From a bacterium (lineage in GTDB: Bacteria > Patescibacteriota > Patescibacteriia > Patescibacteriales > XYC2-FULL-47-12): a stretch of DNA of 64,000 bases. Where the stretch lies: contig JAUYLZ010000033.1 in NCBI GenBank assembly GCA_030698385.1, positions 9,905 to 73,904 of the forward strand. Reading direction: 5' to 3'. Positions 1 to 64,000 of this stretch are shown here, in pieces. Each line of letters starts with the position of its first letter. Position 1 is the stretch's first letter. Made by a program: the position numbers and the translations under genes. A model generated the notes under the pieces. It was given only the letters and a program-made list of their open reading frames with translations, was not told the origin of the DNA and did no database searches.

Positions 1-627
1 ATGAATCGCTACTTCAGTTATTCTATCCTTTGCCGCGTTAAAATCTTCTTCGGATTTCATGCCGACATCTTCTTTGTTCAATCCAGGAATGATATCTGTT
101 TTTTCCGCGGCTGAACTTTCTTCTATTAAAACAGCTTCTTCCTGCTCATCTTTTTTTGGCGGTAAATAACCAAGCTCTTCATCGCTTACCTCAGACTCAA
201 TTATGTCTTTAGTATTCGGAACAATTGAATCATCATTAATAAGATCTTCTTCTATAGCGGCTTCTTTTTCTGGAATGTCTTCTCTTTTAACATACCCTTT
301 TAATTCATCCATATCGCTAAGTTCCAGACCGGCATCGTCTTCAATCCTTTGCTCCAGGCGGTCGCATTGCTTTAATATTTCTTCATTGTCTTTGTACCCT
401 TGCGCGGCTACTCTCGCTCCCTGAATTGTATCATAAGCTTCACTTGTTTGTCCCAACGCTATATACTGCTCCGCGGCTTTGATATAAAGTCTAGCTTTGC
501 CAATACCGGTCTCGCTTTCCCCCTCACCAATGAGCGTTAAGGGCGATTTGGCCTCGGAGCCGTTCAAAACTACGTCCGGTCCGCCAACCTCTTCAATGCC
601 GTCTGGTTGTGCTGAAAATAATTTCAT
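1..627 (-). CDS. hypothetical protein, 5'-complete, 3' end runs off window start (acidic/Glu-rich)
   Basis: Reverse-strand ORF with ATG at 625-627 (MKLFSAQPDGIEEVGG...) continues to the window edge without a stop. Absent from the ORF track because it is truncated. No recognisable motif. Confidence 0.5.
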   Translation of the reverse strand, partial: MKLFSAQPDGIEEVGGPDVVLNGSEAKSPLTLIGEGESETGIGKARLYIKAAEQYIALGQTSEAYDTIQGARVAAQGYKDNEEILKQCDRLEQRIEDDAGLELSDMDELKGYVKREDIPEKEAAIEEDLINDDSIVPNTKDIIESEVSDEELGYLPPKKDEQEEAVLIEESSAAEKTDIIPGLNKEDVGMKSEEDFNAAKDRITEVAIH

Positions 628-692
628 AAAAAAATAGAGTTAAGCAACTCTATTATAACATATTTTTTCATTTATGACGATGTGAAAAAAAC

Positions 693-1274
693 CTAATGCA
701 AACTGTTTATAACCTCAATTTTTTTGGCCATCATCACTTCGGCAATAAAAACGTCGCCGACGTCACGACGGTAATGATAATCACTTTCATCAAGCAATGT
801 CCAGTTGATTTCCCAACCGATCATTTTTTCAAAATCACCGATTGCTTTCTTGCAGTATTTATTTTTGACACTGCCGACAAGCAACAGATCAATTGAGGTA
901 TCAGGCGAGTTTGTAAAACGGCCGGTCAAAATCGCATATTTGATATCACCGAGTTTTCTTAATTTTTCCTTAAAAGCCTCTAGATCCTGCACCTGAATTT
1001 TTACAAAAACATTTTGCAACTCATTATACAAGACAAAATTAGTATTAATCCGATAATGTTTTACATTGACCATTTTTTTGTTCACATCAACCGGTTTGGT
1101 TTCTTCAATAACGCTATCAGTAGACAAAAGCTTGGTTAATTCTTTATTAACACTGCGCACTATTGAACCGGTCTTTTTTGCAATATCGGCAGCGCTAAAA
1201 TCCTCTCCCGGATGCAGGGTTAGATACTTGAGAATTTTGACGCGAACGGCTGAGGAAAAAAGTTGAGTTAACAT
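693..1274 (-). CDS. winged helix-turn-helix transcriptional regulator with C-terminal nucleotidyltransferase-like domain
   Basis: 193 aa. N-terminus VRVKILKYLTLHPGEDFSAADIAKKTGSIVRSVNKEL looks like an ArsR/MarR-like wHTH. C-terminal LLLVGSV stretch resembles minimal nucleotidyltransferase folds. Confidence 0.5.
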   Translation of the reverse strand: MLTQLFSSAVRVKILKYLTLHPGEDFSAADIAKKTGSIVRSVNKELTKLLSTDSVIEETKPVDVNKKMVNVKHYRINTNFVLYNELQNVFVKIQVQDLEAFKEKLRKLGDIKYAILTGRFTNSPDTSIDLLLVGSVKNKYCKKAIGDFEKMIGWEINWTLLDESDYHYRRDVGDVFIAEVMMAKKIEVINSLH

Positions 1275-1459
1275 ACTACAGCTAATTTTTAATAAAAAAT
1301 GAAGATGGTCCTAAAAGTTCTTTAATAATATAATAGCAGATAACCTTAAAAAAAAGCAAGTCTTTTTGTCTACTTTGCGTTTTTATACTATAATATAAGC
1401 AATTAGGAAAAAAGCAAATGGATAGGCAATATCCGAATTTTAATTAATGCCTTTTTATT

Positions 1460-3769
1460 ATGTATTATAAATTAGAAAAGTTAGTCCTGACGCCGACCTC
1501 AGGCAAGCCATCAAGCACGGCTGAAGTTTTCATCAGCAATCCGCAAATTGACCAAGAAGCAATTTTGGGCAAACTTTTTTTCGCCTGCGAAATTGAATCT
1601 GTAAAATCAGATGCTCTAAAAATCATTAACTTCTTCATCTCTGCTCTGCCCAATAATTATTACCAGAGCGAAAAAATTTCTCTGCGTGAAAAAATGGGCA
1701 AAATAAACATCGCTACTTTGTTTGAAAACTCCATTGCCAGAGTAAACGCTGAGTTTGAAAAATTCGCCAAAAAAGAACGCGTCAAAATTGATGGAAAAAA
1801 AGTAAACTTAGTCGCTGGCGTAATCACCAAAAGTGAACTAATCTATAGCACGGTTGGAAGTATGCGCGCTATGCTTATCCACACCGAAGGCAAAAGTGAA
1901 AATGCTGAATCTTTAATAACTGCCGGCGAAGCCAATAAAAAAATTTACAAAATTGCGGTAATTGAAGAAAATGAAACTAGAAAAAAAGTAGATTTCAGTA
2001 AAATTTTTTCCAACGTAACTGAAGGGAAAATACCGCTGGAAGGTTATTTCGTTTTTACCAACGATATTTTGCCTGAGTATATTAGCAATAAGCATTTGAG
2101 CAAAATTATCACCACGCTGCCGCTGCCAAGCGCGGTTGAACAAATCAAATCCCAACTTCACAAAATCAATAACTACGTCACTTTCGTTGGCATTATTATA
2201 AAAAACTCCAGCCAGCCGCAAATAAAACGCTCAATTCCAAAAATGCAACTCCATGTTACTGCCAATAACTCGCTTGAAGAAATGCAATCAACCGAAAACC
2301 GAACATCAAAATATCTTTCTCCTTTTGGCGCTATAAATAAAGACAGAATTATAAACTTTTTTAAAAAAAATACCATCGGCCTGCTAAAGTCAGGCGGTTA
2401 CCCGCGCGAAAACTCAACCATTAGAGACAAAATATTTTTAACCAGAAAAAGCCCTTTTCGAGTAATACTCAGATTTTCCAATTATCTAAAAAATCTGTTC
2501 TCGCTCATAATCAACATTTTTTTCTACCTTATACAAATATCTTTACACCCGGTCTTACTAATCCGAAAAATTTCCCTTTTAACAAAAATTATACTCTCAA
2601 AAATTTTAGGATTTTTTTCTTTTTTGTACTTCTGGTACAAAAAACTGTCGCCGATTAGCAAAACCTGGCTGGTAATCTTTGTAATCTGCGCGTCTTTATT
2701 TACCTACAATATCTACAGTATTACCGGCTCAAAAAATCAACAAATCAACGAAGTCAGCTATCAGGAAAAAGTACAAACTATTCAACAAAAACAAAATCAA
2801 ATTGAAGCCGCCCTGCTCTACAAAGATGAAGAAAAAGCAAAAGCGCTCATTGAAGAAACAGCCGGATTAATTACTGAATTGAATTCCTATGAAAAAATTG
2901 ATGGGCGTTTAATAGAAACACTGCTTAGCAAAAATGCCGAGCAGCTAAAAAAAATCAGCCATGTAATCACCATTGATCCTCAAGAACTAATAGATTTTTC
3001 TAATTTGGAAAAAAATTCTCAACCGCAAAGTATGGCGCTGGTTGACACAATAGTTATAGCCGCCAACCCAAAAACCGGCACTCTCTTTCAGTATAATATC
3101 AAAGATAAAACAGCCAGCAACTTTGCCCTGACAAAAAATATAAACTTTGGCGCTCAGCCTGACAGTGATGAAGCTATTTTTATCTCCGCTCAAGGCGGTG
3201 TCAGAGTAGATAAAACCGGCATTATCCAGACCATTGATGAAAAAATCATAGACAGCCTTAATGAAATAAATGATATTGCCTATTTTAATAGCCGGCTATA
3301 CGTACTATCTGCGGCGAATAATAATATTTTGCGGTTTGCAAAAAATTTCGATACCTACGAAGAATGGGTAAAAGAAAATATAGATCTTAGCAATGCCGCC
3401 AGTGTCGCGATTGATGGCTATATCTATGTATTGAAAAATAATGGCGAAGTATTGAAATTTCTCTCCGGCTATACAAATAAATTTGAATTAAGTAAAATTA
3501 ATCCGCCGCTAACCAGCCCGACAAAAATTAAATTGACCGGTGACAGTGAAGCAGGCCAAATTTATATTCTTGAACCAAGCGCCAATCGAATTGCTGTATT
3601 TAGCAAGGAAGGAAAATTCATAACTCAATATCAGCTAGAAAATCTAACTGATTTAAAAGATTTTTTAGTCATCAAAAATAATGACGCGAAAAGCGTTAAC
3701 GCCAAAGATAAAATTCTGTTGCTGAGCGGTTCTAAAATTTACGAAATTGAAACTAGCGCTATTAAATAA
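1460..3769 (+). CDS. membrane signalling protein: N-terminal degenerate PP2C/SpoIIE-like domain, central TM segments, C-terminal beta-propeller-like repeats
   Basis: 769 aa. N-terminus has PP2C-like motif order (NLVAGVITKSELIYSTVGSMRAMLIH ~ vanvGDSRaylvr; GYFVFTNDIL ~ llLcSDGLwd; TFVGIII ~ DNiTvvvv). The canonical Asp residues are partly replaced. Hydrophobic block at aa ~330-420. C-terminus has repeated YVL/IYVL/IYIL strands. Confidence 0.55.
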   Translation: MYYKLEKLVLTPTSGKPSSTAEVFISNPQIDQEAILGKLFFACEIESVKSDALKIINFFISALPNNYYQSEKISLREKMGKINIATLFENSIARVNAEFEKFAKKERVKIDGKKVNLVAGVITKSELIYSTVGSMRAMLIHTEGKSENAESLITAGEANKKIYKIAVIEENETRKKVDFSKIFSNVTEGKIPLEGYFVFTNDILPEYISNKHLSKIITTLPLPSAVEQIKSQLHKINNYVTFVGIIIKNSSQPQIKRSIPKMQLHVTANNSLEEMQSTENRTSKYLSPFGAINKDRIINFFKKNTIGLLKSGGYPRENSTIRDKIFLTRKSPFRVILRFSNYLKNLFSLIINIFFYLIQISLHPVLLIRKISLLTKIILSKILGFFSFLYFWYKKLSPISKTWLVIFVICASLFTYNIYSITGSKNQQINEVSYQEKVQTIQQKQNQIEAALLYKDEEKAKALIEETAGLITELNSYEKIDGRLIETLLSKNAEQLKKISHVITIDPQELIDFSNLEKNSQPQSMALVDTIVIAANPKTGTLFQYNIKDKTASNFALTKNINFGAQPDSDEAIFISAQGGVRVDKTGIIQTIDEKIIDSLNEINDIAYFNSRLYVLSAANNNILRFAKNFDTYEEWVKENIDLSNAASVAIDGYIYVLKNNGEVLKFLSGYTNKFELSKINPPLTSPTKIKLTGDSEAGQIYILEPSANRIAVFSKEGKFITQYQLENLTDLKDFLVIKNNDAKSVNAKDKILLLSGSKIYEIETSAIK

Positions 3770-3788
3770 TTTATTTTTTATAATTATA

Positions 3789-3815
3789 AAATCCGGCATT
3801 TAAACCGGATTTTGT
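3789..3815 (+). terminator. putative intrinsic terminator for the 1460..3769 gene
   Basis: aatccgg-cattta-ccggatt hairpin followed by ttgtaaa (T-poor tail), 20 bp after the stop codon. Confidence 0.35.
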
Positions 3816-3870
3816 AAACCACTCTCGGCATCCCTGACCGCGGAGAGCGCGCGTTTTTATAAACAAAAAA

Positions 3871-3900
3871 GACCAGCGAATATTTGCTGGTCTTTTTTTT
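3871..3900. terminator. bidirectional intrinsic terminator (serves rplL on - strand)
   Basis: gaccagc-gaatattt-gctggtc hairpin followed by T8 on + strand and ttttttgttt on - strand, 9 bp beyond the rplL stop. Confidence 0.55.
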
Positions 3901-3908
3901 AAATTCAA

Positions 3909-4379
3909 TTACTTCAAAGTAGCTTGTCCGCCGGCGCCATCAATTTTTTTCTTCATCTCTTCAGCTTCTTCCTTTTTCACAGCCGTTTTGATAACTTTTG
4001 GCGCGCCATCAACCAAGTCTTTGGACTCTTTCAAGCCAAGTCCGGTGATTTCTTTCACTACTTTAATTACAGCGATTTTATTTTCGCCAACGCCAGTGAG
4101 TTCTACATCAAACTCTGATTTTTCCTCAACTGCCGCCTCACCGCCGCCGGCGCCCGGCATCGCGCCCATCATCATTGCTGGCGCGGAGGCGGAAACTCCA
4201 AATTTTTCCTCCAGGACTTTGACTAATTCAGACAAATCCAAAACTGACATTTTTTCGATTTCAGACACAATGGACTGAAACTTTTCCGGAACTTCAACTT
4301 TTTTTTCTTCTTTTGTTTCCGCAGTTGGAGCAACCTCAACTTTTCCCTCTGCGGCATTAGTTGTATTTTCTTCTGCCAT
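3909..4379 (-). CDS. rplL: 50S ribosomal protein L7/L12
   Basis: 156 aa. N-terminal dimerisation helix, Ala/Gly-rich hinge ([15 protein letters not shown]), and C-terminal domain [31 protein letters not shown]...KKIDGAGG typical of L12. Confidence 0.95.
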
Positions 4380-4436
4380 ATTTTTTTTAATTAATTATTA
4401 TTAAATTATTATTTTATAAACCTTTAACTCTTAAAC

Positions 4437-4961
4437 TTAACTCTTCTTTTCTCCAACTGCTTTCAGGACATATAAGACATTTTTTAAATTTCCGGCCAAA
4501 GCGTTTACAAATCCTGATATTGGCGCGTTTATTGTGCCGACTACCATGCCATAGAGCTGGTGCTTGGATGGCAACTGTGCCAGCGCTTTTACTTGCGCGG
4601 CATCAATGTACTTTTTTTCCAATACACCGCCGATAATTTCCATGCTTTCGTGTTTTTTGGAAAAATCATTCAAAACTTTTGCCGGCGCGACCTCGTCATC
4701 GTAGCTAAAAATAGCCGCTACCTCGCCAGACATTTCTTTTGCTTTAACGCCGTTAATTTCACTTTCGGAAAAAATACGGTCAAGCAATGTTTTTTTGGCG
4801 ACAATATACTCGCTGCCGGCTTGACGGAACTGCCGACGCAAATCATTGATATCATTGGCGCTAGTGCCAAAAAATTTGGAAAAAAATACAGATTTGGAAC
4901 GAGACAATTTGTCTGTTAAATCTTTTATGATCATCACTTTTTGTTGTTTCGTAATAGGCAT
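4437..4961 (-). CDS. rplJ: 50S ribosomal protein L10
   Basis: 174 aa, immediately upstream of rplL on the same strand. L10-like sequence (KQQKVMIIKDLTDKL...IVAKKTLL). Confidence 0.9.
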   Translation of the reverse strand: MPITKQQKVMIIKDLTDKLSRSKSVFFSKFFGTSANDINDLRRQFRQAGSEYIVAKKTLLDRIFSESEINGVKAKEMSGEVAAIFSYDDEVAPAKVLNDFSKKHESMEIIGGVLEKKYIDAAQVKALAQLPSKHQLYGMVVGTINAPISGFVNALAGNLKNVLYVLKAVGEKKS

Positions 4962-5054
4962 AATTTTGTTAAATTACAAGTTCCAAATAACAAATATCAA
5001 AAAAATTATAAATTTAAAATTTTAATATTTAGAACCTATAATAATATAAAATAA

Positions 5055-5190
5055 AAAAATCTCCGATAAAAACCGCAGATATTAGGATAATTAATTCTGA
5101 AATTTGCAATTTGCATTCAAAAATTAATACTTTTCCTCGACGAGATGTTTAACGCGAATTGCGCCTCGTTGTCTGCGGCTTGCCCCGTAA
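5055..5190 (-). promoter_or_regulatory. possible rplJ (L10) leader structure
   Basis: GC-enriched island inside an AT-rich ~400 bp 5' UTR. Outer inverted repeat ccgcaga/tctgcgg encloses inner hairpins (cgacgag...ctcgttg). Its position matches known L10 autoregulatory leaders. Confidence 0.25.
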
Positions 5191-5378
5191 AATTTAATTA
5201 TTTAGGGGATATTCAGTTATTATAGACATAATAGCATACCTTTAATTTTTGTCAAATGCATTTTTTTGTCAAAATACCACTGCTTACATATTTTATGTTA
5301 ATAACTATTTTTGGTGTAAAAATTTACTTTAATGTTAGCACCTTGACAAAAAAAATAAAAAAATGGCAAAGCAATTTT

Positions 5379-6026
5379 TTATTTTTCTTCATGTATTTTA
5401 GTAAATATTAAGTTACCGTTCCAGGAATTATTTATTAACTTTTTACCAACCCACACTTTATTCTTCTTGTAGCCTGGCCAATAATCAGGATCATTAATTA
5501 ATAAACCAGACACTTCACAATTATTATCAGTTTTATAGCCAAAACACACAACCAGGTGGCCACCTTTCTTTTTTACTTTACCATTTTCGTCAAAATTACC
5601 ACCGCCTAGCCCAGTAGTAACTGATAATATCAATATATAACCATCTTTTATTAATCGCGCTAAACTTTCAAGTGATTTCATTTTTTTTCGAAAAGATTTA
5701 ATATTATAACTCTTTAGTATCCTAACCATAGAATCATGAATCCACCCTCGCTCCTTATCATAAGCATTAATTTGCTGACCTAATCTTATAATATCGCCAA
5801 ATTTAATATGTTTTTCTTCTATGGCATGAATAACCATTTCTAAGCAAGCCGCACCACACCCCTCTTCTCTCCAATACTTTGCTTCCGCTAAATTGAGTAT
5901 TCCCCGCTCTAAATAATTTGATTCTGTAATATCTTGATCATGAAAAAAATCTTTCTCAATAACAATATATTTTTCATTCGAAAATAATTTTTTTTTCTTA
6001 ATTAATTTTTCTAATTTAAATAACAT
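5379..6026 (-). CDS. peptidase C39-like (papain-fold cysteine peptidase) domain protein, standalone
   Basis: 215 aa. CGAACLEMV matches the C39 catalytic Cys motif (CGxAcLxM). GHLVVCFGY...LINDP matches the C39 His/Asp region (HyvVl...i.DP). No transporter domain and no signal peptide. Confidence 0.6.
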   Translation of the reverse strand: MLFKLEKLIKKKKLFSNEKYIVIEKDFFHDQDITESNYLERGILNLAEAKYWREEGCGAACLEMVIHAIEEKHIKFGDIIRLGQQINAYDKERGWIHDSMVRILKSYNIKSFRKKMKSLESLARLIKDGYILILSVTTGLGGGNFDENGKVKKKGGHLVVCFGYKTDNNCEVSGLLINDPDYWPGYKKNKVWVGKKLINNSWNGNLIFTKIHEEK

Positions 6027-6112
6027 TGTAAATTACCCTGCGGCAGAGACCGCAGTGTGAAATTATTATTTCTCTCACTTAATTTCATACTCTGTCAAAA
6101 ATTTGCTTTAAC

Positions 6113-6817
6113 TTAATAAGTACTGCTAATTACCGTACCATTGCACTTATTATTTTTAAATAAATTATCCAGATTCCCCAACTTTTTCCCATTCATTATC
6201 ACAACTTTTAGTTTCAACTTTTCAGCCAATTTTGAAGCAATCGGATCAAAAGGCTTGCTCATGCCCGGCGTCCACTTATCCCCCACTATTTTTCTAAAAT
6301 CAGGCCAGTTAATTTTTTCAATTTTTTTCGCATCTTTAAACTTCTTGGGGTCTTTAGTATAAACATAATCAATATTGGATAAATTTATTACTTTATTAAC
6401 GCCATAAGCATCCGCCAACCTCACTGCCACATAATCGGTTGACCAGCCCGGTTTCCAGCCGCCAGCCACAATAATTTTTTCCTTAAACTTAATTTTTTTG
6501 TCAGCATGCCTGATAATTTCCGGGTGCGACCAGTCATAAAAAATCGTACGTACCAAATGCGCGTTCAGGCGTGAAGAATGAATCCCCAGCCAGTCGCGGT
6601 CCTCGCTTTTGATAGCTAGCACTTTTTGCGCCGCTTGCGCGTACTGGCGCGCGGTTACCCCGCCGCCGGCAACAATAATAAACTTCTTGCCTTTTTTTAT
6701 CTGTTTGACAATGGTTGCTCTGAATTTTTTTAAATATTGCCAGTCGATTCCTGAGTGAGGCACAATGAGCGAACCGCCCAATGAAACTACATACATTTGA
6801 CTATTAACATTTGACAT
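6113..6817 (-). CDS. pyrH: amino-acid-kinase family protein, UMP kinase-like (archaeal-type PyrH)
   Basis: 234 aa. VVSLGGSLI ... FIIVAGGGVTARQY matches UMPK/amino acid kinase N-terminal and glycine-loop motifs. Length fits the short archaeal-type UMPK. Confidence 0.6.
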   Translation of the reverse strand: MSNVNSQMYVVSLGGSLIVPHSGIDWQYLKKFRATIVKQIKKGKKFIIVAGGGVTARQYAQAAQKVLAIKSEDRDWLGIHSSRLNAHLVRTIFYDWSHPEIIRHADKKIKFKEKIIVAGGWKPGWSTDYVAVRLADAYGVNKVINLSNIDYVYTKDPKKFKDAKKIEKINWPDFRKIVGDKWTPGMSKPFDPIASKLAEKLKLKVVIMNGKKLGNLDNLFKNNKCNGTVISSTY

Positions 6818-7247
6818 TTAACTATAATTTATTATTTAAAAGTTTTTTTCTAAATGCTGTAAGTTGATTACCTAGTGCTTCAGCTTTTAATAGAAAGTCG
6901 TTATGAGTATTTAGAGAGATATATTTGCTATCAAGAGCGATATCTAAACATGCTACTACTTCATTTAATGATGTATGCGCTAAATTAAGAAAATGAGCAA
7001 AGTCCTTATCAGTTCCTCTATCAGAACCTTCTGCAATATTTAATATTATTGAATACAATGCTCTCCACATCTGCGAAGATAAGCAATACTTTTCATTAGA
7101 TGGAAAATCTTGATAGATTATTAATTTAACTTCACAACAAAACATTCTCGCATCTTTATAAACTTGAAAATTTCTAAATCGAAATTTTTTTATAAACACA
7201 GAGCTAGTCATAAAAAAAGTTAAATGTTAATAGTCAATAGTCAATTG
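6794..7247 (-). mobile_element. TIR-bounded mini-cassette A carrying a four-helix-bundle gene (IVS-like element)
   Basis: ~29-bp imperfect inverted repeats (24/29 match): catttgactattaacatttgacatttaac (6794-6822) versus the reverse complement of gttaaatgttaatagtcaatagtcaattg (7219-7247). They abut the ORF on both sides. The element sits exactly between the mltG stop (7249) and the pyrH-like start (6817, inside the left repeat). Confidence 0.4.
6822..7211 (-). CDS. four helix bundle protein (TIGR02436-like; '23S rRNA intervening sequence protein' family)
   Basis: 129 aa, helical, with the family hallmark AEG motif (NIAEGSDRGTDKDFAHFLNLAHTSLNEV). Confidence 0.75.
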   Translation of the reverse strand: MTSSVFIKKFRFRNFQVYKDARMFCCEVKLIIYQDFPSNEKYCLSSQMWRALYSIILNIAEGSDRGTDKDFAHFLNLAHTSLNEVVACLDIALDSKYISLNTHNDFLLKAEALGNQLTAFRKKLLNNKL

Positions 7248-7248
7248 T

Positions 7249-8295
7249 TCAACGAAGGTAAAGCGCTTTGTTTTTATTATGTTCATCAAGCGTCTCGGCA
7301 AAATATGACTGTCCGGTCTCTAAATTATTAAGAAAGTATAGATAATTAGTGTCATCAGGATAAATAGCCGCGGTAATCGCGTTCAAACCCGGGTTGGAAA
7401 TTGGCGCCGGCGGCAAACCGCGATATTTATAAGTATTAAACGGCGTATCAGTTTCTAACTCTGCCAAGTTATGCGCCGGCTTTTTGTCCTTTAAATAATA
7501 ACTAAGTGTAGCGTCCGACTGCAAAGCCATGTCAATTCCCAAACGATTCCAAAAAATTCCTGAGACCACTTTCATGTCTTCAGCGCTACGCACCTCACGT
7601 TCTATGATTGAAGCCATGGTGATAATTTCATAAACTGATTTATTTTGTTTGGCGATATCTTCGCGCATTTGTGGAGTTAATTTTTTGGAAAAATTATTCA
7701 ACATCTTTGCGATAATATCACCTGCGTTCGCGTCTTTAAAAACTCTATAAGTATCCGGAAATAAGAATCCTTCTAAAGTAGTCTCTACAGCTCCACCGGG
7801 CGCTTCTTTTAAAAAAGTATAAACATCAGCTGATTCTGTATCCACGCAGTCATTATATTTCGGGCAGTTAACCAGCTTAGAAAAAAGCGCACCTGAAGCA
7901 ATATTATTCGTTTCCAAATAATCGGCAATATCGCTCGCGCGCCAGCCTTCAATTATTTTTACTATCTTTTCATTGCTTAATGCCTCGCCACGCACCAATG
8001 TTTTGGAAATTTCAGCAATTGTCATTTTTTTGTCCAAAACATAATCACCGGCCTGAATATTTGCGCCCCAATTTTTTAACCAAATATACATTTCAAAATT
8101 AAATTTGCTGGCGATTAAATTCTGATCCGCCAAATTTTGTCCAACCACACTGACCCCTTGACCCGGATCAATAGTAAATAAAACTTCTTGAGAGACACTC
8201 TGAACAGATCCGTTAAACGAACTAAAAAAATAAACCATGACAATAACAATAGCAGTAATAGCAACCACGACCGCGATGTAAATTTTTTTTAACAT
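7249..8295 (-). CDS. mltG: endolytic murein transglycosylase MltG (YceG-like)
   Basis: 348 aa. N-terminal TM helix, then YceG-like domain (FTIDPGQGVSVVGQNLADQNLI...; C-terminal ...GQSYFAETLDEHNKNKALY). Confidence 0.85.
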   Translation of the reverse strand: MLKKIYIAVVVAITAIVIVMVYFFSSFNGSVQSVSQEVLFTIDPGQGVSVVGQNLADQNLIASKFNFEMYIWLKNWGANIQAGDYVLDKKMTIAEISKTLVRGEALSNEKIVKIIEGWRASDIADYLETNNIASGALFSKLVNCPKYNDCVDTESADVYTFLKEAPGGAVETTLEGFLFPDTYRVFKDANAGDIIAKMLNNFSKKLTPQMREDIAKQNKSVYEIITMASIIEREVRSAEDMKVVSGIFWNRLGIDMALQSDATLSYYLKDKKPAHNLAELETDTPFNTYKYRGLPPAPISNPGLNAITAAIYPDDTNYLYFLNNLETGQSYFAETLDEHNKNKALYLR

Positions 8296-8297
8296 AT

Positions 8298-9374
8298 TTA
8301 TAGATATTTATCTAAACCTAATTCTTTAATTTTTTCAACAATTTTTTTCACGTCCTGAGCGCTATCCTGATGGCAAACTAGTGTCGCGTCTTGCGTGACG
8401 ACAACAATCATGTCTCGCAATCCGGCGGTTGAGACAATGTTGCTGCTAAAATTATATATCAAATTGTTGCTGCAATCAACTTCTATGATTGTTCCTTTTT
8501 TGATATTTTGTTCGTTTTCGTTTTTTAAGACATCCTTAATTGTTTTCCAATGTCCGATATCAGCGAAGCCGAGATCAGCCGGGATGACGATTAAGTTTTT
8601 TGCTTTTTCCATAATGCCGTAGTCGATTGAGATTGGATCTATTTTGGCGAACTCTTTTTTGATAATCTCATCCGCGTCAGAAGTGCCGATAGCGGCATTT
8701 ATTTTCATAAAAATTTCATACATTTTAGGAAGGAACTGTTGGTACTGAGCTAAAAGCGCATCAACTCGCCAGATGAAGTAACCTGGATTCCAGAGATACT
8801 CCCATTGCTTAATAAGCTCTTCGGCCGTAGCGCGGTCCGGCTTTTCAATAAACCGCTCAACTTTAAAAATCTCATCATTACCAACTGAGAGCAACTGACC
8901 GTTCATTTTTATATATCCATATCCAGTCTCTGCGTAAGTGGGATTAACGCCGACTAATCCGCCATACTCGGGGTTGCGTTCAATAACGTTTCCGGCGAGC
9001 CGAAGAATTCTCAAGTACTCAACCTCATTTTCAATATAGTGATCAGAGTGAACTGTGATTATAATTTCTTTTTGGTTGCTATGATAAAAATGCAACGCCG
9101 TAAAACCAACCGCCGCGGCCGTGTCTTTTTTTTCCGGCTCGCAAAGAATGTTTTTTTCATCTATCTGCGGCAACTGTTCGATAATGCTTGATTTATAATC
9201 AACGCAAGTTGCGATAAAAATATCCTCTTTTCGAAACCCCTTTAACAGACGCTGATATGATTTTTGTAATAGTGTCTGATCATCAACAAAAGGTTGCACC
9301 TGTTTTGGCATACTCTTGCGGGAAACCGGCCAAAGCCTGGTTCCCGACCCTCCAGCTAGGATGATAATTTTCAT
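8298..9374 (-). CDS. mannose-1-phosphate guanylyltransferase (GDP-mannose pyrophosphorylase)
   Basis: 358 aa. ILAGGSGTRLWPVSR nucleotidyl-binding loop plus FIEKP, NPGYFIW and SIDYGIMEKA motifs of the ManC family. Confidence 0.85.
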   Translation of the reverse strand: MKIIILAGGSGTRLWPVSRKSMPKQVQPFVDDQTLLQKSYQRLLKGFRKEDIFIATCVDYKSSIIEQLPQIDEKNILCEPEKKDTAAAVGFTALHFYHSNQKEIIITVHSDHYIENEVEYLRILRLAGNVIERNPEYGGLVGVNPTYAETGYGYIKMNGQLLSVGNDEIFKVERFIEKPDRATAEELIKQWEYLWNPGYFIWRVDALLAQYQQFLPKMYEIFMKINAAIGTSDADEIIKKEFAKIDPISIDYGIMEKAKNLIVIPADLGFADIGHWKTIKDVLKNENEQNIKKGTIIEVDCSNNLIYNFSSNIVSTAGLRDMIVVVTQDATLVCHQDSAQDVKKIVEKIKELGLDKYL

Positions 9375-9560
9375 ACATTTATAATTAATACCTGTAAATA
9401 GTTTAACACCACATAATTTTTATCGCAAGTAAAAATTGTATAGTATTACTGCAAAAAAAATAATTTTTATCCCCTTGATTTTTACTAAATATCATGCTAT
9501 ACTATAAATAATAAAAGATAAAAAAATCTTTTACCAAAAATAAAACAAAAACAAAAAATA

Positions 9561-10418
9561 ATGTCTTATCTAAAAGGAGTTTTTCTTGTCTTTTTGGCGA
9601 GAAAAAAAATAATTAATAGCCAGTTGTCTCTATTTAAATTTATTTTTATAGGGATTTTTTTATACTCAACTTTTCTGCCAAAAACTGTTCAGGCGAGCGC
9701 TGTGATAACTGAAAATATCTTTGCCAGCATAAATAATGAAAGAAAGAAAATAAGTCTCAATGACTTAACAATCAATCCCTTATTAAATCAGGCGGCCGCT
9801 CAGAAAGCTCATGATATTTTATCTCAAGAACGCTTCGCTCATAACTTCCCAGATATGAAATTCTCCGACTGGGTAAAAGAAACTGGTTATGAATATTCAG
9901 TAGTCGGAGAAAATTTGGCTATAAATTTTACTAACAACGACACCTTGTTTAACGCCTGGCTTTCTTCCCCGTCACACAAAAAAAACATTATACATCCTGA
10001 TTTTAATGAAGTTGGTTTGGCAGTAGTTGAAGGCAGTTGGTTTAATAATAATACTTCCGTAGTGGTGGCAATATTCGCAAGTCCAAAAATAGTAACCGCC
10101 TTAGAACAAACTGTTCCAACTACATTAGCAAGCAAACATAGGAGTTACTCTCCCCCGCTGCTGACATCCAACTTAGCTGAAAATTACTATTCTCATATTA
10201 ACTCAAATACTATCGAATTGGAATTTGCCGGCGCCAACCCAATCGTGCTTTCTGAAGTAGAAAAAAATAATACTGCCACAACATTTTATTTTGTTATGGC
10301 AGCCAAGGTCATGTTAATTTTTATGTTCTCAATGCTGATGCTTATGTCTATACTATATTACAGTTATTACTTTTCAAAACTAAACAAAAAAATACAACTG
10401 TTAAATAATCATCCATAA
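9561..10418 (+). CDS. membrane-anchored CAP/SCP (YkwD-like) domain protein
   Basis: 285 aa. N-terminal TM/signal. The SCP-like block (AHDILSQERFAHNF...GENLAINFTNNDTLFNAWLSSPSHKKNIIHPDFNEVGLAVVEG) is followed by a C-terminal hydrophobic anchor. Confidence 0.7.
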   Translation: MSYLKGVFLVFLARKKIINSQLSLFKFIFIGIFLYSTFLPKTVQASAVITENIFASINNERKKISLNDLTINPLLNQAAAQKAHDILSQERFAHNFPDMKFSDWVKETGYEYSVVGENLAINFTNNDTLFNAWLSSPSHKKNIIHPDFNEVGLAVVEGSWFNNNTSVVVAIFASPKIVTALEQTVPTTLASKHRSYSPPLLTSNLAENYYSHINSNTIELEFAGANPIVLSEVEKNNTATTFYFVMAAKVMLIFMFSMLMLMSILYYSYYFSKLNKKIQLLNNHP

Positions 10419-11213
10419 GAGCGCTATCATCACCGCTAACGTTATTCTATAATAAGCGAAAATATTTAATGAATAGTTCTTTACATAAATAATAAAATAC
10501 TTAATTACATAATAACCGACAATATATGAAATGCTAAAACCAAACAATAAAATAAATAGATCGCTCTTATCAGAAATCGCGGCCAGCAAAGCCGGGATTT
10601 TTTTTATATTTGCGCCCAGAATAATCGGCGCTGAAATTAAAAATGAAAAACGAACAGCAGCCTCCCTGTTTAAATTCGCCGCCATTCCTGCTATAATAGT
10701 TACACCGGAACGTGATGTCCCGGGAAAAAAAGCCAATACCTGAGCACAGCCAATGAGCAGAGCTTTTTTCCAATTCATACTCTTTAACTGGATTGATTGC
10801 TTTGAGATCTTTTCAACAACAATAAAAAAAATCGCTATGACAATCAGCATGATAGCAACCACAATGGTTGAGCGTAATTTTTCTTCGATAAAGTCATCAA
10901 ACAAGTACCCCATGATGGCGGCGGGAATTGTAGCCAACACAATATACCAGCCCAATTTGGCGTTTACATCCGGCTCCTTTTTTCCCAGGCTACGCAGCCA
11001 TGACAATGTTATTTCCCGTATATCCCCAAAGAAAAAAATAATAACGGCCAAAAGCGTTCCGGCATGAAGCATGACATCAAACGCCGCGTCGTTAATTGGC
11101 AACGGCGGCAAAATGCTATGCAAAAAAATCAAATGACCCGATGATGAAATTGGTAAAAATTCAGTAAGACCCTGAATAAAACTTAATATAAAAACGCTAA
11201 AATATATAATCAT
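10401..11213 (-). CDS. uppP: undecaprenyl-diphosphatase UppP/BacA
   Basis: 270 aa. QGLTEFLPISSSGHL motif and 8 TM segments typical of BacA. Confidence 0.9.
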   Translation of the reverse strand: MIIYFSVFILSFIQGLTEFLPISSSGHLIFLHSILPPLPINDAAFDVMLHAGTLLAVIIFFFGDIREITLSWLRSLGKKEPDVNAKLGWYIVLATIPAAIMGYLFDDFIEEKLRSTIVVAIMLIVIAIFFIVVEKISKQSIQLKSMNWKKALLIGCAQVLAFFPGTSRSGVTIIAGMAANLNREAAVRFSFLISAPIILGANIKKIPALLAAISDKSDLFILLFGFSISYIVGYYVIKYFIIYVKNYSLNIFAYYRITLAVMIALLWMII

Positions 11214-11224
11214 ATTTTAAATCT

Positions 11225-11662
11225 ATGTATATAATAATTATCTTGCCTCTCACGGCTACTTTTTTAGCTCAGGCTTTAAAATTTTTTATAAAATCAAATC
11301 AGAAAAAGTTTAATCTGCGAAGCGCTTTTTCATATTCTGGCATGCCGTCCGGCCATAGTGCGCTGGTTATTTCACTAGCGGTTATTATGGGGCTTGAAAC
11401 TGGCTGGGATTCGCCGCTGTTTAGTTTTACGGCAATTTATGCTTTTTTAGTTATTCGTGACGCGCTTGGCTTGCGGCGCTTTATTGGGCGTCACAGCACA
11501 ATTATAAATAAATTGGTTAAAGACCTTGGTGATGATGATGTCTTGGAAGAAAATTACCCAAAATTAATTGAAAATATCGGCCACACTATCCCGCAAGTTG
11601 TTGTCGGCGGATTAATTGGAGCAGTTGTCAGCATCGTTGGCTATTACTATTTTAACATTTAA
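11225..11662 (+). CDS. divergent PAP2 family membrane protein (DUF212/YuiD-like)
   Basis: 145 aa. GMPSGHSA motif characteristic of divergent PAP2/acid-phosphatase-related proteins. Divergently transcribed, 11 bp from uppP. Confidence 0.7.
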   Translation: MYIIIILPLTATFLAQALKFFIKSNQKKFNLRSAFSYSGMPSGHSALVISLAVIMGLETGWDSPLFSFTAIYAFLVIRDALGLRRFIGRHSTIINKLVKDLGDDDVLEENYPKLIENIGHTIPQVVVGGLIGAVVSIVGYYYFNI

Positions 11663-11707
11663 ACTTGTGTTTATCAATTAAAAAAAGAGGTTCAATACCT
11701 CTTTTTT

Positions 11708-13306
11708 TTAAATCAACGACCTGCCGGTCATTTCCGGAGGTTTTTTTATATTCATTATTTTGAGAATCGTTGGCGCTACATCCGCCAGAATTCCCTGCGG
11801 TTTTAAAATACTCAAATCCGCGCCACTGATATCCGCTCGGCTTAATTTTTGCCCTTCCAAACTTTTATTTATTATTAACAAAGGAACAGGGTTAGTGCTA
11901 TGTTCTTTGGTGATTGATCCGGTCTGCATATTAAACATCTCCTCGGCGTTTCCATGATCGGCGGTTACAAGCATGGCGCCATCTTTGGCAATAATAATAC
12001 GAGTTAAATCACCAAGAATTTTGTCTAAAAAATTAATACCTTTTATCGTCGCGTCCATATCCCCCGTGTGACCAACCATGTCAGCATTGGCAAAATTAAC
12101 CAAAATAAAATCATATTTATCGTTGCTTAGCGCTTTTTTCAATGCCAAAAAAATTTCTGGCGCTGACATTTTCGGCTCATCGGCATATGACTCAACATTC
12201 ACAGAGGGAATGACTACCCTTTCTTCTCCAAGCATGGCTTCCTCAGCTCCGCCATTAAAAAAATAAGTTACGTGAGCGTATTTCTCAGTTTCGGCAATTC
12301 TTAATTGTTTTAAACCACTATCGGATAGTACTTGGCCCAATGTGTTCTTTATTGTCTCCGGAGGAAATGCGATGTGAACTGGCAGGTTTTTTTCATACTC
12401 TGTCATAGTGACAAAATATAAACTATCAAATTTTTTCATTCGCTCAAACTTATCAAAATCAGGTAAGACAAAAACCTTTGACATCTGACGAGCCCTGTCA
12501 GAGCGAAAATTAAAAAATACGACACTATCTTTATCGTCAATGGTTGCGATTGGCTTGTTGTTATTTGTTATTACTGACGGAACAAACTCTTCATCATAAA
12601 CTTTTTTACTGTAATAGTATTCAATTGCTTCGCCCGGAGTCGCAAAAAACTTATCGCATTTTCCCAAAGCAATGGCATTATATGTTTTTTTGACGCGATC
12701 CCAATGATTATTTCTATCCATTGCGTAAAAACGCCCTGAAAGAGTAGCTATTTTTCCAATTTTGTATTCAACAATTTTTTTCTCTACATCCATAACCAGC
12801 TGACGCCCGCTATTGTAGGGCATATCACGGCCATCTAAAAATAAATGTAAATATACTTGTTTTAATTTATGCTCAGAGGCAAAAGCCAACAGAGCTATTA
12901 AATGTTCAATCGCCGCGTGTATGCCGCCTGTTGATATCAAACCCAGGTAATGCAGCTTTGAATTATTAATCTTTGTATTTTCAATCGCCCCTTTTAAGGC
13001 GGAGTTATCAAAAAAACTATTATCACTGATTGCTTTGTTAATACGAGGCAAATCCTGATAAACTATTCTCCCTGACCCCAAATTCAAATGGCCAACCTCG
13101 CTATTACCCATAGCTCCCCAAGGCACCCCAGCCGCTTCACCAGCGGCGCTTAATATTGTGGCCGGATAGCGCGCTATTAAAGATTCATAATTCGGCAATT
13201 TTGTCTGAGAAATGGCATTACCTGAGTAAAATGGGGCTATCCCCCATCCATCCAAAACAACCAATAATACTGGCTTTGGTCTTTGTTTAAAATTTATATT
13301 TATCAT
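11708..13306 (-). CDS. gpmI: 2,3-bisphosphoglycerate-independent phosphoglycerate mutase
   Basis: 532 aa. LVVLDGWGIAP ... MGNSEVGHLNLGSGR (catalytic Ser) ... ADHGNAE, all iPGM signatures. Confidence 0.9.
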   Translation of the reverse strand: MININFKQRPKPVLLVVLDGWGIAPFYSGNAISQTKLPNYESLIARYPATILSAAGEAAGVPWGAMGNSEVGHLNLGSGRIVYQDLPRINKAISDNSFFDNSALKGAIENTKINNSKLHYLGLISTGGIHAAIEHLIALLAFASEHKLKQVYLHLFLDGRDMPYNSGRQLVMDVEKKIVEYKIGKIATLSGRFYAMDRNNHWDRVKKTYNAIALGKCDKFFATPGEAIEYYYSKKVYDEEFVPSVITNNNKPIATIDDKDSVVFFNFRSDRARQMSKVFVLPDFDKFERMKKFDSLYFVTMTEYEKNLPVHIAFPPETIKNTLGQVLSDSGLKQLRIAETEKYAHVTYFFNGGAEEAMLGEERVVIPSVNVESYADEPKMSAPEIFLALKKALSNDKYDFILVNFANADMVGHTGDMDATIKGINFLDKILGDLTRIIIAKDGAMLVTADHGNAEEMFNMQTGSITKEHSTNPVPLLIINKSLEGQKLSRADISGADLSILKPQGILADVAPTILKIMNIKKPPEMTGRSLI

Positions 13307-13312
13307 TTTTTT

Positions 13313-14899
13313 TTATTTTTTTAATAATGATTTACCAGTCATTTCCGAAGGTTTTTTCATATTCATCAACTGAAGTATGGTGGGGGCAACATCGCCAAGT
13401 ATTCCTTGTTTGCTTAAAACAAATTTTTTTCCTTTTAAATCGCTGTCGTAGAGGATAAATGGTACCGGCATAATTGAGTGTTGAGTGTCAATTTCACCTG
13501 TTTTTTGATTTAACAATCCTTCAGCATTGCCGTGATCAGCCGTAATAATAACGCGATAGTCAGCGCCGGCTTGTGCAATGATTTTACCAATACATAAATC
13601 CGTGATCTCACAGGCCTTAATGGTTGCTTTTAGATTTCCAGTGTGAGCAATCATATCGGGAGCGGCAAAATTAAGCGCGGCAAAATCAAATGACTTTTTT
13701 TTCATCATCTTAATAATCGTACTCGCGACTTTGAATGAACTCATCGCCGGCGCTTCTTCATAATTCTTTTTGTCCGGCGAATTTATGATGACGCGCTTTT
13801 CGCCAGCTACTGTGTCAGCGTAACCACCATTGAGAAAATACGTTACGTGCGCGTATTTCTCGGTCTCGGCTATATACCATTGGCGTAAGTCACGAAACTG
13901 CATAGGTAGTGTTTCTTTAACATCAATACTCGGATAGGCGGTAAAAATACTATCCAAATCCGGCCCAAAATCAGTCATCGCGACATAATTAAGATTATTA
14001 ATGACATTCTTGCGGTGAAATGAACCCGGATTCATTTTTTCAAAATCTTTTTGCACAAACGCCTTAGTAATTTGCCGAGCGCGGTCTGATCTTAGGTTAA
14101 AAAATATTACCGAATCATTATCTTGGATATGAGTTAAACGCTTGCCTTTTTCAAATATCACATAAGGCTCCATAAATTCATCGGTGTTGTTGTGATTGTA
14201 ACTCTGGGTAATAGCGTCAACAACTGACTCAGCTTTGTGCCAAGTGCATTGATCACAGGTCAAAACATCATAAGCCTGTTCGGTTATTGGCCAATTTTTC
14301 TTTCTGTCCATTGCATAATACCGGCCCATGACAGTCGCTATTTTCACGTTTGAACCCAAATAAGGTGTCAGGTCTTTGATTAATTTAAGAGCGGCATGTT
14401 GCGGTGAATCACGGCCATCAGTGAATAAATGTAAATAAACATTTTTTAAATTATTCATTCTAGTCATCTCCAGCAGAGCTTTTAGATGGTCAGGATCGCT
14501 GTGAGCGCTCATTCCGTTTGATAACAGCCCCATGATGTGCAGAGTTGACTTATTTTTTTTGACATGTCTAATTGACTGTAAAAAGGCGGGATTTTTAAAA
14601 AAAGTCCCATCCTTAATGGTCTTCGTTATTCTAATCGTATCCTGATCAACCACGCGGCCGGCGCCAATATTCATGTGGCCTGCTTCTGAATTCCCTTCTT
14701 GCAGATCTGTCAATCCCACGCATTTACCATGCGCGCATAGTTGCGCGTTAGGGTATTCCTTCTGCAAACCGTCCATAACTGGCGTATTAGCCAGCGCAAT
14801 CGCATTGCCTTCGCTAGGCGGCGCAATCCCCCAGCCGTCAATAATTACCAAAACAAGCGGTTTTGTTGTAAACTCTTTTTTTGTTTTTTTTGTGGGCAT
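13313..14899 (-). CDS. gpmI: 2,3-bisphosphoglycerate-independent phosphoglycerate mutase, divergent tandem paralog
   Basis: 528 aa. LVIIDGWGIAP ... EGNSEAGHMNIGAGR ... ADHGNAE. Roughly 40% identical to its neighbour. Confidence 0.85.
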   Translation of the reverse strand: MPTKKTKKEFTTKPLVLVIIDGWGIAPPSEGNAIALANTPVMDGLQKEYPNAQLCAHGKCVGLTDLQEGNSEAGHMNIGAGRVVDQDTIRITKTIKDGTFFKNPAFLQSIRHVKKNKSTLHIMGLLSNGMSAHSDPDHLKALLEMTRMNNLKNVYLHLFTDGRDSPQHAALKLIKDLTPYLGSNVKIATVMGRYYAMDRKKNWPITEQAYDVLTCDQCTWHKAESVVDAITQSYNHNNTDEFMEPYVIFEKGKRLTHIQDNDSVIFFNLRSDRARQITKAFVQKDFEKMNPGSFHRKNVINNLNYVAMTDFGPDLDSIFTAYPSIDVKETLPMQFRDLRQWYIAETEKYAHVTYFLNGGYADTVAGEKRVIINSPDKKNYEEAPAMSSFKVASTIIKMMKKKSFDFAALNFAAPDMIAHTGNLKATIKACEITDLCIGKIIAQAGADYRVIITADHGNAEGLLNQKTGEIDTQHSIMPVPFILYDSDLKGKKFVLSKQGILGDVAPTILQLMNMKKPSEMTGKSLLKK

Positions 14900-14915
14900 A
14901 ACTATTATTGTTACT

Positions 14916-15311
14916 TTAAAATAAAGCTCTATTCTTTAAAAGATAGACTGAACCTGTGGCCCAAACACCATAAAGAATAAATTTTTCAACTATAGCATAT
15001 ACCTCATAAACATGGAACAACCCTACAATATCTATGAATGTTGTCGCTGAAAAAAATATTCCGGGTATAGCTGTTAACCATAAAGCCCATTTTTGACGAA
15101 ATAATAAACCTATACCACATACCACAGCGTATACTACCGACTGAATCATTGATAGCCGCACCAATAACACTTCTGTGCTCACATAACCTGTTGTGAGTTG
15201 GCCCTTTTCAGGTAGTAAAAAAGTTACTATAAGACCTAGTGTTGGAAAAATAGCATACAGCAGTATAATGATAGCAAAAATTTTAACAAATGTAGCGTGC
15301 TTTGTACCCAT
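14916..15311 (-). CDS. hypothetical membrane protein (4 TM)
   Basis: 131 aa hydrophobic ORF with no recognisable motifs. Lies inside a segment bounded by 70-bp direct repeats. Confidence 0.5.
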   Translation of the reverse strand: MGTKHATFVKIFAIIILLYAIFPTLGLIVTFLLPEKGQLTTGYVSTEVLLVRLSMIQSVVYAVVCGIGLLFRQKWALWLTAIPGIFFSATTFIDIVGLFHVYEVYAIVEKFILYGVWATGSVYLLKNRALF

Positions 15312-15349
15312 ATTATTGTAAGTATAATAACTTAGTGTTGGTTATCAAT

Positions 15350-15514
15350 ATCTACGGCAATCGCTTCTTGTTCTCCACCTGCTGCAAATAGTTGCCCTTC
15401 GTTGAGACTTTCTTGTCGCTCTTTTTCTCCAAATCAGCCCGTGCCCAGCCGTCAATAATTACCAAAACAAGCGGTTTTGTTGTAAACTCTTTTTTTGGTT
15501 TTTTGGTGGTCATA
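15350..15514 (-). pseudogene. 5' remnant of an iPGM gene (first ~23 codons)
   Basis: 15444-15513 is ~90% identical to 14830-14899 (the start of the 13313..14899 iPGM gene). It encodes MTTKKPKKEFTTKPLVLVIIDGW, then diverges and stops after ~54 codons. Confidence 0.55.
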
Positions 15515-15521
15515 AGTATAT

Positions 15522-16598
15522 TTACACAGCTTGATAGTGCTTAGATTTTTCAAGCAAAAAATTTTTTAACGTATCAGCGCCGTCTCGCTGTAGCCCAATA
15601 ATTACAATAGACCGCTTCTCTGAACGCTCTGCCGCTGTTTCAATCGCTACGCGGTATAGGCGAAATAATCTATCAACAACGCCTTGGGTAACGTTAACAT
15701 TTTGAATTCTGTTGTAGTATACAAACGTATCGCTGCTCGCTATTACTTTGCTGGAAATAGTGCCCTTTTCACTATCAAAGGTAAATTTAAAATTGTGGTA
15801 CCATATATAGGTATATATAAACACACTAGCCGCGATAATTAACGGCACACCCAAAACCACCGGCAATGCTAATACGGTTGACTGCCACCTTTGACTCTCG
15901 TCAGCAAACAATAAAAACATAAATAATCCCAAAACTGTTACTGCCGTCCGCTCAAACGTCAAAAGAAAAATAATTTTTTGAGACATCGATACCGTATCAC
16001 GAGTTAACATCTTTGTGTTGTTATTCTTTATCTCTTTTGAGGATTGTTTCTGGCTACTCTTAGTGGTATGCTGTACATTTTTTAAACTTTTGCCGGTAAC
16101 CTGCTCATTTAAAAACGCAACGAGTTTATCAGCGTTCTCCCTGTTTAACCCGTCTACGTGAGAATAGAATCCTGACTTCTCGCCGGCAGTTTCGTAATGA
16201 ACATCATACAAACCGAATATACGATCTAAGATATCCTGGTCAACAAAAATATTCTGTATTCTACTGTACTGCACATGTCCTGTCGCACGTGATATAACAC
16301 CTTTGCTAATTTCAGCTTTCTCTGACTCAAAATTGTAATAGTAATACTTGTAGTATAAGTACTGATAGAACCACCCACCGAAAAAAATAAGCACAGATGG
16401 TGTAATAATGACGAAGAAAAGGTAAAAATATAAATCGATGCCTAGCTTCTGACCCGCGTCACCGATAAGATACTCTACAAAAAAAATAAATGGCAAGAGA
16501 ATAAATAATGAACCAGCCAGAGGGTACACTACCCATGAACTCAAAGTTTTCTTAATAATCTTACGCTTGCTTAAGGGTAAATTTTGTGAGTTATACAT
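15522..16598 (-). CDS. YdbT-like membrane protein with two bacterial PH (bPH_2/DUF304) domains
   Basis: 358 aa. Two repeats, each with a hydrophobic hairpin followed by ...ISKGVISRATGHVQYSRIQNIFVDQDILDRIFGLYDV... and ...ISSKVIASSDTFVYYNRIQNVNVTQGVVDRLFRLYRV... (bPH_2 pattern). Confidence 0.65.
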   Translation of the reverse strand: MYNSQNLPLSKRKIIKKTLSSWVVYPLAGSLFILLPFIFFVEYLIGDAGQKLGIDLYFYLFFVIITPSVLIFFGGWFYQYLYYKYYYYNFESEKAEISKGVISRATGHVQYSRIQNIFVDQDILDRIFGLYDVHYETAGEKSGFYSHVDGLNRENADKLVAFLNEQVTGKSLKNVQHTTKSSQKQSSKEIKNNNTKMLTRDTVSMSQKIIFLLTFERTAVTVLGLFMFLLFADESQRWQSTVLALPVVLGVPLIIAASVFIYTYIWYHNFKFTFDSEKGTISSKVIASSDTFVYYNRIQNVNVTQGVVDRLFRLYRVAIETAAERSEKRSIVIIGLQRDGADTLKNFLLEKSKHYQAV

Positions 16599-16626
16599 AG
16601 TAGTCTTTAGTAATTTACAATTTTAT

Positions 16627-17907
16627 CTACCCGTAAACCTCCCGTTCAATCTCCATCAAACGGTTATACTTGCACACCCGCTCACCGCGCGATAATGAGC
16701 CGAATTTTACATAATCAGCTCCCACAGCAACAGCCAAATCGGCAATAAACTCATCGGTTGTCTCTCCACTGCGATGAGAAACAAATATTTTATAATTATT
16801 TTTTTGCGCGAGCTTCACACAGTCTATAGTTTCGCTGAGTGTTCCAATTTGGTTGGGTTTTATCAAGATCGTATTAGCCACTTTCTTTTTTATGCCCATT
16901 TCCAATCTTTTGATATTGGTTGTGAACAAATCATCGCCAACAATCATTATTTCTTTTCCCAATTGCGCGGTCAATTCACGCCAGCCTTCCCAGTCATCCT
17001 GCGATAACCCGTCTTCAATGGAAACAACATTGAACTTTTTTAACCAGTCATTATACAAATCAATAAGCGTAATATTTAAAAAACTTGCTTGATCAAGCTT
17101 AAAAATATATTTTTTTGTATTAATATCATAGAGTTCGGATGAACCCACGTCAATTCCTATGCCAATATCTCTGCCAACTTTGTAGCCGGCCCTGACTGTC
17201 GCGGCCAAAATAAATTCCATCGCCTGAACCGAGGAATAAATATCAGGCGCGTACCCACCCTCGTTTCCCACATCAGTATCAAACCCGTCTTCTTTTAACA
17301 CATCTCCGAGTTCATGAAAAATTTCCGATCCCATTCTTATTTTTTCCGCGATATCTCCTGGTTTTATATTTTTTTGCAAAGGAACTAACATAAATTCCTG
17401 AAAATCCAAATTTGTATCAGCGTGCTTGCCGCCGTTAAAAATATTAAAACACGGTATCGGCAGTTTAGCGTGTCCTTTGTCAAAACCGTAAGTATCCTCT
17501 AGATAAATAAATAATTCTTTTTTTTCAGCAACTGCCGCCGCCCGAGCGCATGACAAAGACACGGCCAAAATCGCGTTCGCGCCCAGCTTTTCTTTGTTTT
17601 CCGTGCCGTCTAATTTTATCAACTCATCATCGATAAATTTCTGTCTTTCAACATCAACATTATTTAATTTCGGCGCAATAATATCGTTAATATTTTTCAC
17701 TGCCTTGGTAACTCCCAAACCTCGGTATCTGTCTTTATCATTGTCACGCAATTCACATGCTTCATGAACTCCGGTTGAAGCGCCGGCGGGAACTGAAGCT
17801 TTGGCGCTGATTCCGTTTTCAAGAGTTACCAAAGATTCAATGGTTGGATTGCCGCGCGAGTCCAAAATTTCGCGGGCGGTTATTGTTTTTATAGTATGAG
17901 AAGACAT
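16627..17907 (-). CDS. eno: enolase
   Basis: 426 aa. ILDSRGNPTIE, SVPAGASTGVHEA and IKPNQIGTLSET enolase signatures. Confidence 0.95.
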   Translation of the reverse strand: MSSHTIKTITAREILDSRGNPTIESLVTLENGISAKASVPAGASTGVHEACELRDNDKDRYRGLGVTKAVKNINDIIAPKLNNVDVERQKFIDDELIKLDGTENKEKLGANAILAVSLSCARAAAVAEKKELFIYLEDTYGFDKGHAKLPIPCFNIFNGGKHADTNLDFQEFMLVPLQKNIKPGDIAEKIRMGSEIFHELGDVLKEDGFDTDVGNEGGYAPDIYSSVQAMEFILAATVRAGYKVGRDIGIGIDVGSSELYDINTKKYIFKLDQASFLNITLIDLYNDWLKKFNVVSIEDGLSQDDWEGWRELTAQLGKEIMIVGDDLFTTNIKRLEMGIKKKVANTILIKPNQIGTLSETIDCVKLAQKNNYKIFVSHRSGETTDEFIADLAVAVGADYVKFGSLSRGERVCKYNRLMEIEREVYG

Positions 17908-17919
17908 AACATAACTTAA

Positions 17920-18327
17920 TTATAAAAAAAATGTAATTGTATACACCACCGCACTTATCGTAGCTAGCAACAACATTACCTTGGAAACAGAAACTATACG
18001 CGATCTCCTGACTTGTAATTGATCTCTTAGAAACCATACTGCAACGATAACAGCAACAACCAACGCACAGAATGCTAATAGTATTAAAAACCAAAAAAAA
18101 GCAGCTATACACCATGTGTCACCCGGACCCGTCACCCGACATCCTAACGAACCGCGTACCGAGTTCTTTATGAAATCGCTTATGAATTCAGGGAACCATA
18201 GGTGTTCAGTAAAAAGTAATACAATGAACACGGGAATAAATGTCAGCGTGACATACATTATAAACAAAATACTGTTCGTAACATAGATTTTCCAGAGTTT
18301 AACTTGTGGCTTGAATTCTTTATCCAC
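17920..18327 (-). CDS. hypothetical membrane protein
   Basis: 135 aa with 3-4 predicted TM helices and no motif. Confidence 0.45.
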   Translation of the reverse strand: MDKEFKPQVKLWKIYVTNSILFIMYVTLTFIPVFIVLLFTEHLWFPEFISDFIKNSVRGSLGCRVTGPGDTWCIAAFFWFLILLAFCALVVAVIVAVWFLRDQLQVRRSRIVSVSKVMLLLATISAVVYTITFFL

Positions 18328-18453
18328 ACAATTCTTATGAGTAAGTAAATAATACTCAATAAATTTTCCCGGCTTTAAAATTATTTATAATGCCCACAGT
18401 ACTAATTTTATTCTATACCCTATGAAAATTGATATCATACCTATAATGGTTAA

Positions 18454-18984
18454 TTACTTCTTAATAATTTTAATAACATCATCTGCGTTATACTGATTAT
18501 TTCCAACTCCGTCCGGGCCGTATGAACCGACCACGACGGCATCAACACAAGTCATGCCGCCATTGCAGGGCAAGTTTGCCTGCGTAACTCTGTAATCAGT
18601 ATCAAAAAAATACGCATTGCCCCATGGATCTGCATTTACTATTACCATATAAGGTCCGCTCCAATTATCATATGTTCCGTCAGTAGCGGCAATACCAACT
18701 TCCGAATCACTCAAACTGTAAGTACAGCCATCCGCGCAGATTTCATTTGCATTGCCGGAATTTACTTCCTCAACCAATTGATGATTTGGCCATACCAATG
18801 TGTCTATGCCAAGTATGCCAATAGCTAAGGCTATTGAAGATATGTCATTTTGTGCCTTGGCTATTTTGGATTGTCTGCGCGCAACATTGTAATTGGTTAC
18901 CGCGATTAATGATATGATAGTAATAATAGATATTACAATCAGTAGTTCTATCAAAGTAAATCCTTTTTTAGATAACTTTGCCAT
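18454..18984 (-). CDS. type IV pilin (prepilin-type N-terminal cleavage/methylation domain)
   Basis: 176 aa. KKGFTLIELLIVISII class III signal peptide and several Cys in the C-terminal domain. Confidence 0.8.
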   Translation of the reverse strand: MAKLSKKGFTLIELLIVISIITIISLIAVTNYNVARRQSKIAKAQNDISSIALAIGILGIDTLVWPNHQLVEEVNSGNANEICADGCTYSLSDSEVGIAATDGTYDNWSGPYMVIVNADPWGNAYFFDTDYRVTQANLPCNGGMTCVDAVVVGSYGPDGVGNNQYNADDVIKIIKK

Positions 18985-18993
18985 ATAGATAAA

Positions 18994-20181
18994 TTAATTT
19001 ACCAAACCTTCCAAGCCGGGCATTTTGTCGCCGGCAAGGTATGCTAACATCGCGCCGCCGCCGGTAGAAATCCAATCTACATAGTCCAACATTTTAGTTT
19101 GCTTCAGCGCTGATACTGTTTCACCGCCGCCGACTACGCCAAAAGCCTTACCGCTCGATACCGACGCGACAACTCTAGCTATGGCTAACGTACCATGTTT
19201 GAAATGATCATTTTCAAACATACCCATTGGACCATTCCAGATGATAGTTTTTGCTTTTTTTAGATAACGGCTGTATAGACGAATTGTCTCGGGACCAATA
19301 TCAAACTGCCAAACACTTTGCTTCAGATCCTTGGCTGAGTAAACTTTTATATCACCGTCTCCTTTTTTACCGGTTGCGGTCACGAAGTCAACCGGCAAAA
19401 TTATTTTTCTAGATAAAATACTCTTGGCCATTTTTTTTGCCTCCTGGCTGACCTTATATTTACCGGTACTGAATTTTTTTGCCGCCAAAAAATCATGACT
19501 AATCATACCGCCAACCAAAATAAAACTCGCTTTTTTCTTCAGGCTCTTGACCACCGGTACCTTGGTTTCAATTTTAGAACCGCCAATAACCAGCACTAGT
19601 GGTTTTTTTGGCCTTAGGGCTTTTTGTAAACTAATAATCTCTTCTTCTAGCAAAAGTCCGGCATATGATGGTAAAAATTTTTTGATAGCGGCAACCGAAG
19701 CGTGTCTGCGATGTGAAACCGCTATGGCATTATTCACGTAAATATCAGCTAGGTTGGCCAACTTTTTTGCGAAATTCTCATCATTTTTTTCCTCACCCTT
19801 GTAAAACCTTAAATTATCCAGAAGTATGATCTGGCCGTCTTTCAAAGCTTTAACGGCATTTTTTGCTCTTAAGCCAATTACATCATCAATATATCTAACT
19901 TTTTTCCCTAGTAACACAGACAACTTAGCGCAAATTGGATTTAATATAAACTTTTTGCTTTTTTTTCCATTCGGCCGGCCCAGGTGCGTAATCAAAACTA
20001 CCTTTGCCCCTTGCGAGGTAAGCAGACGAATTGTTGGCAAACTTTTAACGATTTTGAAATCATCAATCACCTTTTTACCGATAATTGGGACGCTAAAATC
20101 ACATCGGACTAAAATTACTTTGCCACGCAAATTTCTCACGCCTTTAATGGTTTTAATTTTTTTTTTATGAATAAATGACAT
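18994..20181 (-). CDS. pgk: phosphoglycerate kinase
   Basis: 395 aa. VILVRCDFSVP ... VLITHLGRP ... GGGAMLAYLAG, PGK signatures. Confidence 0.95.
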   Translation of the reverse strand: MSFIHKKKIKTIKGVRNLRGKVILVRCDFSVPIIGKKVIDDFKIVKSLPTIRLLTSQGAKVVLITHLGRPNGKKSKKFILNPICAKLSVLLGKKVRYIDDVIGLRAKNAVKALKDGQIILLDNLRFYKGEEKNDENFAKKLANLADIYVNNAIAVSHRRHASVAAIKKFLPSYAGLLLEEEIISLQKALRPKKPLVLVIGGSKIETKVPVVKSLKKKASFILVGGMISHDFLAAKKFSTGKYKVSQEAKKMAKSILSRKIILPVDFVTATGKKGDGDIKVYSAKDLKQSVWQFDIGPETIRLYSRYLKKAKTIIWNGPMGMFENDHFKHGTLAIARVVASVSSGKAFGVVGGGETVSALKQTKMLDYVDWISTGGGAMLAYLAGDKMPGLEGLVN

Positions 20182-20293
20182 TTTTTACTACAAAAATTTT
20201 AATACAAACTTACGTTAATTATACCACAAACTTTTCAGATATAAAAATTAAAACTTTCTTATCAAAGCCATTTTTTTATTCTTTAGCAAATAT

Positions 20294-21409
20294 TTATTTG
20301 TCCAAACCTAGAGTTAAATTAATTCTTCTGTCTTCATTTTGTCGAACTACCAATAGCTCGATATTTTCACCGGCTACCTTAGATAAAATCAGCTTGCTAA
20401 AACTGTTACTTTTATTGATTGAGTCGCCATTTACCTGCAGTACAATATCGCCTTCCTGCAAGCCGGCTAAGGCCGCCGGAGAATTTTTTTCAACAGCGCC
20501 TGAATCATTGCTTTTTGCTAGCAACGCGCCCTGAAGTTCTGTCGCGCCGATATAATCGTATAAATTAAGATAATGAACGCCAAGATACGGCCTGGAGATT
20601 TTTTCTTCTTTTAAAACCGTTGGCAATAGCAGTTTCAGGTAATTAATCGGCGTAACAATGCCGTCTTCGCTATAAAAACCAACTACAGACCCATCCAGTG
20701 AAAACACAAACTCGCCCGCACCAAGCGATGTGTTATTAACCTTGACAACCTGATAAAGCCGTTCACTAGATCTAACCAAGCTATCCGTTGTCTGAAAATT
20801 AGGGTCAGAAATATAAACTACGCTGGCAGTGCGTGAGTTAATGGCAATGACTAGCTGGCCAATTTCATAATCTGCATTTTCTGCGAACTGAACGGCTGTT
20901 AAATCATGGGCTTTTATTTTTACAAACCAGTATTTTGTCGCGGCGTCATAAAGTGTTTTTTCAATATCATAAATTTTTCCGCCGTGATCAACCATGACAA
21001 AATCATCAGTCGCGCTAACATCAATCAATGTGGCAACCCAGCCATCATTTGTCAAAACCAACCCTTCGCCAATTTTTTCGTCTACCAAATAATAACTGCT
21101 AAGATCCAATTGTCCGGCGGCTACTTTAGTTGCCGCTGTTTTTTTGTCATAAACCGCGACAATGCTTCTTTGGCCATCTTGAACTACTTGGCTGATTCTA
21201 TCGTTTTGCTGAACAACGACGTTTTTTGGCTGGCTAATGATTAGACTGCCGCTTTGGTAGTCGCTCCCCAAATTAATATCGCCAAACAATGGCACTCGAA
21301 ACGAAGAATTTAACGAATAAGACTTCATAAAAATACCGCCCAAGACTCCGCCCAGAAGGCTAATAATAATAATTGATATCAATATAAAAATTTTATAATT
21401 TCTAGACAT
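20294..21409 (-). CDS. membrane-anchored PDZ domain protein (HtrA-like architecture, catalytic triad not evident)
   Basis: 371 aa. N-terminal TM. C-terminal PDZ (SPAALAGLQEGDIVLQVNGDSINKSNSFSKLI). No clear GDSGGP/TNxHV protease motifs. Confidence 0.55.
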   Translation of the reverse strand: MSRNYKIFILISIIIISLLGGVLGGIFMKSYSLNSSFRVPLFGDINLGSDYQSGSLIISQPKNVVVQQNDRISQVVQDGQRSIVAVYDKKTAATKVAAGQLDLSSYYLVDEKIGEGLVLTNDGWVATLIDVSATDDFVMVDHGGKIYDIEKTLYDAATKYWFVKIKAHDLTAVQFAENADYEIGQLVIAINSRTASVVYISDPNFQTTDSLVRSSERLYQVVKVNNTSLGAGEFVFSLDGSVVGFYSEDGIVTPINYLKLLLPTVLKEEKISRPYLGVHYLNLYDYIGATELQGALLAKSNDSGAVEKNSPAALAGLQEGDIVLQVNGDSINKSNSFSKLILSKVAGENIELLVVRQNEDRRINLTLGLDK

Positions 21410-21412
21410 ATT

Positions 21413-22168
21413 TTATAACCATTTAGCAGAAAGTAAAATAATAGCGACGCAACTCAAACCAATTGAAAGGTAAGTTTGCAAAACTTTTTTATCCAATCTT
21501 TCTAATAAATACAGCAGTGTTAAATTAAGAATTATATAATAAATAATAGCCAAACTTAATCCGGAAATAAAATGCGTTACTGAAAAAAAAGTTATTGACC
21601 AAAAAAATTCAACCATCACGACACTAACGACAATTGACGCGAAAAAACACAAACGTTGTTCAATTTTATTGATCCAAAAAAACTGGTAAGCGGAAAAAAA
21701 AGTCACAATAATCACGATCAAAGCCAGATACCATGAACGCATATTTAAAAAAATCATCAAACCAAAAATAATTGTACTGAAAAACAAATAACTAACAACG
21801 CTAGAGTAAGACGACGCGCTCTCCAAAGTCAAAGGCTTGTAGCTCGTGATACGCCTCAAAAAGTAGTATAGATATGTGTAGTAATAAAAAAGCCCGGTCG
21901 CGGCTAATACGGCAATACCATGTTGAAGGTAAATGTTATTTAAAAAAATAAAATAAAGTGTTGTAAATATCTCCAGACAAACTACCGGAATTATTAATAA
22001 CAAAAAATTTTTGTCAAAAATCTGATAACTATTAAAATGCAGGACTAATACGCAAGCTGCCGCAACAACAGCTAAGCTATAAAAAAAAGACTGCGGTTTT
22101 AAAATTAAAAATTCCCAAGCAATAAAAGTCGTCAAAGAAATAATAATCGGTATAAATCGTGCGAACAT
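21413..22168 (-). CDS. hypothetical polytopic membrane protein
   Basis: 251 aa with ~8 hydrophobic segments. Confidence 0.45.
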   Translation of the reverse strand: MFARFIPIIISLTTFIAWEFLILKPQSFFYSLAVVAAACVLVLHFNSYQIFDKNFLLLIIPVVCLEIFTTLYFIFLNNIYLQHGIAVLAATGLFYYYTYLYYFLRRITSYKPLTLESASSYSSVVSYLFFSTIIFGLMIFLNMRSWYLALIVIIVTFFSAYQFFWINKIEQRLCFFASIVVSVVMVEFFWSITFFSVTHFISGLSLAIIYYIILNLTLLYLLERLDKKVLQTYLSIGLSCVAIILLSAKWL

Positions 22169-22173
22169 ATTTA

Positions 22174-22602
22174 TTATAGTTCATTTAGCCAGCTGTTTTC
22201 GGCCAAAATTTTTTCAAAGCTTGCTTTTGCCTGTTCTGAAGACAGACCTTGATCAATGCGTTCAAGCAGAATTACCAACTGCGCGTGACCGTCGCGGTAG
22301 GTCTTTGGCACTGTTAAACTAAGCAATGAATTTTTTAATTCAGCAATTTTTTCAACATTTTGATTGTCGATAAAATCTTGGTACTGCGCCATAACTGCTT
22401 TTATTTCAACTAAATATTTGTCCGTCATCTTCTTGGTATCTACGCTGACTGGCGGCGCGGCCTGCTCCGTCTCCAGTTCTAGAGATTTATTATTTGATTC
22501 TAGAAAATCATCTGAAACAGACGTAAACCAAATAAACAAACCGACCATTATCGCGCCAATAACTATAATAATTAAAATTATTAAACTTTTTTCTTTTAAC
22601 AT
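22174..22602 (-). CDS. hypothetical membrane-anchored protein
   Basis: 142 aa. Single N-terminal TM, then a helical soluble domain. Confidence 0.45.
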   Translation of the reverse strand: MLKEKSLIILIIIVIGAIMVGLFIWFTSVSDDFLESNNKSLELETEQAAPPVSVDTKKMTDKYLVEIKAVMAQYQDFIDNQNVEKIAELKNSLLSLTVPKTYRDGHAQLVILLERIDQGLSSEQAKASFEKILAENSWLNEL

Positions 22603-22635
22603 AATAATTATTTAATACAAAAATATTTTAAACTA

Positions 22636-23382
22636 CTACTTTTTATTAAAACCATCAAAGGCGCGCAACACCTCCAGCGGCACCGCAAATATAACAGTAT
22701 TTGACTGATCGGAACTCAAATCATTAATTGACTGCAAGGTGCGCAAATGCAGCGCGCCGGGTGATTCGTTTAAAATACGCGCGGCCTTGGCCATGTTTTC
22801 CGCCGCAGCCACCTCGCCCTCGGCTTTGATGATAACCGCGCGTTTTTCACGCTCGGCCTCGGCCTGCTTGGCGATGGTGCGCTCCATGTCAGCCGGCAAC
22901 GACACGTCTTTGAGCTCGACATTTTCCACCTTTATACCCCACGCGTCCGAGGTCTTATCAACGATATCGCGAATGCGTTCGGAGATTTTTTCGCGCTCGG
23001 CGAGCAGTTCGTCTAAACTGACCGCACCGACAATATTGCGCATGGTGGTCTGCGCCAGCTGTGAAATGGCATAGCGAAAGTTCTCTACCTCAATAATCGC
23101 TTTTCCGGCATCGGAAACTTTATAATAAATTACCGCGTTCACGGTTACCGAGATATTATCTTTGGTAATGGCCTTTTGATCCGGCACGTCCACCGCTTTT
23201 ACGCGCATATCCACCTTTTGCATGGACTGAAACACGGGAATCACCACCCGCCAGCCAGGTTCTTTGATGGCGGTAAACTTACCGAGTGTAAACATCACAC
23301 CGCGTTCGTACTGGTTGACCTGCTTTAAAACAACTACCGCGATAACGATAATTGCAACTACAATTGGTATAATATTTTCCAT
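22636..23382 (-). CDS. SPFH/band 7 (stomatin-like) protein
   Basis: 248 aa. N-terminal TM then SPFH core (YERGVMFTLGKFTAIKEPGWRVVIPVFQSMQKVDMRV ... NISVTVNAVIYYKV) and a coiled-coil tail. Confidence 0.8.
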   Translation of the reverse strand: MENIIPIVVAIIVIAVVVLKQVNQYERGVMFTLGKFTAIKEPGWRVVIPVFQSMQKVDMRVKAVDVPDQKAITKDNISVTVNAVIYYKVSDAGKAIIEVENFRYAISQLAQTTMRNIVGAVSLDELLAEREKISERIRDIVDKTSDAWGIKVENVELKDVSLPADMERTIAKQAEAEREKRAVIIKAEGEVAAAENMAKAARILNESPGALHLRTLQSINDLSSDQSNTVIFAVPLEVLRAFDGFNKK

Positions 23383-23454
23383 ATGGTTAGAATTAGTATT
23401 AAATATTAAGAATAAAAATAAATACCCCAGAACTTAACTTATATTTTATATAAT

Positions 23455-23988
23455 CTAATAAAGTTTTTTATTTTCCAAATGAATTAGAGCTGTTCTAAGC
23501 GCCTGCTTGGTGTACTCTCGCCGCGTCAACTTGCCGCGCGTCAGCCAGCCTATCATGCCTTCGCTGTAACCGATGCGGCTGTTGTCACTCAAGCCCAGCT
23601 CGTGCACCGCTTGATCAACTTCTATGCCGCGTTCGATAATTAATTTTGTAACCTCTATCGGATACTCAAAACAAGAAGATAAACCAATATGAAATTGCGA
23701 ACCATCATAAATGGCGCCGGCGCAAAAATCCATATAGCCAGTCTTGGTCCGCGGCACCTTCATCAAGCCGCTTTCTAAACCTATGCTGTAATCACAATTT
23801 TTAAAGGCGTTACGCGCGCGATTTAATGCGCCTTGAATGGTTTCATCTAGACTGGTCGGCTGATCGGAAACATCTGACGCCGCCGCCACGGAGTCAACCG
23901 CGGCGTTTTTTAAAAAATCATACTCTTGAATAATTTCCTCAACAGCGGCGACTTTCTGCGGATTTTTTGAGCCAACAGTAATTTTCAT
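23455..23988 (-). CDS. inosine/xanthosine triphosphatase YjjX-like (DUF84, Maf/Ham1 superfamily)
   Basis: 177 aa. VGSKNPQKVAAV ... SDQPTSLDETIQGALNRARNA ... ESG ... GWLTRGKLTRREYTKQALRTALI aligns with E. coli YjjX (ATTNPAKI...[22 protein letters not shown]...GVFTAGKLTRAS). Confidence 0.7.
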   Translation of the reverse strand: MKITVGSKNPQKVAAVEEIIQEYDFLKNAAVDSVAAASDVSDQPTSLDETIQGALNRARNAFKNCDYSIGLESGLMKVPRTKTGYMDFCAGAIYDGSQFHIGLSSCFEYPIEVTKLIIERGIEVDQAVHELGLSDNSRIGYSEGMIGWLTRGKLTRREYTKQALRTALIHLENKKLY

Positions 23989-24431
23989 AAATTATCTGAA
24001 TCAATAATAATCGTTGTCGGCCCGTCGTTGATTAAACTGACTGCCATGTGCTCCTGAAATTTACCGGTCTGCACCGGCACCTTCATCGCTTTAACTTGCG
24101 CGATAAACTTTTCGTAGTAATCATTGGCTTTTTCCGGCCGTGCACTTTTGATAAAACTGGGACGATTGCCCTTGGTGCAATCACCATAGAGCGTGAACTG
24201 CGAAACAATCAAGATACTGCCATTCACGTCTTGAACTGACTTGTTCATCTTGCCTTCGCTGTCTGAAAAAATTCTTAAACTAACTACTTTATTCACCAAC
24301 CAGTCAATATCCTTTTGTCCGTCGTTTTCGTGAACTGCCAGAAGAACCAAAAGGCCTTGGTTGATTTTACCGACAATTTTATTTTCAATTTTTACGCTGG
24401 CATTTTTAACGCGCTGAACAACTGTTCTCAT
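23985..24431 (-). CDS. dtd: D-aminoacyl-tRNA deacylase
   Basis: 148 aa. MRTVVQRV...VLLAV...SQFTLYGD...GNRPSF, Dtd signature. Overlaps yjjX-like by 4 bp. Confidence 0.9.
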   Translation of the reverse strand: MRTVVQRVKNASVKIENKIVGKINQGLLVLLAVHENDGQKDIDWLVNKVVSLRIFSDSEGKMNKSVQDVNGSILIVSQFTLYGDCTKGNRPSFIKSARPEKANDYYEKFIAQVKAMKVPVQTGKFQEHMAVSLINDGPTTIIIDSDNL

Positions 24432-24562
24432 GAATTTTAATTCTCAATTTCCATTTGCCAATTTTCATTCAATTGCCAAATATCAATTAATAAATTTTGG
24501 TCACTAAAAATTAGTCATTAAATGAATCCGCCAGCTGGCGGAGAAAATTGATTATTGAAAAT

Positions 24563-24901
24563 TTATACTGAAAAAGCGCCCGCCGCTTCAGCCTCCATTT
24601 CAGCCCATTTGCCGCTATCTTCATCCAGCTTGTACGCTTTGAAGGTATTAGAAAATTCGTCTTCACTATAAATATAATCCACGGCGGTTTCCGAACCGAT
24701 TCGCCGCGAACCAATGGTTTTTTTGTCGAGCAAAATAGGTTTGGTAATATATTCCAGTCTCATCTTGCCCAACGGTCCTTGAAAAATTATAAAATCAATT
24801 TTTGAATTTGGCACATCTTCAACCGTACCCTCGCCTTCTTCGTCAACACCGAACTGATCTTTTACCATGCCGACGATTTGTTGCCATTTTTCCAGCTGCA
24901 T
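24563..24901 (-). CDS. hypothetical protein
   Basis: 112 aa acidic protein between pilT and dtd with no motif. Confidence 0.45.
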   Translation of the reverse strand: MQLEKWQQIVGMVKDQFGVDEEGEGTVEDVPNSKIDFIIFQGPLGKMRLEYITKPILLDKKTIGSRRIGSETAVDYIYSEDEFSNTFKAYKLDEDSGKWAEMEAEAAGAFSV

Positions 24902-24905
24902 AAAT

Positions 24906-25952
24906 TTAATAATAAGCGTTTTTTGTTTCTAAATCACGTTTGCGGTTTTCAGCGATTTTTACGTCTACCAAACCTTCTCTTACTAACTCGTCAATTGAAT
25001 TATTCATTGTTATCATGCCCTCGCTGAGGCTGGTTTGCATAGTTGTTATAATCTGCTCAATTTCATTGCGGCGAATCAGATTAGAAACTGCCCGGTTGTT
25101 TAATAAAATTTCACGAGCGACAATTCTGCCGCCATTCTTGGCCGGCAACAGTTCCTGAGCGATAATCGCGCGCAAATTAGAAGCGAGCTGATTCAATATC
25201 TGCGAATGATTATCTGTCGGAAAAAAATCAACAATGCGCTGAATAGTCTCCGGCGCGGTTGAAGTATGCAGAGTAGACATTAATAAATGTCCGGTTTCAG
25301 CGGCCGTAATCGCCGCCGAAACTGTTTCCAAATCACGCATTTCTCCGACCATAATGACATTCGGATCTTGACGCAATGCCGAGCGCAGGGCCTTGGCAAA
25401 AGAATTTGTGTCAACGCCAAGCTCTCTTTGCTCAATAATACTTCTTTGTTCGGTAAAAAGAAACTCAACCGGATCTTCAATAGTAATAATATGCGCCTTG
25501 CGTTCATTATTGATAATATCAATCATGGCGGCCAGCGTAGAGCTTTTGCCGCAACCGGATGGACCAACAACCAAAATCATGCCGTCACGCAAATGAGTCA
25601 AGTTGTAAATCGTTTCACTGAAACGCAAATTTGTCGGAGACGGCACTTGGCTGGGGATGATGCGCGCGGTCATAGCTATCTTTCCTTCCTGCCTATGAAC
25701 ATTTACGCGGAAACGATGATTCTTGAACTCATAAGCAAAATCAAGCTCTTTTTCTTTTTTGAACTTTTCCTCCAAATCGCTGCCAATTAAATTAAAAATA
25801 GCCACTCTTAATTCTCCACTGCTAAGCGGCTTAATTTCGTCTAATTTTACCAAATCCTCGCCAATACGGACAGCCGGAAAAGAGCCGCCGACCATATGCA
25901 GGTCAGCAGCCATTTTATCAATAGCTAGTTGAAAATAGTCTTTTATATCCAT
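24906..25952 (-). CDS. pilT: type IV pilus retraction ATPase PilT
   Basis: 348 aa. Walker A GPSGCGKSST, then IITIEDPVEF, His box and AIRNLIRE-like motifs of PilT/PilU. Confidence 0.9.
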   Translation of the reverse strand: MDIKDYFQLAIDKMAADLHMVGGSFPAVRIGEDLVKLDEIKPLSSGELRVAIFNLIGSDLEEKFKKEKELDFAYEFKNHRFRVNVHRQEGKIAMTARIIPSQVPSPTNLRFSETIYNLTHLRDGMILVVGPSGCGKSSTLAAMIDIINNERKAHIITIEDPVEFLFTEQRSIIEQRELGVDTNSFAKALRSALRQDPNVIMVGEMRDLETVSAAITAAETGHLLMSTLHTSTAPETIQRIVDFFPTDNHSQILNQLASNLRAIIAQELLPAKNGGRIVAREILLNNRAVSNLIRRNEIEQIITTMQTSLSEGMITMNNSIDELVREGLVDVKIAENRKRDLETKNAYY

Positions 25953-25995
25953 ATCATTAGTATATCACAAGATTTCTTTTTGACTATGTTGACAT

Positions 25996-26379
25996 TTATT
26001 GATATTTCTGATTTTGGTAATAAAGTTTAAAAATATAGACAACTACCATCGCGCCAATAACATCAAATAATAAGTCATAAAAACTAACCCCCCGCCCTAG
26101 AGTAAACCCCTGATGCCACTCGTCGGTAATACCGTAGAAAAAACAAAATAATATTGTGAGATAAGCAATTTTATAATATTTAATTTTAAATTCAGTCAAA
26201 AATAAAATTATCAGATATGACAATATACCAAAAAATAATAGATGCGCGCTTTTGTCCGAAAAATATTCAATTAACGTTTTATCCCTTTGCGGATCAATGT
26301 TTGGCGTGGGAATGCTTGAAGACAAAAAAATCATCAGCATCCAAACGATTACTAAGGTGGATTTTAAGTATTTTTTCAT
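25996..26379 (-). CDS. VanZ-like membrane protein
   Basis: 127 aa, 4 TM, with a GITDEWHQ motif typical of VanZ. Confidence 0.6.
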   Translation of the reverse strand: MKKYLKSTLVIVWMLMIFLSSSIPTPNIDPQRDKTLIEYFSDKSAHLLFFGILSYLIILFLTEFKIKYYKIAYLTILFCFFYGITDEWHQGFTLGRGVSFYDLLFDVIGAMVVVYIFKLYYQNQKYQ

Positions 26380-26489
26380 AATTAAAGAAAACCTCTCTAA
26401 ATACTGCTAATAAAGAGAGGTTTGGTATGCTACTGCTAAAAGTGTGTGGCAATACTGTCTAATTCTTGCAAAAAATTCATAAAAGTACG

Positions 26490-27575
26490 TTACCATATAA
26501 TGATTTTTTTAACAATAAACCAATACCAGTTAAAAATTGGATTGATCAAACGCAATTTAATATCGTCAACTTCTTGGTACCAAATTCGCCCGCTAAACAT
26601 TTTAACAATTACTCTGTCTTGGACTTTGCGTATTTTTTGGCTTTGTTTTCTGGAATTATATAAATAGAGCCAAACGCGCGGCTTGCAAAAATAAAACCAA
26701 ACTCTCGCCTTCTCGCGAAACCAGCCGCTTTTTAGCGAAAATAAAACCAAGCCAAATTCCATAATAACAAAGGCCGGCATTATTAAAATCAAGGTCAGCC
26801 AATGATAATTTTTTATCATCGCGACAATTCGATTCCGGTCCAGCCAATAGTATTTTTTAACTGACCGGGAAAATTCATATTTATGATAAACCACCGCGTT
26901 TGGCGCCAAAACACATTTATAGCCGGACAGCCAAATTCGCCAGCCCAAATCCTGATCTTCATTGTACATCCAGAACTCCTCATCAAAAAGTCCGATGTGT
27001 TCCAATACTTCTTTTTTTAATAAAACCGCCGCGCCGGAGGGATAAGCTATGTCAGTTAATCTATGATTTTTGTCCCGCCATGGCGGTATTAATTGATTAT
27101 TATCTTTAAACTTTTCACGGTAACCTTTGCTAAATCCAAACCCTAGAAAATGCGTTACGTTGCCCAAACTATTAACGACATTAGGTTTATCAGCGAGCAT
27201 TAACCGCGCCTGTACCGCCCCGATTTTTTTATTACTTTTAATCGCGCTGACTAAATTTTTGACGCAATCTTTGTCGGCGACAGTATCCATGTTCAATAGA
27301 AAAATATAATCACAGCCGTTTATCATTGCCTGTTTTATGCCGTCATTATTTCCTTTGGCAAAACCGTCATTATTTAAATTTCGAATAACTTCGGCTGCCG
27401 GGGCATGTTTTTTTATAAAAACAAAAGATTCAGCGCTGGTCTTATTATCAACAATAAAAAGTTGGGTTATGCCATCCCAACTTTGTTTACGCAAGCCAGT
27501 CAAACATTCAGGCAAAAACTTATTTGCGTAATCTTTGTAATTGACAATTACGATACCGACTTTTTCTGGCGCCAT
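26490..27575 (-). CDS. family 2 glycosyltransferase with C-terminal TM domain
   Basis: 361 aa. VGIVIVNYKD ... FIVDN ... DxD-like MDTV ... C-terminal hydrophobic helices. Confidence 0.8.
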   Translation of the reverse strand: MAPEKVGIVIVNYKDYANKFLPECLTGLRKQSWDGITQLFIVDNKTSAESFVFIKKHAPAAEVIRNLNNDGFAKGNNDGIKQAMINGCDYIFLLNMDTVADKDCVKNLVSAIKSNKKIGAVQARLMLADKPNVVNSLGNVTHFLGFGFSKGYREKFKDNNQLIPPWRDKNHRLTDIAYPSGAAVLLKKEVLEHIGLFDEEFWMYNEDQDLGWRIWLSGYKCVLAPNAVVYHKYEFSRSVKKYYWLDRNRIVAMIKNYHWLTLILIMPAFVIMEFGLVLFSLKSGWFREKARVWFYFCKPRVWLYLYNSRKQSQKIRKVQDRVIVKMFSGRIWYQEVDDIKLRLINPIFNWYWFIVKKIIIW

Positions 27576-27627
27576 GGCAATTTATTAAATAAATATTTAT
27601 TCCACCCGATTATTTGCAACCATCTCA

Positions 27628-27969
27628 TTATTCTTTTTTGTTATTAAAAATAGCGAGCGCCTGCACAAGCTTGGTTATTTCGCGCTCTAGGCGCGCCAAG
27701 CGGATTCGCATCCGAAAGATAAAATAAAAAAGCATCACGACCGCGAGATACAGCAAAACTTCAATACCGGAGGCGCTGAAACCAAAATTACCGACCAAGG
27801 CGTCAATTCGGCGCAAAAATAAAATTGCCAGCGCCGCCAACAGCCAAAAAACAAACCAAAAGCTGAATTCGGAACTATTGATTTGTTTTAGTCTTTTTTG
27901 CTGCCAAAGCCGAGCGATAAAAAATAAGACGAAAACTAAGGCAATAAATTGTTGGATGGTTATATTCAT
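27628..27969 (-). CDS. DUF2304-like small membrane protein (GT-associated)
   Basis: 113 aa with 3 TM. Overlaps the upstream GT2 stop by 4 bp, a typical DUF2304 placement. Confidence 0.5.
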   Translation of the reverse strand: MNITIQQFIALVFVLFFIARLWQQKRLKQINSSEFSFWFVFWLLAALAILFLRRIDALVGNFGFSASGIEVLLYLAVVMLFYFIFRMRIRLARLEREITKLVQALAIFNNKKE

Positions 27970-28637
27970 TTTAAAAACTTACCAAAAATTATATCTTTAA
28001 TGATTGCGAAACCGCCGGAAAATTTTTGTCCAAAATCGTAGTAAACTACGGTTATCGGCACTTCTTTGATTTTTAAATTATTTTTGTGGGCATTGTGCAA
28101 TATCTCGGAGCAATGCGCCATTTTGTCCTGTTGCCAATCAATATCCTTCATAGCGCTGGCGCGAAAAGCGCGCAGTCCTGATTGCGGATCGGTTAGTTTT
28201 ATGCCGAAAAAAATCTGGTTAAACAGGCGCGCGACAGGCAAAATAAAATTTTTCTTAAAACTCGGAATGTCTGATTTTTTTTCCAAAAATCTTGAACCAA
28301 AAACTATGTCTGTTTCGCTTTTCAATATCGGCTTAATTAAATCATTAATTTCATTCGCCTGAAACTGCGCATCGGCATCAAAATGAACAATAATATCCGC
28401 TGCTTTCATTATGGCATATTTTGTGCCGGTTTTCAACGCGGCTCCTTGTCCGCGATTGATTAAATGCCGCAAAACTTTCACGCCGCGCTTTGCGGCTATT
28501 TCAACAGTATTATCAGTTGACGCGTCATCAACTATGATTATTTGAAAATTTTCATTAGCAATTAAAATATCATCAATAACGCGCGCTATCGTTTTTTCTT
28601 CATTAAAAGCTGGAATGACAATATAAATTTTCTCCAT
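27966..28637 (-). CDS. family 2 glycosyltransferase, polyprenyl-phosphate sugar synthase (DPM1-like)
   Basis: 223 aa. IVIPAFNEEKTIARVIDDIL ... IIVDDASTDNT ... DADAQF. Confidence 0.85.
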   Translation of the reverse strand: MEKIYIVIPAFNEEKTIARVIDDILIANENFQIIIVDDASTDNTVEIAAKRGVKVLRHLINRGQGAALKTGTKYAIMKAADIIVHFDADAQFQANEINDLIKPILKSETDIVFGSRFLEKKSDIPSFKKNFILPVARLFNQIFFGIKLTDPQSGLRAFRASAMKDIDWQQDKMAHCSEILHNAHKNNLKIKEVPITVVYYDFGQKFSGGFAIIKDIIFGKFLK

Positions 28638-28727
28638 TTTTTTTATAATTATACAACTGTCTCAACTATATAAATTAAGTCCTTGAAGCAATTTAGTCAA
28701 GGACTTATTTATTTTATCTTAAAATAA

Positions 28728-29024
28728 TTAATGTATAGTTTCAGCGCTGTTATTTTTTATCCCGATCTTTTCTTTATCTTCATTTAACTCTTTTAATAAC
28801 AATTCAGCCGCTTTTTCATAACCTTCTAACTTTGCTGTTTCAATTATGTTGGGATCTTTATTCAAAACTTTTCTAATAATAACACTATTCGCGGCCAAAA
28901 AACTTATTTTATCAATCTCATCTTCAAAACCAAGTATTTCTAATAATTTTGCCTGCACGGCCATTTCATGCCCCCGGTCTGTTTTTATATCTTTTCTTTG
29001 TTGCGGAAAATTTATTTGTTCCAT
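28728..29024 (-). CDS. hypothetical protein
   Basis: 98 aa helical, no motif. Confidence 0.4.
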   Translation of the reverse strand: MEQINFPQQRKDIKTDRGHEMAVQAKLLEILGFEDEIDKISFLAANSVIIRKVLNKDPNIIETAKLEGYEKAAELLLKELNEDKEKIGIKNNSAETIH

Positions 29025-29035
29025 ATTTTTATATT

Positions 29036-30016
29036 TTATAATTTAATCAAGCCATTCTGCGCGCCGCGCTTGCTAATCACTGACGCGGTATTTCTAATGC
29101 CCAGCCCGATCGCTTTTTTTATATTACCGTCGTAGAGTATAAGCCCTGAGATAAAAGATGAGCCGAACGCGTCGCCAACGCCGGTTGTATCAAGTCTTTT
29201 TGAGTCAATAATGTTTGAGTGATAAAAATTTTTGCCGTCATACGCGTCAGCGCCGGAGCGGCCGCGCGTGATCACAACTATTTTTGGGCCGTAACTGCTG
29301 ATAACACGCAGCAGATTTTTTATATTATTTAAAAAAGTGGCGTTGTGCTTGCGGCGCGACATTATTTTACGATCATTAACAACCAGCTCGGTCGCTTCAT
29401 CCTGATTCATAATTATGGTATGCGTATGCTCCAAATATTTTCTAACCAGCGCTGAGCCTTCATGCAACTGAACCGAACCGGGGTTCCAAGCAATTTTAAA
29501 GTTTTGACCGGGATGAAAAATTTTTTTCAAATTTCCCCGCCAGTCGCCGCTCAGCGAGCACACATAGACAAAGTTGGTTTCAAGCTTTTTTAAAACCGCT
29601 GAAGAAATAATCAGGCTGTCATTCGCGCCGCGAAAAGTAAATATCGTATGCTCATTATCAGGATATAAAACCAAAGAAACCGAAAAACCGCTAATTTTTA
29701 GTTTATCATACTGAATATAAGCGGTATCAACGCCTTCCTCCTGAAAATGCTCAATAATTTTTTGGGCGCGCTGGCCATTGCCCACACAAGCGATCGCTGC
29801 TGTTTTCAGACCTAGTCTTGAGGCTGAAACAGCCACATTTGAAGCCCCGCCGCCAAAATTAAACTCAGCTTCATTGACAACAATCTTTGCGCCATATTCA
29901 AAAGCCAGCAGCTGCTGGCGCAATATATCGCTTTTATTATCTATTACCTGGCCTTCTCTGACGCAAAAAGTAATATCCTCCACTGCTCCGCCAATTGTGA
30001 TAATGTCATGTTTCAT
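29036..30016 (-). CDS. PfkB-family carbohydrate kinase (ribokinase-like)
   Basis: 326 aa. N-terminal DIITIGGAVEDI, C-terminal DTTGVGDAFGSSFISG (PfkB signature 2). Confidence 0.8.
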   Translation of the reverse strand: MKHDIITIGGAVEDITFCVREGQVIDNKSDILRQQLLAFEYGAKIVVNEAEFNFGGGASNVAVSASRLGLKTAAIACVGNGQRAQKIIEHFQEEGVDTAYIQYDKLKISGFSVSLVLYPDNEHTIFTFRGANDSLIISSAVLKKLETNFVYVCSLSGDWRGNLKKIFHPGQNFKIAWNPGSVQLHEGSALVRKYLEHTHTIIMNQDEATELVVNDRKIMSRRKHNATFLNNIKNLLRVISSYGPKIVVITRGRSGADAYDGKNFYHSNIIDSKRLDTTGVGDAFGSSFISGLILYDGNIKKAIGLGIRNTASVISKRGAQNGLIKL

Positions 30017-30134
30017 AACTTTTTTTTTAAAAAAATTATTATATTTTTATTATAACAAAATTAGCAAAAAAATAAAGGTGAAGCGCTATCACCTTTATTT
30101 GCTAATTTTTAAAAATAATTTTGCAACCATCTCA

Positions 30135-31052
30135 TTATACCTTTAAATATTTTCCAACAGCCAAAAGTGAGGCGACAATATTTATAATGGCCGCTATCAA
30201 AAATTGAATGCCAAAAATCTTAATGAAATTATCCTGAAAGTATCCAACCAATTGCAAGTTCCCTGCCTCGAAAAAAGCCCCCAAGTACGGCTGCAATAAA
30301 TGCACAAATGGATAAAATATTAGAATTATTCCCAAAACACCGCCAAACGCGTATAATATTGCCTCAGCTAAAAATGGCGCGCGAATGAACCAATTGCTCG
30401 CGCCCACCAGCTTCATAATTCGAATTTCTTTTTGATGCGTGTAAATGGCAATGCGAATAGCGTTAAAAACAACCAGAATTGTAATCGCGCCAAAAATAAT
30501 GCTGATCAAAATCGCAACCTGCTGAGCCTTGTAGGTAATATTTTGCATGCTGGTTAAAAGGCTTTTGTGATCGTCAAAATCTCGGCTCTCAATAATATTA
30601 TTTTTGCTCAAATTATCCAGCGAAGCAATCACTTTTTCATAATCAGGCAATTTTCGCGCGCTTACTACCAAGCTTGGATTAAGCGGATTGTTGCCCAGTT
30701 CTCGCAGTGATTCTATAATCTCAGAATCGTCTTTGTGCTTGAACTGAAAAGCCTCCAGCGCCTGCGCTTTGGAAATATATTCAACACCGGTAACCTCTGG
30801 CAAAAGCGTCAATTCATTTTTTAATACGCCGATGTCTTCTTCATTCGCATCCGTGGCTAGGTAAAGACTGAGATCGATTTTACTTTCTACCGATGCAATG
30901 GCGGCTTGTGAGACTACGCCGACGATGATTAAAAAGTTTATGGAAAAAAGCGACAAAATTAAAATAGTAATCGTGATCAGCGACAGCCAAAAGTTCCGGA
31001 AAAAATCCTGAAAGGCGAACTTTACTATTCTGATGAATGAGAGGATGACCAT
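30135..31052 (-). CDS. ftsX: cell division permease FtsX
   Basis: 305 aa. TM1, large extracytoplasmic loop, then 3 TM with the FtsX-like C-terminal pattern. Confidence 0.8.
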   Translation of the reverse strand: MVILSFIRIVKFAFQDFFRNFWLSLITITILILSLFSINFLIIVGVVSQAAIASVESKIDLSLYLATDANEEDIGVLKNELTLLPEVTGVEYISKAQALEAFQFKHKDDSEIIESLRELGNNPLNPSLVVSARKLPDYEKVIASLDNLSKNNIIESRDFDDHKSLLTSMQNITYKAQQVAILISIIFGAITILVVFNAIRIAIYTHQKEIRIMKLVGASNWFIRAPFLAEAILYAFGGVLGIILIFYPFVHLLQPYLGAFFEAGNLQLVGYFQDNFIKIFGIQFLIAAIINIVASLLAVGKYLKV

Positions 31053-31135
31053 GGGAAAATTTTTAATTTCTAATTGACCTAATTTCTAAAAAATTCTAAT
31101 GTCTCAATGTCTAATATTAATATCTTCTTTTTGTT

Positions 31136-32542
31136 TTAAATTTCTTTTATTGAACTTATTATTCTTTGATAAACATTAATTAGTTGACTTTGATCACTTT
31201 CAACTGCCGAAAATCTAAGCGTTAAAATAAATTTGTTGTTAGAAACTAGACCAACAGTCAGAATTTGAGTATTCAACATAGCCTCATTAACAAGACTTTC
31301 ATCGTCATAAAAAATTAATTTGTGTAACTTTATTCCGTCGTCACTCCTAACAACGCTTTTATCTTTAAATGGTAAAGCAAATTCGTAATCTAAATTTTCA
31401 TCTAAATTATCAAAATTAAAATTTTGCCAATTTTCTTGGACTAAAACCTCCATTAACACTCCTTTAACTAACTCACTAGCATTACTCACAAAATTCTCTG
31501 ACTTAATGTCTGCTATTTTTGAAAACTGATTAACCGAATTTAAAATCCATTCTTTCGGATACTGAAACTCAAATCCATACTCCCCATTCCGATAGGTTTG
31601 CCAATCACTTGTATCAATGTCAGCTGTGTCGTTACTGTCTATAAATTTGAAAGTTAAAATAATTTTATCAACTAAACCTCTATCTTCTCCAGCTTGTAAA
31701 TAGCTGGAATATCTAACGAGCTTGCCGTCTATGACCACGGCAATATCATCAGAATGAACTGCTGTGCATGTGTATTTAAAAAACTTTGCTGAATTATTAT
31801 TTATAACAACATCACTAACATTTTCAATACAACTTTCAATTTCACTTATATAATCGTCTGTGTTATTAAACTCTGGAATTACTTTTATACTTAGAGTTGG
31901 TGGAGGAACAAAATCCCCTATTAACTGTTTAGCTCTGTTAGGTGAATAATATGCCTCTTTTTGTTTTACCCAATCTTTTGGCATACTTACTTCAAATCCA
32001 TACTCCTCATTCCGATATGTTTCCCAGTCCTTCGTTGAAACTTCGGACTGCAAGCCCAAGTCATTAATTTCTGTGCCTAATAATTCAAAACTCTCGGCCA
32101 TAGCGTTGATGATGTCACGGTACTGGAACGCGCCGCGCAGAATGTATTGTAAATCGTCTTGCGTGCTAACTACTTTGAGATAACCGTCATAACGCAACTC
32201 CGCCGTAATGTCAACGGCCAAAAGCTCAACCGGATAATCTCTTCCCTTGTTCAAAGCTTCTTCACTCATGGTAAAGCCAAAAAAATACTTAACCGGCGTC
32301 TGCTCGGCGCTCACATCGCGCTGCCACCACCATCCTTGCGGCAACTTCATACTGAAGCCCTCGCTCTCGCGCGCGAGCGTCTGCCATTTGGCTAAATCAC
32401 CAACGGGGACTTGGGCAACTTGCTCGTTCTGTGCGGCAATTCCCCTGTCTTTAGCGACTGGAATTTCCCCCGCCTTCAAACAACCGGATAAAATAAACGC
32501 GGCGGCAAGGATTAAAATGGATGTTTTAAAAAATTGAGACAT
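31136..32542 (-). CDS. lipoprotein of unknown function (paralog of 32562..33506, carries extra repeat modules)
   Basis: 468 aa. Lipobox LSGC. Shares ~120 aa N-terminal domain with its neighbour (PVGDLAKWQTL-RESE, YPVELL, YDGYL, QYRDIINAM). Internal repeats DWQTYRNGEYGFEFQYPKEW / DWETYRNEEYGFEVSMPKDW. Confidence 0.6.
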   Translation of the reverse strand: MSQFFKTSILILAAAFILSGCLKAGEIPVAKDRGIAAQNEQVAQVPVGDLAKWQTLARESEGFSMKLPQGWWWQRDVSAEQTPVKYFFGFTMSEEALNKGRDYPVELLAVDITAELRYDGYLKVVSTQDDLQYILRGAFQYRDIINAMAESFELLGTEINDLGLQSEVSTKDWETYRNEEYGFEVSMPKDWVKQKEAYYSPNRAKQLIGDFVPPPTLSIKVIPEFNNTDDYISEIESCIENVSDVVINNNSAKFFKYTCTAVHSDDIAVVIDGKLVRYSSYLQAGEDRGLVDKIILTFKFIDSNDTADIDTSDWQTYRNGEYGFEFQYPKEWILNSVNQFSKIADIKSENFVSNASELVKGVLMEVLVQENWQNFNFDNLDENLDYEFALPFKDKSVVRSDDGIKLHKLIFYDDESLVNEAMLNTQILTVGLVSNNKFILTLRFSAVESDQSQLINVYQRIISSIKEI

Positions 32543-32561
32543 TGGAATTTTTGATTAATTG

Positions 32562-33506
32562 TTAATTTTCTATGAACTTAAAACTTGAGGCAATGCCGTC
32601 TTGAAAATAAGTGTCCGTCCAGTTGTCTATGACAATTGAAATTAAATTGCCGCCGTCTATTACCTGCAACCAATACCAGTCGCCATAATTCACTGTTGTC
32701 AACAGCGCTTTTTTACCGCCAAGAGTAATTTCTCTTTTGGCAATACGGTCGGCGGCCAAACCGCCTTCATTATTTGGACCGCGGCCGCGCTTGTCATAGT
32801 TGTACAAAATTTCGGCCACATCCGTTGATTGGGTTGTCTCAATTTTCAAAAAATCCGGCGACACGAAACATGATATTTCGCCGCAGAACTCCAGATAAAA
32901 AACAGCGCCATCTTTTTTGTCTTCATAAATTTTTACCTGAGACGGGTATTTGAATTCAAAGCCATACTGATCATTCCGGTAAACCGGCCAACTTGTTATA
33001 TCCACGTTTTCATCAAGAAATTTAAAACTATCAATCATGGCGTTAATGATATCGCGATACTGGCGGCCGCCGCGCAAGACATACCGCGCGTCATCTCTGA
33101 TCATAAATGTTCGCAGATAGCCATCATAGCCCCATTCAGATCCGTCAGTGGTTATTAAAAATTCAACCGGATAATTCGCGCCTTTTCCCAAAGTCTCCTG
33201 GCTGGGCGCCAGTCCGAGAAAAAATGAAGTTTCCGGCGTTTCACCATCCCAGTCTCTTTGCCAGTACCAGCTTTGCGGATACTTAATGACAAAATTTTCA
33301 CTTTCTCGCTTCAGCGTCTGCCACTTGGCCAAATCACCAATGGGTACTTGCTCTGTATCTTTTTGTTTCGGCGTTATAAAACTCTCACCGGTATTAACTT
33401 TTTTCTGGCAACCGGATAATAATACTATTATTACCAAAATTAAAAAAATTATTCCTAGTTTCCTAGCCATTAATTTTTTGTAAAAAATCTGAAAATTAAA
33501 AATCAT
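32562..33506 (-). CDS. lipoprotein of unknown function (paralog of 31136..32542)
   Basis: 314 aa. Lipobox LSGC. Same conserved domain plus one WPVYRNDQYGFEFKYP module. Confidence 0.6.
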   Translation of the reverse strand: MIFNFQIFYKKLMARKLGIIFLILVIIVLLSGCQKKVNTGESFITPKQKDTEQVPIGDLAKWQTLKRESENFVIKYPQSWYWQRDWDGETPETSFFLGLAPSQETLGKGANYPVEFLITTDGSEWGYDGYLRTFMIRDDARYVLRGGRQYRDIINAMIDSFKFLDENVDITSWPVYRNDQYGFEFKYPSQVKIYEDKKDGAVFYLEFCGEISCFVSPDFLKIETTQSTDVAEILYNYDKRGRGPNNEGGLAADRIAKREITLGGKKALLTTVNYGDWYWLQVIDGGNLISIVIDNWTDTYFQDGIASSFKFIEN

Positions 33507-33516
33507 AAACCTAAAA

Positions 33517-34203
33517 TTAAAGCAGATACTTCCCTTTCTTCTGATCAGAAATCACCCGCCCGCCGTCAATGGTAATGACGCGGCGGCGCAGGCTATTCAC
33601 GACTTCTTTGTTGTGCGTAACCAAAATTATCGTGGTTCCCAATCGATTAATTCGCTCCAGCAGTGAAATAATATCAGCGGCATTAATTGAATCCAAATTT
33701 CCGGTCGGTTCATCAGCGAGCAGAATTTTTGGCCGGTGCACGAGCGAGCGCGCGATGACTACGCGCTGTTGCTCGCCGCCGGAAACTTCAGACGGGTAAC
33801 GGTGCATCTTGTGTTCCAATCCGACCAGTTTGAAAACCTGCGGTACAATCGCTTTTATCTGCGATGGCACATGTCCGCAAACCTGCATGGCGAAAGAAAC
33901 ATTTTCAAACAAGGTTTTCTTCGGCAACAGTTTAAAATCCTGAAAAACAACGCCGATCTGGCGCCGCAAATAAGGTATTTCGCGCTGTTTAATATGCGTT
34001 ATGTCCCAGTCGCCGAGAATTATCTTTCCTTGGCTGATGCGCTCCTCTCCGATCAGAGCTTTCACCATAGTGGTCTTGCCGGTGCCTGACTGTCCGACAA
34101 TAGAAACAAACTCTCCCGGTCCAATAAACAGACTGAGATTATTCAGCGCCTTGATGTTCGGCGGATATATTTTTGTTACATTTTCAAAAGTAATCATGTT
34201 CAA
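33517..34203 (-). CDS. ftsE: cell division ATP-binding protein FtsE
   Basis: 228 aa. Walker A GQSGTGKTT, ABC signature SGGEQQRVVIARSL, Walker B ILLADEPTGNLD. Confidence 0.9.
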   Translation of the reverse strand: MNMITFENVTKIYPPNIKALNNLSLFIGPGEFVSIVGQSGTGKTTMVKALIGEERISQGKIILGDWDITHIKQREIPYLRRQIGVVFQDFKLLPKKTLFENVSFAMQVCGHVPSQIKAIVPQVFKLVGLEHKMHRYPSEVSGGEQQRVVIARSLVHRPKILLADEPTGNLDSINAADIISLLERINRLGTTIILVTHNKEVVNSLRRRVITIDGGRVISDQKKGKYLL

Positions 34204-34282
34204 GAGATTTTGTACGGATTTAATTATGTTTGCGAACCATTAATACGAATCGTTTTAAGTATCTAAATGTTCGTGCAGCTAT

Positions 34283-34325
34283 GCGCCTGCCTGCCGCCTG
34301 CCTGCCGGTAGGCAGGGCAGGCAGG
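34283..34325. repeat. GC-rich palindrome (cctgcctgcc tandem plus inverted copy)
   Basis: gcctgcctgccgcctgcctgccggtaggcagggcaggcagg forms a ~15-bp G+C hairpin, anomalous against the AT-rich background. No T-tract follows on either strand. Confidence 0.5.
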
Positions 34326-34459
34326 AATGCCGCGAATGCACTTAACGTTAATTTATACATTTTCAAACATTTCTTTAAAATTTACTAATTATAAAAAATT
34401 TATCATTGTATATAGCGCTAGAAGTGTATTCCAAAGCAAGAAGCCAGCAACCGGAATCA

Positions 34460-34771
34460 TTAAAATAATGGCCTTGATACGAAATCGAATATATAGTAAA
34501 TGGTCGCAGAATAAATTAAAAAAATTACTATTGTTAACATGGCCTTATTTCTAGTTGGAATATTTTTATTCAAGACGGTGGTAATAGATAAAGATGCTAT
34601 TAATGGAACAACTATAAAAACCACAAAGAATATTGATAATGCTTCAAAGTCCTTAAATGAATTTAACTCTGAAATTTCTCTACCATTTTTTAAAATAGTA
34701 AGAATTGATATTATAATAGTAAAGACAAAAATAGTTAGAAAAACAAATAATAATCTTTTTAATTTATTCAT
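34460..34771 (-). CDS. hypothetical membrane protein
   Basis: ORF track gives 34460..34867. Start moved to the internal Met (MNKLKRLL...) to avoid a 70-bp overlap with the upstream dacA-like gene. 3 TM. Confidence 0.4.
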   Translation of the reverse strand: MNKLKRLLFVFLTIFVFTIIISILTILKNGREISELNSFKDFEALSIFFVVFIVVPLIASLSITTVLNKNIPTRNKAMLTIVIFLIYSATIYYIFDFVSRPLF

Positions 34772-34796
34772 AATTAAACGCTTAAATTTTGCATAA

Positions 34797-36371
34797 CTAC
34801 CGACGCATTGCGTAACGCAATAAATCGGCAACTTCATTAAAGCTCTGATCTCTGGTTCGCGCGCCAAATAGCACGGCTACTAAATTTCTGTCTGCAAATT
34901 TTGCCTTGGTCATCAGGCAATAGCCGGCTTCGTCCAAATAGCCGGTTTTGCCGCCGGTTATATAAAAATCATCAGCTAGCAATCTGTTTGTATTTCGGAT
35001 GTTAAATTTCTTTTTCTCTTTAATTGTTTCAAAGGCGTATTCTTTCAGTGTCGTCACCTCAAGCAGTCTAATATCTTTAAGAACCTCTTTGCTTATTATA
35101 ACATAATTTGACACTGTTGACACATTTTGTGGAGCTAAACCGGTTGGTTCAATAAAGACGGTGCTGGTCGCTCCCCAGGAATGGACTTTTTCATTCATTT
35201 TGTTGATAAAATCACCACGCTCTAGCCCGCTAACTCTGACCAATGTCTCAACCGTATTATTTGTTGAGGCCATTAAAGAGGTGTAGAAAAGATCTTTTAT
35301 CTTTAGTTCATCATTATCAGCGATGCGTAAACGCGCCGCTTCATACTTATCCACATGAGCATGAGTTATTTCTTCGTCAATATTTTTGTAAGCCACTATT
35401 TTTTCAAAATCCGGATTAGTGTCTAAAAAAACACTCGCTGATATCAGCTTGGTCAAACTGGCCAAAGGCAATGCTTGGTCAATATTTTTTTCGTAAATTA
35501 TCTCATCAGTATCTACATCTTTTACAACGGCCGCTACCGATGCCACCTCCGGTAATAAGCCGATTTGATCTATTTTTATACCCATTATTCGTCCGGAGTC
35601 TTGCGTTATTTGCAAAGGCTCTATTGAAACATTGATAATGCCGGCGCCAAGCGGAGCTAGTTTTTCAAAAGCGACTTTGTCCAGGTCTATTACTCTGCCG
35701 GGATGCAACGCGCGATCCGGCCCGTAGTCATTGACTTCCACATCGACAAATTTTGAATTGTCATAATTCCAAACGCGCAAGATAGATCCCTTGGGAAAAT
35801 CAGGCGAAGCGGCAAAATTACCGCTTTTATAACCATACCAACTGGCATTGCCGCTGCCCATAATCTCGGGGTTGGAAAAAACAGCGATGCGCGCAAAGGG
35901 CAGATGGATGTAAGCTCGAACCATGTTCTCACCGACATAATCGCGGGTCGGCAATGGCCGCCAGGCGTTAAAACCTTTGTCAAAAAAATACACTTGTTTC
36001 ATGTCTGTGCTGGCGCCACCATACTTCATCTGAATAATAAAAGGTATGTTATTGTCGTAGGCTGATTTGTTGCGAAATTCAAACTGATAAATTTCACTGA
36101 CTCTATCCATTGACCATGGCTCGTCAATTGGTTCATGCAACTCTGCGACATCAACGCCGGTTGCCTCGTTGAGAATCCCCGGAGTTAGTGAAAGTTTTAG
36201 CGCGCCATCAAAAGCGTTTACCGTATAACCTTTGGAAATTGTCGGCTCATCCAAATTAATAAAAAAAGACTTATTTTGCGCGACTGCTTCGGTTTGCGCG
36301 TTTACGGCGTTAAAAGTAAAAAAAATAAGACCTGAGATTATTAATACTTGCCAGAATTGATTTTTTTTCAT
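34797..36371 (-). CDS. secreted D-alanyl-D-alanine carboxypeptidase (peptidase S11, PBP5-like) fused to an N-terminal RlpA-like DPBB domain
   Basis: 524 aa. Signal peptide. DPBB-like block GNASWYGYKSGNFAASPDFPKGSILRVWNYDNSKFVDVEVNDYGPD. S11 motifs SLTK (SxxK), STN (SxN), KTG. Confidence 0.75.
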   Translation of the reverse strand: MKKNQFWQVLIISGLIFFTFNAVNAQTEAVAQNKSFFINLDEPTISKGYTVNAFDGALKLSLTPGILNEATGVDVAELHEPIDEPWSMDRVSEIYQFEFRNKSAYDNNIPFIIQMKYGGASTDMKQVYFFDKGFNAWRPLPTRDYVGENMVRAYIHLPFARIAVFSNPEIMGSGNASWYGYKSGNFAASPDFPKGSILRVWNYDNSKFVDVEVNDYGPDRALHPGRVIDLDKVAFEKLAPLGAGIINVSIEPLQITQDSGRIMGIKIDQIGLLPEVASVAAVVKDVDTDEIIYEKNIDQALPLASLTKLISASVFLDTNPDFEKIVAYKNIDEEITHAHVDKYEAARLRIADNDELKIKDLFYTSLMASTNNTVETLVRVSGLERGDFINKMNEKVHSWGATSTVFIEPTGLAPQNVSTVSNYVIISKEVLKDIRLLEVTTLKEYAFETIKEKKKFNIRNTNRLLADDFYITGGKTGYLDEAGYCLMTKAKFADRNLVAVLFGARTRDQSFNEVADLLRYAMRR

Positions 36372-36497
36372 AGTATGATAGTTAGTTAACTGATTAGGTA
36401 TAATGATAATATTTTAGTACTGCAATGCTAATACTCTAAAACGGGTATAGTATAATGATAGTATGTGACCTTCCCCCGTCTGACACAGCCTGAGCGA

Positions 36498-36568
36498 GCG
36501 AGATTAGTACAGTGGTAGTATATCGGCTTCCCAAGCCGAGGACGCCAGTTCGATCCTGGTATCTCGCT
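36498..36568 (+). tRNA. tRNA-Gly (anticodon CCC)
   Basis: Hand-folded cloverleaf: acceptor GCGAGAT/ATCTCGC, D-arm GTAC-AGTGGTA-GTAT, anticodon arm TCGGC-TTCCCAA-GCCGA, T-arm GCCAG-TTCGATC-CTGGT, discriminator T. No encoded CCA. Confidence 0.75.
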
Positions 36569-36699
36569 CAGTCCGGCGATGGCGGGCAGGCAAGGTTGAG
36601 GCACGAGTCCGATTCCCGTTACCCGCTCTGGTAATTTCAGATTTCAAATTTCAGAATGAAAAATATGTTATTTTGAAATTTGAAATTTACGTTTAAAAC

Positions 36700-36775
36700 G
36701 CCGAAATAGCTCAGCTGGTAGAGCAATGCTTTCGTAAAGCAGAGGTCGGGAGTTCGAATCTCCCTTTCGGCTCCA
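36700..36775 (+). tRNA. tRNA-Thr (anticodon CGU)
   Basis: Acceptor GCCGAAA/TTTCGGC, D-arm GCTC-AGCTGGTA-GAGC, anticodon loop TTCGTAA, T-arm GGGAG-TTCGAAT-CTCCC, CCA encoded. Confidence 0.85.
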
Positions 36776-36779
36776 TTAT

Positions 36780-38552
36780 TTAATTCTGTATTAAGATCAA
36801 AACTTTCGCGTTAGTCTTCATTTCTGTCAAATACTGATCCAAATTGTAATTTGTATACATGGAAATCTTCTTCAGCCAATACTCGACGCCGGCGCGCTGA
36901 GTTTTTTTATCATAGAGCTTCACGACATAATACGCGCCCTCTTCCCGAATAATATCGCTAACCTCGTTTATATCCAAATCCGCGGCGACTGCCTGTAACT
37001 GCCCGCTCATATTGTTAAATTTAACAAAACCAATATCACCGCCGCGCTGCGCCTGTTCGTCCTCGCTGTATTTTTCCGCCATCTCTTCAAACTCAACATT
37101 ACCTCTGCTCAACAACTTCAATACTTTTTTCAGCCGCAAGGCAACTGACTTATGAATATCATCATCCTGGATAAAGCTGACGTTAATTTTATCTTTTAAC
37201 ACATGATAGTAAATTACTTTTTCCAAAAATAACTCCTTGGTCAAACCATAGTCATTGTATATTACATCGGTGTAATCTTCCGGCACTTCATAAGCGCTCT
37301 CATAATAATTATATTTATCAATTAAATCTTGATCCGAAACTGTAATATCGTATTTGTCAGCTAATGTGTCCAGAAGTCTTTTTTCAATCATTGCGTCCAC
37401 AATCAAATCTTTAGCCAAAAACTCACCGGCATTTTCATCTGTAGCTTGGTAATACTTTGACAACAAACGAAAATCATCCAAATATGAGGAGTAATAAATT
37501 GGTTTCCAATCCACTAAAATCGCCGGAAACGGCAGCTTGCTGATCAAAATTCTCCTCAACGCTCCGGCATCTTTTGAATAATAAACAACATACCCAAGAG
37601 CAACCAGAATTAAGATCAAAATAATTAACAGCAAAAATAAAGAAGCGACAATTTTTTTAAAATTATTTTTTAGATAAAAAACTATCTTTTGTCTTTTTTC
37701 TCTTCGCCTGATTTTTTGCCGTTCTCTTTGTTTTTGTCTTTCCTCTTTTTTCTGCTTCAATGCTTCCGCTCGGAGCCTTTTCTCCTCCTTCAGCCTGATC
37801 TGATTTTCCGCTATGTGTTTTTTTTGTGTCTCTTGATCTTGCCTTCTTTTCAGCTCGTCTGCTGCTTGTTTTTTCTTTAACTCACCCGCTTTTTGCGCCA
37901 GCAACATTGATCTTTCTTCTTTGATTTTTTGGTAATTTTTTTGCGCGTTTAACTTCATTTCTAAAGACAGTTGCCTTTTTTTCTCTAAATTTTTTCTTTT
38001 TTCATCTTTTCTCTTCTGTCTGGCCGCGATATGTTCAACTTTTAGACGCGCCTTGGCCGCGAGTTTGCGCTGTTTATCAGCGCTTAAATATTTTTCGTTT
38101 TCAGACGATTGAAAAAGCACGTTTTCACTTTTTACATTATCAAGTGATCGCAAGCCGGCAATTTTTTTTTCCTGACGCAATTTTTTATTTAGACTTCTTT
38201 TTTCAACTCCCCGCGACCAGCGTTCTTTTCTTTTCTGAATCTTTTCCGCGTTGTAAATAGAACCAAACCATGAACTCAAACCTTTGTTTTCCGGGTCGCT
38301 AATTGCTTCGTTCAAGCTCTCGGCAATTTCTGATTTTTCATCTTTTTCATCTTTTTTGTACTTTTTGCTGGTTATTATATTGTTAATTTTTTTACCATCA
38401 GACAATTCTTTTGGCTTTTTTCTTTGCTTAGGCGCTTTTATTTCGTTTGTCTGCCCGGCAATAAAAGAATCTAGCGTTTCATCCGCGCTATTTGTTTGAT
38501 CAGTGCTTTTCTGCTTTTTGATAACTTTTACGCCATCAACACTTCTTAGCAT
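36780..38552 (-). CDS. PrsA/SurA-like parvulin peptidyl-prolyl isomerase with long basic N-terminal cytoplasmic tail and one TM
   Basis: 590 aa. aa ~1-290 are extremely K/R/E-rich (KRKERWSRGVEKR...RQKIRRREKRQK), then a TM (IVASLFLLLIILILILVALGYVVYY). C-terminal PpiC-type rotamase block (GNVEFEEMAEKYSEDEQAQRGGDIGFVKFNNMSGQLQ...EGAYYVVKL). Confidence 0.65.
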   Translation of the reverse strand: MLRSVDGVKVIKKQKSTDQTNSADETLDSFIAGQTNEIKAPKQRKKPKELSDGKKINNIITSKKYKKDEKDEKSEIAESLNEAISDPENKGLSSWFGSIYNAEKIQKRKERWSRGVEKRSLNKKLRQEKKIAGLRSLDNVKSENVLFQSSENEKYLSADKQRKLAAKARLKVEHIAARQKRKDEKRKNLEKKRQLSLEMKLNAQKNYQKIKEERSMLLAQKAGELKKKQAADELKRRQDQETQKKHIAENQIRLKEEKRLRAEALKQKKEERQKQRERQKIRRREKRQKIVFYLKNNFKKIVASLFLLLIILILILVALGYVVYYSKDAGALRRILISKLPFPAILVDWKPIYYSSYLDDFRLLSKYYQATDENAGEFLAKDLIVDAMIEKRLLDTLADKYDITVSDQDLIDKYNYYESAYEVPEDYTDVIYNDYGLTKELFLEKVIYYHVLKDKINVSFIQDDDIHKSVALRLKKVLKLLSRGNVEFEEMAEKYSEDEQAQRGGDIGFVKFNNMSGQLQAVAADLDINEVSDIIREEGAYYVVKLYDKKTQRAGVEYWLKKISMYTNYNLDQYLTEMKTNAKVLILIQN

Positions 38553-38576
38553 AAACTATTTTTTAACTATAGACAT

Positions 38577-38743
38577 CACATTCCAAGAATTGATTTAGAA
38601 CGCCGGAAAAATTGTGGTAGGCGCAGTTTTGGAGCGTAGAAAATTTTGAGCCGTAGTCCCGCGTCTGCGGGATGAAAAATTTTCTAGCGAAAAACAAGCC
38701 AGCCGCGATTTTAACAAGTTATTGAGTCCATTCTTGGAATGTG
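38577..38743. repeat. ORF-less nested inverted-repeat element (long imperfect rod-like hairpin)
   Basis: Outer 14-bp perfect inverted repeat cacattccaagaat (38577-38590) / attcttggaatgtg (38730-38743). Inner 11-bp inverted repeat tagaaaatttt/aaaattttcta. Central cccgc-gtct-gcggg hairpin. Confidence 0.45.
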
Positions 38744-38752
38744 AGGTCTATA

Positions 38753-39238
38753 CTATGATTCATTATTTTTTTCCCCAAAAAAATACTGCCACCACTGCCG
38801 CGGATTTGACAACTCTGCCTTGGGCAATTCTTTATCCAAACCATCAATTACATAAATTGACTTATTTTCTTCATTAGTTCTTTCTGCCAGTTCATCTTTT
38901 ATGACAACGACACTTTCCCCCGGCTTTTTCAAGTCTAAATTAAGCCTGGCTTGTGACTCAATAAAACCTTCACTGCCCAGATAATCGATAATATTTTCAA
39001 GTTCTTTATTTTTTTTGCTCAATTTATCCGACTCTTCTTGCAGCTGTGCTATTTCCTGATTCAGTAAATACCGTTGCTTTACCTTCTTTGCCAATGGATA
39101 ACCAATTAAAATAACCAAAATAAGCCCAATCACTGGGAATAATTTTGATTTGGAAAAAAATGATTTGATTGGATTTTCCTCTCTAACGATGCGTGATCTC
39201 ATGGGTTCATTATACAAAAAAACGGCGGTATTTACCAC
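38753..39238 (-). CDS. ftsB: FtsB/DivIC-like septum formation initiator
   Basis: 161 aa. Single TM, then coiled coil LLNQEIAQLQEESDKLSKKNKELENIIDYL and ESQARLNLDLKKPGE motif of the FtsB/DivIC family. Confidence 0.6.
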   Translation of the reverse strand: MVNTAVFLYNEPMRSRIVREENPIKSFFSKSKLFPVIGLILVILIGYPLAKKVKQRYLLNQEIAQLQEESDKLSKKNKELENIIDYLGSEGFIESQARLNLDLKKPGESVVVIKDELAERTNEENKSIYVIDGLDKELPKAELSNPRQWWQYFFGEKNNES

Positions 39239-39263
39239 CTAAGTGTTTTTTACTTATTCTTAG

Positions 39264-39683
39264 CTATTTATTTAAATATTTATCAACAGCCTTATTTACC
39301 AGCAGGTCCGCCGCTTTGTTAAACTCCCGTCTGACATGAAAAAATGTCACTTTTTTAAACTGCTGTGATAAATTGTATATTTTGAAAAATAATGGCGCTA
39401 ATTCCTTATTTTTTACTTTATATTCAAGTTTTAATTGTTTGACAACAAGTTCGGAATCCAAATAAAAAACCAACTCCTCGGCGTCCAGTTTTTTTGCCTC
39501 TTCCATGGCGCGTAAAACAGCTCTGTACTCGGCTTGATTATTCGTCGTCTCACCAATGTATTCAGCAATTTCATTAATCACCTTTTTCTTATCATCAGCG
39601 ATAACCACGCCAATGCCGGCCGGGCCGGGATTACCGCGCGCGCCGCCATCGGTGTGGATGATTAATTTTTTATGTGAAGTCAT
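39264..39683 (-). CDS. rnhA: ribonuclease HI
   Basis: 139 aa. IHTDGGARGNPGPAGIG ... NNQAEYRAVLRAMEEA ... DSELVVKQ, RNase H catalytic DEDD pattern. Confidence 0.85.
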   Translation of the reverse strand: MTSHKKLIIHTDGGARGNPGPAGIGVVIADDKKKVINEIAEYIGETTNNQAEYRAVLRAMEEAKKLDAEELVFYLDSELVVKQLKLEYKVKNKELAPLFFKIYNLSQQFKKVTFFHVRREFNKAADLLVNKAVDKYLNK

Positions 39684-39700
39684 TGTGTTGTATTAATAAT

Positions 39701-40230
39701 TCAAATCTACAAAATAATGCAAATCTACAAATTTATGCAAATATTGCAAAAAATAATTTATGCAAATTACGCCTTTTTATAGTATAAACCGTTTAGAATC
39801 CTCTTAGGAACTAAACGCGGTTGCCTAAAATTTACTAAAATTCCTAAATGTAAATTTAAAGTTACTAAATATCTCTTTACCTGATAATAATCTTCTTTAG
39901 TTAAGGAATCTCTGGCTTTGAATTCAACTATTATCTTATTTTCAATTATAAAATCTACTATACACCTAACATCTCCTTTCCCATATTGATGGTCGTTGAA
40001 GCGATATTCTCTGATATACTTAAATTTCTTTTGTTGCAATAGCTTTTCAAAATAATCTCCGTATTGTTTTTCGTTACGAAAGCGACCTAAATCCTTATGC
40101 GCCTTAAAGAATAAACCAACTATTTCATAAGATAATTCTTTGTGTATGCATTTATCTTCTGCCATAATATAATTTGCATATGAAATTTTGTAGTATTTGC
40201 ATGTTAATTTGTAGTATTTGCATTATATTT
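39701..40230 (-). mobile_element. TIR-bounded mini-cassette B carrying a GxxExxY gene
   Basis: Left flank 39701-39776 and the reverse complement of right flank 40171-40230 share ~60 bp of imperfect inverted repeats. These are built from atgcaaat and ctacaaa units (each side has ttgtagtatttgcat / atgcaaatctacaaa twice). The right repeat overlaps the last ~9 codons of recJ. Confidence 0.35.
39767..40165 (-). CDS. GxxExxY protein (TIGR04256-like, PD-(D/E)XK fold)
   Basis: 132 aa. LSYEIVGLFFKAHKDLGRFRNEKQYGDYF ... GDVRCIVDFIIENKIIVEFKA ... YQVKRYLVTLNLHLGILVNFRQPRL matches the GxxExxY family consensus. Confidence 0.75.
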   Translation of the reverse strand: MAEDKCIHKELSYEIVGLFFKAHKDLGRFRNEKQYGDYFEKLLQQKKFKYIREYRFNDHQYGKGDVRCIVDFIIENKIIVEFKARDSLTKEDYYQVKRYLVTLNLHLGILVNFRQPRLVPKRILNGLYYKKA

Positions 40231-42003
40231 TAAATCAATAACTTTCAACTGCACCTCCCGCCGGCCATTCCATTCATTAATATCAAGATAGTAAACTAAA
40301 TCAATAAACTGGCCGATTTTTAAATTCAGCCATTCCGCCGGCGCGCTAAACGCTATGGCGTTAAAAAGTTTTTTGTCCTCTGAGCACAATCTCAGTTTCA
40401 AATGCTGATTGTCGTTGCCCATCGTCTGCATATGCGCGACCAACAACTTTTTGGTTATAAACTTGGGCTGTTGGTTGCCCATGCCAAACGGCCTCAGCTT
40501 CCGCAGAGCGTTGTACAAATCCTCGTCGATATTTTTAAAATCAACTTCCAGATCAATTTCCAGAGTCGGTTCAAGTTCCGTGTTTTTCAATTTTTTCGCG
40601 GCGATTTTTTGGCATTTTTTCAAAAAAGGCAAAAGAGAATCTTTGTCCTTGACCGTAAAACCGCAGGCTTGTTTGTGTCCGCCGTAGGTTGATAAAAATT
40701 CAGCGCACTCCTCAAGCATTGCCGTAATGTCAAACTCCGGGATGCTCCGGCCGGAACCGGTCGCTTCCCCGTCTTTATCAGTAATCGCCAAAGATGGCCG
40801 GTAGTACTTTTCGGTTAGTTTGCCAGCCACAAGCCCCATCACGCCAGCCGACCACGGAGCCGTTTGATCAGTTTCTTTTTCCTGAAGACGGACAAGCGCT
40901 TGTCCGTTTTCTTTCGCGCTAACACTTAATAACTTTGGCCAAACGGCGAATAAAATTTTGTCCTCTTGCTTTATTTCCGCATCCGCCTGTTCAAAAATAT
41001 CCAGCGTAATCTCCTGGCGTTCTTTGTTTTTGCCGTCCAGTTCTTTGGCTACTTTTACAGCTTCAGCTTTATCCTCGGTAACCAAGAGTTGGTAGGCGTT
41101 ATTAGCGTGATCCAACCGGCCCATAGCATTTATTCTTGGCGCCAGCTGAAACCCAACCTGCCAAGTATCAATTTCTTTGCTATTGCCGTTTTTGTCAGTA
41201 TCGGACTGTGAAACTTTGATTAATTGTTTGAGGCCAACGCGCTGTGTTTTATTTAAAACAACCAAGCCGTATTTTACCAAAACGCGGTTCTCGTCAAGCA
41301 GTGGCATCAGATCGGCAATAGTGCCAATGGCGACTAAATCCAATAGCCATTTTTCAAAAACCTCGGCTGCTTTTTTCTGGCTTTTTTTTAATAATGCTTG
41401 CGCGAGCTTAAACGCCACGCCGCAACCGGCCAAACCGTCAAAAGGATAGGTCTCACCCGGCACCTTTGGATTGATAATGAGGCAATCGGGTAGCTCATCA
41501 GGGGCTTCATGGTGATCGGTAACGATGATATCTGTGCCTAAATTTTTACCGAAATTAATCTCGCCGACGCTGCGGATTCCCGTGTCAACGGTAATGACCA
41601 GTTTAGTTCCATTTTCAGCTAAGTATTTTAGCGCTTCATTATTGAGGCCGTATCCTTCGCTTTTGCGGTCCGGAATATACACGCTGATTAAATTTTTGCC
41701 AGGCTGCAAAAATTCCAATGTCTTGAAAAGCAGCGCGGTGGAGGTAACGCCGTCAGCGTCATAGTCGCCATAGACGGTGATTTTTTCATTTTGTTCAATA
41801 GCCTTAAAAATCCTCTCAACCACTGCTGGCATGTTTTTGAAAAGAAATGGATCGTGCAACCGCTCGGTATAGTTCGGGTTTAAAAAATTATTCACCTGAT
41901 CAGGCGTAACGCCGCGCCGGCTCAACAACCGCAAAACCACCGGATTTATATCTTTTACATCTAAAATTAAAATTTTTTTATTTTCAACCAACCGCCACTT
42001 CAT
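40204..42003 (-). CDS. recJ: single-stranded-DNA-specific exonuclease RecJ
   Basis: 599 aa. DHH motifs (VYGDYDADGVTSTALL, DHH at ...VTDHHEAPD), DHHA1 (GGHKQACGF), and C-terminal OB region. Confidence 0.9.
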   Translation of the reverse strand: MKWRLVENKKILILDVKDINPVVLRLLSRRGVTPDQVNNFLNPNYTERLHDPFLFKNMPAVVERIFKAIEQNEKITVYGDYDADGVTSTALLFKTLEFLQPGKNLISVYIPDRKSEGYGLNNEALKYLAENGTKLVITVDTGIRSVGEINFGKNLGTDIIVTDHHEAPDELPDCLIINPKVPGETYPFDGLAGCGVAFKLAQALLKKSQKKAAEVFEKWLLDLVAIGTIADLMPLLDENRVLVKYGLVVLNKTQRVGLKQLIKVSQSDTDKNGNSKEIDTWQVGFQLAPRINAMGRLDHANNAYQLLVTEDKAEAVKVAKELDGKNKERQEITLDIFEQADAEIKQEDKILFAVWPKLLSVSAKENGQALVRLQEKETDQTAPWSAGVMGLVAGKLTEKYYRPSLAITDKDGEATGSGRSIPEFDITAMLEECAEFLSTYGGHKQACGFTVKDKDSLLPFLKKCQKIAAKKLKNTELEPTLEIDLEVDFKNIDEDLYNALRKLRPFGMGNQQPKFITKKLLVAHMQTMGNDNQHLKLRLCSEDKKLFNAIAFSAPAEWLNLKIGQFIDLVYYLDINEWNGRREVQLKVIDLKYNANTTN

Positions 42004-42079
42004 ATACTTGACTTTTTTAATTAATAATGATAATATATCACTAGTTTTTTAACAATTTGAAATATAATAAAAAGGAGAA

Positions 42080-42511
42080 ATGCTCATGATCTTTGCCTTG
42101 GTAGTTTCTATAATAGTTTCTACAATATTAATTTTCCTTATCATTCTTACACTTCTTCGTGGAAAGACAATGGAAAATAGCGAACTATGTTTTATTTTTA
42201 TTCTTTTTATGATGTTTTTGACTATGTCTCATGTGTGCTGGGTAAAATATTTTCAAGGGATACCCAGCGACGAGCGACAATTATTCTCTTCACAGGTATA
42301 CACGGTTTTGTGGATCTGTCAGCCGGATCCAAGTGAACAATTATATATTGTTAAACTGGATGATAATCGAGTTTATCAATTCTCCAAACTGCCATCCTCA
42401 CGGGTATTTCGTTATGACCGTGGTAAAGAAAATCCCTTCATAACATTGCCCAATGATGATCTGATAATTGCGCCCGCCCTGATACCATCAGCAACTGGCG
42501 CAAGTGAATAA
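42080..42511 (+). CDS. hypothetical membrane protein
   Basis: 143 aa. Strong RBS aaaggag 8 bp upstream. Two TM then a soluble domain. Followed by an intrinsic terminator. Confidence 0.5.
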   Translation: MLMIFALVVSIIVSTILIFLIILTLLRGKTMENSELCFIFILFMMFLTMSHVCWVKYFQGIPSDERQLFSSQVYTVLWICQPDPSEQLYIVKLDDNRVYQFSKLPSSRVFRYDRGKENPFITLPNDDLIIAPALIPSATGASE

Positions 42512-42535
42512 AAATTATCTGCCAAAATTTAGCTT

Positions 42536-42573
42536 AAAGCCCTCTGCAAATTTAATGAGGGCTTTTTATTTTT
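42536..42573 (+). terminator. intrinsic terminator
   Basis: aaagccctc-tgcaaatttaat-gagggcttt followed by ttatttttaa. Confidence 0.6.
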
Positions 42574-42574
42574 A

Positions 42575-42674
42575 ATACAATAACATTGGCAAAACGGTAA
42601 AAGCAAGCATTGCCAAAATCATAATAATCATAACCGCACGAGTTATTATTTTTTTAATAGTTTTCTTCTTCATA
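42575..42674 (-). CDS. possible small hydrophobic peptide (33 aa)
   Basis: MKKKTIKKIITRAVMIIMILAMLAFTVLPMLLY. Starts where the murJ start codon would lie relative to the duplicated cassette flank. No RBS check possible, could be spurious. Confidence 0.2.
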
Positions 42675-42894
42675 TAATCCTACTAATTACGAATTAACTA
42701 CAAATTTACCAATCGCTTCTACTGAAGCTTTGATAAATTTACTAAACGCATAAATTTTACTCCATTAGATCTAATTATATATGGCGCTTGTCTTTTAAAT
42801 ATTAATTCTTTTATTTTAAAATTATTAGCGACAGCTCTTTCGTAATATTTCTCTTGGAATTATTAGTATATTCTAAATAATTAGTAATTAGTAG
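42670..42894 (-). pseudogene. decayed copy of the GxxExxY cassette (two internal deletions), TIRs intact
   Basis: 42670-42760 is ~97% identical to 47765-47849 and 42762-42856 is ~93% identical to 48015-48110. Terminal repeats ctactaattacgaatt (42670-42685) and aattagtaattagtag (42879-42894) are preserved. ~165 bp and ~105 bp of the ORF are missing. Confidence 0.6.
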
Positions 42895-42910
42895 GAGTTA
42901 GAGTATCAGG

Positions 42911-44695
42911 CTATCGTTTAAGTACGCTTAAGAAGGCCTCGGGAGGAATCTCCACGCCGCCCTTGCCCAAAGAGGCCATCTTCTTTTTGCCTTTCTTTTG
43001 TTTTTCCAATAACTTACGCTTGCGCGAAACATCGCCGCCGTAAAGTTTGGCGGTAACGTCTTTGCGCAAAGCCGAAATACGTTCCGCCGCGATGATTGAC
43101 CCGCCGATAGCGGCCTGGATTTTGAGCATGAACTGCTGGCGCGGCAAGGTATTTTTCAATGAATTAACAATTTCTTTGCCGCGCTTTTGCGCTTCGTCTT
43201 TGTAAACAATTGTGGACAGCGCCTCAACCGCTTCTTCAGCGACTAAAATATCCATCCGCACAACTTCGGCCGCGCGATAATCCAGATACTCATAATTAAT
43301 CGAGGCGTAACCGCTAGTCGCGCTTTTTATTTTATCGTAAAAATCAGTTAAAATTGTAGACATTGGCATTTCGTAATGCAGAACTGCCCGGTCATCATCA
43401 ATATATTCGGTCGTTCTATAAATGCCTCTTTTTTCTTGGACTAAATTCATAATTGAACCCATGTAGATCTTTGGCGTTATCACATCAAGCGTTACCCACG
43501 GCTCCTTAATCTCGGCAATCTGCGATGGATCAGGCAGGTCATAAGCCGAACGAATAATGGAATCTTTGCCGTCAGTTTTTTTTAACTGATAAGCAACCGA
43601 AGGAGTGGTTACAATTAATTCAAGATCAAATTCTCGGTGCAGACGCTCCTGAAAAATTTCCAAATGCAAAAGCCCCAAAAAACCGCAACGAAAGCCAAAA
43701 CCAAGCGCTTGCGACTGCTCGGGCTCATATATCAAAGCTGAATCAGTCAATTTCAGCTTGCCAATCGCCTCGCGCAGATCATCATACTCATTCCCTTCTT
43801 TGGCAAAAACTCCGGCAAAAACCATTGGCTTCACTACCTTGTAACCGGGCAGAGCTTTTACTTCTCCGGCCGCGGAAGTTTTCTTGGTAATAGTGTCGCC
43901 AACCTTGCACTCCTCAACCGACTTGAGTCCAGTAACGATATAGCCGATTTCTCCGGTGTCTAAACTTCCGGTCGAAAAATAGTCCGGCTTGAAAAATCCG
44001 ACATCCAAAGCCTCGCTTTCAGCCTCCGTTTCAATTAACTTTATTTTATCGCCTTTTTTGATACTGCCATCAACAACGCGCGCATAAGCAACAACCCCTT
44101 TGTACTCATCATAAACCGAATCAAAAATCATGGCGCGCAAGTTATTTTCTTTTTCCCCTCTCGGCGGCTGGACGCGATCAATGACTGCCTGCAAAATTTG
44201 TTCCACTCCCGCTCCGGTTTTTCCGGAGGCTTCAATAACGTCTTCAGCTTTGCAGCCGATCAACTTCACGATACTTGCTTTGGTGCCGCTGACATCTGCC
44301 GCTGGCAGATCAATTTTGTTCACCACCGGAATTATTTCCAAATTCTGTTCAAGCGCCAAATATAAGTTTGCCAAAGTCTGCGCCTGAATGCCTTGCGTTG
44401 AGTCAACTAACAAAATCGCCCCTTCAACAGCGGCGAGCGAACGTGATACTTCATAGGAAAAATCAACATGTCCGGGCGTGTCAATTAAATTCAAATGATA
44501 ACCCAAATAATTCATATTTACCGGCGCGAGCTTAATCGTAATGCCCCGCTCCCGTTCCAGCTCCATTTTGTCCAAAAATTGAGCTTTCATATTTCGTTTG
44601 TCAACGGTGTGGGTAATTTCAAGCATGCGGTCAGCGAGCGTTGACTTACCGTGGTCGATATGAGCGATAATACAGAAATTACGAATGTTGTTCAT
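42911..44695 (-). CDS. lepA: translation elongation factor 4 (LepA)
   Basis: 594 aa. NFCIIAHIDHGKSTLADR G1 motif, DTPGHVDF, NKIDL, and the LepA-specific C-terminal domain. Confidence 0.95.
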   Translation of the reverse strand: MNNIRNFCIIAHIDHGKSTLADRMLEITHTVDKRNMKAQFLDKMELERERGITIKLAPVNMNYLGYHLNLIDTPGHVDFSYEVSRSLAAVEGAILLVDSTQGIQAQTLANLYLALEQNLEIIPVVNKIDLPAADVSGTKASIVKLIGCKAEDVIEASGKTGAGVEQILQAVIDRVQPPRGEKENNLRAMIFDSVYDEYKGVVAYARVVDGSIKKGDKIKLIETEAESEALDVGFFKPDYFSTGSLDTGEIGYIVTGLKSVEECKVGDTITKKTSAAGEVKALPGYKVVKPMVFAGVFAKEGNEYDDLREAIGKLKLTDSALIYEPEQSQALGFGFRCGFLGLLHLEIFQERLHREFDLELIVTTPSVAYQLKKTDGKDSIIRSAYDLPDPSQIAEIKEPWVTLDVITPKIYMGSIMNLVQEKRGIYRTTEYIDDDRAVLHYEMPMSTILTDFYDKIKSATSGYASINYEYLDYRAAEVVRMDILVAEEAVEALSTIVYKDEAQKRGKEIVNSLKNTLPRQQFMLKIQAAIGGSIIAAERISALRKDVTAKLYGGDVSRKRKLLEKQKKGKKKMASLGKGGVEIPPEAFLSVLKR

Positions 44696-44863
44696 AACGG
44701 TAAAACACTAAAAAATAAAATTTAAATCAGTACCAAAACAATTCCGCTGTCAGCGGTACTTGCGCCAACAGCGGGGAAAGAGAGAATATAAATAATAATT
44801 ACTTTAACGCTTCCCAAATTCGATCTTCATCAAAACCCCACTCCAACATCTTCTTGAATATTT

Positions 44864-45169
44864 TTATATTAATGAATTGTCGTTGCACAAATGCGCCGGA
44901 ATGCCAAAGTAAGTAAAAACGGCATCGCGGATAGATGCAGACATTTCTTTCACGCTAGCTCCGCCGGTAATCACGCCGTCAAGATTGACCGATTCCGCCG
45001 TCCAAGAGCCATCCGGATACTGCTCAATTTTAAATTCAATGCGACCGCCTAATGTTTGAATTGCTTTCTTCATTGACTGAACGCGCGGGTCGGCATCCTC
45101 GTTAAAATGATAACCCCAGCGTCGCAACATCGCGGCGGTTAGGTAAATTGTTTTATTTAAAATACTCAT
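44864..45169 (-). CDS. HicB-like/UPF0150 (DUF1902) family protein, no HicA partner found
   Basis: 101 aa. EQYPDGSWTAESVNLDGVITGGASVKEMSASIRDAVFTYF resembles the HicB N-terminal RNase H-like fold domain. Confidence 0.45.
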   Translation of the reverse strand: MSILNKTIYLTAAMLRRWGYHFNEDADPRVQSMKKAIQTLGGRIEFKIEQYPDGSWTAESVNLDGVITGGASVKEMSASIRDAVFTYFGIPAHLCNDNSLI

Positions 45170-45304
45170 GCTTATATCTTAAAAAATTTAAGCGGAATTG
45201 TCAAATTTTAACCTATTTTAACCTATTTCTAAAAAACAAAAACGAGGCCATGCCGACCCCGCTTTTTTATAAACATATCCGCCAAATTAATTTTCCCTAA
45301 AAAA

Positions 45305-45604
45305 TTACTTATGAATAAGCTGAATTATGTGCAGTGATATAATTGAAAAGCCAAATGCCACGCGAATCGCGCGCAACGCCTGCTTGCGCCAGCGGTCTTC
45401 TTTATTAATCTCAATTTTGGTAATACCTTCCACCACCAAAAAAAACGCGGCGGCAAAAGCAAAAACATCAATCGTTACCGGATCAAGGTAACTGCATCTG
45501 GCGGCCAGCTTACCTTGGCCGAATAATTGAACGCTGACTGCTCCGCCAATGGCCAGCGCTGAAATAGAAACGGTTAAAATTCTGGCGATATTGATATTTT
45601 TCAT
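45305..45604 (-). CDS. hypothetical membrane protein
   Basis: 99 aa, 3 TM. Confidence 0.4.
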   Translation of the reverse strand: MKNINIARILTVSISALAIGGAVSVQLFGQGKLAARCSYLDPVTIDVFAFAAAFFLVVEGITKIEINKEDRWRKQALRAIRVAFGFSIISLHIIQLIHK

Positions 45605-45639
45605 ATTTTTTAAAATATAAGTATTTTTTTTAAAAAAAA

Positions 45640-46029
45640 TTATTTACTAAAATCCAAAGCGCCGGAATTGATGCAATACCTCTGTCCGGTCGGTTTTGGC
45701 CCGTCCGGAAAAACGTGGCCCAAATGTCCGCCGCAACGCGCACACGTCACCTCCATGCGCGTCATGCCGCCCGAGGCGTCTTCACGCAACTCAACGGCGC
45801 CAGAGTGCGCCACTTCGTAAAAACTAGGCCAGCCGGTGCCACTGTCAAATTTGGCGTTGGAAGAAAACAGTTCGGCGCCGCAACCGGCGCAGACATATCT
45901 GCCTTTATCGTGATTATCATGGTACTTGCCGGTAAAAGCCGCTTCCGTCCCCTCTTCGCGCAAAATTTTATATTGCTCCGGCGTTAATTTTTTTTTCCAC
46001 TCTTGGTTAGTTTTATTTATCGTAATCAT
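45640..46029 (-). CDS. msrB: peptide-methionine (R)-S-oxide reductase MsrB
   Basis: 129 aa. Two CxxC zinc motifs ([21 protein letters not shown]) and RYCINSA-like catalytic region. Confidence 0.9.
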
Positions 46030-46087
46030 GTTAATTTTTACTTCTTAACTTAAAAACTTCGTACTTCATACTTCTTACTTCTTACTT

Positions 46088-47758
46088 CTAAATTCCTCTC
46101 GCTTCGCTGACATCGTCTGTTTCAATTTTTTCACGCTTAAACTTTGAACGAATGCTACGGATGAAATTCAATAATTCTTCAGACTTTAACAGCCAGCAAA
46201 CTATTATAAAAATTATTATGCCAAAACTACCGGCTAAAAATCCTTGCGTCAACACACCCCAGAACTTCGTCATATTAACCAATGGTTCAATTAAAAACTT
46301 AACCGCTTGAATGCTAATGCCGGCGGCAATGCTGGCCAAAGAAATTTTTAATGTTGACATCAGAATGCGCACTTCATCAAGATTGCCAAACTCTGCCTTG
46401 AGCAATATCCACAACAAAGCGAAATTTATAATCATACTGATAGAAAATGCCAGCGCCAAACCGGCAACGCCCAGAGGCTGACAGATATTTGCCGCTCCGC
46501 AAGCTATGATGCTTGGTAAATACAAACTTAAACCCAAATTAACCACTACCGCGAATAGCCCGACATAAAAAGGCGTTTTGCTGTTTTTTTGCACATAAAA
46601 CATACGAACAAGCAATGGAATAATTGCCTGCGCGAACAGACTTAAGCAAAAATAAGTCAAGGTATTAATTGTCAAAATCGTATCCTGCCAGTCAAACGCG
46701 CCCGCGCCAAGAATGACACGAATGATTTGCGCGCGCAAAGTCAGTATCAAAACCGTAGCTGGTAAAATGAAAAAAATGATTTGACGCAATACTTTGGAAA
46801 AATTCTTAATCAGCACGCCCCGGTCATCAGCCAAAGCCGACAAAGTTGGAAAAGCGGCAATCGCGAACGAGATGCCGAAGATGCCGACCGGAAATGATTG
46901 TAAATTATTAGCGAAATTAAATACTGCCAAACTGCCGGCCGCCAGTGTTGAAGCAATTATAGTTATCACAACTAAATTAACCTGCATCACCGCCAGACTC
47001 AACGTGCGCGGAACCATCATTATGGCAATCTGACGAATATACTTATTGCGCCAATTAAAAACCGGCTGCCAGCGCCAGCCCAATGAAAAAACGGTCGGCA
47101 CTTGAATCAGTAAATGCATCAGCGCGCCAAAAACAACTCCGTAAGCCAAACCATACACTCCCCAAATCGGCGTAAAGTATAGAGCGCCAATGATAATCCC
47201 TATGTTGTAAATAATCGGCGCCAGCGAATACACGAAGAATCGCTTAAAAGACTGCAACACTCCGCCAAAGACCGAACTTAAGCCCAGAAACAGCGGCGAC
47301 AAAAACATTATCCGAGTCAGGTTCACGGTGATCAATTGAGCATCAGCGTCAAACCCCGGCGCCAACAATTTCGTAAGTGGTTCGGCAAATATTACCAAAA
47401 CCAGTGACGTAACAATTAATAAACTGCCAAGAATGTTTAAAGCAATGTTGGCCACTAGCCAGGCTTCGTTATTTTCTTTGTCAGTAATTTTTTTAATTAT
47501 TGACCGGTGATTAATCAAAGCCGCAAAAACCGGAATGAATCCGGCTGAAAGCGCGCCCAATACCAAAAGATTATAAATAAGATCCGGAACGCGAAAGGCC
47601 GCGTAGTACATATCAAGAGTCGAACCGGCGCCGAATTCGGAGGCCAAAATTCTATCGCGAAATATACCTAAAAAACGGCTGGCTAGCGATGCCGCCGCGA
47701 CAATAACCGCCGCAACCGTTATAGAGTTTATTTTTGAAGTAAATAACTTGCTTATCAT
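46088..47758 (-). CDS. murJ: lipid II flippase MurJ (MviN)
   Basis: 556 aa, 14 TM. N-terminal SRFLGIFRDRILASEFGAGSTLDMYYAAFRVPDLIYNLL MurJ motif. Confidence 0.85.
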   Translation of the reverse strand: MISKLFTSKINSITVAAVIVAAASLASRFLGIFRDRILASEFGAGSTLDMYYAAFRVPDLIYNLLVLGALSAGFIPVFAALINHRSIIKKITDKENNEAWLVANIALNILGSLLIVTSLVLVIFAEPLTKLLAPGFDADAQLITVNLTRIMFLSPLFLGLSSVFGGVLQSFKRFFVYSLAPIIYNIGIIIGALYFTPIWGVYGLAYGVVFGALMHLLIQVPTVFSLGWRWQPVFNWRNKYIRQIAIMMVPRTLSLAVMQVNLVVITIIASTLAAGSLAVFNFANNLQSFPVGIFGISFAIAAFPTLSALADDRGVLIKNFSKVLRQIIFFILPATVLILTLRAQIIRVILGAGAFDWQDTILTINTLTYFCLSLFAQAIIPLLVRMFYVQKNSKTPFYVGLFAVVVNLGLSLYLPSIIACGAANICQPLGVAGLALAFSISMIINFALLWILLKAEFGNLDEVRILMSTLKISLASIAAGISIQAVKFLIEPLVNMTKFWGVLTQGFLAGSFGIIIFIIVCWLLKSEELLNFIRSIRSKFKREKIETDDVSEARGI

Positions 47759-47764
47759 CTAATC

Positions 47765-48252
47765 CTACTAATTACGAATTAACTACAAATTTACCAATCG
47801 CTTCTACAGAAACTTTGATAAATTTACTAAACGCATAAATTTTACTCCATGTGGCGTAAAGTTTGCTAAAATAGCAAGCTTTAAATTAGTGGCCTTAAGA
47901 TACGCATTTACCTGATCTATGTTTTGCTTATTGAAGTAATTACCTTTTTTTAGTTCAAGTATCACCTTGCCGGCAACCAAAAAATCAAGATAATACCTGC
48001 CAATAATTTTACCATTAGATCTGATTATGTATGGTACTTGTCTTTTAAATATTAATTCTTTTACTTTAAAATTATTAGCGACAGCTCTTTCGTAATATTT
48101 CTCTTGGTATCCATATCCCAATTCGTTAAAGACAGAATATAATACGCCAACAATTTTATAACTCAAATCTGGATAGACCAAATCCTCCCTAATAACTCGA
48201 CGAGAATACATAGATAGTTATTAGTATATTCGAAATAATTAGTAATTAGTAG
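47765..48252 (-). mobile_element. TIR-bounded mini-cassette D carrying an intact GxxExxY gene
   Basis: 16-bp terminal inverted repeats ctactaattacgaatt (47765-47780) and aattagtaattagtag (48237-48252; 15/16 match). The right repeat abuts the rseP stop codon (48253) and the left repeat starts 6 bp after the murJ start codon (47758). Confidence 0.45.
47804..48211 (-). CDS. GxxExxY protein (TIGR04256-like, PD-(D/E)XK fold)
   Basis: 135 aa. LSYKIVGVLYSVFNELGYGYQEKYYE ... GRYYLDFLVAGKVILELKK ... VNAYLKATNLKLAILANF family consensus. Confidence 0.8.
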   Translation of the reverse strand: MYSRRVIREDLVYPDLSYKIVGVLYSVFNELGYGYQEKYYERAVANNFKVKELIFKRQVPYIIRSNGKIIGRYYLDFLVAGKVILELKKGNYFNKQNIDQVNAYLKATNLKLAILANFTPHGVKFMRLVNLSKFL

Positions 48253-49422
48253 TTAGCTGAAGAACTTAGTAATGTCGCGATAAGTAACTAAAATGACGAG
48301 AAATATGAGCAAGGCAAAACCGGCGTTATGAATAAAAGCTTCGACTTTTTCCGGCACGGCCCGGCCCCGAATTTTTTCAATGATTAAAAATAAAACCCGC
48401 CCGCCGTCCAAAGCCGGAAACGGCAAATAGTTTAGTATTGCCAAGTTGACAGATAATATCGCCGTGAACTGCAATAAATAGACAAATCCCAACTGAGCCA
48501 TCTGACCAGTAATGGTTGCAATGCCGACCGGTCCGGACAAACTCTGGCTAACCCCGACGCCGGTAAAAATATCTCTAAACAACCCATAAAAAGCGGCGAT
48601 GATAAACCAGATCAAAAATACCGTGGATTTAATTCCCTCCCAAATCGCTCGGTACCAAGGAAAACTTACTAAACCGGTCTCCGCGATGGCAACGCCAATG
48701 CCAACCTCATCGCTCTCTCCCAAAACCTTGGGTGTTATCGCCAAATCAAACTCTTCACGGCCGCGTCTTAATTGATAATCAAGCTCTTGCCCCGCCTTGT
48801 CAGCTAAAAAAGCCTGTAACTGTGTATAGTTGCTAAACTGCTGGTTATTAATGCTCAAAATCACATCGCCAAACTGAACGCCAGCATTGGCCGCGGCTGA
48901 ATCTGGCAGTACCTGCATTATCTGAATGTTACGATCGCGCACTATCGCGGCCGGACTGACGCCATCCAAGTCCTGAGGCAGTCCCAACATATAACCAAGT
49001 GAAATAAAGAGAGCGGCAATGATTATATTCATAGTTACTCCGGCTGACAAAATAATACAGCGCTTCCAGATTTTTTGGTGACCAAAGCTATCGGTTTCGT
49101 CTTTGCTGTCTCCTTGTTCTCCTTTTATTTTTACAAAACCGCCCAATGGCAGCCAATTTATGGAATACACCGTGCCGTCAGCGTCATCAACTTCTCTGCT
49201 GCCCCAAACCACCTTCCACTTTCTTGATTTCTTTGGCGCCTCACTTTCATCAGCGCCGGCTTTATTAATCGGACGATAAATACCAATCGCGCGCGGCGGA
49301 AAGCCCCAGCCAAACTCCGGACAACTAACGCCGAATTTTCGCGCGGTCCAAAAATGGCCTATTTCATGAGCGAAGACAAGAATGGATAAAATTACGATAA
49401 ATATAATAATAGTGGTAAACAT
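48253..49422 (-). CDS. rseP: RIP metalloprotease RseP (site-2 protease, M50) with PDZ domain
   Basis: 389 aa. HEIGHFWTARKFGV HExxH in TM1, PDZ (AANAGVQFGDVILSINNQQF), LDG motif ALDGGR. Confidence 0.85.
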   Translation of the reverse strand: MFTTIIIFIVILSILVFAHEIGHFWTARKFGVSCPEFGWGFPPRAIGIYRPINKAGADESEAPKKSRKWKVVWGSREVDDADGTVYSINWLPLGGFVKIKGEQGDSKDETDSFGHQKIWKRCIILSAGVTMNIIIAALFISLGYMLGLPQDLDGVSPAAIVRDRNIQIMQVLPDSAAANAGVQFGDVILSINNQQFSNYTQLQAFLADKAGQELDYQLRRGREEFDLAITPKVLGESDEVGIGVAIAETGLVSFPWYRAIWEGIKSTVFLIWFIIAAFYGLFRDIFTGVGVSQSLSGPVGIATITGQMAQLGFVYLLQFTAILSVNLAILNYLPFPALDGGRVLFLIIEKIRGRAVPEKVEAFIHNAGFALLIFLVILVTYRDITKFFS

Positions 49423-49617
49423 AATTTTTTATTTTTTATTTATAAACTCATTTTGATACTATACTATAAAGGTAACCTTTTTACAATTAGTTGTTAAAAT
49501 AATCGTTAATTCTTTAAAAAAATTATAACCTTTCTGATTCATTGACAAAAATTAAATATTTTGCTATTATCTACAATATTTGCACCTTAGAAAATATATA
49601 TATAAAAGGAGATAAAA

Positions 49618-50106
49618 ATGAAGAAAAAAACTGGATTGGCTTTGGCGGACTTACTGATAATTATACTCCTCATAGTCATACTTGGTTTAAGTTTGTTCTT
49701 AAGTTTGTTTCTTAATTTGAAAGATGCGCGAAAAAATAATGAAGAAAATGAAAAAATGGCTCTGCAGTGGTTACAAAAAGAAACTAAACGCAAAGAAAAT
49801 AAGCTGGCGGGAAAACCAGAAGCGGAAGAGTTTGAAATCTTGCCTAAAACCACGCCGCTAATTAAAACAGATACAGATATTGAAATTGTTGACCCAATCT
49901 CGGATGGCGATGGACTAAATGCCTATCATCAAAACATTCTTTTTTTCCCGGCCACCGGCAATGTTTTTCGCGCCAGCTTGCGAGCATATATGGATAAAAA
50001 TTATCAATCAGAGACATGCTACCTAAAAGTTATTACTGCCTTCCCCGATCATGACAAATGGAATAACGGAACTACCGTAGTTATTGAACAAGTTAGAACT
50101 GACTAA
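49618..50106 (+). CDS. hypothetical membrane-anchored exported protein
   Basis: 162 aa. RBS aaaggagat. N-terminal TM. No motif. Confidence 0.5.
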   Translation: MKKKTGLALADLLIIILLIVILGLSLFLSLFLNLKDARKNNEENEKMALQWLQKETKRKENKLAGKPEAEEFEILPKTTPLIKTDTDIEIVDPISDGDGLNAYHQNILFFPATGNVFRASLRAYMDKNYQSETCYLKVITAFPDHDKWNNGTTVVIEQVRTD

Positions 50107-50124
50107 ATAAAAAGGAGAGAGAGA

Positions 50125-50454
50125 ATGAAGACAGAACAGGTAAAAAATATTATACTTTGTATTCTTATTGCACTTTTTTTTGGCCAGACCATACTATCTT
50201 TTTCAGTAAGTGGTGGAGTTGCTAAAAATCAACCAGAGCAAGTTGTTATACCACATTATCATGGTAATGACATCTATGTTTTTCCCACCACTAACCCAGA
50301 ATCGTTGGCGGCCAGCATTTCCGACTTTATTAACAAAAATAAAGTTGAGAGTGAGTATGTCTTTGAGGTACTGGCCATAACCAGCACTCAAGGTTATAAA
50401 AAATCTCTTGTTTGCTTCCGAAAAACGCCGATACTGTGGCCGAAAGAAAACTAA
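50125..50454 (+). CDS. hypothetical secreted protein
   Basis: 109 aa. RBS aaaggagagag. Signal-peptide-like N-terminus. Confidence 0.5.
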   Translation: MKTEQVKNIILCILIALFFGQTILSFSVSGGVAKNQPEQVVIPHYHGNDIYVFPTTNPESLAASISDFINKNKVESEYVFEVLAITSTQGYKKSLVCFRKTPILWPKEN

Positions 50455-50546
50455 CAAATGAACACTTCAAATCCATTCCAAAACACCGGAATGGATTTTT
50501 TTATACATTAGTAAATCTGCATTCTGAAATTTACAATCTAAAATCA

Positions 50547-51101
50547 TTAAATTGTCATAATATCTTTTTCCTTTTTGTCTCTAATCGCTTCAAGCTCTTC
50601 ATTGCGCTTTTTTATCTCTTCTTCCATTTCTTTTAAAAATCTGAATTTATCGTCTTCGGCTATTTCTTTGTCGCTTTCCGCCTGCTCAATGGTTTTTTTA
50701 ATATCATCGCGTGTCTGGCGAATTTTGATGTGTGCTTGCTCCAGTTTTTCATTTAATTTTTTCACCCGATTTATTCTATCCTCCTCAGTCGGCTTGGGGA
50801 TGCTGATTCTTACTTGTTCGCCTTCATTGACAGGGTTAAGGCCAAGATCAGCGTCCACAATTCCCTTTTCAATATCTTTGAGCGTGCCCTTGTCCCACGG
50901 TTTTACAACCATGCAATTGGCGTCAACGACAGAAATATTGGCTAATTGCTGCAGTGACACCTTGCTGCCGTAGGACTCAACCTGCACGCTGTCAAGCATT
51001 GCCGGATTAGCGCGTCCGGTTTGGATTGAGCTGATATCGCGCCGAAAAAATTCAATTATGTTTTTTAAATCCTCCTCATGTAACGAAATGTAATTATTCA
51101 T
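50547..51101 (-). CDS. frr: ribosome recycling factor
   Basis: 184 aa. SSIQTGRANPAMLDSVQVESYG ... QLANISVVDA ... charged C-terminal helix. Confidence 0.95.
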   Translation of the reverse strand: MNNYISLHEEDLKNIIEFFRRDISSIQTGRANPAMLDSVQVESYGSKVSLQQLANISVVDANCMVVKPWDKGTLKDIEKGIVDADLGLNPVNEGEQVRISIPKPTEEDRINRVKKLNEKLEQAHIKIRQTRDDIKKTIEQAESDKEIAEDDKFRFLKEMEEEIKKRNEELEAIRDKKEKDIMTI

Positions 51102-51114
51102 ATGTTTTTTTTAA

Positions 51115-52269
51115 TTATTTTTTTTCTTCTAATAAAAATACTCCTAAATAGACAATATTTGAATTATGTGAATCTAAAACCAGCGCTGAACCCTTGCGCT
51201 CGCTAGGGAGAACTTTTGACTCCCAGGTGCGGCCGCCGTTCCGGCTGACGCCCAAAGTGGTATCAGTCACATAGTAAATAACGTTCGTATCAAAAACAGC
51301 CATGGCTATTTTATTAATCGGCGTCCGCTGTGAAGGCGGGATTAGCGCGACATTATCCCAGCTTTCGCCCAGGTCAGCGCTTTTCAAAATACCGGCATCA
51401 GTCGCGACAATAATGGTTCGCCCGTCGATTTGAGCGATAGCCATGTCGCGAATGCGCACCGCCTGCGGGTTTATTTCAAAAAAATCATCTCGATAGTGCT
51501 TCCAGCTGGCGCCACCGTCAAGCGAACGATAAATAGCGTCCCCTTCGGTCGATACCCACAAATTTTTGGTATTGCGCGGATTTACCAAAATGCGGTTTAC
51601 AACCGTGCTACCCATGCCGCTGCGGCTCGTCCGGTTGGCGGGTATATCAAAACGGTATTTGGCAATCCATGACTTGCCTGAATCCTTACTCTCCAGAAGC
51701 TCACTGCGTGAAGTTCCGGCGTAGACTATAGCGGAATTAGTCGGATCAACGGTGATGGTATTAATCTTTGTTGCCGGATCATTATCATTATAAGTCTGGT
51801 GCCAGGTTCGCGCGCAGTCTACCGATTTGTAGATCTTGTTGGTCGAAGCCACAAAAATAACGCACTTATTTTCATGACTGACAACAATGTCATTGATAGT
51901 GATTTTTTTCAGACTGGTCGCCGTCGTCCAGCTCTGCGCTCCGTCGTAGGTATAGATCAAACCGCCTTGATTAATACCGGCATAAAAAGCATTGTCGTCG
52001 TTTGGGTCAATGGCCAGAACCGTAATATTGCCGGAGGTAAAAGTCGGAATATTCGGACTAACCGTATTTATCAAAGACACCTGCTTCCAGGTATTGCCGA
52101 AATCAACGCTTTTGTATATGCCGCCATTTGTCAGCGTCACATTGCTCTGCGCGCTGGGAGACTTAAAACTCACTCCGCAGCCGGAGGCTAATACGGAGAT
52201 TATAAATAAAAATATAAAAATTTTTACTCCTTGAAATTTTTTCATAATAGTTCTGATCGCGTGAAGCAA
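51115..52269 (-). CDS. BNR/Asp-box repeat lipoprotein (Ycf48-like beta-propeller)
   Basis: 384 aa. Lipobox LASGC. At least six S-x-D-x-G-x-T/S-W repeats (SVDFGNTW, SVDCARTW, SKDSGKSW, SLDGGASW, SADLGESW, SRNGGRTW). Confidence 0.65.
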   Translation of the reverse strand: MLHAIRTIMKKFQGVKIFIFLFIISVLASGCGVSFKSPSAQSNVTLTNGGIYKSVDFGNTWKQVSLINTVSPNIPTFTSGNITVLAIDPNDDNAFYAGINQGGLIYTYDGAQSWTTATSLKKITINDIVVSHENKCVIFVASTNKIYKSVDCARTWHQTYNDNDPATKINTITVDPTNSAIVYAGTSRSELLESKDSGKSWIAKYRFDIPANRTSRSGMGSTVVNRILVNPRNTKNLWVSTEGDAIYRSLDGGASWKHYRDDFFEINPQAVRIRDMAIAQIDGRTIIVATDAGILKSADLGESWDNVALIPPSQRTPINKIAMAVFDTNVIYYVTDTTLGVSRNGGRTWESKVLPSERKGSALVLDSHNSNIVYLGVFLLEEKK

Positions 52270-52303
52270 TCCTAAATAAATTATTTTTTTGTAATAATGA
52301 TAA

Positions 52304-53314
52304 CTACTGGTAGTATAATTGTTCCAAAGCCAACTTTGGATTGACCGAAGCGTCTAAATACAACCTTGTTTTTTCCAAATTTTTATTGAATTCTATCAGT
52401 TCAGCAATTGTGATTGAAGTTTCTTTTATTTTTTCCAATAAATGCTGGTTGGCTGCCAAGTGTTCCTGCCCATAAGCAATGATTAATAAATCACGGATGA
52501 CGCTTTGCCAAAGATCAATAATTTCCTCGGCTTTTTTGCGCTCATCTTTTTTGCTTGTCTTGGCGAGCAAACTTGAACAAATTTTAATTTTGCCTTTCAA
52601 GTCGGCTGAAAATAAATTCAGAAGCTCCGCGGTCGTCGCGCGGATTTCTGCCAAGTAGCCCCTGTCTTCAAAAATCTTCGCCGCCCTGGCCGGACGGCTT
52701 AATGACAGATTGGCGAAATCACGGGCATCAGTGCGTGAAGCGCTAAAACAGTCAACCAAATAATCATTTATATCATTAACAGCAACTGATCGAAATGTCA
52801 GCACCTGCGCTCTGGAAACTATGGTCGTCGGCAGTTTTTCAAGCTCAGTCGCCAAAAGAATAATAATTATATTTTTCTTTGACTCCTCCAGCGTCTTTAG
52901 CAACGCGTTGGCCGCCTGATCGCTGAGTTTGTCCGCTTCTTTGATAATGCCAATTTTATAGATACCGACAAATGTGCCCAGACGCATAATATTGATAAAT
53001 TCCCTAACCTGATCAATACTGATGTTTTTTTTGTCCTCTTGTCTTTGCAAATAATGCACGTCGCTATGAATTTCCTTATAAACTTGGCGGCAACTAACGC
53101 ACTCCTGACAGGGCAACTTGCCGCTTTTTTTTAAATTATCACAAAGTAAAGTAGCGCCAAAATGTTTCGTAACCGTTGACTTCCCTACCTCAGCCAAACC
53201 CGTAAAGATATAACAATGGGCCAGCTTATCATTCACAATGCTGGCTTGCAAAAATTCAATAATATGCTGATTGCCAAAAAAAGGCCAATCAAACTGATAT
53301 TGGCTTACTTCCAT
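52304..53314 (-). CDS. holB: DNA polymerase III delta-prime subunit (clamp loader AAA+)
   Basis: 336 aa. HCYIFTGLAEVGKST P-loop variant, CxxC zinc module (CQECVSCRQV), sensor motifs. Short length fits delta-prime rather than tau. Confidence 0.7.
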   Translation of the reverse strand: MEVSQYQFDWPFFGNQHIIEFLQASIVNDKLAHCYIFTGLAEVGKSTVTKHFGATLLCDNLKKSGKLPCQECVSCRQVYKEIHSDVHYLQRQEDKKNISIDQVREFINIMRLGTFVGIYKIGIIKEADKLSDQAANALLKTLEESKKNIIIILLATELEKLPTTIVSRAQVLTFRSVAVNDINDYLVDCFSASRTDARDFANLSLSRPARAAKIFEDRGYLAEIRATTAELLNLFSADLKGKIKICSSLLAKTSKKDERKKAEEIIDLWQSVIRDLLIIAYGQEHLAANQHLLEKIKETSITIAELIEFNKNLEKTRLYLDASVNPKLALEQLYYQ

Positions 53315-53459
53315 ATCTAAACTATACCAGAATTTTTTATTGAAATCAAATATATTTAAAAATTTGCAGATTAGCTATATTACGTTATACTATAAGTATT
53401 ATACTAAGTGTTTAACACTTAAAATCGATCTTTTAGAATTAAAGGAGAAAATAAAAATC

Positions 53460-54386
53460 ATGAAAAAAAAATTATGGATTGCGCTGACAATGACAAGGTT
53501 CTTTGCCATAAACTTGTTAGGTCTGCTCGGATTACTATGGTTTGCGGCGGGACTTGGTAATTTTGAAATTACCCTTCCCTTCATTGGCGCAGTTCCGCCA
53601 ATGAGCTGGCCGGCGATTTTTTGCAATATTGCTTTGTTCTTTATCATAATGTTTGGCATCACTGGCGGCTATCATCGGTATTTTTCTCATCGCACTTACA
53701 AAACCTGGCGCTGGTTCCAAGCAGTGCTAGCGCTCTTAGGTAGTCTGGCGGCGCAATGGGGTCCTATTTTATGGACGTACCATCATCGCCTGCACCATAA
53801 ATATTCAGATAAAGAGCTTGACTTGCATTCACCTGTACAAAAAGGCTTCTGGTGGGCGCATCTACTGTGGATATTCTTCCAAATAAAATTGCCGGAAAAA
53901 ATATACTATGCAAATGCAACTACACTACAACGAATATGGTACTGGATTGTTCCGCCAGCGAATGTCTACCCTAAAGAAGTTAAAGATTGGACACGGTTCT
54001 GGGAACTGCGTCTCCTGGATAGATGGTGGATTGTTCCACCGATACTGCTGGGAGTTGCGATGTATTATTTTTTAGGTCTCGCTGGCCTATTTGCGTTCTT
54101 TACCTGCATTGTATGCACGTGGCATGCGACCTTTACTATTAATTCGGTAACCCATATCTTTGGGTCGCGCCGCTTTGACACTAAAGATAATAGCCGCAAT
54201 GTCTGGTGGCTATGGCTATTTACCATGGGAGAGAACTGGCATAACAATCACCACGATAATCCTACAGCGGAACCTCAGGGAATGTATTGGTGGGAGATAG
54301 ACTTAACTCACTACATTATAGTGTTTCTTTCATGGATAAAATTTGTCCAAGAAATAAAAACACGCAAGACATTACAAAAAATATAA
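53460..54386 (+). CDS. membrane fatty acid desaturase (acyl-lipid/acyl-CoA delta-9-like, three His boxes)
   Basis: Start taken at ATG 53460 with RBS aaaggag at 53441-47 (track ORF begins at a TTG at 53340). His boxes HRYFSH, HHRLHH, HNNHH with 4 TM in the desaturase arrangement. Confidence 0.8.
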   Translation: MKKKLWIALTMTRFFAINLLGLLGLLWFAAGLGNFEITLPFIGAVPPMSWPAIFCNIALFFIIMFGITGGYHRYFSHRTYKTWRWFQAVLALLGSLAAQWGPILWTYHHRLHHKYSDKELDLHSPVQKGFWWAHLLWIFFQIKLPEKIYYANATTLQRIWYWIVPPANVYPKEVKDWTRFWELRLLDRWWIVPPILLGVAMYYFLGLAGLFAFFTCIVCTWHATFTINSVTHIFGSRRFDTKDNSRNVWWLWLFTMGENWHNNHHDNPTAEPQGMYWWEIDLTHYIIVFLSWIKFVQEIKTRKTLQKI

Positions 54387-54403
54387 CTAAAAAACATAGA
54401 TCT

Positions 54404-54441
54404 TTAACTCCGTTTGCCTCGCCGGTAACCGGAGTTTTTTT
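54404..54441 (+). terminator. intrinsic terminator after desaturase
   Basis: aactccg...ccggtaaccgg...cggagtt hairpin followed by T7. Confidence 0.5.
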
Positions 54442-54559
54442 ATAGCTTGAAAATATTGTAAAAATAATATATGGTTACTATACGTTCTTTTAAAACAAGA
54501 TAGTTTTTAAACTATTTTTAGATATATTTTTGAGATCAAAAAAAGATTGGAGAAAAAAA

Positions 54560-56038
54560 ATGACACAAAATAAGCAATTAAGGTTTAGAATGATTATCCC
54601 GGCTTTTCCGCGCAATAACATTTATACGCGAATTGCTAAAAAAACAACTTCTTTGGGGCCTGTCTTAGTGGCTTCCGCTGTAAAAAAATTTTTGCCCAAT
54701 TGGGCGGTAGAAATTATTGATGAAAATAATTATCATCATGGACCATTGGCTGCGGACAACAAACCGGATCATACAATTCTGCAACAAGAAGACCCTGCTG
54801 ATGTAGTCGGTTTTTATTGTGGACTAACATCGACCATGCTCCGTGTCTGGGAGTTAGCCCAATTCTATAAACAATCAGGGGCAATTACCCTCGCCGGCAG
54901 CTGGCATGTTAAAGCCCTACCGGAAGAATCTTTAGAAAAAAATATTGATGTTGTGGTAATCGGCGATGGTGAAAAAGCAATTATTGACATTCTCACAAAG
55001 TTTGAAAATCAAAAAGACATACCGAGTATTATTACTGCCGAAAATATTAATCTTGCCTGTGACCTGCCATTTCCTGATTTTGGAATTTTAAGATTCGCTA
55101 GAATGAAATTGTATCCGCTGGGCATGATTCGCGGCTGTTCAAAAAAATGTGAATTCTGTCTGGTAAAAGACAAACCACGCTGGGGAACGCCGGAATACTT
55201 ATATGATTTGATGAAATGGCTGGTAGAAACTAGGCGTGCAAATAAATTTTTCCTAGTGGATGATCGTCTGGAAGAAAATCGCGAAGGCTATCTAAAATTC
55301 TTTGGGCTAGTTGCGCAAAAATATGGCCATAGCAAAGAACTCACTGCTCAAGCCAGATTGGAGGCTATTGAAGATAGTGAGTTGATAACGGCAATGGTAA
55401 ACGCTGGTGTAAAAAATGTTTGTCATGGAGTTGAATCCCCTATCCAAGCAGAACTTAATGCCATGCAAAAAGGCCTAAAAGTACAAAAAATGCTTGGTTA
55501 CCTGAAAGCCTGGCGAAAACTTTTTTTTGTGCACGCTATGTTTATGTGGGGTTACCCTCTAAAAACCGGCGTCCAAATTTCCTACTCGGAAAGAATTAAA
55601 ACTTTTAAAAGCTTTATCCGCAAAGGAAAGCCAGATACCATTCAGATATTACGGACGGTTCCTTTGCCTGGGTCGGAACTAAGAGAACGGCTAGAAGCAG
55701 AGAATAGGTTATTTCCGCTCAACGAGGTCAACTGGGATAAGTATGACGGCAATTTTGTCTGTTTTCTGCCCGGTCCCAATGATTTATCTTTAATTGAGAT
55801 TCAAAAAGGGCCGACTAAACTAATGCGATGGTTTTATTACTCTTTGGCCTGGGTGGTTTTTCCTTGGCGGACGATAATGATGCCGTTTGATTACATCTTT
55901 AGAGGCTGGTCACAGTGGTACCGCGGCTGGCGCAATGATCTTGCAAAAATAGGCGCTAATATCCTTCTTTTCAAGGAAAGACAGTCTGAAAAAAAGTTTA
56001 TCAAATTTTTACGTAATAAAAAAAAACAAAACACATAA
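54560..56038 (+). CDS. B12-binding domain-containing radical SAM protein
   Basis: Internal ATG at 54560 preferred (MTQNKQ...). N-terminal cobalamin-binding-like Rossmann region. CxxxCxxC cluster motif GCSKKCEFC. ~490 aa, typical of class B radical SAM enzymes. Confidence 0.75.
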   Translation: MTQNKQLRFRMIIPAFPRNNIYTRIAKKTTSLGPVLVASAVKKFLPNWAVEIIDENNYHHGPLAADNKPDHTILQQEDPADVVGFYCGLTSTMLRVWELAQFYKQSGAITLAGSWHVKALPEESLEKNIDVVVIGDGEKAIIDILTKFENQKDIPSIITAENINLACDLPFPDFGILRFARMKLYPLGMIRGCSKKCEFCLVKDKPRWGTPEYLYDLMKWLVETRRANKFFLVDDRLEENREGYLKFFGLVAQKYGHSKELTAQARLEAIEDSELITAMVNAGVKNVCHGVESPIQAELNAMQKGLKVQKMLGYLKAWRKLFFVHAMFMWGYPLKTGVQISYSERIKTFKSFIRKGKPDTIQILRTVPLPGSELRERLEAENRLFPLNEVNWDKYDGNFVCFLPGPNDLSLIEIQKGPTKLMRWFYYSLAWVVFPWRTIMMPFDYIFRGWSQWYRGWRNDLAKIGANILLFKERQSEKKFIKFLRNKKKQNT

Positions 56039-56135
56039 TAGCATACACGCCTCGGAATAAATATTCCGAGGCTATATTTTTTTTAAATAATTAATTGGCT
56101 TGCTTTTTTTCACCAAGTATCTTATAATATCACTC

Positions 56136-57509
56136 ATGAACTACACCTCATTAAAATTAAAAAAATATATTTTAATTCTTGGAGATATTGCGGTTCTTTA
56201 CTTGTCGCTATATCTCACGCTGATAGTTCGCTACGCGGAGTTGCCGACGGCCAACCTTTGGCAAGAACACTTCTGGCCGTTCACCGTTATTTTTTTTGTA
56301 TGGCTGATTATTTTTTATTTAAATAATCTATATGATTTAACTCTGGCGATTAATAACGTCAAATTTTACGGGCTTTCAGCGAACGCTCTTTTTTTTAATT
56401 TTTTAATCGGTTCCGCGTTTTTTTACCTCATCCCGCAGATTGGCATCACGCCAAAAAGAAATCTTTTTATTGATATTATAATCACCGCGATTATTTTTAT
56501 TCTCTGGAGACTAGTTTATAATGTGATATTAAAAACGTATCTGCCGAAAAGCAATGTCGCCATCATCGGGCTTAACGATCAGGTGCGCGAAATTATCAAG
56601 CATTTTCACAACTACCCTCATCTTGGATTCAAAATTGCCTGTTTGCTTTATGATAAAGAGGTCTATGAACAAGGCTTGTATAATATAAAAATTTGCAAAA
56701 ATGTTGATAATATAAAAGCAGAAATAAAAAATAATAATATTTCTATTGTTGTTCTCGCTGAAGATTTGCAAAAATCACAAGAACTTAGATCACAGCTATT
56801 TTCAGCCATTCACCTGGGAGTGAACTTCACCAGCTTAAATCATTTTTACGAAAAAATTATGGGAAAAATTCCCGTACAGGCGATTAACCAGATGTGGTTT
56901 TTGGAAAATTTAAACGAGGGCAGCAAGTTCTGGTTTGATTATTTTAAGCGTCTCTACGACGTTATTTTAGCTTTTGCCATTCTAATTATAACTATTCCCT
57001 TCTGGCCGATAATCGGTCTGATAATTACTTTGGAAAGCCGCGGCTCCATGTTTTACTCACAAAAAAGAGTCGGCATAAACAACAAAATTATTCATCTGAC
57101 AAAATTCCGCACTATGATTGAAACCGGAAATACCCGCCGACCGACAGTACCCAACGACTCGCGCGTAACACGCCTTGGCGGCTATCTGCGCCGCATGCGC
57201 ATTGATGAAATACCGCAGGTCATAAATATCATCAAAGGCGACATGAGCTTCATCGGCCCGCGCCCGGAACGACCGGAACTTGTGGTAAACTTACAAAAAG
57301 AAATTCCTTTTTATAACGAGCGCACGCTGGTTCTGCCCGGCGTTACCGGCTGGGACCAGGTCTGCGGCGAATATCATTCGCCCTCCACTGAAGATACAAT
57401 AAAAAAACTCCAGTATGATTTGTTTTATATAAAAAACAGATCTGTATTTTTAGACCTGTTGATTATTTTAAAGACATTAAGAACGGTTGTTTTGGGAAAG
57501 GGGCGATAA
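56136..57509 (+). CDS. polyprenyl-phosphate glycosyl-1-phosphate transferase (WbaP/bacterial sugar transferase family)
   Basis: Start at ATG 56136 (MNYTSLK...). 4-5 N-terminal TM. C-terminal sugar transferase domain (KRLYDVILAF ... YSQKRVGINNKIIHLTKFRTM ... DEIPQVINIIKGDMSFIGPRPERPE). Confidence 0.8.
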   Translation: MNYTSLKLKKYILILGDIAVLYLSLYLTLIVRYAELPTANLWQEHFWPFTVIFFVWLIIFYLNNLYDLTLAINNVKFYGLSANALFFNFLIGSAFFYLIPQIGITPKRNLFIDIIITAIIFILWRLVYNVILKTYLPKSNVAIIGLNDQVREIIKHFHNYPHLGFKIACLLYDKEVYEQGLYNIKICKNVDNIKAEIKNNNISIVVLAEDLQKSQELRSQLFSAIHLGVNFTSLNHFYEKIMGKIPVQAINQMWFLENLNEGSKFWFDYFKRLYDVILAFAILIITIPFWPIIGLIITLESRGSMFYSQKRVGINNKIIHLTKFRTMIETGNTRRPTVPNDSRVTRLGGYLRRMRIDEIPQVINIIKGDMSFIGPRPERPELVVNLQKEIPFYNERTLVLPGVTGWDQVCGEYHSPSTEDTIKKLQYDLFYIKNRSVFLDLLIILKTLRTVVLGKGR

Positions 57510-57513
57510 AAAT

Positions 57514-58731
57514 TTATTTAATTGAGTTAAATAAATATATAAATAAATTTTTATCTGCCTTGCTAAATTTGATTCTGCGCCGTGCCATGACTTTTCCAGC
57601 AGTAACCATAGCTTTATCAAGTTGATAGCTCATCTCGTTTTTACCCGCTTCCAGCCAAGAAAATGAAGGTATGTATTTTGGCAAATAACCGGCGCCAAAA
57701 ATGTTACTGGAAAAACCCACAGTTGTGCCGGTATTAAACATGGTATTGATTCCGCTTTTAGAATGATCGCCCATGAATAAGCCGACAAAAGTTAACCCGG
57801 TGTTAATTTTATTTTTACCGTCAAAAATAATATCAACATTGCTGTAATTATTCTTTAAATCACTATTATTGGTATTTGCGCCCAAATTGCACCAAGAGCC
57901 GATATAGGCGTGGCCCAAAAAACCATCGTGCTGCTTGTTGCTATAGTCTAAAATGATGCTTTCCTCAACTTCACCGCCGACTTTGCAAACCGAACCAATG
58001 GAGGTGCCTTCATAAATTTTAGCGCCGACTTTTATTTTAGACTGTGGACCAATATAGACTGGGCCAATGATGACGCTGTTAGGCATGACTTCCGTCTTTT
58101 CCTCAATAACCACTGGACCGTCTTCAGCGTTAATCACTGCACCCGGCATTATTTTACTGCCTTGTCCTATAAAAATATTTTTTTTATTTATTAAATACGC
58201 GCCAGGATAAACTTGGCCGGCAATTTTCCCCAATGAAAAACTTTTCGCGTCGCTAATTATTTGTTCGCTGTTGCCGTTAACTAAATCCCAAATATAGTTT
58301 GCTAATTTTACTTTAACTTGAATTTTTTTAAGTTTATTTTCTTGTAAACTAAAATAATTATCTGTATTATTAATAAGCGCTAAATTTTCTTTGGTTAAAT
58401 ATGCCGCCACTAACTCTTGTCTTACATAAAATACGGCATCAGTTTTCGTCTTAGTAACTGTCTGCAGAAAATTTTTATCTGCAACTACTCTTCCATTGAT
58501 AAAAAGCGTAGCCTCGGAATTTTTTTTCTGAATAAATAATTTGAAATTCTGCTTTTTTGCCATCGGTTGCAGATATTTTCGGCAATGATAACAATAGCTG
58601 GCCCGAGGCTGGTATTTAATAATTTTTTGAGCCAAAGTAAAAATACCGCAACGCATTTCCCAGACGGGTCGTGAAAGCGTCAAAGGATAAAAATTATTCG
58701 CTTTTTTATCTTCAAAGATACAAATTTGCAT
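57514..58731 (-). CDS. GlmU-like sugar nucleotidyltransferase/acyltransferase with left-handed beta-helix (hexapeptide repeats)
   Basis: 405 aa. N-terminus IFEDKKANNFYPLTLSRPVWEMRCG resembles sugar-nucleotidyltransferase starts. Long C-terminal run of [LIV]-G-x-x-x-x hexapeptides (IGQGSKIMPGAVINAEDGPVVIEEKTEVMPNSVIIGPVYIGPQSKIKVGAKI...). Confidence 0.55.
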   Translation of the reverse strand: MQICIFEDKKANNFYPLTLSRPVWEMRCGIFTLAQKIIKYQPRASYCYHCRKYLQPMAKKQNFKLFIQKKNSEATLFINGRVVADKNFLQTVTKTKTDAVFYVRQELVAAYLTKENLALINNTDNYFSLQENKLKKIQVKVKLANYIWDLVNGNSEQIISDAKSFSLGKIAGQVYPGAYLINKKNIFIGQGSKIMPGAVINAEDGPVVIEEKTEVMPNSVIIGPVYIGPQSKIKVGAKIYEGTSIGSVCKVGGEVEESIILDYSNKQHDGFLGHAYIGSWCNLGANTNNSDLKNNYSNVDIIFDGKNKINTGLTFVGLFMGDHSKSGINTMFNTGTTVGFSSNIFGAGYLPKYIPSFSWLEAGKNEMSYQLDKAMVTAGKVMARRRIKFSKADKNLFIYLFNSIK

Positions 58732-58828
58732 TATTTTAAAATATCTAATAATTAAATATGGGGTCTGCTCTAACGAACTAAAATAAAAATTATTTTCGTT
58801 TTTATTTTTTTATATTTTGCAATAGTAT

Positions 58829-59542
58829 TTAATATTTTAATAAGCGTGTTAACAAAAATTCTGCTACTTCCAAATCATACGGCACGTTGATGTCTATTGA
58901 CCTGTTCGCCGGCATTATATATGCCCGGGAAGTCTTGCCAAATGAATCACCTTGCATAATAAGCGATGTTTTAGTTAGATAAACTGCGCAATTGCGTTTA
59001 TATGCTTTTACGCCTTTCTGCCTTGATAAAGACTGGCGGCCTTCGTCAGTAAAAAGAGGTTTAATCAAATTGTTTTTTGTAATAAGTTTTATTTTAGACG
59101 GATCAAAATCAACTAACTCTACCATGCTCATAACTGAATCGGCATTTGAATCAACTGCAATTTTAATACATTCATCAATATCTTCAGCTGATCTTAGGGG
59201 AGAAGTTGGTTGTAAAGTCATAACATAATCATACGAGGCTTTTTGATTTTCCTTAAGCCACCGCAAAGCATGCTGAACTACCGGCATATGAGGCGTATCA
59301 TGCTGCGCCAGCGCTGCCGGACGCATAAATGGCACCTTGCCGCCGTAAATCTTTGCGACTTCAGCAATTTCGTCATCATCCGTTGAAACAATACAGTTCG
59401 TCAAAAGAGCGCTGGCTTGAGCCACCTGTAAAGTATAAGCAATCATTGGCCTTCCTCCTAACAAAACTATATTTTTCTTCGGGATGCTGGTAGAGCCGCC
59501 GCGAGCCGTTATTAAACCTAAAATTTTTTTATTTTTATACAT
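58829..59542 (-). CDS. CMP-sugar synthetase (acylneuraminate/nonulosonate cytidylyltransferase family)
   Basis: 237 aa. LITARGGSTSIPKKNI N-terminal signature of the NeuA/KdsB cytidylyltransferase family. Overlaps the neighbour by 1 bp. Confidence 0.8.
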   Translation of the reverse strand: MYKNKKILGLITARGGSTSIPKKNIVLLGGRPMIAYTLQVAQASALLTNCIVSTDDDEIAEVAKIYGGKVPFMRPAALAQHDTPHMPVVQHALRWLKENQKASYDYVMTLQPTSPLRSAEDIDECIKIAVDSNADSVMSMVELVDFDPSKIKLITKNNLIKPLFTDEGRQSLSRQKGVKAYKRNCAVYLTKTSLIMQGDSFGKTSRAYIMPANRSIDINVPYDLEVAEFLLTRLLKY

Positions 59543-59543
59543 A

Positions 59544-61055
59544 TTATTTAGTGCAGTCGCTGGAACTGCGAATTAATATGGCGTAACTGTCAATTGTTTG
59601 ATCAAGCTGATAACAACTATAATCAAGATCATGCAACCCCGCCTCTTTACTTAAATATACCGCGGGCGAGATCAACATGTCATATTCACCGCGCTCAATT
59701 GCTGTTCTAATTTCTCTGCCGAGACTTAGCTTTTCATTTATCCTAATATATTGATAAAAATTTTCATTCGGATATAAGTATGCAAGTTCAGATGCGTTAT
59801 AAAAAACGACGCTAGTTGATGGTTTGATGGTTTTTAAATACTGACCGAGAGGAGTTATTTTATCCGGTCTATACCCCCACTCTTCATTACCGAGATGAAT
59901 AAACTGAACTGCCAGCAATAACCCAACGGCGACAACAGCTAAATCTTTCCGCCAATTTAAAAATTTAACTATGTAAAGCACGGCTGCCGGTAGAAAAATA
60001 AAAAGCAAGACATGGGCCGGAAAAAAATAACGATACCAGCCTGGTGTACGCAGATAAGCGCCGATTGTCAACAAAGAAAAACAGAACACAATGATCTCAA
60101 CGCTATAAATTTTTTCTTTCTTTTTAAATTTAATGATTAAAAAAAACAAAAAAACCGTGAGAAGCGCGCTAAAATGAACCGGCGTTGACTCCATAAAAAA
60201 TCTAAAAAAGTTAGAGGATAACAAATTTAATATTTCCTCAGCCGGCAGTTGATAAGGATTGCTGTAAAAAGAATACATTTCTGCCCAGTTAATGGCGCCG
60301 CTAAATTGCGTCTTCACCCAGATAACTAACGGCGCTATAAAACCGATTGCTCCGCTTAAAAAAGTGTAGGGCAATTTTTTCCAAAAATGAATTTTAAAAA
60401 TAACGGATACTAATACTGCCGCGGCAATTATTAAAAAAGACGGCTTTGTGGCGGCAGCCAAACCAAAGCCCAGCCCGGCTAGAAAAGCGTAAATTTGACG
60501 CTGATTGGCGCCAAACTTTCTGTCCATTTCTTCAGTCAGGTGCATAAAAAACATGCCAAAGGTAAAATAAAACAGTCCCGGCACCTCACCAATAACTGAC
60601 TTTCCGTTGCCGTAAAGCGGGGCAAAGGTGGTAAGTAACAGTGTAGCAGCCAGCGCTAAATAGCCGCCATAAAGCCTTTGGACCAGTAGATAAAAACTTA
60701 AAGTAAAACCAATAATAAAAAGCGCCATTATGACGCGAGCTCCAAATATACTCTGTCCGAAAAATTTAACCAGAAAAGCCTGCGGCAAAAGCAGTGGATA
60801 GCCAACTGTAACCAGTGATAAGTCGCTGTAACTGTCAGGACTAAGCTGAACGCCAAATACTCCGTTATCGGCCAGCGTCCGCCCGGCATGTAAGAATATT
60901 CCTTCATCAAACCAAACTGCAGGCTTACTGGTTAAATTGTAAAAACTGGCGGATAGAACAATAGCCGCCGCGAAAATACCAAGTAAGATTTTTACCTGAT
61001 TTGTTTTCAGCGTTAAATTTTTAAATTTATATCTATGCATAATAAGCCTTATCAC
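59544..61055 (-). CDS. GT-C fold glycosyltransferase (ArnT/PMT-like, GT83/GT39 family)
   Basis: 503 aa, ~11 TM. N-terminal PAVWFDEGIFLHAGRTL (DE motif in first periplasmic loop) typical of ArnT/PMT glycosyltransferases. Confidence 0.7.
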   Translation of the reverse strand: MIRLIMHRYKFKNLTLKTNQVKILLGIFAAAIVLSASFYNLTSKPAVWFDEGIFLHAGRTLADNGVFGVQLSPDSYSDLSLVTVGYPLLLPQAFLVKFFGQSIFGARVIMALFIIGFTLSFYLLVQRLYGGYLALAATLLLTTFAPLYGNGKSVIGEVPGLFYFTFGMFFMHLTEEMDRKFGANQRQIYAFLAGLGFGLAAATKPSFLIIAAAVLVSVIFKIHFWKKLPYTFLSGAIGFIAPLVIWVKTQFSGAINWAEMYSFYSNPYQLPAEEILNLLSSNFFRFFMESTPVHFSALLTVFLFFLIIKFKKKEKIYSVEIIVFCFSLLTIGAYLRTPGWYRYFFPAHVLLFIFLPAAVLYIVKFLNWRKDLAVVAVGLLLAVQFIHLGNEEWGYRPDKITPLGQYLKTIKPSTSVVFYNASELAYLYPNENFYQYIRINEKLSLGREIRTAIERGEYDMLISPAVYLSKEAGLHDLDYSCYQLDQTIDSYAILIRSSSDCTK

Positions 61056-61065
61056 TACTTATTTT

Positions 61066-62142
61066 TTAGTAAGCCCTGTCCTGATCTCCTCCCCCCTTAG
61101 TAGTATACCATTTCTTTGAATCTACTCTTGGTTTATTGTTAACCTTAAAAACAAAGTTTATAAAATTTTTACCCTTTAGATCCAAAGGGTTAAAGCGATT
61201 CGGCAAATATTTATAATAATTTTTATTGCAATTAACAAATCCCAGCTTCTGCAGACTATTTAAATGATAATCTCCGGAAAAAAAATAATCTATAAAATAA
61301 ATATTTTGATTTTTAAAATAATTAATTAAACTCTCTAAAAAAAATTTTTCGGTCTCGTCAAAAGAAATAAAATCTATAATGCGTGCGACTGGAAATTCAC
61401 CCCCCCCTTCTCTTCTTATTACAGCAAATGACTTAATCAAATTTTCAGATGTAAGTATGAATATCTCATAATTAATCAAAGGATGTTTAAAGTACCGCCA
61501 ATTTAAATAAGCTTCTGAACGCTCAACGCTTAAAGGGTATTTTTTTAACATATTTTCGCTGTTAAAAAAAACGTTTAATCTGTTATCAAAACTGTCTATT
61601 TTTTTAAAATTGTCAGAATATTTATTTTCATAGTCTAAATTTTCGAGTGCTTCACTGTTTGTAATTTTCAGATCTTTCAAACCGTCAAATTTTTTTATAC
61701 TGGAAACATTATAAATAAACACGTAGCGATTTAAATTAAATCCCCTCCACCCTCGGCCAGTAAATAGCTTCATGGCATCTTCATTTAAACCATGGTCGCA
61801 GGCTAGCGGACTAATCTTTTCAGCTTCACGCAGCAATAAATAACCTAAACCAAAATTTCTTAAATCTTTTTTTACGATTAAATTTGCTAAGCTAGTGCAA
61901 TTTATTTTAGCATTAAAATAATTAAATTTTAATACGGTCATGCCAAAAACTCCAATTAAAGAGCCCCCTCCACTAAAAACTCCTAAAATTGAAAAATTAT
62001 TGTTTGCCAACGGAAATTCGCCAAACTGCCAATGAATGTATTTGGGGTCAGTCAATATATGTGATGGTCCATAGTTATCACGATTAAAATCAAGTAATTT
62101 TTCTTCTTCACTTTTTTGTAAAAATCTTATTTTGATGTCCAT
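61066..62142 (-). CDS. two-lobed GNAT-fold (FemAB/Acetyltransf_6-like) acyl/aminoacyl transferase, putative
   Basis: 358 aa. N-lobe LANLIVKKDLRNFGLGYLLLREAEK resembles GNAT motif A. A second GNAT-like lobe is in the C-terminal half. Overlaps the carrier-protein gene by 16 bp. Confidence 0.4.
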   Translation of the reverse strand: MDIKIRFLQKSEEEKLLDFNRDNYGPSHILTDPKYIHWQFGEFPLANNNFSILGVFSGGGSLIGVFGMTVLKFNYFNAKINCTSLANLIVKKDLRNFGLGYLLLREAEKISPLACDHGLNEDAMKLFTGRGWRGFNLNRYVFIYNVSSIKKFDGLKDLKITNSEALENLDYENKYSDNFKKIDSFDNRLNVFFNSENMLKKYPLSVERSEAYLNWRYFKHPLINYEIFILTSENLIKSFAVIRREGGGEFPVARIIDFISFDETEKFFLESLINYFKNQNIYFIDYFFSGDYHLNSLQKLGFVNCNKNYYKYLPNRFNPLDLKGKNFINFVFKVNNKPRVDSKKWYTTKGGGDQDRAY

Positions 62143-62381
62143 TGAATTATTTTTTTTGATATATTATCTATTGAATTAAAGTTTTCCGGAGTTAAGCTTA
62201 ATATATCAATTTCAATTTTAAATTTTTTTTCAATATAATCTATCAAACTAAACATCGTTAAAGAGCTCACTATCCCCTCTTTTACAAGATCACGCTCATC
62301 ATCTTCTATTGTAAAACTGGTCGCTTTAATTAAATAATCTCTCAAATTTTTTTTTATTTCTATCAAATCTATATTACTCAT
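62127..62381 (-). CDS. DltC-like aminoacyl/acyl carrier protein
   Basis: 84 aa. KEGIVSSLTMFSLIDYIEKKFKIEIDILSLTPENFNSIDNISKKII aligns with D-alanyl carrier protein DltC ([28 protein letters not shown]...IIAKV). The phosphopantetheine Ser lies in the SSL position. Confidence 0.6.
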   Translation of the reverse strand: MSNIDLIEIKKNLRDYLIKATSFTIEDDERDLVKEGIVSSLTMFSLIDYIEKKFKIEIDILSLTPENFNSIDNISKKIIQWTSK

Positions 62382-63903
62382 AATTTTTTTTTAATGTTTC
62401 TCTGTCAATTTTACCTGTACTTGTTTTAGGTAACAATGACAGAAAATGAAATTTACTTGGAATCATATAATATGGTAAAATTTTAGCAAGATCTGCGGAA
62501 ACCTGTTCAGATGATAAACTCTCTTTAGATGCGATAAAAGCTGTTAAATCTACTGCATTATTAAGTTCTCTAAAAATAATTGTTGTTTCAGTTACATAAT
62601 CTAATGAATAAATCGCTTTTTCAATTTCGCCAACTTCAATACGATACCCCATTCTCTTAAATTGATCATCTTTACGACCGATAAAACTGTAATTGCCATT
62701 TTCATCAAGATAAACTAAATCACCGGTTTTATATACGATATCTTTATATTTACTATTGAATGGATTTTGAATAAAAACTTCCCTAGTCTTTTTTTCATTG
62801 CACCAGTAACCCGGACTAAGGCAGGCGCCCCTGATAAAAAGCTCGCCGCTTGATTTTCTTTCCGCCTTTCGTCCATCTGCATCTAAAGCAAAAATTTCCG
62901 CGTTCGCGCACGATTTGCCGATTGGAACTGATTTATCTACTTCTTTCGGAACTTCCTTAATTCTATAAAAACTGCATTGAACCGTAGCCTCGGTGGGCCC
63001 ATACATATTAATAAATTCTTTATCCGGAAAAATCTTCATCCAATCTCTTAAATACTTAACCGGAAAAACTTCACCATTGAAACATATACTTCTGACTTTT
63101 TTTAATCTGCTTGGATCTATACTGCCTGCTTGAAAAAGATAAGAAAGCAATGACGGCACTGAATTCCAGATTGTAATTTCTGTCTTTTCTATGTAGTCCA
63201 CCAACGCTCCCGGAAAAACCGATAATTTTTCGGGAATTAAAACCAATGTTGCCCCGCTTTTTATTGATGAATAAATATCAAAAGTTGATAAGTCAAAATG
63301 AAAAGGAGGATGCGCCGATAATTTGTCTGCAGCCGTTATTTTTAGTTCTGATACCGACCATTCAGCCGCATCAATTACATTACGATGCGTAATCATTACT
63401 CCTTTGGGCGTGCCGGTCGAACCTGAGGTGTAAAAAATATATGCTAAATCGGAATCAATAGACTGATAATTTGGGTTTAAATTGCTTTGACTAGTTATTT
63501 GAGCATTGACCGCATCACTATCAAGAGAATATAACTCAATATCTTTTGCCGTCATTTTTTTTATTTTGTCTTCTGTTTCATCTTCATATAAAACAATTTT
63601 TGGCTTGGCATCATTGACAATTTTCTCTAATCTCTCATAAGGAGAATTCGCATCCAGAGGCACATATATGGCATCGGCTTTTAAAATGCCAAAAATAGTT
63701 GCTAAGGATTTAATTGATTTATGCAGACAAAAACAAACTCTGTCTCCATGTTTTATATCCAAATGTTTTAGATAATTAGCTATTTGATTAGCCAAGCTGT
63801 TCAAATCAGAATAATTAATAATTTCTTCATTAAAAATGGCCGCGATTTTATGCGGTTGTTTGATTGCCTGTTCATCCAGATATTGTTGAAGTAAATATAT
63901 CAT
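62374..63903 (-). CDS. DltA-like amino acid adenylation enzyme (AMP-binding, ANL superfamily)
   Basis: 509 aa. AMP-binding signature IFYTSGSTGTPKGVMITHRNV, YGPTE, GELFIRG, and C-terminal PKTSTGKIDR lysine motif. Length and organisation match DltA. Confidence 0.8.
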   Translation of the reverse strand: MIYLLQQYLDEQAIKQPHKIAAIFNEEIINYSDLNSLANQIANYLKHLDIKHGDRVCFCLHKSIKSLATIFGILKADAIYVPLDANSPYERLEKIVNDAKPKIVLYEDETEDKIKKMTAKDIELYSLDSDAVNAQITSQSNLNPNYQSIDSDLAYIFYTSGSTGTPKGVMITHRNVIDAAEWSVSELKITAADKLSAHPPFHFDLSTFDIYSSIKSGATLVLIPEKLSVFPGALVDYIEKTEITIWNSVPSLLSYLFQAGSIDPSRLKKVRSICFNGEVFPVKYLRDWMKIFPDKEFINMYGPTEATVQCSFYRIKEVPKEVDKSVPIGKSCANAEIFALDADGRKAERKSSGELFIRGACLSPGYWCNEKKTREVFIQNPFNSKYKDIVYKTGDLVYLDENGNYSFIGRKDDQFKRMGYRIEVGEIEKAIYSLDYVTETTIIFRELNNAVDLTAFIASKESLSSEQVSADLAKILPYYMIPSKFHFLSLLPKTSTGKIDRETLKKNYE

Positions 63904-64000
63904 GTAACTTATTAATCAAGTAATTAAACACATAGCTATCGCTATCTCACTTGTGTGCGCTATTGATATAAGACATTTTTGCTTTTCGCCTTTATAATAA

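What the first reader, a model, noticed from the sequence alone, without database searches (positions are those of the whole stretch)
61066..63903. DltA-like adenylase + DltC-like carrier protein + FemAB/GNAT-like transferase: a Dlt/Alm-type aminoacylation module without DltB/DltD, embedded in a glycan-assembly locus
Three translationally coupled genes (8-bp and 16-bp overlaps) encode an amino-acid adenylating enzyme, a DltC-like carrier protein and a two-lobed GNAT-fold transferase. Known D-alanylation (DltABCD) and lipid A glycylation (AlmEFG) systems use MBOAT or LPLAT transferases. A GNAT/FemAB-like acceptor transferase fed by an aminoacyl carrier protein would be a different solution. The surrounding genes (see the separate entry for 56136-61055) point to aminoacylation of a surface glycan or glycolipid in an organism that appears to lack classical teichoic acid or LPS machinery in this window.
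Basis: partly seen in the sequence, partly recalled or inferred. Interest (0 to 1): 0.75.

Follow-up and report, generated by a model that had tools for sequence, protein, structure and literature searches.

The report
Amino-acid tagging module for sialic-like sugars
Three tightly linked genes in an uncultured, probably ultra-small (CPR) bacterium most likely activate an amino acid, hold it on a small carrier protein and pass it, through an unnamed two-lobed acyltransferase, onto an amino sugar of the sialic-acid-like (nonulosonic acid) pathway in the same operon. The chemical logic is known from antibiotic pathways, but this enzyme family and its sugar target have not been described.

Summary
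Three co-directional, overlapping minus-strand genes encode an NRPS-type amino-acid adenylation enzyme (509 aa), a type II carrier protein (84 aa) and a soluble tandem-GNAT protein (358 aa, here "GNAT2").

The Dlt/Alm framing is only partly right. The adenylase fails the DltA models. GNAT2 is Eis/N-myristoyltransferase-like, not FemAB. A phosphopantetheinyl transferase gene lies directly upstream, mostly beyond the window end.

PPTase–A–CP–GNAT2, in that order, occurs in every one of about 17 related CPR loci where the contig extends far enough. The A-domain specificity code is almost invariant (DLFN-F/C/L-N-M/L-VQK; Asp235 and Lys517 kept), which points to one α-amino acid.

The operon continues upstream into a legionaminic-type nonulosonic-acid pathway: NeuB, two NeuC, two CMP-synthetases, a dehydratase, an aminotransferase and a CE4 deacetylase. 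Distant GNAT2 relatives are fused to carrier proteins, to FkbH–CP or to an acyl-AMP ligase. They again sit beside NeuB/NeuC/CMP-synthetase and a homologous deacetylase.

Best reading: carrier-protein-dependent N-aminoacylation of an amino-sugar or nonulosonic-acid precursor in the cytoplasm, probably after deacetylation. The amino acid and the exact acceptor are unknown. I rate it a new variant of a known kind, of moderate interest.

The parts
63916..64000 (-). 3' end (last ~28 codons, stop TGA at 63918-63916) of a 114-aa phosphopantetheinyl transferase gene (Pfam ACPS). The rest lies beyond the window end.
   Evidence: The identical public contig (L011) has an ACPS gene at L011 9644-9988, which maps to window 63916-64260. 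The stop codon was read. A PPTase sits directly upstream of the adenylase in every related locus whose contig extends far enough.
62374..63903 (-). Stand-alone NRPS-type amino-acid adenylation enzyme (509 aa). Specificity code DLFNCNMVQK.
   Evidence: PF00501 280 bits. TIGR01733 379 bits, above the 317 cutoff. DltA models are below cutoff. Best PDB matches are NRPS A domains, namely LgrA and PltF. The code was extracted against a verified PheA 1AMU sequence.
62127..62381 (-). 84-aa type II carrier protein. The phosphopantetheine-attachment Ser lies in GIVSSL (Ser39).
   Evidence: There is an invariant Ser and a conserved PENFNS motif across 12 orthologues. It is acidic, pI 4.9.
61066..62142 (-). 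358-aa soluble tandem-GNAT acyltransferase of an unannotated family ('GNAT2'). The N lobe carries the GNAT R-x-x-G-x-G pantetheine-binding motif (R95, G98, G100). An invariant C-terminal WYTTKGGGDQDR tail is present.
59544..61055 (-). Context, same operon: 503-aa polytopic GT-C-like glycosyltransferase (weak PMT_2 hit), 10 bp downstream of GNAT2.
58829..59542 (-). Context, same operon: CMP-nonulosonic-acid synthetase-like cytidylyltransferase (CTP_transf_3; PseF model 147 bits, below cutoff). Its orthologues follow the cassette in most related loci.
57514..58731 (-). Context, same strand: alternative GlmU-type UDP-GlcNAc diphosphorylase/acetyltransferase. It supplies the nucleotide-sugar precursor.
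   Evidence: TIGR03991 437 bits, above the 225 cutoff.

Best explanation
This is a carrier-protein-dependent aminoacyl-transfer cassette that diversifies a nonulosonic (sialic-acid-like) sugar.

1. A dedicated PPTase, encoded just upstream and mostly off the window, converts the 84-aa carrier protein to its holo form.
2. The stand-alone adenylation enzyme activates one specific alpha-amino acid with ATP and thioesterifies it to the carrier's phosphopantetheine arm.
3. The soluble tandem-GNAT enzyme binds the loaded arm in its N-terminal GNAT lobe. It transfers the aminoacyl group to a free amino group of an amino sugar made by the same operon, either a nucleotide-linked 2,4-diamino-2,4,6-trideoxyhexose or the legionaminic-type nonulosonic acid itself. 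That amine was most likely exposed beforehand by the co-conserved cytoplasmic CE4 deacetylase. The logic is deacetylate then re-acylate, as in LpxC/LpxD or MshB/MshC.
4. The modified sugar is then processed by the cassette-linked NeuC-type epimerase and CMP-synthetase and placed on a surface glycan.

Shown: gene content, domain identity, fold, conserved synteny, fusions, and conservation of the specificity code.
Inferred: the direction of transfer, the amide linkage, the acceptor, and the role of the deacetylase.
Unknown: which amino acid is used.
For: - Domains and fold.
- PPTase-A-CP-GNAT2 occurs in the same order in every close homologue's locus where the contig extends: 9 genome loci, 2 further contigs and 7 metagenome contigs, all CPR.
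- The A domains are only 46-54% identical, yet the 10-residue code is near-invariant and keeps Asp235 and Lys517.
- Rosetta-stone fusions: CP-GNAT2 (P0034, P0089, P0091, P0074), FkbH-HAD-CP-GNAT2 (P0088, P0206) and acyl-AMP-ligase-GNAT2 (P0103). These argue that GNAT2 takes its acyl donor from a carrier or activating module.
- The operon upstream of the window end encodes CTP_transf_3, NeuB (443 bits, above cutoff), NeuC (420 bits), a hexapeptide acetyltransferase, a DegT aminotransferase, a PseB-like dehydratase, a HisF/HisH-like pair, CE4 deacetylase, a second NeuC (373 bits), a methyltransferase and the PPTase.
- NeuC-type and CMP-synthetase orthologues lie within 10 kb of the cassette in L002, L004, L005, L006, L008, L009 and L010. 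L015 has the NeuC-type gene only.
- The distant FkbH-CP-GNAT2 loci L027 and L028 again carry NeuB-NeuC-CTP_transf_3 plus a homologous deacetylase.
- The GNAT2-deacetylase pair also occurs in an E. coli prophage, on E. albertii plasmids and, with a more distant deacetylase, in an Azospirillum EPS locus.
- GNAT2 is basic (pI 9.05), has many invariant Arg residues and no TM segment, while the CP is acidic.
- Chemical precedent: N7-D-alanyl legionaminic acid in E. coli O161 (PMC7685785, PMC10609480).
- Mechanistic precedent: adenylase + CP + GNAT aminoacyl transfer by SbzB/G/C and the CP-dependent GNAT SbzI (PMC6331615, PMC11685415).
Against: - There is no biochemical evidence; everything rests on sequence, predicted fold and gene context.
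- The acceptor is not identified. In L003, L007 and L013 no NeuB/NeuC/CMP-synthetase gene was found within 10 kb upstream or downstream, or within the shorter stretch of contig available, although other amino-sugar genes are present.
- The deacetylase is adjacent in only some cassette loci: the window, L002/L022 and L015, with a more distant copy in L004.
- The window's operon also has a hexapeptide acetyltransferase that could fill the N-acyl position.
- Distant GNAT2 relatives (L012, L026, E. coli, E. albertii) have no A or CP nearby, so carrier dependence is not a property of the whole superfamily.
- The specificity code matches no code I can recall, so the substrate could be a non-proteinogenic amino acid.
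- The linkage could be an ester, as in Pse5Am7Ac8GlnNAc (PMC3068675), and SbzC is an O-acyltransferase.
Confidence: 0.55

Rival explanations
1. One reading: a Dlt/Alm-like system that esterifies a finished surface polymer or glycolipid with D-alanine or glycine, with the GNAT replacing the MBOAT/LPLAT transferase.
For: It uses the same activation logic (adenylase plus small carrier protein). DltA and DltC models give significant but sub-threshold hits. The cassette lies in a glycan locus with a polytopic GT-C protein next door.
Against: DltA equivalog scores are far below cutoff, and NRPS A domains score better. From memory, DltA has Cys at the A301-equivalent position, while Asn is present here. 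GNAT2 has no membrane segment or signal peptide, so it cannot reach an extracellular polymer. No MBOAT or DltD-like gene appears in the annotated genes from window 53340 through the ~10 kb beyond the window end. The conserved partners are cytoplasmic sugar-precursor enzymes and a PPTase.
Confidence: 0.08
2. O-aminoacylation variant. GNAT2 transfers the aminoacyl group from the carrier to a hydroxyl of the nonulosonic acid or a neighbouring sugar, giving an ester like the 8-O-(N-acetylglutaminyl) pseudaminic acid of C. jejuni.
For: Amino-acid esters of Pse exist (PMC3068675). The characterised CP-dependent aminoacyl GNAT SbzC is an O-acyltransferase (PMC6331615). The context evidence is the same as for the best explanation.
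Against: The recurrent pairing of GNAT2 relatives with a CE4 N-deacetylase across phyla is more easily explained by an amine acceptor. The closest folds, Eis and NMT, are N-acyltransferases.
Confidence: 0.12
3. GNAT2 is an ordinary acetyl-CoA-dependent N-acetyltransferase. It would, for example, acetylate the free amine of the carrier-bound or sugar-bound amino acid to give an N-acetyl-aminoacyl group, while another enzyme performs the aminoacyl transfer.
For: Many glycans carry N-acetyl-aminoacyl groups (PMC10609480). GNAT2 keeps the classical R-x-x-G-x-G motif. Distant relatives occur without A or CP.
Against: No other candidate transferase is conserved with the cassette. Direct fusions of CP, FkbH-CP (a glyceryl donor with no amine to acetylate) and an acyl-AMP ligase to GNAT2 point to GNAT2 taking the carrier-borne acyl group as its donor.
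Confidence: 0.1
4. A minimal NRPS-like pathway for a small soluble metabolite, or a Fem-like peptidoglycan or protein aminoacylation, that merely neighbours glycan genes.
For: A + CP + GNAT modules make natural products (PMC6331615). The top fold match, NMT, acylates protein N-termini.
Against: The cassette is embedded in one co-directional operon with 1-97-bp gaps between its genes in the window. It is linked to amino-sugar/nonulosonic-acid genes in most loci and in two unrelated lineages. No FemAB signature is present. CPR genomes are small, and no other biosynthetic genes are conserved with it.
Confidence: 0.05

Closest known systems
SbzB / SbzG(K) / SbzC and SbzL / SbzG / SbzI of altemicidin/SB-203208 biosynthesis (carrier-protein-dependent GNAT acyl transfer; PMC6331615, PMC11685415)
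   Same: A stand-alone adenylating enzyme loads an (amino)acyl group on a free-standing carrier protein. A GNAT-fold enzyme then takes the acyl group from the phosphopantetheine arm, not from CoA, and puts it on an acceptor nucleophile.
   Different: SbzI is a single-domain GNAT, whereas this protein is a 358-aa tandem GNAT with a conserved C-terminal tail. No detectable sequence relationship was seen. The Sbz acceptors are azatetrahydroindane nucleoside antibiotics, not sugars of a surface glycan. The present cassette also carries its own PPTase.
DltA/DltC (D-alanylation of teichoic acids) and AlmE/AlmF/AlmG (glycylation of lipid A)
   Same: ATP-dependent activation of a small amino acid by an AMP-forming adenylase and thioester loading on an ~80-aa carrier protein, in order to decorate an envelope glycoconjugate.
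   Different: The adenylase fails the DltA equivalog models. There is no DltB (MBOAT), DltD or AlmG (LPLAT). The transferase is a soluble GNAT. The predicted product is an amide on a cytoplasmic sugar precursor rather than an ester on a finished polymer or lipid A.
Eis-like and other tandem-GNAT N-acyltransferases (Eis, MAB_4324c, MshD) and N-myristoyltransferase
   Different: Sequence identity is 9-12%. The donor is predicted to be a carrier-protein thioester. The protein lacks about 30-40 residues relative to Eis (third domain not examined). It has a family-specific invariant C-terminal motif, WYxTKGxGDQDRP.
Legionaminic-acid pathway N-acyl variants, e.g. Leg5Ac7(D-alanyl) of E. coli O161 with the proposed alanyltransferase Lea3 (PMC7685785)
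   Same: A nonulosonic acid of the legionaminic type carrying an amino acid as N-acyl group. The transferase is proposed to act in place of, or after, the N-acetyltransferase step.
   Different: Lea3 has not been characterised and I could not retrieve its sequence, so homology to GNAT2 is untested. No A/CP/PPTase set is mentioned in the passages of the review that I searched.
LpxC/LpxD and MshB/MshC (deacetylate an N-acetyl amino sugar, then re-acylate the amine)
   Same: The same two-step logic is suggested by the conserved pairing of a CE4 deacetylase with GNAT2 relatives. LpxD also uses an acyl-carrier-protein donor.
   Different: The enzyme families are unrelated (LpxC, the LpxD left-handed beta-helix, the MshC ligase). 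This is a mechanistic analogy only.

Membership tests
DltA (D-alanine--D-alanyl carrier protein ligase) | Scores above the curated cutoff of the DltA equivalog/subfamily models | tested here: not met
   TIGR01734 scores 307.6 bits against a cutoff of 559.85. NF003417 scores 336.7 against 476.
DltA (D-alanine--D-alanyl carrier protein ligase) | Encoded with dltB (MBOAT) and dltD | tested here: not met
   No MBOAT or DltD-like Pfam family appears among the genes from window 53340 through the ~10 kb beyond the window end. None appears in the Pfam-annotated related loci either.
NRPS-type amino-acid adenylation domain | TIGR01733 above cutoff, with Asp235 (alpha-amino group) and Lys517 retained | tested here: met
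   379.4 bits against a cutoff of 317.4. The code DLFNCNMVQK was aligned to a verified 1AMU PheA sequence.
Phosphopantetheine carrier protein (PP-binding) | ~80-aa four-helix protein with a conserved Ser at the start of helix 2, and a partner PPTase | tested here: met
   Pfam gives 16.7 bits, below the 20.8 cutoff. Type II PCPs, ACP and DltC models hit at 1e-4 to 1e-6. The Ser is invariant in 12 orthologues. An ACPS gene lies directly upstream in all loci that extend far enough. Modification of the Ser itself cannot be tested here.
FemABX aminoacyltransferases | FemAB Pfam domain, a Fem-type fold, and an aminoacyl-tRNA donor | tested here: not met
GNAT superfamily | GNAT fold with the beta4-R/Q-x-x-G-x-G/A-alpha3 pantetheine/pyrophosphate-binding motif | tested here: met
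Eis-like acetyltransferases (Acetyltransf_9 + GNAT + SCP2-like domain) | Three-domain architecture, with the C-terminal carboxylate in the active site | tested here: inconclusive
Carrier-protein-dependent GNAT acyltransferases (functional class: SbzC, SbzI, FeeM, GdvG/AprG) | Acyl donor is an acyl-S-carrier protein rather than acyl-CoA | not testable with these tools
   Indirect support only. Synteny with A and CP is invariant among close homologues. Natural fusions to CP, FkbH-CP and an acyl-AMP ligase exist.
Nonulosonic-acid (legionaminic-type) biosynthesis locus | NeuB-type synthase, NeuC-type hydrolysing 2-epimerase, CMP-synthetase, 4,6-dehydratase and aminotransferase in one cluster | tested here: met
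   NeuB TIGR03569 scores 443 against 400. NeuC TIGR03568 scores 420 and 373 against 236. There are two CTP_transf_3 genes, a PseB-like dehydratase and a PseC/LegC-like aminotransferase; these last two are below equivalog cutoffs. No PseG or PseH was seen. Which nonulosonic acid is made remains undetermined.

The most novel reading that the evidence does not exclude
GNAT2 would be the founding member of a widespread, unannotated family of tandem-GNAT N-acyltransferases. Together with a CE4 deacetylase, these enzymes would replace the N-acetyl group of nonulosonic acids or related amino sugars with other acyl groups delivered by a dedicated activating module: an aminoacyl group from A+CP, a glyceroyl-type group from FkbH+CP, and other acids from an acyl-AMP ligase. 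That would give a genetic basis for the long-unexplained non-acetyl N-acyl decorations such as N-alanyl legionaminic acid or N-glyceroyl pseudaminic acid. It would also predict amino-acid-bearing sialic-like sugars on the surface of CPR/Patescibacteria.
Probability: 0.4. Interest if true: 0.7.

Novelty: new variant of a known kind. Interest (0 to 1): 0.55.

Why it matters
Nonulosonic acids (pseudaminic, legionaminic and relatives) on flagella, S-layers, capsules and O-antigens carry a range of N-acyl groups: alanyl, glyceroyl, hydroxybutyryl, acetimidoyl. These groups shape immune recognition and phage binding. The enzymes that install most of them are unknown, and the literature calls this scarce knowledge and a major challenge (PMC5378307).

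A conserved, portable cassette of PPTase, adenylase, carrier and tandem GNAT, often with a deacetylase, gives a directly testable candidate for one class of these decorations. The wider family suggests a general deacetylate-and-re-acylate route.

It also indicates that CPR bacteria, whose surfaces mediate their episymbiotic lifestyle, invest in elaborately modified sialic-acid-like sugars. For enzymology, it would add a tandem-GNAT member to the very small set of carrier-protein-dependent GNATs.

Tried and rejected
1. DltA/DltC membership was rejected on curated cutoffs and on the absence of dltB/dltD.
3. Fatty-acid or aryl-acid specificity of the adenylase was rejected because TIGR01733 passes and Asp235/Lys517 are kept. 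By contrast, the ligase fused to GNAT2 in P0103 lacks the FD motif.
4. Naming the amino acid: the code DLFNCNMVQK shares only DLFN with the Ala/Cys codes I recall, N-M-V with the Thr code and 4 of 10 positions with DltA. No call is possible.
5. A second word-indexed protein search with a 103-sequence profile returned nothing new.
A degenerate DNA pattern for the C-terminal motif found only nine further CPR contigs.
7. The afdb50 fold library was unavailable.
8. I could not retrieve the E. coli O161 lea3 'alanyltransferase' to test homology. A DNA search with the E. albertii GNAT2-like gene found only a prophage copy.
9. Literature searches found no paper linking CPR/Patescibacteria with nonulosonic acids, and none linking nonulosonic acids with adenylation/ACP/N-acyltransferase modules.
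10. There is no paralogue of GNAT2 elsewhere in the window. The two other 358-aa ORFs are a nucleotidyltransferase and a bPH_2 protein.
Full report
**Observation.** The minus strand holds three ORFs at 62374-63903 (509 aa), 62127-62381 (84 aa) and 61066-62142 (358 aa). They overlap by 8 and 16 bp. A gene caller on the identical public contig begins the small gene at a TTG five codons in, which turns the 8-bp overlap into a 7-bp gap. The packing is tight either way. Downstream genes follow at gaps of 10, 1 and 97 bp. The rest of the window carries housekeeping genes (RRF, LepA, RecJ, MurJ, DNA pol III delta', enolase, PGK), so this is chromosomal DNA. The exact 358-aa protein is on record only as a 'hypothetical protein' of an unclassified MAG, and all close relatives come from CPR/Patescibacteria.

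**What the three proteins are.**
- The 509-aa protein is an AMP-forming adenylase (PF00501, 280 bits). It passes NCBI's amino-acid adenylation domain model (TIGR01733, 379 bits against 317) and fails both DltA models (308 against 560; 337 against 476). In the PDB it matches NRPS A domains (LgrA, PltF, TycA, GrsA) better than DltA.
- I verified a remembered GrsA-PheA fragment against 1AMU (100% identity, residues 184-526) and used it to read the ten specificity positions. The code is DLFNCNMVQK, with Asp235 and Lys517 present. By established knowledge of A domains (Stachelhaus code), that signature marks alpha-amino-acid substrates.
- The 84-aa protein hits PP-binding below Pfam's cutoff. It also hits ACP, DltC and type II PCP models and structures at 1e-4 to 5e-6, and its Ser39 aligns with their phosphopantetheinyl serine.
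- The classical GNAT R-x-x-G-x-G motif (R95, G98, G100) lies between beta4 and alpha3 of the N lobe. The family ends in an invariant WYxTKGxGDQDRP tail. The protein is basic and has no membrane segment. Its only hydrophobic peak is a pair of predicted beta-strands.

**Surroundings beyond the window.** The same contig continues upstream of the adenylase. In transcription order it encodes:
- CTP_transf_3
- NeuB (443 bits, above cutoff)
- NeuC-type hydrolysing epimerase (420 bits)
- a short hexapeptide acetyltransferase
- a DegT aminotransferase (PseC/LegC-like)
- a PseB-like 4,6-dehydratase
- a HisF/HisH-like pair (WbuZ/WbuY-like)
- a CE4 polysaccharide deacetylase with no signal peptide
- a second NeuC (373 bits)
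- a methyltransferase
- a 114-aa PPTase whose last codons are window 63916-64000
- then the adenylase, carrier and GNAT2

These are followed in the window by a GT-C-like membrane protein, a second CMP-synthetase-like gene and an alternative GlmU. NeuC plus NeuB plus a hexapeptide acetyltransferase, with no PseG or PseH seen, is the pattern of the legionaminic-type route. That assignment rests on established pathway knowledge, not on a test made here. The module is therefore not free-floating in a 'glycan-assembly locus'. It is the tail of a nonulosonic-acid operon.

**Conservation.** A scan of one genome per species found nine loci, in Saccharibacteria, Parcubacteria, Harrisonbacteria and unclassified CPR. 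Contig look-ups and a DNA-pattern scan added nine more. In every one the order is PPTase-adenylase-carrier-GNAT2 wherever the contig extends far enough, mostly with overlapping stop and start codons. The adenylases are only 46-54% identical to the window's. Even so, the ten-residue code is DLFN-(F/C/L)-N-(M/L)-VQK, with Asp in place of the first Asn in three loci. That degree of constraint indicates a single conserved substrate. The carriers share an invariant Ser and a PENFNS motif. Orthologues of the cassette-proximal NeuC and of the window's CMP-synthetase lie within 10 kb in L002, L004, L005, L006, L008, L009 and L010, directly after GNAT2 in three of these. L015 has the NeuC-type gene only. 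A homologous deacetylase abuts the cassette in L002/L022 and L015 and lies nearby in L004.

**The wider family.** A profile search of 1.8 billion representative proteins found 221 relatives at E<=1e-30 and 2,725 at E<=1e-10.
- Several relatives are fusions: carrier-GNAT2 (P0034, P0089, P0091, P0074), FkbH-HAD-carrier-GNAT2 (P0088 and eight relatives) and acyl-AMP-ligase-GNAT2 (P0103, whose ligase lacks the Asp235 motif).
- The FkbH-carrier-GNAT2 fusion P0206 and the split version (FkbH P0267 next to carrier-GNAT2 P0091) both sit just downstream of a PglF-like dehydratase, NeuB, NeuC and CTP_transf_3. Both are followed by a MaoC dehydratase and a CE4 deacetylase. That deacetylase is homologous to the window's.
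- More distant GNAT2-like genes with no activating module are still paired with this deacetylase family on E. albertii plasmids and at the end of an E. coli prophage. A further copy sits in an Azospirillum EPS locus near a polysaccharide deacetylase that is only weakly related to this family.

Two links therefore hold across unrelated lineages: GNAT2 with a carrier or activating module, and GNAT2 with a CE4 deacetylase and nonulosonic-acid or amino-sugar genes.

**Mechanism proposed.**
1. The PPTase makes the holo-carrier.
2. The adenylase loads one alpha-amino acid as a thioester.
3. GNAT2 binds the pantetheine arm in its N lobe and transfers the aminoacyl group to a sugar amine, most economically one exposed by the deacetylase.
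4. The dedicated NeuC and CMP-synthetase copies process the bulkier product.

The domain identities, fold, synteny, fusions and code conservation are shown. The donor, the amide linkage, the acceptor and the deacetylase coupling are inferred. The amino acid is unknown. The code resembles no code I can recall beyond DLFN (bacterial Ala/Cys codes, from memory). Phe, Asn and Met lining the pocket suggest a small side chain, but that is speculation.

**Comparison with what is known.**
- The activation half works like DltA/DltC or AlmE/AlmF but fails DltA membership.
- The transfer half works like the few known carrier-dependent GNATs. SbzB/SbzG/SbzC move beta-methyl-Phe from a carrier with a GNAT. 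SbzI, FeeM and GdvG/AprG are other cases (PMC6331615, PMC11685415). Those are single-domain GNATs in antibiotic pathways.
- An amino acid as N-acyl group of legionaminic acid is chemically known. E. coli O161 has Leg5Ac7(D-alanyl), with an uncharacterised 'Lea3 alanyltransferase' (PMC7685785, PMC10609480).
- An FkbH-domain gene sits in the C. jejuni flagellar glycosylation locus (PMC7099621).
- The literature says that knowledge about nonulosonic-acid-modifying enzymes is scarce (PMC5378307).
- I found no paper on such cassettes, nor on nonulosonic acids in CPR.

**Verdict.** The find is not a new principle, because A+CP+GNAT transfer is known. It is a new variant: an unannotated tandem-GNAT family, a self-contained four-gene cassette with its own PPTase, and a predicted target, a sialic-acid-like sugar precursor, for which no such enzyme has been described. 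Interest is moderate (0.55). It would rise if the family-level reading proves true.

Noticed in passing
L029 11953-14756 (E. coli FDAARGOS_1277 chromosome); L025 11627-13652 (E. albertii plasmid p3RM15115): A distant GNAT2-like gene (24% identity to the window protein) is paired with a CE4 polysaccharide deacetylase at the end of the tail-gene block of an E. coli prophage, split by an IS1. The same pair is on 62-kb E. albertii plasmids, where the deacetylase ORF is not in the plasmid gene table. It looks like a mobile 'deacetylate and re-acylate' surface-glycan modification module.
   Followed up: partly
L013 11129-14086; L004 11109-12900: In two CPR loci GNAT2 is followed directly by an FkbH-like protein (523 aa, no Pfam hit on record). 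L013 then carries a second small carrier protein (82 aa), a MaoC dehydratase and a short-chain dehydrogenase; L004 was only checked for the FkbH-like gene and a small carrier-like ORF. This is a second carrier-based module that may build a different acyl group.
   Followed up: partly
L011 1-2830 and 7812-8963; window 58829-59542: The operon holds two NeuC-type hydrolysing epimerases and two CMP-sugar synthetase genes. One copy of each is the orthologue that travels with the cassette in other genomes. This suggests a parallel branch dedicated to the modified sugar.
   Followed up: partly
L011 5425-6833 (just beyond the window end): A HisF/HisH-like pair (WbuZ 282 bits, HisH above cutoff) lies inside the sugar operon. 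Such pairs are associated with acetamidino (glycosyl amidation) groups, but no WbuX/PseA-type amidotransferase was seen within the 14 kb examined.
   Followed up: no
L008 6054-7079 and 9179-10000: One Parcubacteria locus has a second, divergent GNAT2 paralogue upstream of the PPTase and an unexplained 822-bp gap between the carrier gene and GNAT2.
   Followed up: no
P0103 (866 aa; metagenomic): An acyl-AMP ligase lacking the Asp235 'FD' motif is fused directly to GNAT2 with no carrier domain between them. This suggests that some family members take the acyl group from an adenylate or CoA rather than from a carrier.
   Followed up: no
window 53340-56038: A fatty-acid desaturase-family membrane protein and a B12-binding radical SAM enzyme lie immediately upstream of the polyprenyl-phosphate glycosylphosphotransferase (56100-57509). 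A desaturase is unexpected in a putative CPR genome, since from memory such genomes usually lack fatty-acid synthesis.
   Followed up: no
window 11708-14899: Two tandem paralogues of cofactor-independent phosphoglycerate mutase (532 and 528 aa) lie next to enolase and PGK.
   Followed up: no
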